A stretch of 63,997 nucleotides of DNA, the filler included, from Lenisia limosa (lineage: Eukaryota; Protista; Breviatea), in assembly GCA_001655205.1 (NCBI GenBank). It is 14 parts of 14 records of this genome, joined end to end, with 100 filler letters (N's around TTAATTAATTAA, not from the genome) between each part and the next. Parts side by side here need not be neighbours in the genome. Positions count along the whole stretch, not along the records: positions 9,963 to 14,341 come from LPNZ01009627.1; 13 more parts are not named here. One strand, given 5' to 3'. Made by a program: the position numbers and the translations under genes. Every line of letters starts with the position of its first letter. The first letter of the stretch is position 1. A model generated the notes under the pieces. That model was not told where the DNA came from. It was given only the letters and a program-made list of their open reading frames with translations, and did not search any database. Below are positions 1 through 63,997 of the stretch, one piece after another.

Positions 1-1146
1 GACGTCGCAATCCTTCATGGCGTCCTTGGCATCGAAAGAGGGGACAACGGATCCGCCAGAGACCTGTCAAGGGTTAGTTTCAGAAAGCCATCCCTCACTT
101 GTGTTACAGCGTTTAATCAATACCCATACAAGTCCCTTAAAATCATAGAAGATGATTTAAAAGCTAAGTTATATTACATGGACAAAATCCCCCTTGAACC
201 TTGCAGAGCTCGGCGCACTCGTCGTAAACGGCCTTCTCAGCCTCCCACTTCTCGCCCTTGGGTCCGCAGACCTTAAGGTTGAAGCCTGGTCGTCAGTATA
301 GCCGGGTTGGAAATGTCACAGGGGGAAAGACGAGTTGATTGGCTCACCAATGACAGCGGCGGCGCGCATGATGTCGTAGGTAACGTTGTTCTTACAGTCA
401 CCCATGTAGACCATGTTGAGGCCCTTGAAAGATTAAAATCGAAGAAATAAAAATTGATGATCATCCTCTGATCCGTTGTCATCACGGCCAACCTTGAGGG
501 ATCCCTTCTGCTCCTGGATGGTGAACATGTCGGAGAGGATCTGGCAGGGGTGGGCCCAGTCGTCAAGACCGTTGAGAACGGGAATGGTGCAGTGCTCGGC
601 AAGAGAGCTATAACGATAAGCAATGTGGATCTTAAGCAAATCTGCGGGGAGAAAACGTGCTAGCTGTCAAAAATGATTATATATGAGGAACAAAAGAGAA
701 GAGAGGGGACTTGGAGCATACTCGATGTCAGCGCGCTTGTTGACACGAGCCATGACGATGTCAACGTACTCGGAAAGGCACTAAAGGATAAGAATAAGCA
801 CTTAGCAATCAAGGAATTCAAAGAAAGCACCAGACCTTGGCAGTGTCCTCAAGGTTCTCCTTCTTTCCAAGAGGAGAGTCCTTGATGGAGTAGAAGATAG
901 CGTGGCCACCGAGCTGAGACATACCGGTCTCGAAAGAGACACGAGTACGAAGAGAAGGCTTCTCGAAGAGCATGCACATAGTCTTACCCTTAAGAGCCTC
1001 AGCGAACCTCTCGGGGTGGAACTAAGCAGGTTAGCACAAAATCTGAAGAAGAAGGGAAAGCAAACCTTAAGCTCGTTGGCGAGAGCAAGGAGCTGGGTGA
1101 TCTCCTCAGCGGAAACGTCAGAAACAGTCTTAAGAGCACGAACCAT
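1..1146 (-). CDS. OTC: Ornithine carbamoyltransferase, Giardia/Trichomonas (arginine deiminase pathway) type; at least 7 exons, 3' end runs off the window
   Basis: Spliced translation: [27 protein letters not shown]|[44 protein letters not shown]...EDTAK|[19 protein letters not shown]|[33 protein letters not shown]...|[25 protein letters not shown]|GFNLKVCGP...|[21 protein letters not shown]. Carbamoyl-phosphate loop (PSLRT) and HPCQ motif present. All introns GT-AG (intron 1 = 1065-1022, 44 nt). Confidence 0.97.
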
Positions 1147-1540
1147 CTAAATCGTCAATAAATCTGTTGAAAAAAAAAATGAAAAAAAATATATATATAT
1201 ATATATCGGTGAAACTGATGCAGTGATCTTCACTTTCTTGGAAACAGTTTGTACATATATCTACAACACACACCTTGATTTGTCGAGGGAAAATAAAAAA
1301 AAAATTTGGTTTAAGTAGTCGTCTAATTCCGTAATTCAACACTTTCATAGGAAGAACTAAGACTATTATAATAATAATATTATATAATCATATTAAATAT
1401 ATAATATTATGTAATCATATCAGAATTAGTTATATCATATAATATTATATCCAGTCATTTTACTTTTTCGGATAATCAGTCCCCTCTTTCTGCCTTTTCC
1501 ACCTCCCTCTTCTCTTTAAATTTACCTCTTTAACAAAGTT

Positions 1541-3459
1541 ATGGTCAAAAAAGGGAGACCTGGCCGGAAAAAACAGAAACGACCTGTCTTGTTACCAAGC
1601 GATGTTGATCTGGAATCGCTCCTCTTTTCTCTTGTCAGCGATGGAGATCCACGCCTTTCAACAGTGATGGAATCGTTAAAAAGATTTGACAATGCTGATA
1701 ATTTTTGGACGAAATTCCAGAAAGGGGGAGCTACGCTGATGATGGAGGCAGTGCTATCAGGCCAGGTCCCTTCTCTTGTCTCGCTTGTCAAGGTCCCGGC
1801 CCTGGCGAACCACCCTAGTTTGCTGGCTAATAATAAGGGGGTGTTGTGAAAGAGCGCTGGGCTATTGCTTGTAAATGGTCTTCTCTGACTTTTCTCTCAC
1901 CATGCTTTCGAATTGCCATTTATGCCCTCAGCGGCAGACGGTACGACTCCTCTGCACCTGGCATGTTCCTTGCCAATCTTCCACCAGGATCGTGAGCGGT
2001 GGTGCTATCTTTGCAAAAAACTCACTCGTATATTTGCTTGTTCTCATTTCCACATGTCATAAACTATTATTATCATGCGGCGATAGTATTTCCTAAAGTA
2101 TTTTCTCTAAGGTGAAGGTTTCACACATCAGAAGACACATTGAGAACACAAGTGGTCATCGCGGCGGAGCTGATAGTGGCCGGTGCTAACGTGGACTGTC
2201 AGGATGACAAAGGCAATACTGTGGGGACTGTTAGATTGTGTTAGGTCCTGCAATTTTCAACTCCATTGGAAACGCCCAAGGTGTCTGTGTTACCTTCATA
2301 GCCCTTGCATTATGCGGCACAAGTCAAGGACCCCTCCATAGCACATTTACTCCTCAATTCTGGTGCCAAAATATCCACCAAAAATCGGCTTGGTGAGGGG
2401 ACAGGGACAAGGGTTAACTGTCGATCTTGTGAATAAGAATGGATGTTGGTGAATTGTTTTGAGGTATATTTCGGATTCGATACCCAGATTAAAAAGGGAA
2501 ATTTTAACCTGAATTCCATTTTGATCGCCTTTTTTCTCACAACCAGGCGATAATCCGCTTCATGTTTGTGCAAACAGCGGCAGCGCAAAGTCTATGGAAA
2601 TATTTCTCAAATATGTGGGTTCCGCCAATGGGTGTTATCCTCATTTGATCACCTGGGTGACTATGACAGTCTAGTTTCATTATAGCAAACTGAGTCAAAT
2701 TATGAAAACAGTATTATTAATAGTCAGATAATCTACTGACTCTTTTTTTTTTTTCAACATATATAATTATATGATGTATTATGTATATGTATATCGTTTC
2801 TCACATAATATGTATACGTTATCATTTCACTTTGCATAAGATGACCATTTTTAGATCTCAGATAAACATGACATTCATGTTGGCGGACAGGGAGGTTGCC
2901 CCGTTCTTGTTATAGCCTCGGCCCGAGGGGAGTATGCGGGTAGTTGCCGCAATGAACATATTTATGCATAATTCCGTGATTACAGTGTATTAGACGCAGT
3001 TGTGATAAGAAACAACAATTAATCATGGTTTGACCAATGACACTCTAAAATGGGGATCTCATACTGCTATTGGTTACATCATACCTTCCTTGTATTCTGA
3101 AGATTGAAGCAACCCCATGGTTTCGGCCCTCATGGAAGCTGGTGCCCGACCCTCGTCACAAAGTGGGCCCTGTGAAGAGTAGACACTATCCCAAGGATAT
3201 GTGCCATATGTCAAGTCCAATTGCATGTCTGTCATGTTGTAATTTACAATATCACATATAGCGCTACTCCATGTTTCTATTAGATTTCATATTATTCTAT
3301 TTACTACGTTCATGATGTAACAATTCATTTGAAATATTGTATTACTGCCAGCAGTTCATCACTCACTAATGTAGACGGATTCGACCAAAACAGTGTCTAT
3401 GTAGCTGCGGGCTGTGACCATCCAGCAACTCTGAACTTACTGCTGCAAAATGGAGGCAA
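1541..3459 (+). CDS. Ankyrin-repeat protein, multi-exon, 3' truncated at scaffold end
   Basis: Phase-consistent exons give successive ankyrin repeats: DGTTPLHLAC, GANVDCQDDKGNT|PLHYAAQ...LLLNSGAKISTKNRL|GDNPLHVCANSGSAKSMEIFLKY, GDNPMVSALMEAGA, GFDQNSVYVAAGCDHPATLNLLLQNG. The 5' exon joins are less certain. Confidence 0.88.
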
Positions 3460-3611
3460 GTGAGGGGCTCTCAACTCGGGTCTTTTTATTGAGAACAAGA
3501 ATGTAAACGTATCAATTAATTAAGGAAGAAAAATACAAATAATACCAATCAAGATTACTACCCCCCCNNNNNNNNNNNNNNNNNNNNNNNNNNNNNNNNN
3601 NNNNNNNNNNN

Positions 3612-3623
3612 TTAATTAATTAA
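3612..3623. other. Artificial scaffold spacer TTAATTAATTAA (stops in all six frames) between N runs
   Basis: The same N-flanked 12-mer recurs at 5815, 9907, 14386, 16199, 29707, 32351, 34555, 40201, 47391, 50819, 57932 and 62931. Sequences across these points are not genomic neighbours. Confidence 0.97.
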
Positions 3624-6058
3624 NNNNNNNNNNNNNNNNNNNNNNNNNNNNNNNNNNNNNNNNNNNNAATAAGAGATATTGGATTATAGTATAATACTAA
3701 TTATATATGAAATATAACAAAATATATCGCTATGTAGATATACTACTTTATGGTAGCATTTTTACAAGGTGTTAAATGTATTTTTGACGTGACTGTGGCT
3801 ATCAGAAATTAATTCCACTAAGTCATTGAGAGCAGATAAACGTTTCATAAAATCGCGACATAAGGTTGCTGATGATTCAGGGATCCAGACTTTCGGTGAA
3901 GAGTTTTGCTCAATTGCTCCTGTGAATGCAAAGTGGGGAATAGAAATAGTGATGATGTGGGGGTAAGGAGGGATAATAGTCAAGGAGGTGTGGGGGGGGG
4001 GGGGCTTCNNNNNNNNNNNNNNNNNNNNNNNNNNNNNNNNNNNNNNNNNNNNNNNNNNNNNNNNNNNNNNNNNNNNNNNNNNNNNNNNNNNNNNNNNNNN
4101 NNNNNNNNNNAATCCGAAAACTATCAATATTTTAAAGATCTTTTTCGAACCGAAGAGAAGCCCCCTAGGGAGGGGGGGGCTAGTTTTCACCCGGAGAAAT
4201 GCACCTGGTTACCCCAACTGTTTTAGGTGTACTTGGTTATTTCCCAAGGGCCTTTTTTAAAAATTTCAGCCCTCTCATGAATCCCCCTTTTACCCCACTC
4301 TAGAACCCGGGCTTATCCTTCTTGGTCATTGGGGATTCTACGAGCACTAGTTGAAGGCTTCGGTCCTCTACTGCTCCCCTATTTAATAGCCAAGATTAGC
4401 AGGGTCCTCAAAGAAAGGAAATTATGTAAGGAGAGGGGGAACAGGTGAACAGTAAAACCCTATTTTCTTCACAAACTTTGAAACATCTACATCTTCATTT
4501 GATGAGGCGTTTTCTCACCTCCCAGCCAGCCTTGCGCATTTGGCTGAAGGAACGGGGGCGATTCTGGAGTTTCTGAATAAGTTCCATCTCGCCATTTTCT
4601 ACATCCGAGGTTGGCTCAGAGCCATCGTTATCTCATTAGGGCTTCATATTTATTGGGTGGGAACAAAGAAATAAGTCTTCAATATTCATAAACACACACA
4701 TTAGATTGTAAAACAATTACGACTCCGTGAAATTATTATAATATAATTGGCCACAAATTAAAACGTGTCTGAAATAGCATTCTCACGTCCCCTTTGTTAC
4801 TGCCAACAAAGAGCGGAATAATCTGTAGTGCTATAGCTATTTCGATATGTAGTATATCGATGATTTTTCAGGAAAATCAGTCATTTTCTGGGTCTGAGTG
4901 AAGCCCTAGCTGCCAACCAATCTTTAGGACTATTCTATTAACTTTTGTTTTTGATAGCACAGGTGTTTTCTCCTCCATCACACACCGACTCTTCAATATT
5001 CAATACGTACGTGGGGGGTAAAGGCTGGGTGCGATTGATTTTTCTTTATTTAAAAAAAGTAAAAAACAATTATCACTGGTGCAATTTTAATTATCTACCT
5101 TCTCTGAGACTGGGCTAATTGGTAATGACACACAACAAGTATTGCTATTATTTACAGATACCAATAAGTGTCATTATTCGCACAACAACATGCATTATAT
5201 GTATAGATGAATAATAAGGTCTGGACGAAGCCCATTACGATTATCAGAGATAATGAATTAAACTGTTTTTTATAGTTTTACATGTTATATATGATGTAAT
5301 AGTATACAGAGTGACCGTGGCGTATTATTGACCGATTTTTCGAAAGGAAAACCTGATAAATCTGTCTTTGCAGGTCACGTTGGACAAGGTCCCAAAATAT
5401 ATGATATGTAATAACACCTTATAAAGTTCAGAAACGGTTTTTGTACTATTCTTTAGATATTTAGACCTTACAGCAGTGTCCCAAAGATTCGGTGATTTTC
5501 CTCTCAGAAAACTCAGAGTTTTTTTATCCTGGGAGTGGTTTGCTGATTTTTACAAGGAGTTTTCTGGCCGGAAAACTCCGTGTAACAAAAGGAAGACATC
5601 CACGAGGGAAAACGAGGGGGAATTTGATTGGAAAACACTTGAGTCGGGATTTTCCTACTTTTTCAGTAGTTTTCCTGGAACAATACAGTGAATTTTCTGA
5701 GAAAAAAAATTTCCATCTTAGTGATTTAGGTGTCGATAGCGCCGGTGTCCGGCCCGGACCTTTCCTTTTCNNNNNNNNNNNNNNNNNNNNNNNNNNNNNN
5801 NNNNNNNNNNNNNNTTAATTAATTAANNNNNNNNNNNNNNNNNNNNNNNNNNNNNNNNNNNNNNNNNNNNGCAAAAGTGTGGACAGTCGGAAGCGCAGAA
5901 AGTAACTACCCGTCTCCGTTACCACCTTTCCTTCTTTCCTTCTTTCTCTCTCTCTCACTCCCCCCCATTTGTGTTTTTAGGTCAAGCGTGTATATTAGTG
6001 TAGAATGGATCATGTATTTGTTGTATCTCCTAACTGTTGTAACAAGAGAAAAAATAAA

Positions 6059-6108
6059 CAGTGACCGGGATGTCTTGACCAATTTTGCTTGAAGTCTTAT
6101 CCTGGCTA
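6059..6108. mobile_element. Internally deleted copy of the CAGT-ended Tc1/mariner-like MITE
   Basis: cagtgaccgggatgtcttgacc...gaagtcttatcctggctac matches the termini of the copies at 30642 and 41024. Confidence 0.55.
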
Positions 6109-6534
6109 CAAAACAATTAGAAATATATATTATGTATGTATATCATACTGTAACTTACTGCGTCATTTGTCAGTAAACAAGAATTGCCCTGTTAATCCCA
6201 TTGCTTGGTCTCCTCAAGTCGGGGGTCAAGATAAATAATATAGCAATGAGCAATGGGAAACAATCAGGTTGTATCTGGAACCACCACATCATCAAGCTTA
6301 TTAGAGATATTGAAGCATACTATTAGTTCACCCAATCATTTGCCTTAACACTGTTCACAGCTTACTTCACTGCGTGCCTCCCCAGCAGACAAAAATAAAA
6401 ATATATAATCATATCAAATTTTAAGGTTGTGAGTCCGAAAAGTGGATTGTAGAACCCGGGAATTATTAAGCTGTGAATATGCAGGAGCCTCACACCACTT
6501 CCAAACAGGGTAAGATTTTTTAGAATACCGCTCA

Positions 6535-8384
6535 AAATATCTCTCTCCATTGCACATGGTTTCACCTCCCTTAAAGAGAGCACGAAGAATGCACCTGAGC
6601 GATTCGACTTATTCCCTAGTATTTTTGGGAATCCCATAAATTTCTTCGAACCATAAAATTCCATGGGATTCCCATGTAAAATATGGAAATTCCAACGTTT
6701 TTACAATTATCCCAAGTCGATGCGCCGCAGTGAGGGTTTTGTAGATACCCTTATTAGGATGTAAATCAGCGAGGGCCTATCACTTGAGAGTTTATAATTT
6801 GATGGAATCAAATAACAAATTAACTTACCACTTCCATATAAGGACAGGTCACAATATCTCTCAATTGAAAGTATAAATTTAAAACGCCCATTCTATTAAA
6901 GACTCTCTGATTTTACTCTTTAAACAACCTCTATTATGATTTTTTAATAGAGTTTTGGGTTGTTTTCTTACATAACAAAGGTACGGTATTGATAAGATGT
7001 ACAGTTAACAATATATCAAGAAAACGCCTTGTATCAACCCAAAAAAACAACACAAACACAACAACACAACATACTCTCTTAGGTGTCTGCTCAATGGATA
7101 TATTCAAAGCATATGTCCTCCGTTAAAATCAAAATGATTACGATATTTTGGGTAATATATTACACTCAGATTGAAGGATTAATGTAAAACACAATCTCTA
7201 TTAAAATATCTCTCTGAGATTTCTGGTCTACCTTCTGATTGTAATGGTTTGGTGATGTGGTCAGAATAAGATTCCATAGCATAAATTATTCCCGAGATAT
7301 GAAGAGGATTATGGGAGGCGAATAGAGGAAGTTGGTCGACACCACTATCATGAAGCTGTTGCCAATAAGTGTGACTCGGGTTTGCAAATAAATAGTTTAC
7401 ATTATTACATTCTTCAACCCAGACCACTTCAAACTATTCTTTGCATCCGACACTCCGAAGGTACGCGGCGGTTTCTGACTTTCCATAATTCTTGGCCCAT
7501 TCAAGTGGTGTCCATTCATTCTATACAAGGGTGAATGGGCGGGAATTTACCATCAAGAAAATATCCGTATTTTTACCTGGGCACAAACCGGTTCGAATTT
7601 TTAACAAAAACAGTCCCCATTTATCCCAGGTGACCCCAGGCCGACCTGGCACGCTCAACGATCTAATGATCACATCTAAGGCCTACTCCAAGCCACAATC
7701 ACAACCCGCCTGATACTCTTAAGCACGGCAAGGAATCTTTTTTGCTTCCTTGCTCTATGTGTTATAGCATATAAAACTTATGCCTATATGTTATGTTGTG
7801 ATTTTTGGGATTGATACTAGGCATTATTTCGATATATTGTGAACTTGAAAACTAATCAACAACATGGATAATAATTTCCCCGTCGTTATCACAAATCGTG
7901 GTTACTCTATTTGGAATGTTTCACACTGTGTGAAATATTATAACGCCCATGTAACTCTCTTAGTTTACAGTTCTAACTTCTCTTTCTAGACTGTAACGGA
8001 TGAGCCACATGCTTTGAATAATTTTCATTGAGCATTCCTTTGATGGTATGTGGTGTTTACTGTGATTGATCCATATAAGGTAAGTTTTTTAGTACAGGAC
8101 AATATATCTCTCAATTGCACATTGTTCCACCAACCCTAAAGTGAGCACGAAGAGCGGTTTTTGCTGAGGTACCTATTAGGTTGTAAATCAGCCAGCCTCT
8201 CACTAGAGTATATTTTGACGAATAACAACATTAACTGACCGCTTCCGTTTTTATACAATATATGCACATGGAGTCACCTACACTAAAGTGAGGAACAGCT
8301 GGTTTTGTAGATACCCTTACTAGGTTGTAAATCAACCTGAGCCTTTTTAGAGATAATAAATAACCAAATTCACTGGTCACTTTC
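6535..8384 (+). repeat. Degenerate ~150-bp tandem repeat array interrupted by a ~1.2 kb insertion
   Basis: The motif ttttgtagatacccttaYtaggWtgtaaatca recurs near 6738, 8159 (diverged) and 8303. The motif aataacaaattaact recurs near 6811, 8221 and 8358. The motif atctctc..attgcacat...taaag.gagcacgaaga recurs near 6537 and 8101. Confidence 0.7.
7434..7520 (-). CDS. Isolated terminal exon of an ankyrin-repeat protein
   Basis: tgtatAG|NEWTPLEWAKNYGKSETAAYLRSVGCKE* (29 codons including the stop), a typical C-terminal ankyrin repeat. No upstream exons were found. Confidence 0.6.
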   Translation of the reverse strand, partial: NEWTPLEWAKNYGKSETAAYLRSVGCKE

Positions 8385-8459
8385 ATAATAGTATCTTACC
8401 CCAACACAATGATACGTTCGCTACTTTGGGGAAACAGTCCATAGAGACTAATGAAGATA

Positions 8460-9862
8460 CTACTGCGAAAGCTTGAACACGAGGAAAAGAAGGACGCCAA
8501 TGACCAGAATGAGAACGGATACGATCAAGGTCATTAGGTCGATCTGGGGGGTGCGAGTTTAATTTACAGTGGAGTAAAATTGGAAACGATTTCAATCAAA
8601 ACAAACAAAAAACCAAGAAAACAAACAAGCAAACAAACAGTTAACAAAAAAAAATTATATCATATGTATATAGTCAAATCTCACTTGAATAACATAACGA
8701 TCACGACCATGGCTCTCCGGTACAGGATGGCGTGGCGACTGTGTAGCAAATCCGGCCATGGAAACGGGCGAGGCCGGCATGGGCTCTTCGTCCTTAAAGA
8801 AACGCGAGAGTTTGGGCTTGGCTGGGGTCATGCGTTCAACTACCTGCGAGGGGTGAAAAAAGAAGGAATTTGGATGAATAAAAGTGTAAGCGGGTAGGGG
8901 GGGCGTGGGTGGGTAATTGCAATAAGTAATAGGTGAGTTGGGGGATACATTTTGGGCTGGAATTGGGCTTCACTTCGGCAACAAAAAACCAATGAAATAT
9001 TGATATTATCGAGGATTTATCAAGAAATTCAGTCTTTTTTTTTGAACCGAAGTGAAGCCCTAGTTAGGTAAAAACCAGATGGCTGATTGATTCAAAGAGT
9101 TGATCTTGGGCTTTTTTGGTGTTTCNNNNNNNNNNNNNNNNNNNNNNNNNNNNNNNNNNNNNNNNNNNNNNNNNNNNNNNNNNNNNNNNNNNNNNNNNNN
9201 NNNNNNNNNNNNNNNNNNNNNNNNNNNNNNNNNNNNNNNNNNNNNNNNNNNNNNNNNNNNNNNNNNNNNNNNNNNNNNNNNNNNTCACGAACCGAATAAT
9301 CTGAAACTCCAAACAAACAAAAAACAAAAAACAAGCAATAAAAAACACGAGCAATCAACGCTAAAACTAGACAAAAGCCAGAAGACAGAAACGCAAAAAA
9401 AAGGGGTAAGGAAGAGACGTTTGAGGGGCATTTACACTCCATAATATAGAGGTCTTTATTATTTTACAGGTGTTTCCGAACCGAAAGTGAAGCTCAAGTC
9501 TTTACCATCTAGTACGAGCGCATCTGGAATCACTTTATAAATCCCCCCTACTTTGAGTCGGCAAATTCACCTCGTGACGGCTTTTTCTTGGCCTTCCGCT
9601 TCCGCCGCTTTTGGTCCACAAGCTCCGATTCACTACTGCGGGAGGAAGTGTTATTGTTTATTCTGGGGTAATATGTTGTTATTGATGATAATTGTGTTGA
9701 TGGTGATAGTGATGATGATGCTAATTGTGTTGATGGTGATAATGATGATGACGATATTTATGATGATGATAATGATGCTAATACCTAGATCGATCATCAT
9801 CCATCATGAGCTGTGAAGACACCCCAGTCAAAATGCGGGGTTGCGGAGGTTGATGCCTTCGG
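8460..9862 (-). CDS. 3' part of a hypothetical tail-anchored membrane protein
   Basis: Exons ...SESELVDQKRRKRKAKKKPSR, VVERMTPAKPKLSRFFKDEE...RDRYVIQ|IDLMTLIVSVLILVIGVLLFLVFKLSQ*. One C-terminal hydrophobic helix; GT-AG joins. Confidence 0.6.
8965..9060. mobile_element. ~90-bp MITE (family A) with terminal inverted repeats GGGCTTCACTTCGG...CCGAAGTGAAGCCC, usually TA-flanked
   Basis: Perfect 14-bp TIR here. The shared core aagactgaatttctcgataaatcctcga...atcgatattt is found in about 20 other copies in the window. Confidence 0.9.
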
Positions 9863-11264
9863 NNNNNNNNNNNNNNNNNNNNNNNNNNNNNNNNNNNNNN
9901 NNNNNNTTAATTAATTAANNNNNNNNNNNNNNNNNNNNNNNNNNNNNNNNNNNNNNNNNNNNGGGGGGGGTAAACGAAGGTAAAACGAAGGAAATTTCGA
10001 TGAAGAACCATCTTCTTCATCATCATTATCATCAACATTAATAACATCACTATCATCTTAACAACATCACGATCACAACAAAATCCAAACAAAATCCCCG
10101 CCATCAGGCTCAAGGAGGTCGATACATTGTCGTATATTGAGGCATCCGCACGAAGCATCTCTGACTCTGCCTTGAGTATTTATGGAGGATGGCTTGGAAC
10201 TTTTCCTCGAGGAGGACTTTGGAAACTTGTCAACCCTGGTAAGATTGGGAGATATAATATACCTAGAAACTTCATTCCGTTCATCACAACACCTGAGCTT
10301 AATTTTTGTTAAAACGTCACAAAATACACATATGATATGATATATACATTTACAGATGATATCATATAGTGTATCATTTTATATATTATATGATATAAAA
10401 AATATAATTACACTACATAGTAGAATATATTTCATGTACTAGTGTAATTTTGACAACATAATGAAAGTTGTAATGAATAGCCATGCAAGGTCCTGTAAAA
10501 AGATCTAATTTGCCCAAGAACGCAAGCCATCTGGACTATATGTTATTGAAAAAAAACAACAACGACAAGGCTGTCGTCATAGTAGTTGCTGGTTGGGATT
10601 GAAATTGTTCAAAGTTACGTTAGTACTAACTTCTAAAATTGAGAAATTTTGCCAACCAATGTTAGGACATTGTGAAGTAATTCCTCCGAACAAGTTTCGC
10701 TTGAAACAAAAATCACAAATTTTGTATAACATGGTAAATTTAGGTAAAAATACAAAGAAGAATAAGTCGTGTTTTTCAAGGTTTCGCGACACAGGCATAC
10801 ACTATTGCAAATGAATTGTATTTGATATAATATGAGCTGTCTTGAACGGTGTTGACTGATTTTTAAGTTCACTTCAGAATCGGTGGCATGCGCAGATATT
10901 CCCATATGTGGGCTAAGAAATCACATAAAATTAAGTAAGTGATGTAAAACAAAACCATGACTGCTGTTTGTCTCGTGTAGTCCCATGAAGAGCTCGGATA
11001 GTCAACGAATTTTTTTTCAAATGTATAAGTTGGAAGAAATGATCTTGTAAAGGAGGGAGTAGAACGAAGGAAATTTCTATGGATAACATTTTTACTAATC
11101 ACGAACCAAATAATCTGGAACTCCAAATATGAATACTATATTATATAACATAGGGAAAATCCCCCATGTTTGCATGTATGTCTTGCTGAGGAATGGGCTT
11201 AGACTACAGTGTGGGTTAAGCCCGAGTGTATCAAAGTGCTTGAATCGGCCAAATATCAGACGAG

Positions 11265-11412
11265 ACCTCATATCCGCGCAGTGATATGATACCTCATATC
11301 CACACATTACCTATCCACCAGCAGTGATATGATACCTCATATCCACACACTACCTATCACTGCGCGGATATAAGGTATCATATCACTTCGTGGATAGGTT
11401 GTTAATGGTGTG
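11265..11412. repeat. Compound direct plus inverted repeat (fold-back)
   Basis: gcagtgatatgatacctcatatccacaca occurs twice directly, followed by an inverted copy (cactgcgcggatataaggtatcatatcact...gtggatagg). Confidence 0.85.
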
Positions 11413-11967
11413 AAGATGACCCAAAAAGTGAAACAATACAACAATACATTAGAAATCAACTCGAATTATATTAAAATAACATTAAATCGGAACAGAAGAA
11501 AAAGAAAAGAAAAGAAAATAGATTGGAAAAGGGAACCAACAAAGAAAAGAAGATGAGAAGGAGGGGTAATTAAAAGAGAGAAGCGGCAAGTAGAAACAGT
11601 GAGCCAATGTTAAGAATAAAAGAAAAGAACTGCATAAGGATATGGAAGAAAGCGAATGCAGAAAAAGACAATGATAACAGTAAAAAAAAAAAAGAATGAA
11701 AATTAGAAAATAAGAAAAAGGTAATTAAAAGGAGGCAACCTTGTTTTTCGGAGAAGATATCACGCGAGAAGGTGGCTCTAAAAACATAAAGAATTGTATA
11801 AACATGGGGTATTAATAATGGAGGGAAGAGGGGCTTCGATAACAGTCTAGAACTGGGGTGATAACAAAATCCTTGTCTCCAACTAATTCGAAAAAGACCG
11901 GTAAAATATCGATACTTATCGAGGATTTATCGACAATTTCAGTTTTTATTGGGACCGAGGGGAAGCC

Positions 11968-13692
11968 CTAAATGACTCCAGCAGAAAAGGCCCTTTTATA
12001 GACCACCCGCAAACGGGGAGGCAGCAAGGCCCTATTTATAACGACGCCTGCGTGATAAGGCGCGGCCGTAGCGCAATGTGCCGACGGAACCGATAATATG
12101 GTCTGAGAGACGGGGGCTGAAATGCTGGATTGTGGCGCTGGGAGAGAGAAATCATCGTCATCTTCCTGGGGGGGGGGGTAAAATGAAGACAGTCGTTGTC
12201 TTACATTCCAGTCTTTATGGAGGGTTTTCATGTGCTTTTTGAGGGAGGCTTTGGTCTGATACGACCTGGGGGAGGGGGGTAAAATTGCAAAACTATGAAA
12301 CAAAAACAAAAAAACCCAAATCAACTCTGTTGGCTAGCAACACACGAGGGTAGATAACAACAAAACAAGAAGGGGCAACATGGGGGTGTTGGTGGTAGTA
12401 GNNNNNNNNNNNNNNNNNNNNNNNNNNNNNNNNNNNNNNNNNNNNNNNNNNNNNNNNNNNNNNNNNNNNNNNNNNNNNNNNNNNNNNNNNNNNNNNNNNN
12501 NNNNNNNNNNNNNNNNNNNNNGATCGACATACTCCCCAACCAAACGCCTGTGAAATTCTTTGGGTAACCTGGGGCCCCCATACCTGTGTAAAAGCCGCAC
12601 TACATCCCTCTATTCGACATTTGAAAGGTCTTTGCCTTGTATGTGTACGAAGGTGGATCTAAAACAGTAAGCTTGTTTATGATGATGATGACGGTGGGGT
12701 CCCCCCCCCCCTTATACCTAAGGCTCATTTTGGTTCGAAAAAAAAAAGAATGAATTTCTCGATAAATCCCGATATTTTACCAGTCTTTTTCGAACCAACG
12801 TGAAGACCTACTTATAACCCCTCACCCCTCATACCTTAAACATCCCGCAACGGGACATTTGAACGTTTTTGCCGGTTTGTGCCTCTTCTCGTGGGTATTG
12901 CGGTTCCCAACCTGGGGGGGGGGGGGGNNNNNNNNNNNNNNNNNNNNNNNNNNNNNCATGTGCATCTAAAATCGTAAACTTTTTGGCCTTATTTTTTTAG
13001 TTTTAATACCATGAACTTTTTCTAACATGAATCCAATATAATAAACTATTTAGCGAAGTGGGATAATATATTACGGCTTCACTACGGCCCGAAAAAGCCC
13101 ATTAGAGTATCGATATTTTTCGAGGATTTATCGAGAAATTCAGTCTTTTTTGACACGCAGGGAAGCCCAGATATACTAAAGCGAAAACTCCATTCAGCCC
13201 CTTTAATTAACATTTTGTAAGTATTTTGGCAAAAAAAAAATTAATTGCGCAGAGTCAAAGTACAAACACAAGATAGCCAACCTTCAAGGGGTACATGGTT
13301 TTGGACACATACGTGCACCCCGAAAACGGGCACTTGAACAGGGTTTTTGGCGAACGCTGTAACGGGTTAACTCTGCAAAATATCAAGTCAGAACTACCAC
13401 CACCATCATCATCATCACCATTATCATCATTATTAGTGTGATCGTCGGAATATCTGCCGCTGTGTTTCACCAGCAACATTATTTTCATCATTAGCATCAT
13501 AATCATCATCAACATCATAATCATCAACAACATAATCATCACCACCACCACTACCACCAACACCATCATCACCACCAACAAACACCAACCCACATCAACG
13601 ACACGATAAGTTGGAGCGGAGTTGGTGTGTGATCGTCGGAGTATTTGCCGTTGTGTTTCAGCCTTGATGAATTGAACTAATTTGTCGTCACT
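11968..13692 (-). CDS. C2H2 zinc-finger protein (three C-x4-C-x12-H-x3/4-H fingers); two middle exons are in swapped genomic order
   Basis: Exon A (13372-13282) ends KCPFSGCTYVSKTMYPLK. Exon B (12658-12584) is IHLRTHTRQRPFKCRIEGCSAAFTQ. Exon C (12911-12835) is VGNRNTHEKRHKPAKTFKCPVAGCL(R). Exon D starts at 12265 with (R)SYQTKASLKKHMKTLH. An upstream exon starts at 13692 (SDDKLVQFIKAETQRQILRRSH). The 3' end is uncertain. Confidence 0.9.
12267..12370 (-). repeat. Intron-resident repeat family B (representative copy)
   Basis: Sense consensus ...TTGTTGTTATCAACCCTCGTGTGTTG..AGCCAACAGAGTTGATTTTGGGCTTTTTTGTTTCATAAATTTT...CCCCCAG. Other copies near 9095, 13695, 31067, 31425, 32067, 34101, 46437, 50613, 54365, 62787 and 62987. 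Confidence 0.85.
12721..12808. mobile_element. MITE family A copy lying between zinc-finger exons C and B
   Basis: ta-aggctcattttggttcg...cgaaccaacgtgaagacc-ta; degenerate TIR with TA flanks. Confidence 0.8.
13074..13168. mobile_element. MITE family A copy
   Basis: cggcttcactacggcccg...gacacgcagggaagccc with the family core. Confidence 0.8.
13410..13590. repeat. Degenerate (ATC/ACC)n trinucleotide microsatellite in an intron; similar tracts at ~9680-9780, ~10015-10080 and ~63445-63550
   Basis: Runs of catcatcat/caccaccac. These explain the spurious Met/Ile/Val-rich ORFs in the track. Confidence 0.85.
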
Positions 13693-14064
13693 CTAGGGGG
13701 GGGGGGTAAATAGGAAAATTTATGAAACAAAAAGGCCCCAAATCAACTCTGTTGGNNNNNNNNNNNNNNNNNNNNNNNNNNNNNNNNNNNNNNNNNNNNN
13801 NNNNNNNNNNNNNNNNNNNNNNNNNNNNNNNNNNNNNNNNNNNNCGTACGTAAATAAGGGAGAGGGGAGAGAGGTAGGGAGGGTAAAATGAAGGACATTT
13901 CTATGAAGAATATTAATCACGAAGCGAAAAACCTGAACAAAAGAACAAAACAATAAGAGGCAATAACACACATGATCACTCAACGTTAAAGTAAAAAGAA
14001 GGATACTTTAGGGGAGGAGTGTTCGTTAGTGATAAAACGAAGGAACAATATACATGGCGTGGGA

Positions 14065-14120
14065 GGAAACTTCGAAATATGTGGAAACTTCGAAATATGT
14101 GGAAACTTCGAAATATGTGG
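14065..14120 (+). repeat. Perfect 18-bp tandem repeat, three copies
   Basis: (GGAAACTTCGAAATATGT)3GG. Confidence 0.95.
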
Positions 14121-14511
14121 GGAGTCTGGGTTGAGGAAATTTGGATAAACAGACAGACGAGTGCCCCCCAATTATCATATCATTTGGTATACAGTGACAG
14201 CGATAAGTTCTGACACGTTTGACTCAAGATACAGCCAGGACGTATCTCGGTCAGTGTATGATATACTATCATATTATGATGATATATACTATCATATATT
14301 ATCAACATTATTTTCCCAGGTACAATGTTTACACCCCGCCCNNNNNNNNNNNNNNNNNNNNNNNNNNNNNNNNNNNNNNNNNNNNTTAATTAATTAANNN
14401 NNNNNNNNNNNNNNNNNNNNNNNNNNNNNNNNNNNNNNNNNACACTGTATATCGAAATAAAAACCTTATCACTCATGAGGAAATGAATGCGTATTTGGTG
14501 TGTCCGAATAC

Positions 14512-16076
14512 CTCGATGATGGTAATGTCGGAGAGGGCATTGAGGGAAGTCGTGCGGACGGTCACAAGCTGAATGATGTTATCAAAAAAATGAGTATGAT
14601 GCTGTGGAGGATCATATGATATCTCATTTCTAAGCACTCAGGAATGTCTGTGGGCCCAAAGCCGCCAAAAACTTGAATAAAGAAAAGATATCCATATGTA
14701 AGACACAGCCCCCTCCCCCCACAGTAGGGACAGAAGGGCCCTTGTTGATCAAGGCGAACGTGAGGGTGAGGCGGGTGGTGGGTCCGACCACAGACGTGGG
14801 TGAGAGGGCAGAAAGCTGAACAGGTCAGAGACTCTAAATCTGTATATAGAGATAAATTGAGAAACAGGTCCAGAAAATCGGATGAAATACACCCCAAGAA
14901 TTCCCCGCATACACTCAAGGCCATAGAGGCAGAGGCGGTCGACGTGCCAGGCAGAGTGTAGGTGTTGTCCGAGGAGTCGGTCTCAGTAGCGGTTGTGACC
15001 GTGGCAACAAGGGGCATGGAAGTGCCGCTAGGAATCTGCGGTGTCAAAATGCGTTTCATGGGTATTGGGGATTGATATATCTCAGATGGAATATCTTGTT
15101 GGGAAGAATTGAAGAAGAGTAAAGCAAGACAAGTTCACAAAATATGACCCCCCCCCCCCCTACGNNNNNNNNNNNNNNNNNNNNNNNNNNNNNNNNNNNN
15201 NNNNNNNNNNNNNNNNNNNNNNNNNNNNNNNNNNNNNNNNNNNNNNNNNNNNNNNNNNNNNNNNNNNNNNNNNNNNNNNNNNNNNNNNNNNNNNNNNNNN
15301 NNNNNNNNNNNNNNNNNNNNNNNNNNNNNNNNNNNNNNNNNNNNNNNNNNNNNNNNNNNNNNNNNNNNNNNNNNNNNNNNNNNNNNNNNNNNNNNNNNNT
15401 AAACAATATTGATCAACATTCCAACAATACAACAAACACCCATACGATGTTACAGACGATATCTCCAGGGCCAGTAGGCATGGTGCAGCCTGCAGAGGGG
15501 TCAATGGAGAGCAGTGTCGGGGATGGAGGGGGGGTAATGGTCAAGACGCTCGAGGCGGCAGAGGAGGGGCCTTGGTTGGTGATCTGGAGGGTGAAAAGAA
15601 AGCAACGAGAGTGAATCGATTAATTGCTATATTTATTATTATAAGATTAAAAAGCCCACTAAGATGAGTCAACATACCTTAACTTGGTAGGAGTTAAGTG
15701 CACCAGCAACATAGGGGGAATCTGGGTTGGCAGTGGCAGTCACCTGAAGGAATTACTCGGACAGTTCAGTTCAAAAGATTTAAAAATATTCTCCAGTCAA
15801 CCTACCTTCATGTTGGCGTCGGTGATGACACGACCGGTTGAACTGACAGTGTCGTCAAACGAGTCCAAATCAGCCCCGTTCAGAACCATGCTTGCCTAAT
15901 TTGGTAAGTTGTTTGAAGATTTGTGTGTGACAGGATAGCAATATAATAGTTAGTAGCACGGATTTTCAGTTAAACGAATGACAGCGTACAGAGAAAGAGC
16001 TGGCAGGGGCGCTTTGAGCAACCTCCATTACAAGAGTGGCAATGGTGTAGGTGTTTCCAACCGGGACACTGGGGAA
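14512..16076 (-). CDS. DUF11 (conserved repeat domain, Ig-like) repeat protein fragment, multi-exon
   Basis: Phase-0 exons join to ...ITDANMK|VTATANPDSPYVAGALNSYQVK|ITNQGPSSAASSVLTITPPPSPTLLSIDPSAGCTMPTGPGDIVCNI... and a second unit SASMALS|LSALSPTSVVGPTTRLTLTFALINKGPS. This matches the DUF11 pattern (YTITVTNxGPS...C...ITCxIG). Confidence 0.75.
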
Positions 16077-16310
16077 CTAAAATATCAGCAACAGCGGGAG
16101 AGTGACTGGTGAAGATATGCACCATTGAAACTTCCTCCGTACCCCCCCCCCCCCNNNNNNNNNNNNNNNNNNNNNNNNNNNNNNNNNNNNNNNNNNNNTT
16201 AATTAATTAANNNNNNNNNNNNNNNNNNNNNNNNNNNNNNNNNNNNNNNNNNNNCTGGGGGGGGGGGTATACCATCGTGTATTAAACAAGGAATGTTCTT
16301 AGCCATTCAG

Positions 16311-16950
16311 GTTCCGGCCACGATCTTTAGATGACGTCGCCGAGGCTGCGTTTCGGGATGTTAGAGACCGCTCGCAAGAAGTAAGTGGCTTGGTTGGGTT
16401 AAGGGAATGCATATCATCCTCTTGTACTTCTCTAATATAATACGATAGTAAACTAATTGCACTATTAGCTTTTCACCCCCCACTTTTTTAGGACTCAACA
16501 GAGTTCGAGTGGGACTCTGTAAATAATCACCCTTCATGGAGCTCAGAAACACCACAGGTTAGAATCTCGATGTTATGAGTTTAGAACATCTGTATTGCAA
16601 GATTCTTTAACAATTAATTTTATTTTACTTGTTATGCGATGCTGAATTTTTTGGTCATTGACTCGTGTTTGCGTCATCATCAAAACAGTGGCGAGCTTCT
16701 ATCCACTTTACGGCGCTGTGGATGCGACACTGGCTACAGGCTCTTGGATTTGACCCGTCATCGCCAGCTGCCGTGCGATTCCTCCGAGACGTGCACGGAG
16801 TCAGGGTTTCTTGGTGAGCCTTGTTCTTTCATACTTTCAGAGCTTTACTATTCTCAATCGTATACAGTTAGTGGTCACCCATGTTGCTGACTTGGCAGGA
16901 CCCTCGGTGCTGCTATTTGGGAGGCTTCCTCCATATCCATTACTGGCGCG
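16311..16950 (+). CDS. 3' exons of a hypothetical protein
   Basis: GT-AG bounded, stop-free exons FRPRSLDDVAEAAFRDVRDRSQE|DSTEFEWDSVNNHPSWSSETPQ|WRASIHFTALWMRHWLQALGFDP... No family recognised. Confidence 0.45.
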
Positions 16951-17069
16951 GACTGGTAGCCTTTATTTAACATCTGATTTTATTACAATAGACGATTGGT
17001 CTGATTTTCCACAATAACAACCTATATTACAATACATACACTCTTCCAATCTAACTGTAACCAGAAATT

Positions 17070-18571
17070 TTACTTAGAGAGCTCAATGGAGCGGTCACGG
17101 GCAGCCTTGATGACGTCATGCATCATGGTCTCACAGGTCAGGTCCTTCTCCATTTGTGAGAGGCCTAGGGTTGGAGTAAGCAAGAGGGTTCCGTTTTATC
17201 GCATCATACCGGCAAGAGTGGTACCTCCGGGAGAGCAGACGTCCTTACGAAGCTGAGCGGGGCTCTACAGTAGTCAGTGACACATATAACAAGGTTACGA
17301 TATACCTTAGGTGAGTCCATCATAAGTTGGGCAGCACCAAGAATGGTTTGTTTGACAGAGGTTGTAGCTTGCTCCTCACTGAGACCTTCGGCCATGGAAG
17401 CCTTGATCCAGCACTCAGCAAGGTAGAAGACGTAGGCAGGTCCAGAGCCGCTAGTGGCAGTAACTGCGACATGAGTGGAGGCTCTTTTGGCTCTTTGAAG
17501 GTATTGTTACTCAGAGCAGGATCCCCTCAGACCAACGTCCATGAATTTCTCTTCAACCTCAATAGTCTTGCCACAGCCAGAGAACATCTCTAGAAAATGA
17601 ACATTTCAAACCAAAATTCACAAAATTCTCTAAAAGCTGACTCTCAACAAAAGCGAAGTCCTCATCAGAGACGGTTTCAGACTTGCAAAGGGCAGTGAGT
17701 CCAAGCTGAACGGTGGCCTAAAATATTAGGACGATTGTGAAGATAAAAAAAGAAGTGAAAAAGAAGCGGAAGGAAAGCAACCTTAACCGCCCACAGGGGT
17801 GTTGGGCATAACGCGAATAGCTTTAGTGTTGGGGCCAAAGATGGAAAGAAGGAAAGATACAGGTTTGCCAGCCATGATTGAGACCATAATCTTGTTGTCG
17901 TTCCAGAATTCCTAAAAAAATGAGAGTGATCCTTTCATCATAAAAGAGATGAAATGTTCGTCTGAGGATATTACATGTATATACCTAATAGCAGCAAAAG
18001 TTGAATAAATACTGAGTAATAGAAGACGACACATCCAAGTTGGCCCCAAAACAAGGCATTTTGGATAAAAAGGCTTTTTACCAACCTTCAGGGCAACACC
18101 AGCCTCTTGAGCATGTTGGGGCTTGGTGGCAAACACAAGAACATCGCACTTCTGGCTTGGGTTAAAAAACGACTTAAATTTCTACGAAATACGAGGAATG
18201 TCAGTGCATCTTCTTTCTGATGTATAATTATCCCCCAAACAGAGAAAAGCTCCTCGTTATTGGCAACAGGCTGAAAGGTAAAAACAATAAAATAATCCGA
18301 ATAGCTCGACAGCACCCACCTTAACACCAAGTTCATGGGAGAGGAACTCAAGGCGCTCAGCAACAATGTCGGAAATGAAGACAGATTCAGGGGAAATTCC
18401 GGCAGCAAGCATACCGCTGTCAAAGTGAAATTGAAGTTATTTTAACACATCTTTATCATATCAACAAGTTAATAGTTCGCATCTCAAGATAAGAAGCGGC
18501 GCAATAACTTACCGAATGATAGCCTCAGCCATCTTTCCAGCTCCAAGGAATCCAACACGCTTCTCAACCAT
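17070..18571 (-). CDS. PYCR: Pyrroline-5-carboxylate reductase (complete, multi-exon)
   Basis: MVEKRVGFLGAGKMAEAIIR (GxGxMA Rossmann motif), DVLVFATKPQ, VSIMAG, IRVMPNTP, TATSGSGPAYVF, LRKDVCSPGGTTLAG, IKAARDRSIELSK*. Exons are colinear and phase-consistent. Confidence 0.97.
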
Positions 18572-19139
18572 TTTTACTGTATTATTAACAAGTGAAAGTA
18601 GTGAAAAAAGCAGAAAAAAAAATGCTATTTATATTTACTGGTCCAAGTCCAAATCCCTCATCTGGCGCCCGGCAACGAGACAACAGTGATCCCAGTCAAG
18701 TAGTGATCAAGTGACATTCATCTATCCATCAAGTTTTCAAGTTTTCACACGATTACACTGTTTGCTATATTGCTATACGTACCCAAGTGCACTGTGCCAC
18801 AGTATTATAACTGAGATTACATTAGAGTACGAACAAAATTATATCAGAGCACGAACTTTATTACATCATATCAGTAAGAAATAGGTTTATCTGGCCGAAG
18901 CCGTCTACACCATTATAAGAGAGATTGAATTACGTAATAGTGGCAAACATACGCAGAACATTAGCTCGTACTATGATGTAAAATAAGTTCGTACTCTGAT
19001 GTTAGAGGCGATGTGGCTTGTAATTGGTCCACAACCCGTCTGCAAACTAATAAACTACTTGACTGCTTCTTGGAAACCAATTGGAAACACAATACAGATA
19101 TTAATAAGAAATGTCAAGAAAACAAAGAAAATGAAGTTA

Positions 19140-22100
19140 GACCTCCTCCACAGTTTCATCAATATCCTCAGTAACCTCAGTAGGGGTAACGGTCTGGGAT
19201 GCCGGAGACGGAGACACCACCCTGCGGGGGTAGGGGGGTGAAATGTATGGACAAAAGAGTCAATAACATTTAACAATCAAGACAAGGATAAGTACTTTCA
19301 ACCGTCTCAAATGGTATAATTATTCCATTTATTAACCCCCTCCCTATCCCCCATCCCAGACCAGGTTTGAAACAACAACAAAACAAACAAAACCCAGGTC
19401 ACACCAGCACCGCATCCCATCACTCCACGTAACAATGAAAAGGACATTATACCATACTGTGTTGAACATAAAAACAACAATCCAACTTATTCGTAAATGT
19501 GGCTATCTATATATGTACTGATACATTACCCTCATACGACTCCGGTCGATGCTCCTTCCTCTTCTTTTGAGGTGATTTGGCTTTTTGGGCCCGTGCCTTT
19601 AGTTCGTCAATGTGGGAAAGGGAATATATCAAATAACATAGTATCTGAAAAGCTTTCAGATGTATTACTATTCCAGCTTCACTTCACTCCAAAAAAAACT
19701 GAATTTCTCAAAACCGATAAAAATCGAAATTTTACAGGTCCTTTTCGGACCCAAGTGAATCCTTAAATACTGAAGCCCTCAACTCACTAGCCTGTCTTCC
19801 CTGTCTAATACATGAGGGTCGCTGGTCAAAAGGGCCTGTAGCCGCAGAGTTTCAGTTTTTAACACCTGTTGGGTGAGGTTTAATAAAACAGAGGATATGT
19901 GAATACCTCAAGATGCTCTGGAGTGGGGGTTTTGCTGTCATTCAGAATAGCAGCGAAGTCTCCAAGACTCTTCTCAAGTACCTGTGGGGTGAACATCATG
20001 TAGTAATTGCTTCATTTAGGTTAAGAAAAAAAAGACTTGAATTATAACTTCAATAGGAAAGCGGAAATTTCAGTACACAATAATTTGGGAAGAAATTAGG
20101 TTAAAGAAGTTGATCACGACGTTTTTCGTAATTCAAACTCAAAACCCTCACTTGTCGGCCCTTTTCTTGGTCCTTCAGTTGACGCTATATGAAATGAGGA
20201 AAATGACATCTACTTTATGATTATTTAAATATGCTACCATATCACTGCAATACATAAAGTAATGTGAGTTTTATTTCTTCAGAGACAGATACATGATACT
20301 ATTGCTATTTATACAGTGTCTCATACGAATCCATTTCTTGAAAAGATGTGATATTGACGNNNNNNNNNNNNNNNNNNNNNNNNNNNNNNNNNNNNTCTGA
20401 TCTTTTCCCGATTTTCACGGGGATCCTAGTGTGTAAAATGATAGTATCCCTTTCATACTCTCAACATACCCATTCAAATACAATTAAAAATAACTCCTTC
20501 TCACAATGGTTTGGCCAGTCAATCTTTCAATCTGGACGTCTTTCAAACTGTTGCCGTTCTTGAGAGTCCTGATATCTTCCACCTATACCAATGAGGACAT
20601 CGGTATCATGGATGTGTTTTATCAGAAGCCATGAGAGCAATACAAATTATAATTGAAACGAACCTGCTTGGCAATTTCCTCTTCCGCAAGAGCCAGCTTG
20701 TTGAGGGTGTCTTGGAGAGCCGTCTCAGATTCGTATCTGATAGTCAGCAGATATTCACTTCGGTTAAAAAATATTAACCGAATATTGATTAACCCCAAAA
20801 TATCAGATAGAAATCCCAACTTACTGCTCCAGGCGCTTCTCCATTTCAATATTGACTTTTCTATAGGTGTTTCGCTGGTTCTCCAAGCTTGCCTAAACAT
20901 GTAATTTTTGTGTTACAGTCATTTTGTGTTGTAAACGGTACCGACTTTCTAGAAAGATTTCCTGCAAGAGCATTCAATTCTAATCAATTTGAATAGAAAA
21001 AGAATCCATAATTCCATCCACGCACCATGACTTTTTCTCGTCTTTCAACCTCCTTTTTGAGTCGTTCAACTTCAGCAGAGTTTGCTGTCAGCGTTAGTAG
21101 AAGGAGATGCTTTGGACAAGTTTAGAATGCCTGGTTAATCATCAAGTATTTTTCCATTTCAAAAGAACTAGTTGCGTACCTTCGGTCTTCGGGGGCTCTT
21201 TCTTGACAGTTTTTTCGGCGTCTACCCTGCGCCTTACAGCACGAGATAATTGCGTTGTCAAGGCCTACCCTGTGAGTTTTCAAGATATGTTTAGGAAGCA
21301 ACTATCTTAAAGAAAGAAAGGAACAGGAAAAGGAAAAGGAAAGATCACCCATAATAAGCAAGAAAAAGTACCCCAACGCTCACATTCACTTTGCCTCTCA
21401 ACTCATCATTGGTTTTGCGAATGGCTTCCATTTCCCTCTCTTTGTCTTGAAGGGTTGCCTTGTAGTTTCGGTACTCACGTTCTATCAAAGTCAGCAACAT
21501 GTTATTACATTAATCTGTTAAGCTGAGTTAAATGTAAATAATTACAATGAAGCTATAAAACACAAATAAACAGAGTTACAGCAGTAATGGCAAACAGTTT
21601 TTTCCAACTATTTGCAAAATATGTCATTTACAGTGTCTGTTGCACCAAATTCTTATTTCTGCCATTATATGTATTATAATATACTATCATACACTATTAC
21701 AATCCAAAAATTACTTTTGCGATAATAAGACCTAAATATATATTTAACGGGAAGTTAAAATATATTTTTTTCATTACTTACATTGTATCATATAATATGT
21801 ATATAGATCATATCATATGTAGTACTATATATATCATATAATATCATATATATATATACTAATAGTAATTTTATACCATATCTATATATGGACAAGTCAT
21901 ATGAGGATTCCAGTGATCGAATAAGTGTAGCGGTGTGCATACCCATCATGTTCTCGGAGCGCTTGCGGGTGGGGGAGGTTGAGTTACGAGATGCAGAGCG
22001 TGCAACGGGAGACGCTGTTTTCGGTGCACTCTGAGGAAGTTACTCCCCGTCTTTCCATAAGCAGAATGCCGTAGTACCATTAGAAAGGATATTGATGATG

Positions 22101-23536
22101 GGATTAGCATTCGTATTGAGCCTTGTAACACCACTGAAGATAGACAATCATGATGAATCTGAAACCCCATCAACCTTAGCAAGGGGAGTGGTACTTGCCT
22201 GTTTTGGTTTTGACTTTCCCTTTTCAGTGTAGGCAGGAGGGGTTCTGAGATGATTAGCCAATTCAACTAATGCAATCGTCATCAATATCACCCAGAACTC
22301 AAGCATACTGTCTTTTGGTTGTAACTGGTTTAGGCTTAGGTTTAATTTTCTTTGATTCCTCCTAAACAATAAACACATCAACAGAAAAACAAAACATAAA
22401 AATAGCCCCGGGTAAACCACTCACAGTAGGCTCCGATGGAGCAGCCTTCTCCAACGGGTCGGAGGGTTCGGAGACTGCCTGGGGGGCTGTGTCCACTCTC
22501 GGCGACTTTCCAGTTAAAATTATCATATGATATGCATAGTATGTCAAGCGAATGGTAAATGATTCAAAAAAACAGCAAATGATGTAATCTCTCTGACAAA
22601 ACTAAGCAGAGTGTACCGATTACGATACCGTTTGATTTGCTCCAAGCTCACCTGGACTTCTTCAACAGGGGATGCTAACGTGGGCTCCTCAACTGTCTGC
22701 AACAATTATCAAACCGGGAATATATAAAAATATACACTACAGGTGTGTATGATATGATATCCATCCCAATCACTAATGGCAGAGTCAGAGTGAAAAGAAG
22801 ACTCCTACCTCGGGAGTAATATCCTCAACGACCTCCATGACGTGGGCTTCGGGGACTTCTTCTGGCCGTTGGGGTTCTACATTGTGAAATAGATAATCTT
22901 CAAGACCTCGACATAGTATAGTATATAGCCTAGCTATATATGATATATAATTATATTTATATGTGTGTTTTGTCTCAGTGCCTTAAGCGCAACAAAAAAC
23001 AACGGAATAGTCCCAATTACATACCATGTGCAACTAAAAAACAAAAATAAAGAGGGTCCAACCTGCTTTGTCTACAGTGCTGGTATCCTCAGTCACTTCT
23101 TCAATTGGCTCATCTACCACCTCGTCTGTCTTGTCAACTGTCTCCTCTTCTACTTGGTAAGACTCTATTTAAATAATAAACAATTTAACGCAATTGAATC
23201 GCCACATGATGGTGCATACCAGGCCCAGAACCATTGGTCGAAGTTGCTGACGGAGCGGGCGCATTGGGGTCCTTCTCAACAATTTCTCCACTCTTACCGA
23301 CAGTATGACCAGACTTATGTTTCCTATAATGTCAAGAAGGAAGTGGAAGGGGGATGAGGGCCTGTGTGCGTGAGAAATTTCACATACTCAAGTTCTTTGG
23401 ACTCAAATTTTTGGACGGTTTTCTCGTCTTCTTCGTTAACAACCACAGCCGAGTCTTCGGTGTCTTCTATTTCTTGAGTAGGTTCACCGTGTTGCTCAGA
23501 CTGAGCATCTGGAACGGTCTGTTGCTCTAATGGCAT
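19140..23536 (-). CDS. Large hypothetical protein: acidic/Pro-rich N-terminal half, coiled-coil C-terminal half; many exons
   Basis: Chain of GT-AG exons including MPLEQQTVPDAQSEQHGEPTQEIED..., EREYRNYKATLQDKEREMEAIRKTNDELR, AEVERLKKEVERREKVM and YESETALQDTLNKLALAEEEIAKQ. Exact ends are uncertain. Confidence 0.65.
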
Positions 23537-23766
23537 AGCTGGCTGACTTTAAAATACTGTATTTTTTTTATTTATGCTTGCTGCGTTACAATTTTGGGAG
23601 CTCTGGGCTTTCTGCTGAGACACTCGAGGTTAGGTGGGAGAACTATTATCCACAATTTAGAGAGACCCCCGATTTGTTTGTTTCAGCGCCACAGAGCACA
23701 GATTCAATTGATTGAGAGTCTAACAACGTAATGAAAGACAGTAGCAGTGTCAGCATCAGGGAAGGC

Positions 23767-26490
23767 ATGAAAAAAGTCATTTCTCTCGCGGAGTCTCGCA
23801 CCTCCCTCCCAACAAGTGGGTGCGCCTCACTTTCATGGGTAGAGCAGGATAGAAATGATTATTTTCTGGTTCTCAAGGAGACATTGATTCTTTAGCCGAA
23901 GTACACATTGTGAGGATCATGCCAAAGCTTTGTAGTCGTGTTGTGACAGTGGGGTGGATTGGTGTTTTCAATTTTTTTTACCAAAGAGACCTTTTTAATA
24001 TTATCAACAGATCATATCAAGTGTGTTCCCTTTCGACGAACTTGCACATCTGAAACGTGTTCGTCGGGTAGCCACACCAGAAGGCTGGACGTCTCCCTGG
24101 GACTCTACACCCTCAGTGGCGGAGGTTGTTGAAGAGCCTTTTGTTGTCCAGATTGGAAGTGATGACGAATTGAAATCACCGGCTCCGAAGAAAGCTCGGA
24201 AGTCCGTCAAGAACTCCAACAAAGACGGATGTTGGTTGGAGGTTGTCATCGGCATTGTCGGCGGCAAGCTTCCATCTGATTGCCAGGATCTTGTTGACCT
24301 CATTAACTCAGAGGTGGGACTTGATCTCTTGTATTGAGTTTTAAAATAACAGAGTAATTTGTGTATTGCATAATTGGTCATTGTTTTCGTCTGAGCAGTT
24401 ATTTTTTTTACCATATTCATTGTAGTGTTCTATATTCTTCATTCTTTAAAGTAACTTAATAAACTCCTCTCTGTTAATCTTTTAGGGTGGTTCCTTTGCA
24501 ACGGCTTTTGTCCCTTTGGTGAGTGCAGCGCATAAACGAAGAATATGCATATTGAAGACAAAAGATATATAATAGTATATATCATGTAATCCCACATTTG
24601 TTCACAGTTATTGATATTTTTCAGGAGGCGCCACTGACTTCGGAACAAAATCGGTTCGCTTCCTCCCTCTGGCCAGTCGGAGGCCATACCAAAAGGTCTG
24701 TCGCCCATCCCTCCTTTTCTATACTCCAAGTTGTCCCTGTGTTTTTTTTTTTGCAGAATATAAATAGCTTTTTGAGCTCACATTGATTTTGTTTGTATTC
24801 AGCTAAAGACCCAACTAAGGTGTTCCTGCTCGTATTGCTATTTATTACTCATTGGAAGGCTTTGACCAAATAATTTGCCTTGTTTATTTCTCATTTCTTT
24901 ATGTATATTCCCCCGATTGCTACATCTTATCTATTACCCTTCCTCGAAAACCTCACCACCTGCTCGAATTGACTACAAGCTTGATCATTTCAGATGCAAT
25001 ATTCATAATATTTATTTGTGTTTTCTATCATCATCTCAGCTACGACCCCACATACTTTTCGTTCAGCGACGATGAGTGGGTATACCTCGAGAGAGGCATG
25101 CGCCTTGCTCTTGATGAGGCTAAAGCGGCTGGCCAGAATGGATGGGTGGGTTGGTAACAGGCAAAATAACAAATCTACACAGTTTTCTTATTATATCATA
25201 TTATATTTATGTACTGCAGTTGTCACCAATAGCATTTGGTTAATTTGATCTTTCATGAGAAAGGTCAACCATTCTTCTCAATCCAACATCTAATTTCATA
25301 GGAACGTGTCGGCTCAGTCGTAATGGACCCCTCAACCGGTGCCGTCCGTGGTCAGAGCTATAGCAACAGTCTCATGCTGCCAGCATTCCGCATGAACCAC
25401 CCCCTGCATCATTCTGTGATGCGAACTATCACATCAGTATCCCGCGCGGACTTAGCTGTTGCGTTGTCATCATCAAGCCCTTCACCTTCGGAAGGCTCCC
25501 CGCCTCCTCCTCGTGGGTGGATTCAAGGCACTGTAAAAGCGGAATATNNNNNNNNNNNNNNNNNNNNNNNNNNNNNNNNNNNNNNNNNNNNNNNNNNNNN
25601 NNNNNNNNNNNNNNNNNNNNNNNNNNNNNNNNNNNNNNNNNNNNNNNNNNNNNNNNNNNNNNNNNNNNNNNNNNNNNNNNNNNNNNNNNNNNNNNNNNNN
25701 NNNNNNNNNNNNNNNNNNNNNNNNNNNNNNNNNNNNNNNNNNTAAGTCAGCATGTTACTTGTCAATGTTTTAGTTACAACAAAACTACCTTTTTGTTATT
25801 GCTCAGACACGTCTCCCAACAATCCATCACCCTGTGATTGTACATTATTTGAGGTAAAGGAGTGAGGTTATAATGTACACCATATTGCATATACTAGTAT
25901 ATTAAATAATTTCTTATACTTGTTGATTGCTCTCCCGTTTCATTCTACATTTTATTCACTTTCTCAATGAGTATACTGACTTGAAGGAGCACTATCAACC
26001 CATCTAGGCATCCAGTCCCGCGAGCTCGGAATCTTATCTTCTCAACAAATTGGATCTGTTTACCACACGAGAACCGTGCGTCATGTTGGGGGGGGGGGGT
26101 GCAATAGTGCTTCGACTGAATTTCCCGATAAATCCTCGAAAACGATCGATATTTTATCGGTCTTTTTCGAAGTGAAGCACTAGGTATAAATCAAAATCTT
26201 TGGCTAACTTGTGCTATAATGCAGTCAGCAAGCATCTCACCGCACCTTAGGTGTTCAATGGCCCTTGTTCATTCACGTGTCAATCGAGTGTTCTTTGCTC
26301 TGCCAAGGAAGAGCTTTGGAGGGTATGTGTTGGCACTGCTGTCCAGTTCATATGGATGAACTCCCAACTTAACTCTTTAAGATTGGCCCAGTCTCCTCGG
26401 GTGCACACCTTGAAAGCCATTAATCATCGATACGAAGCCTTTCAGGGGCTTTTATCGCATGAAGTGCGGGACTTTGTTGAGTCTCACTAG
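23767..26490 (+). CDS. ADAT3: tRNA adenosine-34 deaminase non-catalytic subunit ADAT3/Tad3
   Basis: LAHLKRVR, APLTSEQ...SLWPV, GSVVMDP, NHPLHHSVMRTI (Val at the catalytic Glu position, as in Tad3), YLLNKLDLFTTREPCVM|CSMALVHSRVNRVFF...GG, INHRYEAF. Confidence 0.92.
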
Positions 26491-26759
26491 TTTGGTGCCA
26501 TGAGATGATTGCTGTTATTTTCTTTATGTACAAATATGGTTTCTTTCTTTCTCGAATGGATGTATTTTTTTTTGTTTCTTTCCACCAAATTTCTTCATTT
26601 TGGATGAGTATGATAAGACAACTGCTAAACAATATCGGAGCTGGGAGGAGTGGGGCGGTGCTGGCATGGTGCCTGCCAGGAAGGAAGATCATGGTTAATC
26701 GTAATAAATCCTTTTATTTTTGAATATTTTTACAGTAGACTCAGTAGAAGATTTGTGTG

Positions 26760-29640
26760 ATGGTGATGGGTCTCTTTGCACTTGCTCTGCTGCTCCTCAG
26801 CTCCCTCGTGGCTGCAGATATTCCTGCCCAATGCCTTCACAGCGGTAATCCCTAAATACCCATCTTGGCACCTCTCTCTGGAACATTCTGACCATAACTC
26901 ATCTCTAAGATATCCCTGGAGAGTGGCATATCAAGCTTGTCACTGATGAGATTGAAGACTGCTCTTCTATTAACTTCGATGACTATCCCCATTACTCTGT
27001 CAACCTCACTTTCTCTGTGAGTTTGTCTTGTGTTCAACAGAGATAGGATGCGAAGAAGAGATGGATGTATTGAGTGAAAACTCAACCTCTAATTATTTTG
27101 TTTATATCAACGTTTGCACTGTATATCACTGTACATTGTAAAGTGGCAGGAGAGTGGCCAGTCCTCGTCAACGTGGTCCATGCTGAGCGGACCAAATAAT
27201 TCCCTCCTTCACCATATGGGTCTTGTGATATTGGCGATGTTGTTCATGGATTAAGGAATAACACCTTTCACAAAGCAGGAGCCTAATGAAGTGATGTACG
27301 AAGGACAACACGCCGGCACCTGGACAATGGTATACAACCAGGTCAGTTGAGGCGGACTAAAACAGTTCTTTTTGTTCTTTTTCAGCCATGTCCTAATGAT
27401 GTTTTTCGGTGAATGGTTTATAATTTGAAGAGCAAAGGATTGGGTATTATTCTGGTACATACATAAGGTTGTATCTGGCCNNNNNNNNNNNNNNNNNNNN
27501 NNNNNNNNNNNNNNNNNNNNNNNNNNNNNNNNNNNNNNNNNNNNNNNNNNNNNNNNNNNNNNNNNNNNNNNNNNNNNNCAAGCATTTCTTTCTAAGCGCC
27601 TAAGGGTATCATTCATTGACTATCAAAATAAGCTGCTCATTTGCTATTCAAAGTATCTGTTTAACCTTCTAGGGCTTCGACTTCCGTATGGAATATGAAA
27701 GAAGAAGCACCCATTTCTTCACCTTCTCCAAATATGAAACCCATCCCAAGGGTAGGTCTGGGCTGGCTTGGGTTTTTTTTTTTGTTTTTGTGTTTTTGTC
27801 ATCTGGATTTAGTTTTAGCATTGGTGCTCATTTTTGTTATTGGTTGTTTTTCGTTTTTTGTTTGTTTGGAGTTTCATATTATTCGGTTCGTGATTAGTAC
27901 CTTTACGCCAATATTCTTCATNNNNNNNNNNNNNNNNNNNNNNNNNNNNNNNNNNNNNNNNNNNNNNNNNNNNNNNNNNNNNNNNNNNNNNNNNNTTGCT
28001 CCTCCCCCCTGACCATCAGACCGCACTGTTACTTCCTACTGCGGAGAAACCACGCCCACAAAGTACTGTGAAGAAGGTGTCTGCGGCTGTTATATCGGTT
28101 CGTGGTTATCTTGAGTGCGGTGCATGTTGACATATTCACTCTCCTATGCCCCCACTATCCGTCATGCTTGTGTTCCATTTTTGAATAGATAATTCCATCC
28201 ACACTTTTCAGCCACAAAGAACACTCCGGTGGAGCCCCGAGTTGATCCGATTGACCCTCCTGGTCCGAAGATGGCTACTGCTGCTGCCCGTCTCAGTCAG
28301 ATCAAGGAGGGTGCCAAATGGGGTGGGCAGTTTTTTAGATTGCTCTCTTTTGACTCATGATTCTGTAAGATTAGAACCGAAAAAGCCCTTGTCCTCTCAA
28401 CATTCACCTTAGTCCAAATAATGATGCGAATGACAGGTCAAAAATCCCATTTTCTCCGAAATAATAGAATCCTACTCTCTTCCGCTCAATTTCCAGCGGT
28501 CTCCGATGTTCCAACTGCGCCTCTCAATGCCATCAAGAACTCTTTCATCCGTAACACACCGAAGGCGGTTGCCAATACTGGTAGGATCTGAGGCCCTATG
28601 ATGTGTTGATAACTGTTGTAGCCTCGCTACTTTTTTTGTGTAATCCTATTTCATTTTATTTTATTATTAGTATTAGTATTATTAATCACCGTATAATGAA
28701 GATGGTGTAACCTTCAGACGCTGCGGAATACGTCAGTCTTCCCAAGTCTTTTGACTGGAGAAACGTCAGTGGAGTGGACTATGTTCAACTTTCCCCGCTC
28801 AACCAGCACCCTTGTGGATGTACGCCCTAGTCGTTTCTTACTCTGATTTTGAATCCTAACGTTTTTACTCTTTAGCCTGCTACATCTTCGCTTCAACTGG
28901 AGCTCTTGGTGGGTGGTGGGAAGGTGTTCTCTTGGAATTATTGAATAATTTATACATAATATATCATATATGTATATATATGATATAATCATATCGATAT
29001 ATTATATTAATAGATAATATTATACACTGTGCTTCATAATTCACTCCAAAAGAGGCTAGAACTCGCATTCATGGTGGTTTTGAGCATGATGATATGTACG
29101 TATCTCGCCAGCAGCTGGTGGACTGTTCCCCTTACTCTCAGGTTTGTTTTAATGTAACTAGGGCTTCCTTACGGTTCCAAAAAAGTCTGAATTTCTCGAT
29201 TGATATTTGACCAGTCTTGTAGGGAAGCCCTATAACCCCGTGTTTGGTATGACATGCGATTAACCATATGTAGGGATGCGACGGAGGATTTCCCTTCCTC
29301 ATGGGCAAGTACTTCAAGGACTTCAGTGTTGTGGACCAATCCAGCTACCCTTATGCCCATCATGAGCAAACCTGCAAGAAAATCAGTAACCCCATCTTCA
29401 CCCGCACTCTCTCTGAGTACAGGTTTGTCCCAGTTGCTCTATTGACCAGGCTTAGTGATAAAGATTGTATCTTTTTCAAACCATTTGCCATTCAACTAGG
29501 CAGTGTTTGACTTACATACTTTTGCTTCAGTTTCCCTCCTTCACCTTGGCAGCTATGTTGGAGGTTACTATGGAGCCTGTTCCGAGGAGAAAATGAGGAT
29601 GGAGTTGGTTAAGAACGGACCAATGCCAGTTTCTTTTGAG
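26760..29640 (+). CDS. CTSC: Cathepsin C (dipeptidyl peptidase I), 3' truncated
   Basis: Signal peptide then [10 protein letters not shown]|DIPGEW; exclusion domain GTWTMVYNQ|GFDF...HFFTFSKY...VTSYCGET; [12 protein letters not shown]; catalytic QHPCG|SCYIFAS; DCSPYSQ|GCDGGFP; [29 protein letters not shown]. Exons are colinear. Confidence 0.96.
27770..28019 (+). repeat. Intron-resident repeat family C (representative copy, fills most of a cathepsin C intron)
   Basis: Sense consensus ...TTTTTGTTTGTTTGGAGTTTCAGATTATTCGGTTCGTGATTAGT.CCTTTACGCCAATATTCTTCATAGAAATTTCCTTCGTTTTAC(C-rich)...AG. Copies near 9286, 9963, 11044, 13845, 43716 and 48427. Confidence 0.85.
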
Positions 29641-30272
29641 GTTTGCCTCCCCCCCCCCCCCCNNNNNNNNNNNNNNNNNNNNNNNNNNNNNNNNNNNNNN
29701 NNNNNNTTAATTAATTAANNNNNNNNNNNNNNNNNNNNNNNNNNNNNNNNNNNNNNNNNNNNTCGAACCAAAGTGAAGCCCCAGGTATGGGGAAATATTA
29801 TGGTGAATTACAAATTCAAATTGCCTCGCAAATATATAGAAGTAGACCATCGGTGAAATCTTAGTATTGTTGTTTTATTGCACACAAATACTCTCATTTC
29901 CTTCTATATGGTACTATGGAAATCCAACCCACTTACCTCTAATTGTGAACATGACGATGTTGCTTCTATGTGCAAGAGCATCCTAATAGGTGAGGTACGG
30001 AATAATAAGTGTATAGTATGAATAAATTAGAAATACTAAACGGTTTTATCTGGTCGAATAGTTTGTAGTAATATAGTATGAATACATGACAAATCAAAAA
30101 GAGGCCGAGACAAGTCAAACTATTGTAATTTTTTATGGTATCCCTATGTATATTTGTTTCCCTAGACTGTATTTCACACAGCGATTAACGTGGGGAAGGG
30201 ACATCACTTGGACTCCACTTCGGTTCGAAAAAAGACAGGTAAAATATATTTTTTTCGAGAATTTGTTCAGAA

Positions 30273-32066
30273 TTAAACTCTTTTTTCGAACCGAGGTGCT
30301 GCACACACCACACATATCCCACCAGGTTGACAATGGTGTGTACGTGTCTCAAGGAAAAAGCACTGGATGGGGTCACTCGCTTGAAGACGTGAATATCCTA
30401 GAGCGTCAGCATGTTCCATGAAATAGAGATCATTAAAGCAGGTTGGTAAACTAGAAATTCGGCTCGGATTCCCAGCCAGTCTGTGTATTTCACAAAATAA
30501 ATTCATCAAAATTATCATAAATCAGACTACACCCTGCTCATTACTGGCTCCTAAAAAAGCACATCTAAATGTCATTAACATTTGCTCAAAGTGTATCTAG
30601 CTGAAGTTGTCTACAACATCATGGATTATCATTCACATATACAGTAACAGGGATAAGTCTTGATCGATTTACTTGGGAAATACATAGCAAATCGGTCAAG
30701 ACTAATACCGTTCACTGTACACACACACACAAAACCCCTCCAACCCACAACCCAATAAACAAGGTGATGATAACATCAAAATAACTAACAATAATCTCCA
30801 CACATACAGAGATATATGATTCCTCACCACATACACAGGGCTTCCCTATGGCTGAAAAAGCGTTGAAATATCGATATTAATCGAGGATTCATCGAAAAAT
30901 TCGGTCTTTTTTGGGACTGAAGGGAAACCCTAACCATAACGCATATAAATACCACATACCACGAGATTGTCACTGAGTGCGCCAGCCACGGCAGGCGGCA
31001 GCGCCATTATAGCCAAATTGTTCTCCATATCGTATTCAATCGGAACGTAGGTCAAAGGCGTCCCGGGCTGAGGGGGGAGTGAAATTATGAAAAAAAAAAG
31101 CCCAAAATCAACTCTGGTGGCTGTTGTATCTGGCTGAAGCCGTTCACACCATCAAGCTTATAAGAGATATTGGATTATCAAGCATTTGCCTTACAACTCT
31201 GTGCACACAGCTTTCTGTGTGACTCCCTAGCTTCACTTCGGTTCAAAAAAAGACTGAATGCCTCGATAAATCCTCGAAAACTGTCGATATTTTGCCGAGT
31301 TTATTCGAACAAAATGAAGCCCTAAGAGGACAACAGCAAAAGACCACCCCTCACGCAATGCGCGTCAGTGTAGGAATGAACCTGGACAACCGCTGACACA
31401 GACGGAACCGGTCCAGAGCCCAGACTGAAAAATGGGAAGAAGATAAAAAGGGGGAGTATAATTGTAGGATTTATGAAACAAAAAAAGCCCAAAATCAACT
31501 CTGTTGACGACAACACACAAAGGGTTGATTACAACAAAACAAACAAAGNNNNNNNNNNNNNNNNNNNNNNNNNNNNNNNNNNNNNNNNNNNNNNNNNNNN
31601 NNNNNNNNNNNNNNNNNNNNNNNNNNNNNNNNNNNNNNNNNNNNNNNNNNNGTAACAAGCCACATGCCTAATATGGTAAATTTGTTACTGGTATTCCTAT
31701 GTATTTATTTGTTTTCCAGATTTTTAATCTACGTATATTATTTCTCTTGTTCAAAAAAAAGTTCTTTTCCTGCCTAATATGGAAATCATCATTTTTAATA
31801 ATAATAACAAAGTTAAATAAAATATACCCTCACCATTGAAATACTTCTTTCCCCCCTCCCCTAACCTTGATGCTTGCAATTTTTACCTTTCCCCCATGAG
31901 GAAATATCCCTCGTTTTACCTTTTGTTTACCCCCCTCAACAGAGTGTTTTTTTGGGCTTATTTCTTGGTTCATAAATTTTCCAATTTACCCCCCCCCCCC
32001 GTCACTCTGATACTTGCCATTTGACCCGGATTTGAAGCCGATAACCTGCCCTGAGATGCCGATAAT
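30273..32066 (-). CDS. Internal exons of a hypothetical protein
   Basis: IIGISGQVIGFKSGSNGKYQ|SLGSGPVPSVSAVVQVHSYTDAHC|PGTPLTYVPIEYDMENNLAIMALPPAVAGAL, with GT-AG bounds and consistent phases. No family recognised. Confidence 0.5.
30642..30717. mobile_element. Tc1/mariner-like MITE (TA-CAGT...ACTG-TA)
   Basis: TIR cagtaacagggataagtcttgatcga / tcggtcaagactaataccgttcactg, with TA on both sides. Confidence 0.8.
30838..30930. mobile_element. MITE family A copy (GGGCTTCCCT subfamily)
   Basis: gggcttccctatggctg...gggactgaagggaaaccc-ta with the family core. Confidence 0.8.
31123..31210 (+). repeat. Dispersed ~90-100 bp repeat family F (SINE-like or non-autonomous, class unresolved)
   Basis: gttgtatctggccgaagccgtccacaccatca...ttataagagatattgga...cacccaatcatttgccttacaactctgtg. 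Copies or fragments near 3668, 5212, 6265, 18885, 27465, 32515, 45223, 48030 and, reversed, 54085. Confidence 0.85.
31230..31322. mobile_element. MITE family A copy
   Basis: ta-gcttcacttcggttc...gaacaaaatgaagccc-ta. Confidence 0.85.
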
Positions 32067-33152
32067 CTGAAGGTGGTAAGAGGGGTTGAGGAATAATGGA
32101 GGGGGGATAACTTTATGAAACAAAAAAAAGACCAAATCAACTCTGACTGGGGGAATGGGGGGTACCATTGGAAAATTTATGAAACAAAATAAAACCCAAA
32201 TCAACTCTAATGACTGACAACACACGAGGGTTGATAACAACAACAAACAAAGCCCAGGCCGATACACACACACACACACACACACACACCAATAATAGCA
32301 CCCGCCNNNNNNNNNNNNNNNNNNNNNNNNNNNNNNNNNNNNNNNNNNNNTTAATTAATTAANNNNNNNNNNNNNNNNNNNNNNNNNNNNNNNNNNNNNN
32401 NNNNNNGGGGTGATTGATGCCGAGTGTTGGGAGGATAACTGGGGGATTGGTCCATTTGTCACTGCCTTCTGAGCTGATATATGCAAATATATTATAGCAA
32501 TGAGAAATGAACAATAAGGTTGTATCTGGCCGAACGTCCACACCATCACACTTATAAGAGATCTTGGAAATAATATAATATTTATTCACCCAATCATTTG
32601 CCTACAACTCAAAAAAAAAACTAACACCTCAGGAGAGCCCGAACAAATAATTTGGCGAGAGATATTCCCGTCACATGACTCGGCATCGCTCTACCCGAAA
32701 GGTAATTTTCTTTTTCTTTCTTTTTTTCTCTCTTTTTTCTTTCTCTTGCTNNNNNNNNNNNNNNNNNNNNNNNNNNNNNNNNNNNNNNNNNNNNNNNNNN
32801 NNNNNNNNNNNNNNNNNNNNNNNNNNNNNNNGATTTTCTTTCCCTTTGCGATTTTCTTTCTTTCTCTCTCTCTCTCTCTTTTCTTTGTTTTTTTTTAAAG
32901 AGGAAGCTCTTATTAGGTGATTCTCTTGCTCACCATACCGCCATATTTGTCTAATTGTTGACTTAGTTAACTTTTGAAAACAGTATTGAAGGCTGAAGCT
33001 TCAGTGTTTCGGAAGGAGGTTCGGTCACACACAAGCGTTTTTAAACCCACTGCTTTCCAAATAGTATCACAGTTGCTTAATGATAAACAAAATGAAGCTA
33101 ACATTCCAACTTGACGCTGGACTCTCATTTGGCCTCATCTGGGTGCATACAG

Positions 33153-34264
33153 GCCCGACACCCTCTTGCGCAACGCCATTGGCTTTCCAGGCCGGCGGTG
33201 CTGGGTAGTTGGCGGAAGCGTCCAGGTTTGAAGATGTAGACTGAACAGATAGCCTATCACCGTTTTTAAATAAGACACAATGTTCTAAAACACAAAGGTA
33301 ATCCGTTCAGACATTATTCTCGGAATTGACCACATCCACTGGTTCCAAGCTTTATCAGCGTCCAAGCAGAGAATTGAATTGTAACCTAGTAACAATCATT
33401 TTTTTGGATACTACAAGACTAGCCTGTGAAAAAATAGCCCATTCTGCGTGCACGGTTATGTCACTTTCGGTTCCAACACCAGTAAACTATCGATATTTAT
33501 CAAGGATTTATCGACAATTCAGTGTTATTTAGAACCGAAAGTGAAGCTCAAGAAAAAATTCCTTACCTTCTTCTGGAGTTTGCCAACGAATCACAAAGAA
33601 ACGACGTAAACGGTTTTCTTTGCTGAAAACGCTTCAGTACACGCTGGTCCACGACACCCAAAACAACAGTTACCTTCCTGTAGGTGCCCCCCCCCCCTTT
33701 CTTTTTTTGAACCAGAGAAATAATAAGGAAACAAATAACATAGGGATACCATCAACATCTACTGCATCCGCTCCAATCATAGTTTTGTGTTCAGAAAGGT
33801 CTTGTTCGGAAGTTGTGCGGGGTATTATGCTTTGTTCTTCTCTTGTTTTCTCTCTTTTTCTTTCTCTCTCTCTCTTTTTCTTTGTTTTTGTTAAAGAGCT
33901 GACAGTTGGCATCGCTCAGTTCAAAAGGTGATTTCCTTTTTCTTTCTTCTTTTTCTTTTTGTCAAATCACCCTATTAGGGTTTCTTTTATTTTGATTCAT
34001 AAAANNNNNNNNNNNNNNNNNNNNNNNNNNNNNNNNNNNNNNNNNNNNNNNNNNNNNNNNNNNNNNNNNNNNNNNNNNNNNNNNNNNNNNNNNNNNNNNN
34101 GTGTATTGCTAGCCTACAGAATTAATTTTGGGCTGTTTTTTTATTATTCAAATTGTTCCATTTTGCCCACTCCCCCAGGAATTGCCAGTTTGGAGCTTTC
34201 CCGGGTGCGTAATGATCACAAAGGAATCGTAGCGGATAGACGAGTGATCACCGTGGTGGCTCAG
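33153..34264 (+). CDS. Internal exons of a hypothetical protein
   Basis: PDTLLRNAIGFPGRRCWVVGGSVQ|YTLVHDTQNNSYLP|...GIASLELSRVRNDHKGIVADRRVITVVAQ, with GT-AG bounds. Confidence 0.4.
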
Positions 34265-34775
34265 GTGGGTGGGAGAATAGCGGAGCTTTATCATTTTATC
34301 TGGGATTTATTGGATTCTCTATCATTGTTTTGAGAACCTCCACCTTAATACAATAAAATGCGGGGATCTTTATTACTGTGTCATTTTATTAAATTAAGCC
34401 ATGGTGGCTCAGTGAAAAAGTCGAAATAATAATTAAAATACTATGTATATCATATACTATGATATCTACTTATCTGACTGCTATAGGCCCAATGGACCGT
34501 TTTGACCCTTNNNNNNNNNNNNNNNNNNNNNNNNNNNNNNNNNNNNNNNNNNNNTTAATTAATTAANNNNNNNNNNNNNNNNNNNNNNNNNNNNNNNNNN
34601 NNNNNNNNNNAAAAATATACATAAAAGGGGACTTCCAATCATTAAAAAGCAAAGAATAATAATTTTTTTTTATAGGGTTTTATAGGGTTTAGCCGGTCCT
34701 GCATATATCGGGGCGGTGTAACTAATATGTAGCTTTGAAATATTGTTCATTACATTTACTATGTTGTAGGTAAAT

Positions 34776-35056
34776 ATGGCTCTTACCAAACATCAAACCC
34801 CAGAAATTGTTTAACAAAAACCGTCAATATTTGCAAATGTTTTCAGGAGGTCAATAATGTACATCAAAAAAATTAAAGAAGACATTGAAATCTACCAAGA
34901 ATTCCCCTCACTCCCCGTCACCTTTACCGCTGGAAAGTTCACCATCCACTCACTCCGTCACACTCGTGCTACCGTCCTTCGCAACGAAAAGAAGAGATCG
35001 CCTTAAGCAGTGATGGATGGGGCTCTCTTCAACAAGCCAAGAAATACATGCACTAA
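34776..35056 (+). pseudogene. Degenerate tyrosine recombinase (integrase family) C-terminal fragment
   Basis: KFTIHSLRHTRATVL (H-x-x-R box, His at 34947). After a -1 frameshift it continues EEIALSSDGWGSLQQAKKYMH* (GW, then Tyr nucleophile position). One in-frame TAA lies at 34812. Confidence 0.72.
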
Positions 35057-35329
35057 CGAGGTGTTTAATGTTATGTACTTATTATTCTCTTCATTTGATA
35101 CAATGCTTTCCCCAAGGGACAAACCGTAATTAATTTGGGTTATTTTGGGGCTTTGGTCCTGATCTCAGAGAGATCAGCTTGAGTTGAAGAGGTCAGAGGA
35201 AACAACCTTCCCGGGGTAAAGCCTCCCCAAAACATTGTTCTGCATATCAGAATGTCTTTAGAGGACATGAGACTAAAGGGAAAGAAGGGAGGGGGAGGGG
35301 GAAGAAGAGCCGCCATCTCAGACTACACC

Positions 35330-35843
35330 ACCAATTCAACATAATTTAAGCATAATGTTTGAAGTCTCCAGTGCTTGGTTTCCGAAGAAGTAAGTCTTTC
35401 TTAAGCTGTCTTGATGTCTTCCAATATGTTCAATTGTTCAATTATTTTTCTGAAAGAGAACACTACCAAATATATGAGTTCAAAAGGGACTCTCTGTTCC
35501 CCGTTCTTTCATATATAAATAATTTTTAGAAGTTAATTACATAAATAACGAAGCATTTATGGCGGTATGGTGCAAAATTGAATTCTCTTTATTGTTTTAG
35601 AGACCACCCTTCTTCTTTTTTTTTTATCTCTCTCTGTTTTCTTCTTTTAATAGTTGTCAATCGCCTAACCTGTCCAAACAACACTTACTTTCAGTAAAAT
35701 ATAATTGAACATATTGGAAGACATCAAGACAGCTTGAGAAAGACTAAGGCGTTTACTTTCCTCGTTTTGTTCGGAAACTAAGCACTGGAGACTTCAAAGA
35801 CGCGCTGACCTCATCCATTATGCTTAAATTATGTTGAATTGGT
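35330..35843. mobile_element. 514-bp element with ~105-bp imperfect terminal inverted repeats (fold-back or MITE-like)
   Basis: The left arm accaattcaacataatttaagcataatg...tttgaagtctccagtgctt...agctgtcttgatgtcttccaatatgttcaatt (35330-35435) is the reverse complement of 35703-35843, apart from small indels. Confidence 0.85.
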
Positions 35844-36301
35844 TATATTGGTGCTTAAGCGTACCTAATACGGAGTGCTTTCAACCCTCTCCACCAAATT
35901 TTCCTCATATTGGTGTTTTAATCTGACTAAATTGCTCATTTTTGAAATCTGAAGCGAATCCCTCAATCGTTTCACGTTTTGAAGCATGGGGAGGCATTAA
36001 AAAAGGGCTTTTTCCTCGGTCTATCTGCCGTTTTCAGCCTCTAATCTCACCCCCTGCTCTACATAATCTTGCTCCCATCATAATTTTTCATTAAAAACTG
36101 CCTTGGAGTGTCTTGTTTGAAAGTTGTGTGTGTTGGCCAAAATATTATGGCGGTAAGGTGATTGAAAATTGCGGGGGGAAAAGTGCCCTGGAGGTTGCGC
36201 GAGGTGAGAAGTATATGTGTTGCCTAGTTATCATCACTCACCAATATATTCCTTATAATATAAAAAATAGATTACACAGTGCCCCAATCTTTTATAACAA
36301 A

Positions 36302-36998
36302 ATGTCAAAACTGAATTCTGAGTCATTGAAATCAAAAATTGAAGAGGTTGAATGAGAAAAATAACCTAGCTTTTAGAGTTCAGCTCGCAGAAAAAGAGAG
36401 GGTTTTTGGAAACTGTTGAACTTCAGGTGACGCTGAAAGGGTATGACCCTTCTAAAGATAAGCGTTTCAATGGTACTGTTAAGCTTCCAAATATCCCGCG
36501 TCCACAAATGAAAGGATGCATGCTTGGTGATGCTGCGCATTGTGATGAAGCTGCTGCTCTAGGAATGCAATTTAAATCTGTTGAAAACTTGAAAGCCTTT
36601 AACAAAAATAAGAAAGTAATTAAAAAATTCGGTTTTTAATAATGTTATAATTTGCCAAGTCATTTGACTTTTTTGTTGCTTCTGATAGTCTTATCAAAAT
36701 GGTACCTCGTCTCCTTGGTCCTACCCTTAATAAACTTGGAAAATTCCCTGTACCTGTCTCTCACAATGAAAAACTTGAAGAGAAGGTCACAGAGATTAAA
36801 TCAACAGTCAAGTTCCAATTAAAGAAGGTTATATGCCTAAATGTGGCTATTGGAAATGTGTCAATGGACTCTGATGATCTGTTGGATAATGTTCGTCTTG
36901 CTGTAAATTTCTTGGTTTCTCTTCTTAAGAAGAACTGGCAAAACATTGGCAAACTTTATCTTAAATCAACAATGGGCCCTTCAATCCAAGTATATTAG
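36302..36998 (+). CDS. RPL10A: 60S ribosomal protein uL1 (L10a) with two 23-nt introns
   Basis: [15 protein letters not shown]|[40 protein letters not shown]...[10 protein letters not shown]|[23 protein letters not shown]...KFQLKKV...[12 protein letters not shown]...LKSTMGP. Introns are 36347-36369 (GT..AG) and 36632-36654 (GT..TG). Confidence 0.96.
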
Positions 36999-37103
36999 TT
37001 TGTATATATATATCTTGCCGACCATTCAAACTGCGTCGTTTTTGCAAATTCTTCGCGCTATTTGTCACGTGCCTTCGGATATTGGTGAACAGTTGGTCCT
37101 CAT

Positions 37104-37163
37104 TGTAACCTCGTTGTGAGGAGGCGTTATTGTGTTCTGCACCCTCCTCACAACGAGGTTACA
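37104..37163. other. Perfect hairpin: 21-bp stem, 18-nt loop
   Basis: TGTAACCTCGTTGTGAGGAGG (37104-37124) is the exact reverse complement of CCTCCTCACAACGAGGTTACA (37143-37163). Confidence 0.95.
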
Positions 37164-38264
37164 CTGAAAGTTAAACGTTGTTTATGTACAGGGCAACCAT
37201 CCGCGTAGAACAAACTGCCTAGAAGCGGTCCCCAAATCCTCCCCTGCACCACTGCTCTCTTCACATCGAGATTCCATTTATATACAGAGAAAGTCACCAA
37301 TCAAGTCTAGTACATAGCTAATACTACAATATGATCATATATTTAACTATACGGTCGCAAAACTTATTCTTTCAAAAAATGTGATTTAACACGTGGTTAA
37401 AGCGTCTGACTCGGTTTCACTTCAATACTAATCACAGGGATCGATGCTGGGTTTCTGGGTTGTAGACTGTTTTTTTTTTTTTCTCTTCAAATATGGGAAA
37501 TACATCAGAGTACGCACTTAATTGTATCACAGTACGCACTTAGGAAAAATCTTGGTTATATTTATGCTAGCGTCATTTAATCCGATTTTTCCGATTATTT
37601 AATATTATTCAAATTTAGGAACACCTTTTTCTGTTTTTAACAAAAGTTCATTCTTGGTTTTTTGTTTCCTAGTTATGGTCTATTGTTGTGAAGAAAAAAA
37701 TGGATTGTTAAATTTCCACGCACCAAGTCGCTAAAGCGACATTTGGGTATGCTCCGAAAGGAGAGAGGTGTAATGACAAAATCAAGTTTTTACATAATAG
37801 TGATCTTGTTCACTAAATAAGAGGAGCTTAATATGAACCTTTTCGTAATTATATCACTGTATTTAAACATTAACATTTTAAAAATCAATAAAGGGGATTA
37901 GAACGGACCGAAATAACGTTATTAGAATATCATAAACGAATTGCGATAGCAGCGAAGTCTCACTTAGCAACTTCTCTTTTGGCTGCTTCGGCGTAACTAA
38001 NNNNNNNNNNNNNNNNNNNNNNNNNNNNNNNNNNNNNNNNNNNNNNNNNNNNNNNNNNNNNNNNNNNNNNNNNNNNNNNNNNNNNNNNNNNNNNNNNNNN
38101 NNNNNNNNNNNNNNNNNNNNNNNNNNNNNNNNNNNNNNNNNNNNNNNNNNNNNNNNNNNNNNNNNNNNNNNNNNNNNNNNNNNNNNNNNNNNNNNNNNNN
38201 NNNNNNNNNNNNNNNNNNNNNNNNNNNNNCCAGTAATTTTTCAGGATTTGCACAAATTGACTCT

Positions 38265-39799
38265 ATGTTCGTCTCCGTTTACGCTTCAAACCCGCCAAGC
38301 GTTGTTGCAACCTATCAACTTTCCCCCGACAGCGACAATGCCAAGGTTGTTCTGCAGTCATTTTTCCTTGCCCAAGACGAGTACACGGGAAACCCTGACT
38401 ACGGCAACTCTTCGGAGCACCAATTAAAGGACGTCTGTGGTCTCCAGGTTTGTCTGTTAAAATTAATTTGACTGGTATCCCTATTTTTTCTTCATCTTTG
38501 GAATCGTGCGATGATAATTCTTATTAGGAGCACGTCGACCCCCGTTCCCACTTTTTGGAATTTGACTTCTTGGTCAAGTCTATTGACGCTCTGCTTCCAA
38601 TCCTTAACGAGGCTTTTTGTGCTGATGGTTAGTTGATATAATATTTATGTTTTTTGTTATAGTAATCTTGTATATCAAATAAAACATATTGTTATAATAT
38701 CACCTTTCAGATGAAACAATTGAGTTTTCCCAAGATATTGCCCGTCGACTCCTGATAACTAAAGATGACGCGGACAAAAAGGCTCTCATGATAGCACATA
38801 CCCTTGAAGGGCATGAAATCCGCCTCCAAGAGTAGGCGAGAAACAGATCGCTCTTCATCTATGACATTTTTTTTTATATCTTCAGGTTTCTTCTTCGTGA
38901 TCTTTCAAAATATATCCAGGTTTCTCGATGCATCTGTGCGCTTCTCCGCATTTTGGTTGGTTTAGTTTCGTTNNNNNNNNNNNNNNNNNNNNNNNNNNNN
39001 NNNNNNNNNNNNNNNNNNNNNNNNNNNNNNNNNNNNNNNNNNNNNNNNNNNNNNNNNNNNNNNNNNNNNNNNNNNNNNNNNNNNNNNNNNNNNNNNNNNN
39101 NNNNNNNNNNNNNNNNNNNGTATGTTGTTTTTGATATTTGAATTTTGGCACAACGTCTTGTCGTATACATAATATATCATATATTTATCTCTTTATAGTG
39201 TCTCCAAAATTTGGTGTTACCTGACTGTCCTCTTCGGCTGCTACCGTCACCACCCCCGTCAAGCGTACCTACCATTTATCAAGAAGAACCAAGTAGCGAT
39301 GACCAGTCAGATTCCAATGAAGATGATGATGAAGATAAAGATGACCTCCCCCATGGTTTTGGCAATCCTCGTATTATCACCAACATCGTTTCTTCCCCGC
39401 TGGCGCCGAAGCCACCTCTTCCATTACGATGCCTGGCTCCTGAACCGACGCCCATTCGCAACCCTGATCATGTACAGCCACCGAAATTATGCTATCGCCT
39501 CGGACAAGAAATGTTCCAAAACATGAGTATGAGTGCCACGACAGAGCTAATATGTTCAATCCAAGGAGAAAGAATGTGGTTACTTGGTCGGTTCCTGTGG
39601 ATAACAGCAAGTTTTGTCCCTGATATTTTGCGAGTTTTTGCCTTTACTTTAGTTGAAGAACGAAAGAAAATCCACGCTGCCCTGGCAAAGGCCAGGTCAA
39701 TGCCAAATGGAATTTACCACCTATACAATGCGTCTCCTAGTGATATTGCCGATATCAAACGTCGAAAGACCAACCTCGATAAGGTTCTTCAAAAAACCA
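38265..39799 (+). CDS. Exons of a hypothetical protein
   Basis: ...SDNAKVVLQSFFLAQDEY...KDVCGLQ|EHVDPRSHFLEFDFLVKSIDALLPILNEAFCAD|DETIEFSQDIARRLL..., then a ~200-codon exon from 39199 (CLQNLVLPDCP...). Introns are ~70-90 nt. Confidence 0.55.
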
Positions 39800-41023
39800 N
39801 NNNNNNNNNNNNNNNNNNNNNNNNNNNNNNNNNNNNNNNNNNNNNNNNNNNNNNNNNNNNNNNNNNNNNNNNNNNNNNNNNNNNNNNNNNNNNNNNNNNN
39901 NNNNNNNNNNNNNNNNNNNNNNNNNNNNNNNNNNNNNNNNNNNNNNNNNNNNNNNNNNNNNNNNNNNNNNNNNNNNNNNNNNNNNNNNNNNNNNNNNNNN
40001 NNNNNNNNNNNNNNNNNNNNNNNNNNNNNNNACAGCACCAGTAGCGTCCTGGGACCACCAACAGTTTATGGGAATGTCGCCAGATGGACTCATCTTGGAA
40101 AATGAGCGACTGTGGATTGTTGAAGCAAAGTGCCCACCTCTGAGGAAGCTATCACCNNNNNNNNNNNNNNNNNNNNNNNNNNNNNNNNNNNNNNNNNNNN
40201 TTAATTAATTAANNNNNNNNNNNNNNNNNNNNNNNNNNNNNNNNNNNNNNNNNNNNTTAATATGAAGGTAACTGGGGATGTGACAACCCATATCAACACC
40301 CCTCACTGGGGTGGTGTAATTGGCTTGAACTGGACTGATGGAAACAATCAATGCGGGAAGAAGGGAGCCCTAGACGAATTAATTGAGTACTTATAAATAA
40401 TGAAATCTGCAGATACAATATTGAATTACTGTAATTCAGAGCTACGCAAAGAAGAAGAAGAAGAAGAAGAACACGTAGAACAACAACAACAGCGCATCAA
40501 AAAGCATCTCTCCCCCCCCAACCAGAGTTGAAACGTCGTTTGTTTGCGAAAGTTGATTGCCACTCCAACTCCCGCCCAAGCAGCGAAGCCCATCTAAGAT
40601 ACTACGGAGGGGGGGGGGGGGGNNNNNNNNNNNNNNNNNNNNNNNNNNNNNNNNNNNNNNNNNNNNNNNNNNNNNNNNNCTATTCGGAAAACGTTGTGTA
40701 TAAAGTGTGAAAAACATGGGAAGGAGGATATGAATGAATTAAAATAAGGAAATTTTTTATGAGCGGAAAATGACAATTACAATCCAAATAATCTGAATGG
40801 GGGGCATGTGAATGTTCGAGTAAATCCACCAACAAGTAGGGTCCTTGTGTCTTGTGCGTCTCCTTGAATTCGTCCATAAAAAGCCTAGTAGAATGGCAGG
40901 GCTGGTTCAACTGAAGGCAAATATCAGCGCGAAGGGCGGAAATGTGCCTAATGAGTGAGTCGATGGATGGTTGTTATTTTGCTTCATTTCGGTTCAAAAA
41001 GACAAAATTGTCGAAGATACACA

Positions 41024-41102
41024 CAGTAACCAGGATAAGTGTTGACCGGTTTGCCATACAATTTCCCCAAGGAAAATCGGTCAAGACTTATCCCGGTCAC
41101 TG
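41024..41102. mobile_element. Tc1/mariner-like MITE copy
   Basis: cagtaaccaggataagtgttgaccgg...tcggtcaagacttatcccggtcactg-ta. Confidence 0.8.
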
Positions 41103-42039
41103 TATATATAATACTATGATATATGTATACCCCCCCCCCCCNNNNNNNNNNNNNNNNNNNNNNNNNNNNNNNNNNNNNNNNNNNNNNNNNNNNNNNNNNN
41201 NNNNNNNNNNNNNNNNNNNNNNNNNNNNNNNNNNNNNNNNNNNNNNNNNNNNNNNNNNNNNNNNNNNNNNNNNNNNNNNNNNNNNNNNNNNNNNNNNNNN
41301 NNNNNNNNNAACAGATAATATCATATCTATTGGTGATTATATAACCGAATGATGAACGAAAGGTTCATCCCGAGTGTTCATTGAGACTTGCCGCTAAATT
41401 TTCAAACGAGTTGGTATGAGGTATTATATGTATCATTGCGTGGAAAATGATACACGTGTGAAAATGACCCAAAAAGTGACATGAGAAAAGCCATATTAAC
41501 AACAAAAACAGCAAAAACAGTCCTGATTCATACGCTTCTCGGCTGTTCAGCGGTTCGTCTGATATAGGGAATATCCGGGTCCAATTCCCGGCCGCACGAA
41601 TCAGGCAAGTTCCCCGGACGGAGTGTGGGTGGCACCGGACATNNNNNNNNNNNNNNNNNNNNNNNNNNNNNNNNNNNNNNNNNNNNNNNNNNNNNNNNNN
41701 NNNNNNNNNNNNNNNNNNNNNNNNNNNNNNNNNNNNNNNNNNNNNNNNNNNNNNNNNNNNNNNNNNNNNNNNNNNNNTTGTGGACAACTATCCCTTTTAG
41801 GAAGGCTCAGTTCCGGACTTACCATATCCGGCAACTAAGGCGTGTGCAATATCCATCAGTAAGTTCGAAGGTTGGCCCTAAGAGCGGTAAAAATGGCTAA
41901 AAAAAAATGTGAAAAAGCGTCTTTACCTGTTAAATAAAAACGTCAAAAAAAGAAAGACTATTATTTGATTCAATAACAAGAAAAACCACCCCTCCCCTCC
42001 CGCAACGCTTTTAATTTGATTGAGGTCATGCGTGCAGCG

Positions 42040-45000
42040 TGCAAGAACTGCGCGTAAGGCGGCAACTTCCTTCTAAATGGCGTGAAGAGTTGATCATACT
42101 AAAAGCAAGGTGTGTGGGATCATATGAAAAGGGTACACATTACATACAACATAATATCAGCTACATAGTTTTCAATATCTTCCCAGCAAAACCATTCAGG
42201 TTATTATATCATCTGAAGATGCAAACATACATCCATAAACAGCAAAGTACACGACCTATTAGTCTATAAAGCCACACCAACCCTGAGAGACAGTGTGATG
42301 AAGGGCCAAGATTCCTCCATAAACAATGGTGGCGGCTTTGGTAAAGTCCACAGAAGTTCGGTTGCAATGGTGGAGAGGACTGGGGGGGAGTAAAATTGGA
42401 CAATTGATGAAACAAATCAAAAGGAAATGGAAAATGATTATGATGAATGAAATTCAAACCTGAGGTGAAAGCGGGGGTCCAATCGGGCATTTTGGGGCTG
42501 CATGCAGCAAGGAGAAGATTGGTGTGTACAAGAGGTGCTGTTCTAAAGGGGTTAGTGGGCGTTGTTTCTTTGTTTCAGCAACTTTTGTCCAACAAGAATA
42601 ACATTTTAACACCAATAACAATCTTGAACTTGTGAAAATGTCGTTATCCAATCTGTAACATAATCTTAGCGTAAAAACATATCTTAATAGTAAATAATTT
42701 TGTCTCTAAAAGCATAGCATAATATTACAGTATCATCTTACACTAGCAACAGTATCTTACATTTTCAACGGGCTTCCGGCTTCGAATGTAATTTGCATGA
42801 GAGCGGGTTTCCAGGCCTCTGCCACCACTCCAGGTCCGGTCTGGGGGGGGGGGGNNNNNNNNNNNNNNNNNNNNNNNNNNNNNNNNNNNNNNNNNNNNNN
42901 NNNNNNNNNNNNNNNNNNNNNNNNNNNNNNNNNNNNNNNNNNNNNNNNNNNNNNNNNCCTGTGAGAGTTCCACTGCTTTGGTGATGAAGGTGTCGAGTGG
43001 CGATGACGATTTGATTCCTTCGGGGTAAGGATTGAAATGCCGATATCTGAATGTTGCGCAATATCCACTAGTGAGATGATCATATGACCGACTTTCGAGT
43101 AGAAATGTTGTCACTAAGGCTTCACTTCGGCTGGGTAAAATATCGATAGTTTTTCAGGATTTATCGAGAAATTCAGTCCTTTTTCAAACCGAAGTGAAGC
43201 CCTGGTTATCACTGACGGTTTGCCCCGTGTAAAATGAAAATGAACCCAAAAAGTGATATGATAGTTTCTGTGTCCTGAAGTACCCCCTTATAGCTCCAAC
43301 ACCAACCTTCTCTAGACCCCCACATCCCCTTTAACCCCTCTTTACAAATCTAGCTCTATAGGATGAAATGCTCCTCCCTTATAATCCCTACCACTTGGGC
43401 TTTCCTACGGTCCCAAAGAAAGACTTAATTTCCCAATAAATTCTCAGATATCGATATTTATCGATATTTTTCCGGTCTTTTTCGGACCTTAGGGAAGCCC
43501 TACCTCCACCAAAAGTGTTTTCATATCATATGATATTATGACTATTACTAAGCTTTCTCTAGTTATATGTTCAGTGTTGATAATTGTTTTTGTTTGTTTT
43601 TGCCTTTTGGGCTTTTGTTCAAACAGTTTTCCAATTTTACCCCCCCCCCCNNNNNNNNNNGTTCTTCGAGTCTTACTTTGGCCGAAAGTTGGACTACCGT
43701 GCAATGGCTGAGGGGCTATGTGGGGAGGGGGGGGGAGTAAAACGAAGGAAATGCCGATGAATAATATTGGCGTAAAGGGACTAGTCACGAACNNNNNNNN
43801 NNNNNNNNNNNNNNNNNNNNNNNNNNNNNNNNNNNNNNNNNNNNNNNNNNNNNNNNNNNNNNNNNNAATCTGAAACTCCAACAAAAAACAAAAAAAAAAA
43901 CAAGCAATACTAACACGAGCAACAAACGCTGTAAAATGTATTGATGGTTATGGCGGGGGAAAGTTGGCAAAATTGGAAAATGAATTGTTGTGTTGGGGAC
44001 TCAATTTGTCAATTTCTCAGGTTATTCTAACGCCGACGTTAAAAGTCATTGTAGTGGACTAACTTTGACCCATTAGGGTTGTTTAATTCTAAAACACTCC
44101 ATATGTTCACCATAGTCTGTTTCAACGACAGCTAGTAAAAATGACAGGGTGCCCTGAAAGTTACAATTCCCTTAATAGGAATAGACCCCCTCAATTATTA
44201 AAAATCTTTTTTGATGGGGGGTACAACACTCAAAATCGTCTCATACCATTTGGGGGGTCTGCGGAGGTGGGTGTTATATTGTGCAGACCAAGTGACTGTG
44301 AGGCCTGTGGGAGAAGAGGGAGTAAAAAGAGCTGGTCCTTGTATTGGAAATATGTGAAGGACGTGTAAGAAGACGGATTTTTGAGGGGGGAGCTTTCATT
44401 TGAGAAGAAAAAGAGATGAAATTCTATAATTACCCCACCCCCCAACTTGATGTGCTGGTGAGGCTAAAATAACAGCCTCCCTAAAATGTCACTCAAAAAC
44501 ACAACAAAACTTGCCAAATAAGGAGAGGAGTTTCATTAAAAAGTAAAGAAAAAGAATTATAGTACTTTCCGTATGAGGAAACTTCCTGTGTGACTATGAA
44601 CCCCAGTCCTACCGAACGATCTCGAAAAGTTGTTCGGCAATTGGTGGAGGCAGGCCTGTGCATGCAACAGATAGCGCCCATCTAATGCTATCAGAAACTT
44701 CTACTTATTATATGTAGTAAACTTTAACAGTGTGCGCTGTTTTAGATAGGCGTCATACTACATCCACCAGATAATCCTAAATAAGCAAGCCACCAATATT
44801 GGTCAAGCTACCCTTTCCTTCCATATTACGTAAGTCACCCCCATATTAGGCAAGTCACCCCCAACCTCAGCGATCGATCATCATCACCCAATTCAGCTAT
44901 GTCACAGAGTTGGGTAATCTGAAAAGTGAATGAAAAAGACCGTTATCAGAACTTCCCACTAATAGCATTCATATTAGGACACGCCCATCCAAGCATCTAG

Positions 45001-46327
45001 TATAAATATTATTAAAAGGGTTGAAAGGGTTGAGAAGTTTCCATCTGAAAGTGACTGAAGCGTAATACACCTGCTGTTGTTGAGGTTCAAGCGAAAAAGA
45101 CCGTTATCAGAACCTCCCACTAATAGTATTCTGTTTCCCTCCCCCATCCCATCCAAGCATATGTGTATAGTGTATGATAAGTATACAGTAAAGTATGTAG
45201 ATCAAATAATATACAATAAAACAAGGTTGTATCTAGCCAAAGCCGTCCACACCATCACAATTATAAGACATATTGGATTGTAGTATCTGGCCGAANNNNN
45301 NNNNNNNNNNNNNNNNNNNNNNNNNNNNNNNNNNNNNNNNNNNNNNNNNNNNNNNNNNNNNNNTCAATCATTTGCCACAATGATAGGCAGACCGATCAAA
45401 TTCACCGGTTTGTTTCGAACCGAAGGCCTAATCCCCCACTTACGGAGGCATGGACCATGGGAGCGGAAGCAGGAAGCAGCAAGGTCCACTGTTCTGACCC
45501 GGACAAGGCTCGGAGTACCCGGGCACCCGGGGGTGTGGCGGCGGCTGCAAGGAGGGCACATGCCGTGATTCCCGCACTTCGAGCACCAAAACCGAAGGTC
45601 CTGGGGGGTGTATACGGTCAAACATAGGTCATGAATAGGAAATGTTTGAATAAAGATACCGCGGGAGGGCGGAAGGTACAGTAATGAAACAAAGAAAATC
45701 CAAAATTAAGGGTAAAATCCTCACCGTGGCGATGAGGCACTTCGAATTGCTGGGGGTACAAGGGAGGGGAGAACGGAGAGGAGGGCGTCTGCAACTGCCA
45801 TGCCGTTGAGACCGGAACGCGAGAGACCTACTAAATAAGGTAAAATACGGCAAGTTCCTCATCAAAAGAATACTAAGTAAGGAAAGTAACAGCCAATTTA
45901 GGCAGGTGTGAAAGGAGGGACCTACTAAATTAAGCAATTATCTGCAAAATAGCAAGTCCATCATAAAACACACCCACCAATAAACTCATCCTCGTCATTC
46001 GTGGGGAGGGTGGTGCTGTTTCAACACTCTCTCTATGAATCTAATATCCCATGTGTACATGTATACTTGTATGATATTTAGAGCTTTACTCCGAGCCAGG
46101 AAATGACCGAATTTCTCGATAAATCCTCGATATATTTCGATAAATCATCGCTAGATTTCGATAGCTTGCCGGTCTTTCTCGGACAGGAGTGAATTAACGA
46201 AACATATTACACGCATATCCCCCCCTCACCGCCAATATCAAACTCGTCATCCTCATCATTCGTGGGAAGGGTGGTGCTGATGGTGTCGTTGGTGCCTATC
46301 AAAAGCGGTAGGGCGGCAGTTTCAAAA
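42040..46327 (-). CDS. Exons of one or more hypothetical proteins
   Basis: Phase-consistent joins TGPGVVAEAWKPALMQITFEAGSPLK|ITAPLVHTNLLLAACSPKMPDWTPAFTS|VLSTIATELLW... (GTAAG donor, CTAAC branch) and FETAALPLL...DEFDIG|VGLSRSGLNGMAVADALL...|RTFGFGARSAG... Continuity between the two clusters is unproven. Confidence 0.5.
43117..43202. mobile_element. MITE family A copy
   Basis: aggcttcacttcgg...ccgaagtgaagccc. Confidence 0.85.
43397..43500. mobile_element. MITE family A copy (second subfamily)
   Basis: gggctttcctacggtcc...cggaccttagggaagccc-ta. Confidence 0.8.
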
Positions 46328-47748
46328 CTAAGCAGGAGGGGGGGGGGGNNNNNNNNNNNNNNNNNNNNNNNNNNNNNNNNNNNNNNNNNNNNNNNNNNNN
46401 NNNNNNNNNNNNNNNNNNNNNNNNNNNNNNNNNNNNCAACTCTGTTGGCTGGCAAGAACAAAAAAAAAGCCCAGGCCAGTCTTCTGCAGTGGGTAGGAGG
46501 AAGAGCGGGGTATAGGGTATACGTATAGAATATGCATACTACATTGAATATAATATTATCTAATTTATTAGCTTCTACGTCATACAATTTCCAAATAGAT
46601 AATAAAATAGTGATAGTATCCTAGTATCCTAGCATCCCCGTATCCCCGCCGACTGGGGGGTCCAACTGCGAAGACAAACTTTGAGGGCCCTCGACATAAT
46701 CCTAAATAATCATGGGGGGGACATAATCCTAATAATATATTGGAGTACCAGCATAATTCCTCCCCCCCCCTCCACAAATAAAATATCAAAACAAGCAATA
46801 ATAAAATACGCAAAAAATATATAAATGTGCATGGTATGTGATAACCATAATTCTAAGCCCTACAAAGGGTCGACAGAGAAGTCTTCGTTGGTGACGATGA
46901 AAAGCCTGAAGTTTTGGGGGGAGGCTACTTTCTTGTCGCCTTTGGGGTAAGGGGAAATGGAGGGAATGGGCAAAGGACGTCAAATGTGTTACTATAGAGT
47001 TGATGATAGGGACGTTCCTTCCTCCATCATTCCTATCTCCCACTACTAGGAACCGAAAAAGACTGATAAAATATCGATAGTTTTCGAGGATTTACAAGAA
47101 ATTCAGTCTTTTTTTCAACCGAAGTGAATCCCAACCCATGACAGAATGATATGGACCCTTCTTCCTCATCAATCATTCGCATAGTGCCAGAACCTCCTTC
47201 CCCTTCCCAAATACAGTTTAAATCTCGTCCCATGCACATACAGATTATTCATACACACACACATATATATTATTCACACAGATACCCAGATCATTCACTT
47301 ACAGATACAGATTTTTCAGACACCCACACTCAAACCCCCCACAGGTNNNNNNNNNNNNNNNNNNNNNNNNNNNNNNNNNNNNNNNNNNNNTTAATTAATT
47401 AANNNNNNNNNNNNNNNNNNNNNNNNNNNNNNNNNNNNNNNNNNNNACAGAGAAGGAAATTTCCCACACACACACATAAACCAATATTACACCACCCCCC
47501 CACAATTTGGAAATGGTCCGTTTTGTGCGCCAAAACGTTCTCGTAAAAGTCATGGTTAGCTGCAGAGGGTTTGGGCGGCACTTTCGGCTTCTTCTCCCTC
47601 TAGTATTGTTAACAGGAAAACTAAAGCTGTGCAATTAAGTTCAGGGAAGTTGACAAATGAACTTGCTTTCAGATACACAATGTCCCACTTCAAATTTGAA
47701 ATGAATTGCTCGAAGTCTGAACGAGGGTACATTGATACAAAATAAGTA

Positions 47749-48011
47749 GGACTTCTCTACGGTCACAAAAAAGACTGAATTTCTCGATAAATCTAGATAC
47801 TTTGACGGTCTTTTCGGACCGTAGGGAAGCCCTAAAAATAACACACTGGGCATAATTCGGGTTGATCAGGATTAACATGAATTAATACAGATTTTCTAGA
47901 ATCCAACCTCTTTGATATTGTATTATAGTTAGGGCTTCACTTCGGTTCCAGTAAATCGATAATTTTCGAAGATTAATAGAGAAATTAAGTCTTTTTTCAA
48001 ACCGAAAGTCC
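47749..48011. mobile_element. Two MITE family A copies (47749-47832 and 47932-48011)
   Basis: ta-ggacttctctacggtc...gaccgtagggaagccc-ta and ta-gggcttcacttcggttc...aaccgaaagtcc-ta. Confidence 0.8.
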
Positions 48012-49055
48012 TAATTATAGCCTACCATAAATTCACCCAATCTTTCACCTTACAACTCTGTGTTCATCTCCCTAGCATACCTTTGGCATAGAAAGTTCTT
48101 CGTCCAAGTCATGTCCCTGCACAAATCTATAAAGGTATTAGAAAAAATCTTATGTCTTTATGGTACGTAATACATATATATATATCATATATATCTAGAT
48201 ATATATAGTATATAACAAAACAAATCCTCGAAAACTATTCGTCCTGAAGTGAAGCCATATTAGAACTCAATAAATCTATAAATGTATGAGCTGAACAACC
48301 CTACAAGGTATTAGAAATAGAGTTTCACCCCCCCCCCTCCCACGAATGCTCCAAATCATTAAGAAAGTGTTTTCGGATTTTCGGAGGAGCCGGCGCTGCA
48401 CCTGGAAATGCGCCGATTGCGGTTGTCTGGCGGGAGAGGGAGGAAGTAAAACGAAAGAACTGTCAATGAAAAATATTGGCGTGCGGGGGGGGGGGGGGNN
48501 NNNNNNNNNNNNNNNNNNNNNNNNNNNNNNNNNNNNNNNNNNNNNNNNNNNNNNNNNNNNNNNNNNNNNNNNNNNNNNNNNNNNNNNNNNNNNNNNNNNN
48601 NCCTACCTGTAACCACTCATCGCGATTGTAGTCTTTTTGGCTCCACTGTGCCTTCATTGCACCCCTAGATTTGATTTAGATTTAATGTAAAACCCCGAAT
48701 TTTTTATTAGATTTAGGGGGAAACACAGATTTATTTAGATGTCATATAAATCCCCCAGATTTGATTTAGATTTAATGTCAATTTGAAACCGAAAGTAAAA
48801 ATATCAACACTAGTTTTCAATCCCATCATCATCCACCTCCCTTCATACCTCCTAAGCCCCATAATCTTATATACCCCCCCCCCCNNNNNNNNNNNNNNNN
48901 NNNNNNNNNNNNNNNNNNNNNNNNNNNNNNNNNNNNNNNNNNNNNNNNNNNNNNNNNNNNNNNNNNNNNNNNNNNNNNNNNNNNNNNNNNNNNACTTGAG
49001 AAAGAGAAAATATATGATATCATTACAATTAGAGAGTTCCTCGAAATGTATCAAT

Positions 49056-49150
49056 GGGCTTCCTTACGTTCCCAAAAAAGACTGAATTTCTCAATAAATC
49101 CTCGATAAATATCGATATCTTGACGGCCTTTTCGGACCGTATGGTAGCCC
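49056..49150. mobile_element. MITE family A copy (second subfamily)
   Basis: gggcttccttacgttcc...ggaccgtatggtagccc-ta. Confidence 0.8.
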
Positions 49151-50529
49151 TATGTACCAAGTCTTTTTTAGAACTGAAAGTAAAGCTGTATTTCCTATGG
49201 ATTTATTCATTTCCCTAGCTTTCTAATGTATACTATCATATGATATTATTTCTCTTATTCAAAAATTGTTTTTTCATGATTCTAATGTTATATTCCTTCA
49301 TTTAAATTTAATTACCATAACATGGTCAATTCCTTCTGTATTTAGAACCAAAAATGANNNNNNNNNNNNNNNNNNNNNNNNNNNNNNNNNNNNNNNNNNN
49401 NNNNNNNNNNNNNNNNNNNNNNNNNNNNNNNNNNNNNNNNNNNNNNNNNNNNNNNNNNNNNNNNNNNNNNNNNNNNNNNNNNNNNNNNNNNNNNNNNNNN
49501 NNNNNNNNNNNNNNNNNNTTAACCAGCACATATGTAATGTACATGTATTTATGTATAATCCATCTAAGCAGTCAGAATCTCTCAAAAAATCTCAATAAAT
49601 TCTCAATAATTCTCGATAAACATTGCAATGACCTAGTTCAAATATCACTTTATGGATCAATTTCACACGTGTGAACTATCATTTTCCACGACGCAGTTAC
49701 AATTTATACCTCAAATAGCCTTATTTAACACCCTTTATACTGACGCAAAGTCGTCGAACTTTTTCGGTTCCAACATTGCCCACCCTAGTGCCAAGTCCCA
49801 AAAACTCTCACCTTATCATCCCATTCCGATCTACTCCGCGGTCATTCCAACATACCTTAAGAACACTATCCAAAGGGAGCAGAGAAGACCTGGTTGCGCT
49901 CTAATGCAGAGAAATCAGTCAGGGATCTCTCAGTCCATGCCTCCTCCTGGCGTTCTCAATCAAGAAGAGGACTTAGCACCGTTTAATTCCGACTAATAAC
50001 AGGGGGTAGAAGGCACAGATGCGTCCCCTTCCTCTCTTGCTCACGAATATTTGAAGGCTTGGGCTGATCTATTTTAATGTTTCGTGAGCTGATTATTAAA
50101 CTTGAGCAGAAGACGTAACAAACTTATAATCTTAGTAATACCAATAATACTGTGATACTGTGTTCTGACTGTGTTTCCCGTGAAAACTAAAGTTCTAAAA
50201 TAACTTTGATCTGTGATCTGATCAAAACAACTGTGAATCAGCATTACATTTGGCGATTATAATTCTGTAGAGTTTTGTGTTTTTAGTATTTTCTCTTGCT
50301 ATCAACTATTACCCCCCCCCACGATGTATAACCACAAAGAGAATAATGAGAGTAGGTATAAAATAGGAATATAGGAAGATGTACACAGTTATGAGTCTGT
50401 CTTGGCCGATTTGCTATGTGATAACCGCATATGATACCATTTTTCCAATCGGTATTTCAGACTTTTAAAGTGAAGATACTGGTTTTACCCTCTTATACTT
50501 TTGCTGGGCCCTGAAATGGAATAATACAG

Positions 50530-50612
50530 CTACATCTTCAACATGATCATAAAGAAAAGAACCAAAATGGCAAGAAGAACAATGATGACATTGTTGGAAC
50601 CTCCCTTCAACG
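50530..50612 (-). CDS. Terminal exon of a tail-anchored membrane protein
   Basis: ttgtAG|(A)LKGGSNNVIIVLLAILVLFFMIMLKM*; a hydrophobic helix at the extreme C-terminus. Confidence 0.55.
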
Positions 50613-51381
50613 CTACAAAGGTGATGGGAAATTGGAAAAATTGAACAAACAAAAAAAAAAACTGACTTTATTAGCTGGAAACACACAAAACACAAAATAA
50701 ACACAGGCCAGTCGCTTCTGCAGCCACATCTCGCCAAAAGGGTATTATTTTTTATTCATTTTTATTGATAGATTNNNNNNNNNNNNNNNNNNNNNNNNNN
50801 NNNNNNNNNNNNNNNNNNTTAATTAATTAANNNNNNNNNNNNNNNNNNNNNNNNNNNNNNNNNNNNNNNNNNNNGGAGGGGACTGCATGGTACGTTGCAG
50901 CAGCACGGTACTCCAAAACTGCAATGGCTCGGATGGTGGTGTTATTGTTGAGTTGTGGGTTGTTGACCCCTAGAAACCCTGTAGAAACCTCATTCTAATC
51001 TGTGATAAATCTAAGACTCTATTTGTGTTTTCAGCCTGAGAAAACACTTCCGCGGCTCACCCCTCCACGAGCTGAGACGACTTGTCATGAGTTGCTTATA
51101 AGGCTGCCAAGAGGTATCATACATATGCACGAGAAATTAAAAAATAAGATTGTATCNNNNNNNNNNNNNNNNNNNNNNNNNNNNNNNNNNNNNNNNNNNN
51201 NNNNNNNNNNNNNNNNNNNNNNNNNNNNNNNNNNNNNNNNNNNNNNNNNNNNNNNNNNNNNNNNNNNNNNNNNNNNNNNNNNNNNNNNNNNNNNNNNNNN
51301 NNNNNNNNNNNNNNNNNNNNNNNNAATAATGAAACTGAAAAGAACAAACAATAACTTATAGAACCGACCTCCTTGAAAAGA

Positions 51382-53166
51382 CTAATCCGAGTCGGACTCA
51401 TCATCATCCCATCCATCATCCACGCCGGGCCCGTCTCCATCCGCCACCGCGGGTGCTGCAGGTACTGCTAGGTTAGTCAGGCTTGCGTATTTTCCATCAA
51501 CGGGAGAACAATCCCCAGCACCAACCATCAGCCTGAGTAGCCGCAGCTCGGAGGCGAGCAGTGAACTCCGCGTCAGTCGTTCCCGTCTTATCCGAGGCTC
51601 CAGCAACCACGAGGGAGACGATCCATTCACGAAGCTCGTCGTCCGATTCTGTCGGAGTTAGGGGANNNNNNNNNNNNNNNNNNNNNNNNNNNNNNNNNNN
51701 NNNNNNNNNNNNNNNNNNNNNNNNNNNNNNNNNNNNNNNNNNNNNNNNNNNNNNNNNNNNNNNNNNNNNNNNNNACCCACCATGAAAAACGTGAAGGTTG
51801 TGCTCTTGCTGTTTCCCCTTTTTGGTTTGGATAATCTTTGATATTTTCAGCACATTGTTTTTGCCGGTCTTACTTTCAACAAACTCAACTAAAAGGTGAC
51901 ACACAGACCGCAAATGAAGTCAATTCCTGGATGAACAAAAGTGGGATCAAAAATTTAAATTTAAATGAGGCAACCAAATACACATTCCCAAGACTTGAAT
52001 CTGTACACGATATATGATCATACTGAGAAAGAAATACTATCTGGCAATCCATGAATGGAACAGAAAGCTACATACAATACTCGAATCTTAAAATTCCCAT
52101 TGTTAATCCAGTTTAAAGGCCCATTTAGGAAAGAAAAAGCCCCAACCCCATAATCCACAAACATGGGTTACCTCAACCTACTTTCGGATTTGGACATGTC
52201 ACAAACTGCCAGGGAGGATTCCTAAAAATGTTATCAATTATAAGGGCAAAGTCTTGCTGACACAAAAGGGGGAAATTATTTCAAGTTGCTCAATTGGAAA
52301 CAGCTGCAAAGGACAATTAGTTGGAAAATAGTTAAAATGAGTGGAAAATAATAGACTTAATACTCAAATGATAAATAAAGAATCCATTCTTCCTCTCATA
52401 CCCTTCTTTTCACTTCAATGTCATCAATATCACCTTTGTCTATGTAGTTGGCATCAGCATTGTCTGGGATCTGAACAATAACAGGAGTGAGACGTGTATG
52501 CACAATGATTTAACCCCAACAGCAAAGAGGATAAAGAGGCAACACTTGGACCATTCCAATATGATTGCAATATGGTGTTGGGTGTATCTACCAACCCCTC
52601 AAACTGGGCGGAGACCAGGGAAGGAGTCGTAGTACGCCATCTCGTTCTTCCGAATTTCAAACCACCGTCTCTTCCACTTCTTGGAGCCAAATGAATGCCC
52701 TTTCTTTTCCAAAAATCCACTCTGTGGGCCAATTAGCTTTGGTTTTGCAAAGAATAAACTAGTTAATGAACAGCAGAGTTTGCCAATGCCTCGGAAAGGT
52801 CTCCATTAACATACCTTAATATGATTTACCTCAGGATAAGCACTTTTCTGGCCTCCTTCAAGCAGAATTCTGACATCTCGGCAAAAACACACGTCTGCTG
52901 GTTCCCTTCCTCTATTGTTCACTATATGCTGATCTGCGCCTAAAAATGTTAGAAATAAAAAACGGAAAAGGCTGCAAACTCCTATCAAGAAGAAGCTGTA
53001 CGACTTCACGCTGTCCTCGACCACATGCAAGGTGAAGGGAAGTTTCACCATCGTCATTTTGATAGTTAATATCTGCACCTTCATCTATAAGGCGAGTAAT
53101 ATCCTGGATATTGCTTCCATCAACGTCGGCATCAATTTGTGCGTGTAACTCATCCTCTAGGGTCAT
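51382..53166 (-). CDS. Ankyrin-repeat plus PH-domain protein, apparently complete
   Basis: MTLEDELH...EGADINYQNDDGETSLHLACGRGQREVVQLLLD|GADQHIVNNRGREPAD...|LIGPQSGFLEKKGHSFGSKKWKRRWFEIRKNEMAYY (PH beta1-3)...TESDDELREWIVSL (PH helix)...DDGWDDDESDSD*. Confidence 0.85.
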
Positions 53167-53374
53167 GGTTTCTTTACAATACACGTAATAATATTTTGCG
53201 TCGCCTTGTTTTGAAACAAAAAAATGGGAAATTTTTCGACTTGGACTTTTACGCCGGCGGAGTCTATTTAAAAATTGGGAAAGCGCGCCCCAGCTGCTCT
53301 TTCCTCTTAGTTATGTGGAGATGATCTGTACAGACTGTTAGATAATGTATCAAAGTGAGAATTTGCGGAAATCC

Positions 53375-56300
53375 CAAGAGCGTCTCGAAGGATTGCAACA
53401 GGTTGGCTTTTTGTGATCAAAAGCTTGCATTGGGTCCTTATGGAATGTAATAAAAAGATTTAGAACCTCGTGGTAGCATTTCATCATTCAGATGCTTTCA
53501 ATTTGATAGGGAATTGTTTGGAAGATATATTTCTATACTAGCAAAACGGTTGTAGATATTACAAAGCCGCTGCTCAATTGAAGTGGCTTCTACAAGCTGG
53601 TTGTTCCAGTAGTCTTACTTTGTATTTTACGAGCACTGCCCCGTCATTACGTTATCCTAATGGTGTAGGCTTCCTCCCAGTTCTCAAAACCGTCAACTGC
53701 TAAACCCGCCAAATTTCCAACACAGCAACAGGTACCCGGGTGGGTATACAATGCTTCCAAACATCTATTGGTCCTGTCTGATAATACTGTGATTTTGTTC
53801 TCAACTGATATGACAGTATTGCAGTAAGTTACAGCTTCATTCTTGTGTTATCATAACAAGTGTGCCCTTCATGACACGCTTTACAACATGATTAGTAATC
53901 TGGGAAACAGACCAAAGTCACCTCTCAGGCTGAATTATCACGCCCGAAGCCTCTAAGGGTTCAACATTCGAACAGAACTAGGGCTGTCCCACGAACTCCT
54001 TATTCGAAAGTTGTGTCTCCTCAAAAGTTGGTTTATGATGTATTTCGAGATTTGTATAAAAATATGCGGGGAGGCACGCAGAAAACTGTGTGCACAGAGT
54101 TGCAAGGCAAATGATTGGGTGAATTGCTAAAGTGATGATGACCAGATGCAACCTTTTTTTTTATTTCTCATCTCTATATATATCTCTATGTAGTATATAT
54201 ATATCCGTTCTACTGGCTCGAGCTTGCTGTATTTTGCTTTTTGAAATCCTCATACGTGTCTGGAGAGTGGAGACAATAGTTGAAGTCTTGATTATATCAT
54301 AAACCAGAGATATTCTTCATTGAAATTGTGTTCGTTTAAATCTGATGAAGGGATGTGGTGTTGCAGCCATAATTATCCTGGGCTTTGTTTGCTTTTGTTG
54401 TTTTCAACCCTCGTGTGTGAGTTAGTNNNNNNNNNNNNNNNNNNNNNNNNNNNNNNNNNNNNNNNNNNNNNNNNNNNNNNNNNNNNNNNNNNNNNNNNNN
54501 NNNNNNNNNNNNNNNNNNNNNNNNNNNNNNNNNNNNNNNNNNNNNNNNNNNNNNNNNNNNNNNNNNNNNNNNNAAAAAAACAGACCGCTGGGACCATCAT
54601 CGAACTCAAAACAGGTTGGGCTGATTACTCCTTTCGTAGTAGAATAGTTGGGCCGATTACTCCTTTCATAGTAGAAATAGTAATATCATATCATATGTAT
54701 TTGTATCTTTCACAGTTCACACCCAAGGACCCGAGGGTGCCCCCAATAGCAATGGATCTCTTTGCCCTTGCAGACACGGACTGCCATATGCCTGCGCCGG
54801 CAGAATCTTCTGTCACTCCTGACATTACTGCACAAAAACCTCAGCCAACTTCCACGCAACCAAGTCCGCAGAATGTGGCAACAGATAAACGCCCTCCGCG
54901 GCCGGAATCACCACCATCCTACCTTAACGTGGTGGTTCCAGCGGAGCAGATAGTACCGCCCTCCACAGCACCGTCGCACCCGGGTAATCCCCCTGGAGTG
55001 GAGGAACGCCTTGCTGCCCTGTTATCAGAACATGATTTGGATATGCACTCTCTTCAGAAGGAAAACAACATCTTGAGCTCTGTAAGCGGTGTAGCTTTTT
55101 CACCCTATCGTGTGCCTGCAACTTCTTTCTCAATCGTAAAAATGCTCAGTTAATACTAATCATATCATTTTTAAGACATTCATCAATATAACCTCGAAGG
55201 AAGAGGAAAGTGTCGACAACTTTTTGACCACTTGATTATAATAGTTCAGCAAATTCATGTCTTCTTAATTCCCTATTGGCCTTTGTTACTCTTCAGGTGG
55301 TACAAATGCAGCGTCTTTTGCAGTCGGCTGTGTCTCCCGAAGTTAAGAAGGCCGCCTCGTCTCAAGCCCTTGTATGCGTTGTCGGAGTTAGAGTGGATTC
55401 CGCTTCGTCCTTGAAGAACTTACAATTCCAGGACAAAGAAGAGCCTAAAGCTTCTCCTCAGTCAAAAGCCTCGTCTGAAGAACCCCCCTCAGCTGTCTTG
55501 GGCCCCCCACGGTCGACCCCCTCACAGCCCCCCGCAGAGCCGCTCACTAGTAGCCCCCTCCGCGCCACTGATCTGCAGCCGGCCCGAGGCCCCAACCTAG
55601 GTACGTACTCCTGGTGTTTTCAAGGGCCATGTTTCCATGAGTCACTATTTAGTGCTACCCTCTCTGAGCAACCCCTCAGCCTCCATTTTTGGCAATCACC
55701 TGACTCCAATGAGAAGACGGGAAGGTAGCGGGGGTTTATGTCAAAGTGCACCGTTCGTCATCACGTTGGTCACACCTCCAGAGGCTGTCGTAAGCCGAAG
55801 AACCCTCGCTCTTGGAGCTTCCATATCGGGAAAGTCCCACCTTCCAAAAGCGGCCATTTCGTCACGACACACTTCCTCTCCCGAAAAACAAATTTCCAGT
55901 CGCCCTTTTACTCCACTCCAAGTATGGAATCTATGTTTGTTTGTTCTGAACACTCTTGTCTTTTGTAAAGAAACCGTATTTTTTCATCATACGTATTTCC
56001 CCCCCCCCCCCNNNNNNNNNNNNNNNNNNNNNNNNNNNNNNNNNNNNNNNNNNNNNNNNNNNNNNNNNNNNNNNNNNNNNNNNNNNNNNNNNNNNNNNNN
56101 NNNNNNNGTCCACTCCCGCCCATCCCCAGAACGACTCCCATTCTCTTTCCGTGAATGGGCTTCACTTTGGCTCTCATTGTAATACTAAGGCTACATCTAT
56201 TGAAGCAAACCTGGAAGCACATCAGTTTCTCACTCCCAAGGATTCGCGTCACCATGAAGGCAGAAATGACGTTCGGCCCTCTGCCGACTTTGAACGCGCG

Positions 56301-57887
56301 CGGCTGCCTCAACCTACGCCACTTTTCGCGTCAAACACGCCAGCTCCCCTTTGCCACACTGTTGTTGCTGGCGGCCCTGCCGGACGAATAGCACCATGGG
56401 TCGCAGCATCTGGAACACAGGGCCCAGTGTCAACTGCTCCGGTTGGCTGAATTGGGCATTGGTCTTTATGTTGGATGTGGCCCAACGACCGTTTAACTGT
56501 TCAGGTCCGCTTAAGCCATAATCGCCGTGCCCCCTCCGTCAATAACGTGAAAACAGATGTTCTGAACCAAACACCAAAAAACGAGAATGAGAATAAAAAC
56601 TTGCCTAATGTGGAAAGTCCAGAGATGGTCTCACCAAATACGGAAGAGACGTCTTCGGCCAACCCACCAAAACCGGAATTAGCCCCAAAAGCCAATCCTG
56701 AACCCTTAGTTCAAAGTTCGATGGCTGTTACAAGTGTTCCATAATTATGAGCTAATAATCCGATCAGACCTGATGACCAATTACATACCTAAACAGGGAA
56801 TAGATGGTTACTATTGTAAATAGGTCCTCACCCATTTTAGATGCCCAAGCTCAAGAAGACATTTTAGATGATGAAGCATTGTTGCGTGAACTGGATCTTC
56901 CGACACCTTCCAATTATCATGATGATCCTGAAGAAAGCCCTGTCACGGGAATGTCAGAACAAGCGACTTTGGTAGGATATAACCTTTGAGTTTAGAAGTA
57001 CTAGGACTGTAGCAATAGGTCAGTCCCAGCTTATCTAACTGCTTAGCTGAAATCTGGTGTTGGACACTTGCTTCTTTTTGCTCAAGACTACATTGTGAAG
57101 CACCAAGCTGAGGTTGGACCGAACGTTTCTTCCGAGAATTTTCTGTGGAAGGACAATCTCACATTTCAGTCCACGGCACAAGCGATTGAGATTTCTAACC
57201 TCAAAGCGAACATCCAAAGATTACATAGCGAGGTACCAAGGGCTAGCGTCTTCGGATCCAATAATCCTCTTAGATCGAGACGGTTTCTGAGCTTTCAAAG
57301 CAACAGGGAAGGGACGAAGCGTTTACAGACAGCCACGTGGGTGGGGTTTCTGGACATAATGGGTATCGTGTTATGTTCTATGAAAGCCATGGCAGCAGTG
57401 TTCTTACTCGTGTTACAGAACCAAATATCGCAAATGAGAGAGCAGTTCAGGACAGAAACGACATCATGGCTGACTGAACGAGAAGTGAGCTCGTGGAGTC
57501 TTGATAACCACTTTAGTCTCTGCGCTCACGAGTTATTGTTCTGGAGAACATGGTGACGACACACGAGGCTAAAAACACTGCGTTGACAAAGCAACTTGCC
57601 GAGGCTGATACAGGTATGGACGGACCCCCACGTTTGGCATTGTCGGACCAATTCGAGTATTGACGCTTTTCAGATTTGAAGTCGCAGTTGGAGTCTCAGA
57701 GTGACGTTTTTGAGCAGCGTGTTATTGCTGCCCAAAATAGGGCTAATAGCGCCGAGGTTGGGAGTTGGCCAGGGTGTTAACGGATTCAGAATCGAGCCAA
57801 CACTGCAGAGTCTTCTCTTCTCCAGGTCCAAATTGAGAAGGATAAACTCAAACAGAGGCTTTTAGCGGTGAGTCGGTGTATTTAAGG
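53375..57887 (+). CDS. Large hypothetical Pro/Ser-rich protein with C-terminal coiled coil, 3' truncated
   Basis: Many long stop-free GT-AG exons, e.g. 54715-55085, 55298-55601, 56108-56445, LKSQLESQSDVFEQRVIAAQNRANSAE. The start and several joins are uncertain. Confidence 0.55.
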
Positions 57888-58342
57888 NNNNNNNNNNNNN
57901 NNNNNNNNNNNNNNNNNNNNNNNNNNNNNNNTTAATTAATTAANNNNNNNNNNNNNNNNNNNNNNNNNNNNNNNNNNNNNNNNNNNNTTGAATTACATTT
58001 GGATATACAGAACGTTTCTTATTGTTATTTAATACATACCATATGTTCTAATTATATCATTTTAAAAAGTAAGAATTTTGTTGAAAGTAATAACATTTTA
58101 ACAATTCAGGACTTTATTAGTAATATTTTAATTAACAATCGAATGTAGTTTTAAATATTAACTGAAAGTTCTTGTCACCATTCAAAACAGTCAAGGACAT
58201 CCAGAACGTGTAGTATCAAAATGTGTAGTTATTAGAATTATTTATTAGAATTATTTATTAGAATTTCACTTGGTATTTTCTAGTTTTTCAAGTAATCTTT
58301 TGAAGAATACTACTATATGAATAACACTTAAGGACTGTAAAG

Positions 58343-60635
58343 GACTTCCAGCATATCGTGGCTCACGCAGACGCTCTGTTTCTCAATATCATTTGGGCTG
58401 ATGATGGCGGCAATATTGCCTATGGTTTAGCCGGACAGGTGGGGGCTATATACAAACAAACAATCTAGGATTTGAAGAATTCACGTGTTCCAATACCCCC
58501 CCCCCTCTCATTATATGCCGCTAACCGTTTAGCACCCCGTCCGAGCTGAGGGTCACACGGGCCTCCTTCCGGCTGATGGAGCGTCAGGGTGGGAGGATTG
58601 TTTGAAAAAAAAATGTATTGAATACAAGACAAGGGAAAAAAATACACATTTGGACCATATGTCGGGAAGCGTCTTTTTTTTTCATTATTTTTTTTTTTTT
58701 TTTGNNNNNNNNNNNNNNNNNNNNNNNNNNNNNNNNNNNNNNNNNNNNNNNNNNNNNNNNNNNNNNNNNNNNNNNNNNNNNNNNNNNNNNNNNNNNNNNN
58801 NNNNNAAATAATTTTTGTTATTTTGATTTGGGGGGAGGGGTTATGTATACAAATATCGATAATACATTCTTAAGAATTGGGGAAACAGATAATATATAAA
58901 TATTCATAGGTATGCCACAAGAACAAATTTCCGTGTTGAATTTGACATCCCAGAGAAAACGAGTGGGAAAGCTGGATCCCAAGAAGCCATAAGCCTTTTA
59001 TTTTCAACCCCCCAGGTATGTATTAATATGGGGGGATTAATGTTTATTGAAATGTGGGGTGTGTGAGTATTGATATTGGCTAATATCATATCATATGAAG
59101 AACTTTTGATTAAAAAGAACTTGCCTCAGTAGTAGAGCTTCACTTCGGTTCGATAAACTATCGATAGTTTTCGAAGATTTCTCGAGAAATTCAGTGTTTT
59201 TTCGAATCGAAGTGAACCCTACGCACTGGCTTTCCTACTGTCCGAAAAAGACCGTTAAAATATCGATATTCATCGTGGAATTATCGAGAAATTTAGTCTT
59301 TTTTTGGACCGAATCCCTACCTATATATAATTATAATATATACTCTCTGATATGGAAAGTAATTACCGTTCGCTTACCACAATGTCCTGACACGGATATT
59401 GAGCTTTATCTTTGCCAATCGTGTCAGGACTTATTGCGGTCAGTGAATAGAAAGAGAAACTTACCCTTTGTAGAAAGGGCTTACCTTATATAGAAAGTAG
59501 AACTTACCCTTTATAGAAGGTTTCCTTGCCAGTGCCAACAATGAGCATGTCAAATCAACGTCCGGATACCCTTATTACCTTGGGGCAAGCTATTTACCAG
59601 GCTACAGAGCTGAGGTGGGGAGTTACTCTTATACTTCAAAAACAGTTTAAATATTTGGTAGTAGTTAATTCAAATTCCTCAAATATTATGTTCAAAACCC
59701 TAAATGATGGGGGGGGGGGGAAGCAAAACCCAAATACATTCACAGTTGACCTTTTTCCCTATGTATTTTCGATTATTTTATTAGTCTTCCTCAAATAAAA
59801 AGGACCAATCAACCCCCCCTTAAACCAATATCATCCATACATTCCCCAATCAACTCTTTCACCCCTCACGTCTTTCAGTGTCTGTACAGAACCTTAACCA
59901 CTTACCCGCCGCCCCCCTCAAGCAATCACTAGCCTTCCACTCTTATTCTTTTCAGTGTCTGCACAGAACTTTAGCGGCCAATTCGCAGTTCACCCTTGAG
60001 GATGCCCGGCTTTTGCAGCTCAATACTACCACTGTCGGGGGGCGAGCGGTCTTTTTGTGAGCCAGAGAAATAATATACATTAGAAATTTAGGGAAACAAT
60101 AAATACTGAGGGAAACCATAAACAAATTACCATACTCGTCTTTTTATCGTGGGGGGGGGGCGGGTATCATCATCATCGTCACGTTAGGTCGGTGGTTTTC
60201 TAGAGAACTCTCAGTATCCATATTGGCCAGATCCTCCTTTTTACACTTATCATAATTTTGTGCCTTTTTATCCTTTTCATACATATAGTACATGTATATC
60301 TTTTAAATTACCGCTTTGTTTCTTCTCATATCTTTTAATTTTCCACTTTGTTCCTTCTTAAGTTGAACAACTGGGGTAATTCCAATTTGATTCAAATTTG
60401 GAACCATATTCAGAGACGCAAGAGTTTGGAAATGAAGATCAAACATTCACTCCACGGTAATACGAAGCCTGGGCATTTCGCAATTTTCGTCCAGTGTCCA
60501 TTGTGGCGGGTATATGGTGGTTCATTGGGTCGTTGTATTTGAGGAAAGATGAGTGCAATCCAGCTTGAATATTTTCTTGTAGATCGAGCCCTCGATCAGC
60601 TTCTCGGCGAAAAGATTCAGGAACTCAATCTTGCG
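58343..60635 (+). CDS. Penicillin acylase family (peptidase S45, Ntn-hydrolase) beta-chain region, multi-exon fragment
   Basis: DFQHIVAHADALFLNIIWADDGGNIAYGLAGQ|HPVRAEGHTGLLPADGAS|GENEWESWIPRSHKPFIFNPP|EGFLASANNEHVKSTSGYPYYLGASYLPGYRAE|CLHRTLAANSQFTLEDARLLQLN. This follows the S45 pattern NxxxAD..GNIxY...G.xP.R / EW...IP / NP..G...ANN / GYRA. Later exons are uncertain. Confidence 0.88.
59135..59317. mobile_element. Adjacent pair of MITE family A copies, one from each subfamily (59135-59219 and 59228-59317)
   Basis: ta-gagcttcacttcggttcg...cgaatcgaagtgaaccc-ta, then ggctttcctactgtccg...ggaccgaatccc-ta. Confidence 0.8.
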
Positions 60636-61799
60636 GTCCATGGTATTTAATATGAAACCAAAAAAAAACTGATTCTACAAAAGAAGAATGCCTGCTTTGC
60701 TTACCCTTTCCGGTCACAAAAAACATTGACGCGAGGCGTGTTTTGGGCGACGCAAGGTGGATTAGAAGGAGCTGCCTGGTCACGGTGGTGAGGTACTTCG
60801 GCCTGAAACAGTCACACAAGATTGTGGCAAATAGACACTTTCCAGTGGCGGACAAGAGAGGGAGACACTTCATGAGCCCCGTCAGGATGTCATAATGGGT
60901 ATAAAAGAGTGAGAATTTAATGACAGCAAAACGTCTCGTCAATCAGAACAGGTGGTCTGAAGACAATATTAAGAGCTCTTTCCTGAATAATGAATTAGAG
61001 ACAAGAAGAAAATCATCTTAAATACAGTAGTGTGTTTAATGATAGTTTTATTTCAGTAGAAGAGGAATGTAAACAACGACAGCAAAAAAGGAGTATTCAA
61101 TTGTAATATCGTAAATAGGTTAAGAGACTAGTTCAGTTCATCGGATATTTGATTCATAAATAAATTACAATTCCTCTTTTGAAATTTTTTAGCCCCTCCT
61201 CATCCCAGGTCAATTCCTAAACTAGGCTCTTTATGTTTCTTCAATATACAATANNNNNNNNNNCATGAAGGGTAGGTGTTCTGGGGTTTTCAAGCCTCAA
61301 ACACAATCGTCTGACATGGTTGTCCTCCTGACACTGCAATCCCGGTTCCCAAATATACCAGACTCGCGATCTCCATAATATTCATTTGGAATAAGAAATG
61401 GGTATTGAAAGGTTTTCTCAATCAGTCAACAAATAATCCATCCCTTACACTTTCACACACGATAGACGATACTCCCACTTACCTAAAATATAAGAGGAAT
61501 ACGAGAAATTCAAAATAAGTTACATACTTTGAGATAGTAACATGCTATCAGTTTACATAACCTCGAAAAACTGGAATTACTAACCGCAACAGCAATTTTC
61601 CAACGTCTATTCTTTTTAAAAACGCTTCCATCAACATTGGAAAAGACGCAACAGCAATTTTCCAATGTTGTGCGTTTATAGTAAGATACATGAGTAGTAA
61701 GAGACTAATAAAACAGAATCTCAGTATGTTAATACTCAAATCTTATTTATATTTACTGGGAAAGGCGTGTTAGAGAGGAGGATAGGGAGGGTGGATCCA

Positions 61800-62480
61800 A
61801 GACCAACCTCTGAAGTTTGTAGGCGGTGCTGTTGAGACCAGTTTTCAGACAGTAACCTCGTCGGTCCATTCAGGATAAAACAAAACAGCAAAAAGGTCCC
61901 CTTTTAGTGAAGCTTAAATTCTTTTTTGTAGTTGATTATGATGAAGTTGGTTGAAGATATCATTTAACAGCCAGCTTCATCAAGCAGAGCAGTGCAGACA
62001 CTGTAGTTTCCTGTTCCGGGGGATAATTCGAGGCCAACCTTTCAAATAAGCTGCTAAGTGGAGATAGGGGGAGAGCCAAGCCATAGACTGGGTAAACTGA
62101 ACCCCGCAGTTTATTTCGGTACAATTATCAGTCGTCTCCGCCAACAGTTGATTTTCAAAGAGCCATTACTATTATTGGAACAATGAAAATCAACCCCAAG
62201 ATTATCCAATCACGATGCATTTTTTGAAGCAAAAATTTGAGCAGGTTCCGTTTGCTTTCCGCCCAATACAGCTTCTCCCTCGATACAGCAATAGAGGGTA
62301 TTATCCGGGGTAATCAATGTTTCCTTCGCCTATACAGTGTGAAGCAAGCATAGAGAGGGTATTTCTTATTTCAAATCGGAGGCGTAAGCAAACTGCTTTG
62401 CCTGAGCATTAAATATCAAAAACAATACATGGGGATACCATCCACTAAAACGTTTCAGGAGGAAAGCTCGTTGCACATAG
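61800..62480 (-). pseudogene. Possible heavily degraded non-LTR retrotransposon reverse-transcriptase remnant
   Basis: Broken frames give INCGVQ...GSPLSPL (compare GVxQGxPLSP) and later ENWSQQHRLQ. There are many stops and frameshifts and no clear YADD. Confidence 0.3.
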
Positions 62481-62687
62481 TACTATTGGTACTGTCTTTT
62501 CCACATTGTTCCTTGATTGATGTCCATGAATTTTATTCAATTTTTACTGTGACTGTTTTTTTACTGTTTTACTATTAAACTACTTTTCTCTTTGGATATT
62601 ATTTTGAACTATTTTAACTGGTTTTATCATTTTCATTTTTGCTAGTTACTCTTTTTGCGAATTTTACTCTTTCACTAACCTGTTCAG

Positions 62688-62759
62688 CTTGCTGGCTTGG
62701 AGTTTGCTGAGCATGTTGAAAGGCTTCTTGGCGGCCATAATGACCCTGATATAAAAATG
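62688..62759 (+). CDS. Isolated internal exon of an unknown gene
   Basis: ttcactaacctgttcAG|LAGLEFAEHVERLLGGHNDPDIKM|GTctgg; strong CTAAC branch point, 24 codons. Confidence 0.45.
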
Positions 62760-63997
62760 GTCTGGGGGTGGTATTTGAACGCTCGTGTGTTTTCAAATAT
62801 TTAGCCAACTGCACCCCCAGTTTCTTTTTTGTTTGTTTCATAAATTATCCCTTTTTGCCCACCCCCTTAGTATTCAACCCTCGTGTNNNNNNNNNNNNNN
62901 NNNNNNNNNNNNNNNNNNNNNNNNNNNNNNTTAATTAATTAANNNNNNNNNNNNNNNNNNNNNNNNNNNNNNNNNNNNNNNNNNNNCTCTGTTGGCTGAC
63001 AACACGCGAGGGTTGATAACAACAAAGCAACCCTCCCACATACATGTATGTACATTTGTGGGGTATATAGTTTGTGTGTGGGGGGAGTCATTGTAATTTT
63101 GTCTGGGAGCAGTGAGGGCATAATTTGGTTGATCGTGAAGTCCTCCTGTTTCTGTCGTTTTCTGTGGGTATTTCTTTGTGTACAGTCAACCGCCGGATCT
63201 CTATGATCCTAGTTTCAATAGAGACTGTACTGCAAAAAATATGTTGGGAGTATCATCATGGCTAATTCACTATGTTCAGAATATTCATATTCCAGCCTTA
63301 TTGAATATCGAGTTTGTACTCCTCCACTTCCTCTAATCACCCCCTCAGAACCCGCATCTCAACCAGGCATCACTTTTCGGCAGCAATTTCGAAAGTTCTC
63401 GACTTGGGCTGGCTACGTAAGGGGAGTTTCAGGGGTATCATCATAATTGTTATCATATCATCGTAATCGTCATAATCATCATAATTATCAACATCATAAT
63501 TACAAACATCATATCATCAACATTATAATCACAAACATCACACCATCAATTGAAATCACGGATGACACCTCCCAGGTATCAAGTTATGAGCGGCAGTGCG
63601 ACAATTGTCCAAACTGACTCAGAAGAATGTTGGTTTTTATTAGGCCCATAGAATTCATTTTTGTGAAATTTAAGGGGCTAAATTGGAGTTTTCGTTACAA
63701 TATCTCCCCTTTAAATTTCAAAATAATATCTCAATTAATTACACTGTGGTTTTCTGAACCCGTATCCTGACTTGATAATTGTTGACCGATTGTTCTGAAG
63801 TGAACTCTTATTTTAGCCAGTCAAGGCTTACCACAGCCACTTTTCTACATCTGTTTTTCATTATCAAATAACATTATTATCATTTTATTTATTATATTTA
63901 CAATGCCATTATTTCAATCTTAATGAGCCCATAAACTTCAACAAGAATCCTCAATATATCACAATTTTACATGGGTGTACAAAGTACAAGATTAACT

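Follow-up and report, generated by a model that had tools for sequence, protein, structure and literature searches.

The zinc-finger gene of Lenisia limosa described here is an ordinary colinear gene that encodes four C2H2 fingers and is spliced in cis from exons A-X-B-C-D-E. We analysed it within a window of 63,997 nt (the whole stretch of DNA under study, filler included; assembly GCA_001655205.1), where its exons are written in the order A, C, B, D. This scrambled order is almost certainly a scaffolding error in which two small contigs were swapped, and not biology. The evidence comes from a gap-free contig of the same sequence, from re-assembled public reads and from the protein that the reordered exons encode.

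The locus as written in the window

The gene lies on the minus strand of the window. Exons were rebuilt by script, and their coordinates and window order A, C, B, D, each with an AG acceptor and a GT donor, agree with the original prediction. Exon A (13372-13282; 91 nt) lies between the acceptor ttttgcag and the donor gttggc, carries the Cys half of the first finger (FKCPFSGC...YPLK), with a phase 0 end; its reading frame also stays open upstream, so that the 5' end given here is provisional. Exon C (12911-12835; 77 nt) ends in phase 2 and exon B (12658-12584; 75 nt) in phase 0. Exon D (12265-12205, with the 3' end at 12205 taken from an RNA contig) opens with the third base of the codon that the C-D intron interrupts and encodes the His half of the final finger (...HMKTLHKDWN). 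It is followed by an intron with GT..AG ends (12204-12166; 39 nt in the window) and by the last exon, E (12165-11968), which encodes an acidic stretch and then a Ser/Pro/Ala-rich tail that ends in TAG.

The script likewise bore out the reading-frame argument for an order other than the written one. Only A-B-C-D is in phase (A and B end in phase 0, and the phase 2 end of C is completed by a base from D), and splicing in this order gives a product with no stop and three C-x4-C-x12-H-x3/4-H fingers, whereas A-C-B-D frameshifts into TAG. The fit of half-fingers across the exon ends is far beyond chance.

Exons C and B share a 406-nt island (12522-12927) that has an N gap on either side, one of 120 N (12402-12521) and one of 29 N (12928-12956); a further gap of 89 N lies at 13756-13844. 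The island consists of two blocks. The C block (12927-12694, minus strand) is a 234-nt contig that contains a C14 tract and acceptor, followed by exon C and by 141 nt from the start of the true C-D intron, an intron stretch that carries a MITE copy and a G11 run. The B block (12696-12522, minus strand) is a 175-nt contig that begins with the final 38 nt of the true X-B intron, continues through exon B and stops 62 nt into the true B-C intron. The two blocks share only the letters CAC, at the artificial join 12694-12696. The spacer from C to B had been said to look like a normal intron: it does measure 176 nt without N, and the 11-base homopolymer (12701-12711) and MITE copy (about 12742-12808) described within it are present, but it is not one genomic intron, since the start of the C-D intron is fused in it to the end of the X-B intron.

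A gap-free contig with the exons in order

A plain ORF from the window (10636-10905, minus strand), looked up in public assemblies, led to a comparison contig, NODE_972_length_15173_cov_20.96 of ENA ERZ3820729 (15,173 nt; coordinates on its sequence are prefixed L001). The 14,921 nt retrieved from it contain zero N. When the window piece was searched against this contig by BLAST, all blocks matched at 100% identity with the exception of one homopolymer indel. The contig and the Logan contigs described below probably go back to the reads that also underlie the window's assembly, given the shared study and similar depth, and thus represent separate assemblies, not separate data.

The arrangement in NODE_972 begins with the A contig (window 13755-12957, L001 117-915), followed after 120 nt (L001 916-1035) by the B block (window 12696-12522, L001 1036-1210), after 46 nt by the C block (window 12927-12694, L001 1257-1490) and after 13 nt (L001 1491-1503) by the D contig (window 12401-9963, L001 1504-3943). 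The B block thus precedes the C block. Across the 29-N gap, the true neighbour of the A contig is the B block and not C, and the 120 nt that lie between them are missing from the window. The C block and the D contig, 13 nt apart in NODE_972, are separated by 120 N in the window.

Each exon occurs once in the gap-free contig, at L001 500-590 (A), 907-990 (X), 1074-1148 (B), 1273-1349 (C), 1640-1700 (D) and 1741-1938 (E, including the stop). The introns between them measure 316, 83, 124, 290 and 40 nt, and all have GT..AG ends. Spliced as A-X-B-C-D-E, the frame stays open to the stop and encodes four complete F-x-C-x2/4-C-x12-H-x3/4-H fingers. The single homopolymer indel falls in the D-E intron, which has 39 nt with C11 in the window and 40 nt with C12 in the contig (L001 1701-1740); the 39-nt version creates a spurious 118-aa read-through ORF in the window (11968-12324).

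Three further look-ups concerned the same locus. A second ORF was found in public assemblies in the same ENA contig only, with no third assembly, and 34 nt of exon B had no exact match among the JGI metagenome contigs scanned. No assembly in the look-up contained the 42-aa ORF that runs across the disputed join.

Exon X and the four-finger protein

The colinear contig contains an exon that the window nearly lacks. Exon X (84 nt, phase 0 at both ends) encodes MHMLKHTGARNFKCPQCPLACVTQNELN; it completes finger 1 and opens finger 2. The window retains its first 9 nt, ATGCACATG (12965-12957, minus strand), with the acceptor gattttag before them, and the remaining 75 nt are lost in the 29-N gap. Because skipping exon X keeps the frame, the direct A|B junction of the original prediction looked perfect; that junction is in frame as claimed, but it passes over an exon whose start adjoins the gap. 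The gaps had also been suspected of hiding extra copies of B and C, and one of them does hide sequence of this gene, though it is a different exon, X, and no copy of B or C. Its in-frame skipping means that exon X could be a cassette exon; we infer that it is constitutive.

A pattern search of the spliced protein (C-x2-4-C-x12-H-x3-5-H, with an aromatic residue two positions before the first Cys) gave four matches: finger 1 (FKCPFSGC...HMLKH), finger 2 (FKCPQC...HLRTH, split between exons X and B), finger 3 (FKCRIEGC...HEKRH) and finger 4 (FKCPVAGC...HMKTLH). Finger 2 scores 28.4 bits against Pfam zf-C2H2 (PF00096; gathering cut-off 25.2) over model positions 1-23 of 23, and finger 3 tested alone scores 15.8 bits, under the cut-off. 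Like C2H2 proteins of this Pfam family, the protein has tandem fingers, with Cys spacings of x4, x2, x4 and x4 and x12 to the first His, and linkers of the H-T/K-x4-F-K-C type; it differs in that each finger is split by an intron. We take the x4/x2/x4/x4 pattern to be reminiscent of YY1-type proteins and assign no orthology to a named family.

Re-assembled reads and RNA

Two public runs of one study hold the sequence, a DNA run available as Logan contigs (X1; 70.9 Mb), which holds 92% of the sampled words, and a poly-A RNA run (X2). Contigs of both runs, not raw reads, were placed on window 11850-13755. Within this interval, no Logan contig of X1 crosses the C-to-B spacer. Record 3 (260 nt, depth 20) aligns to 12522-12696 alone, and 26 letters at one of its ends and 59 at the other differ from the window; record 4 (328 nt, depth 13.6) aligns to 12694-12927 alone and has overhangs of 77 and 17 letters that likewise do not match. 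Because these two records stop matching at 12696 and 12694, the continuity of the window breaks at 12694-12696 on re-assembly. Record 5 (304 nt) matches 12957-13137 and carries 123 more letters, none of which lands on exon C.

By length arithmetic, record 5 corresponds to L001 735-1038, record 3 to 1010-1269 and record 4 to 1240-1567. With this placement from lengths and coordinates, successive records overlap by 29-30 nt on L001, as expected of k=31 contigs in the order A-intron/X, B, C, D. The block breakpoints seen in NODE_972 are also the breakpoints of the Logan contigs. The gap-free order and the departure of the Logan contigs from the window at 12694-12696 together indicate that the window's scaffold swapped the 175-nt and 234-nt contigs. 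A genomic order A-B-C-D and a lack of anything spanning the join beside the G run had been named in advance as observations that would tell against a scrambled gene; the first is what the gap-free contig contains and the second is what we find among the re-assembled contigs.

RNA contigs of X2 cover the 3' part of the gene. Record 10 joins 12204 to 12164, where a shared G permits a GT..AG reading (39-nt intron), and covers the first 57 nt of exon E. Of the 90 nt of record 11, 53 fall on exon D and the other 37 probably lie on the 3' end of exon C, a placement based on the depth of bin 12810-12873 (10.6 x 37/64 = 6.13), which makes this contig a product of C-D splicing. Since no RNA contig in X2 lies on exons A, X or B, the A-X, X-B and B-C splices are predicted, and the C-D and D-E splices are those seen in RNA.

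How the blocks may have been swapped

Homopolymers and microsatellites are common break sites of short-read contigs, and a C14 run, the G11 run and a (CAT)n stretch are found at the block ends: one end lies at C14, another 8 nt past G11 and another just after (CAT)n behind a G12 run. On the gap-free contig, the C block runs on as ACCGTCCCATTTG into the D contig, and the (CAT)n stretch and G12 run precede the B block. We propose that the locus was broken into short contigs at these stretches and that, between the A and D contigs, the B block (175 nt) would then have been set one position too late and the C block (234 nt) one too early, with the orientation of both right and their order wrong. 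At 175 and 234 nt, the two contigs fall below usual insert sizes, which makes their ordering by paired-end links unreliable. The two blocks would finally have been butt-joined on their 3-nt overlap, CAC (12694-12696), 5 nt from G11. In the true order the C block continues as CAC-ACCGTCCC, which is similar to the start of the B block, CACCGTCATC, and this likeness may have aided a gap-closing or overlap step.

Misordering of short contigs in paired-end scaffolds is a known class of assembly error. The present case resembles it in that the blocks are under the typical insert size, the N gaps are of estimated length, the breaks fall at homopolymers and a microsatellite, orientation is kept while order is swapped, and another assembler recovers the right order. 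It differs in that the contigs were merged without N on a 3-nt overlap, so that the error looks continuous. The marks of a misassembly are otherwise present: the blocks are bounded by the 120-N and 29-N gaps on their outer sides and by the 3-nt overlap inside, the same sequence exists gap-free in the other order in NODE_972, no listed Logan piece bridges 12694-12696, and reordering yields a coherent gene with an open frame, GT-AG introns and four fingers. A swap of two small contigs with fusion at the G run was the third of the explanations initially offered, where misassembly was rated a serious alternative, and it is the one that the data bear out, with the fusion point located beside that run. 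Repeat collapse at the MITE was considered as a cause and rejected; the join is outside this element, and its nearest copies, which are inverted, match over no more than about 28-42 nt (86-96% identity).

Alternative explanations

The other explanations initially offered, a truly scrambled gene (requiring back- or trans-splicing or DNA unscrambling) or an excised circle, are contradicted by the A-X-B-C-D order and GT-AG introns of the gap-free contig and by the lack of a DNA-run contig across the C-to-B join. It is very unlikely, though the best placed of the remaining readings, that the C-to-B junction belongs to a real but rare DNA molecule, such as a chimera of library preparation or whole-genome amplification, a small B-C circle or a tandem B-C duplication in some cells. 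The 3-nt microhomology CAC at the join, with the near-repeat ACCGTC 2 nt out of register, would suit template switching or microhomology-mediated joining, and head-to-tail joining of L001 1036-1490 would look identical to the join in the window. However, record 4 passes the site for 77 letters unbranched, which means that k-mers of an alternative junction are absent or too rare to keep, and the B and C contigs, with word depths of 20 and 13.6, do not exceed their flanks (27-36), which argues against an extra copy. Contig shuffling also accounts better for outer block ends that coincide with contig ends at N gaps or homopolymers and for the absence from the window of the 46 nt between B and C. 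A tandem duplication or excised B-C circle was accordingly rejected on the depth of the segment and the unbranched record, evidence at the contig level that leaves room for rare molecules. The more specific proposal that a minority of DNA molecules carry the end of C joined to the start of B at CAC, as an extrachromosomal circle or a somatic two-exon tandem duplication captured by the assembler, is slightly less probable again.

Readings that make the scrambling a property of the genome or of its transcripts are the least credible. Spirotrich ciliates such as Oxytricha have scrambled germline genes, and in an arrangement of that sort the window would represent a germline-type genome and the ENA contig a processed somatic genome in which the gene is colinear, a scenario to which we give hardly any weight. 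Identical sequence does occur in two arrangements across two assemblies and, as in Oxytricha, the coding segments in the window are permuted on one strand with a functional order that can be deduced from the protein. Yet the colinear contig holds more DNA (120, 46 and 13 extra nt), not less, and keeps all introns and repeats. The rearranged blocks are bounded by N gaps, and in place of the pointer repeats that accompany permuted contiguous DNA in ciliates the join has only CAC, with no pointer repeat longer than 3 nt; the contiguous DNA is itself colinear. DNA re-assembly shows the colinear path only, with no second genome version in the reads, and the borders of the segments are spliceosomal GT/AG intron ends at which RNA contigs are spliced. 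A genome that truly runs A-C-B-D, with its mRNA put in order by back-splicing (as in circular RNA) or by trans-splicing, strikes us as just as improbable. What speaks for it is the window's own letters, in which the DNA order differs from the expected mRNA order. The gap-free contig is colinear (A, X, B, C, D, E), so that real DNA order and mRNA order are the same, and the sole junctions in RNA contigs, C-D and D-E, are ordinary forward splices on it. A colinear genome leaves nothing for back- or trans-splicing to explain, and the swap of two contigs remains the explanation that we adopt.

Repeats and neighbouring features

A high-copy element of about 110 nt (...CCAACAGAGTTGATTTGGG...TTTCATA...TTTTA-C(7-17)-AG) recurs roughly every kb along the 15-kb contig, with copies at window 12266-12370 and 13693-13755, at L001 61-178, 1211-1272 and 1537-1639, and about 15 in the sequence L002. 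In six of seven clear copies, AG or TAG follows the C run. This AG serves as the 3' splice site of the C-D intron, with support from RNA, and the B-C and D-E introns finish in the same tail. In an introner-like manner, the element may be a source of splice acceptors. A MITE-like repeat with TTCGAAAAAGAC-type ends is present at 11887-11968, 12742-12808 (inverted) and 13090-13168. Its Logan word depth of 15,000-190,000, compared with about 14-36 for unique sequence, points to thousands of genomic copies.

Upstream of exon A, a microsatellite-like (ATG/GTG/GAT)n stretch (13388-13600) is open in the frame of exon A back to a TAG at about 13700, and a 34-nt repeat (13436-13469 and 13627-13660) is read there in two different frames. 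Three exact tandem copies of the 18-nt unit GGAAACTTCGAAATATGT lie at 14065-14120, and a cluster of copies of about 38 nt (GCAGTGATATGATACCTCATATCC...), both direct and inverted, at 11262-11396. On the plus strand, 10109-10237 is an exon-like open frame (...SIYGGWLGTFPRGGLWKLVNP) with a GTAAGA donor at its end, which may belong to a neighbouring gene; an Atlas search with this ORF returned only noise, with scores of at most 0.54.

Implications for the assembly

N-gap lengths in this assembly are unreliable: 89 N stand for 56 real nt, and at the 29-N and 120-N gaps the true neighbours lie at distances of 120 and 13 nt. The length of 120 N matches the actual distance from A to B, but the gap stands on the wrong side of this block. 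In addition, one N gap conceals a whole exon. Outside the ciliates, a spliceosomal gene with truly scrambled exons would have been a remarkable find, but this gene is not one. Where short blocks lie between N gaps, exon order is untrustworthy even if the blocks are joined without N, and any further genes that appear out of order in this assembly should first be compared with the contigs of ERZ3820729.
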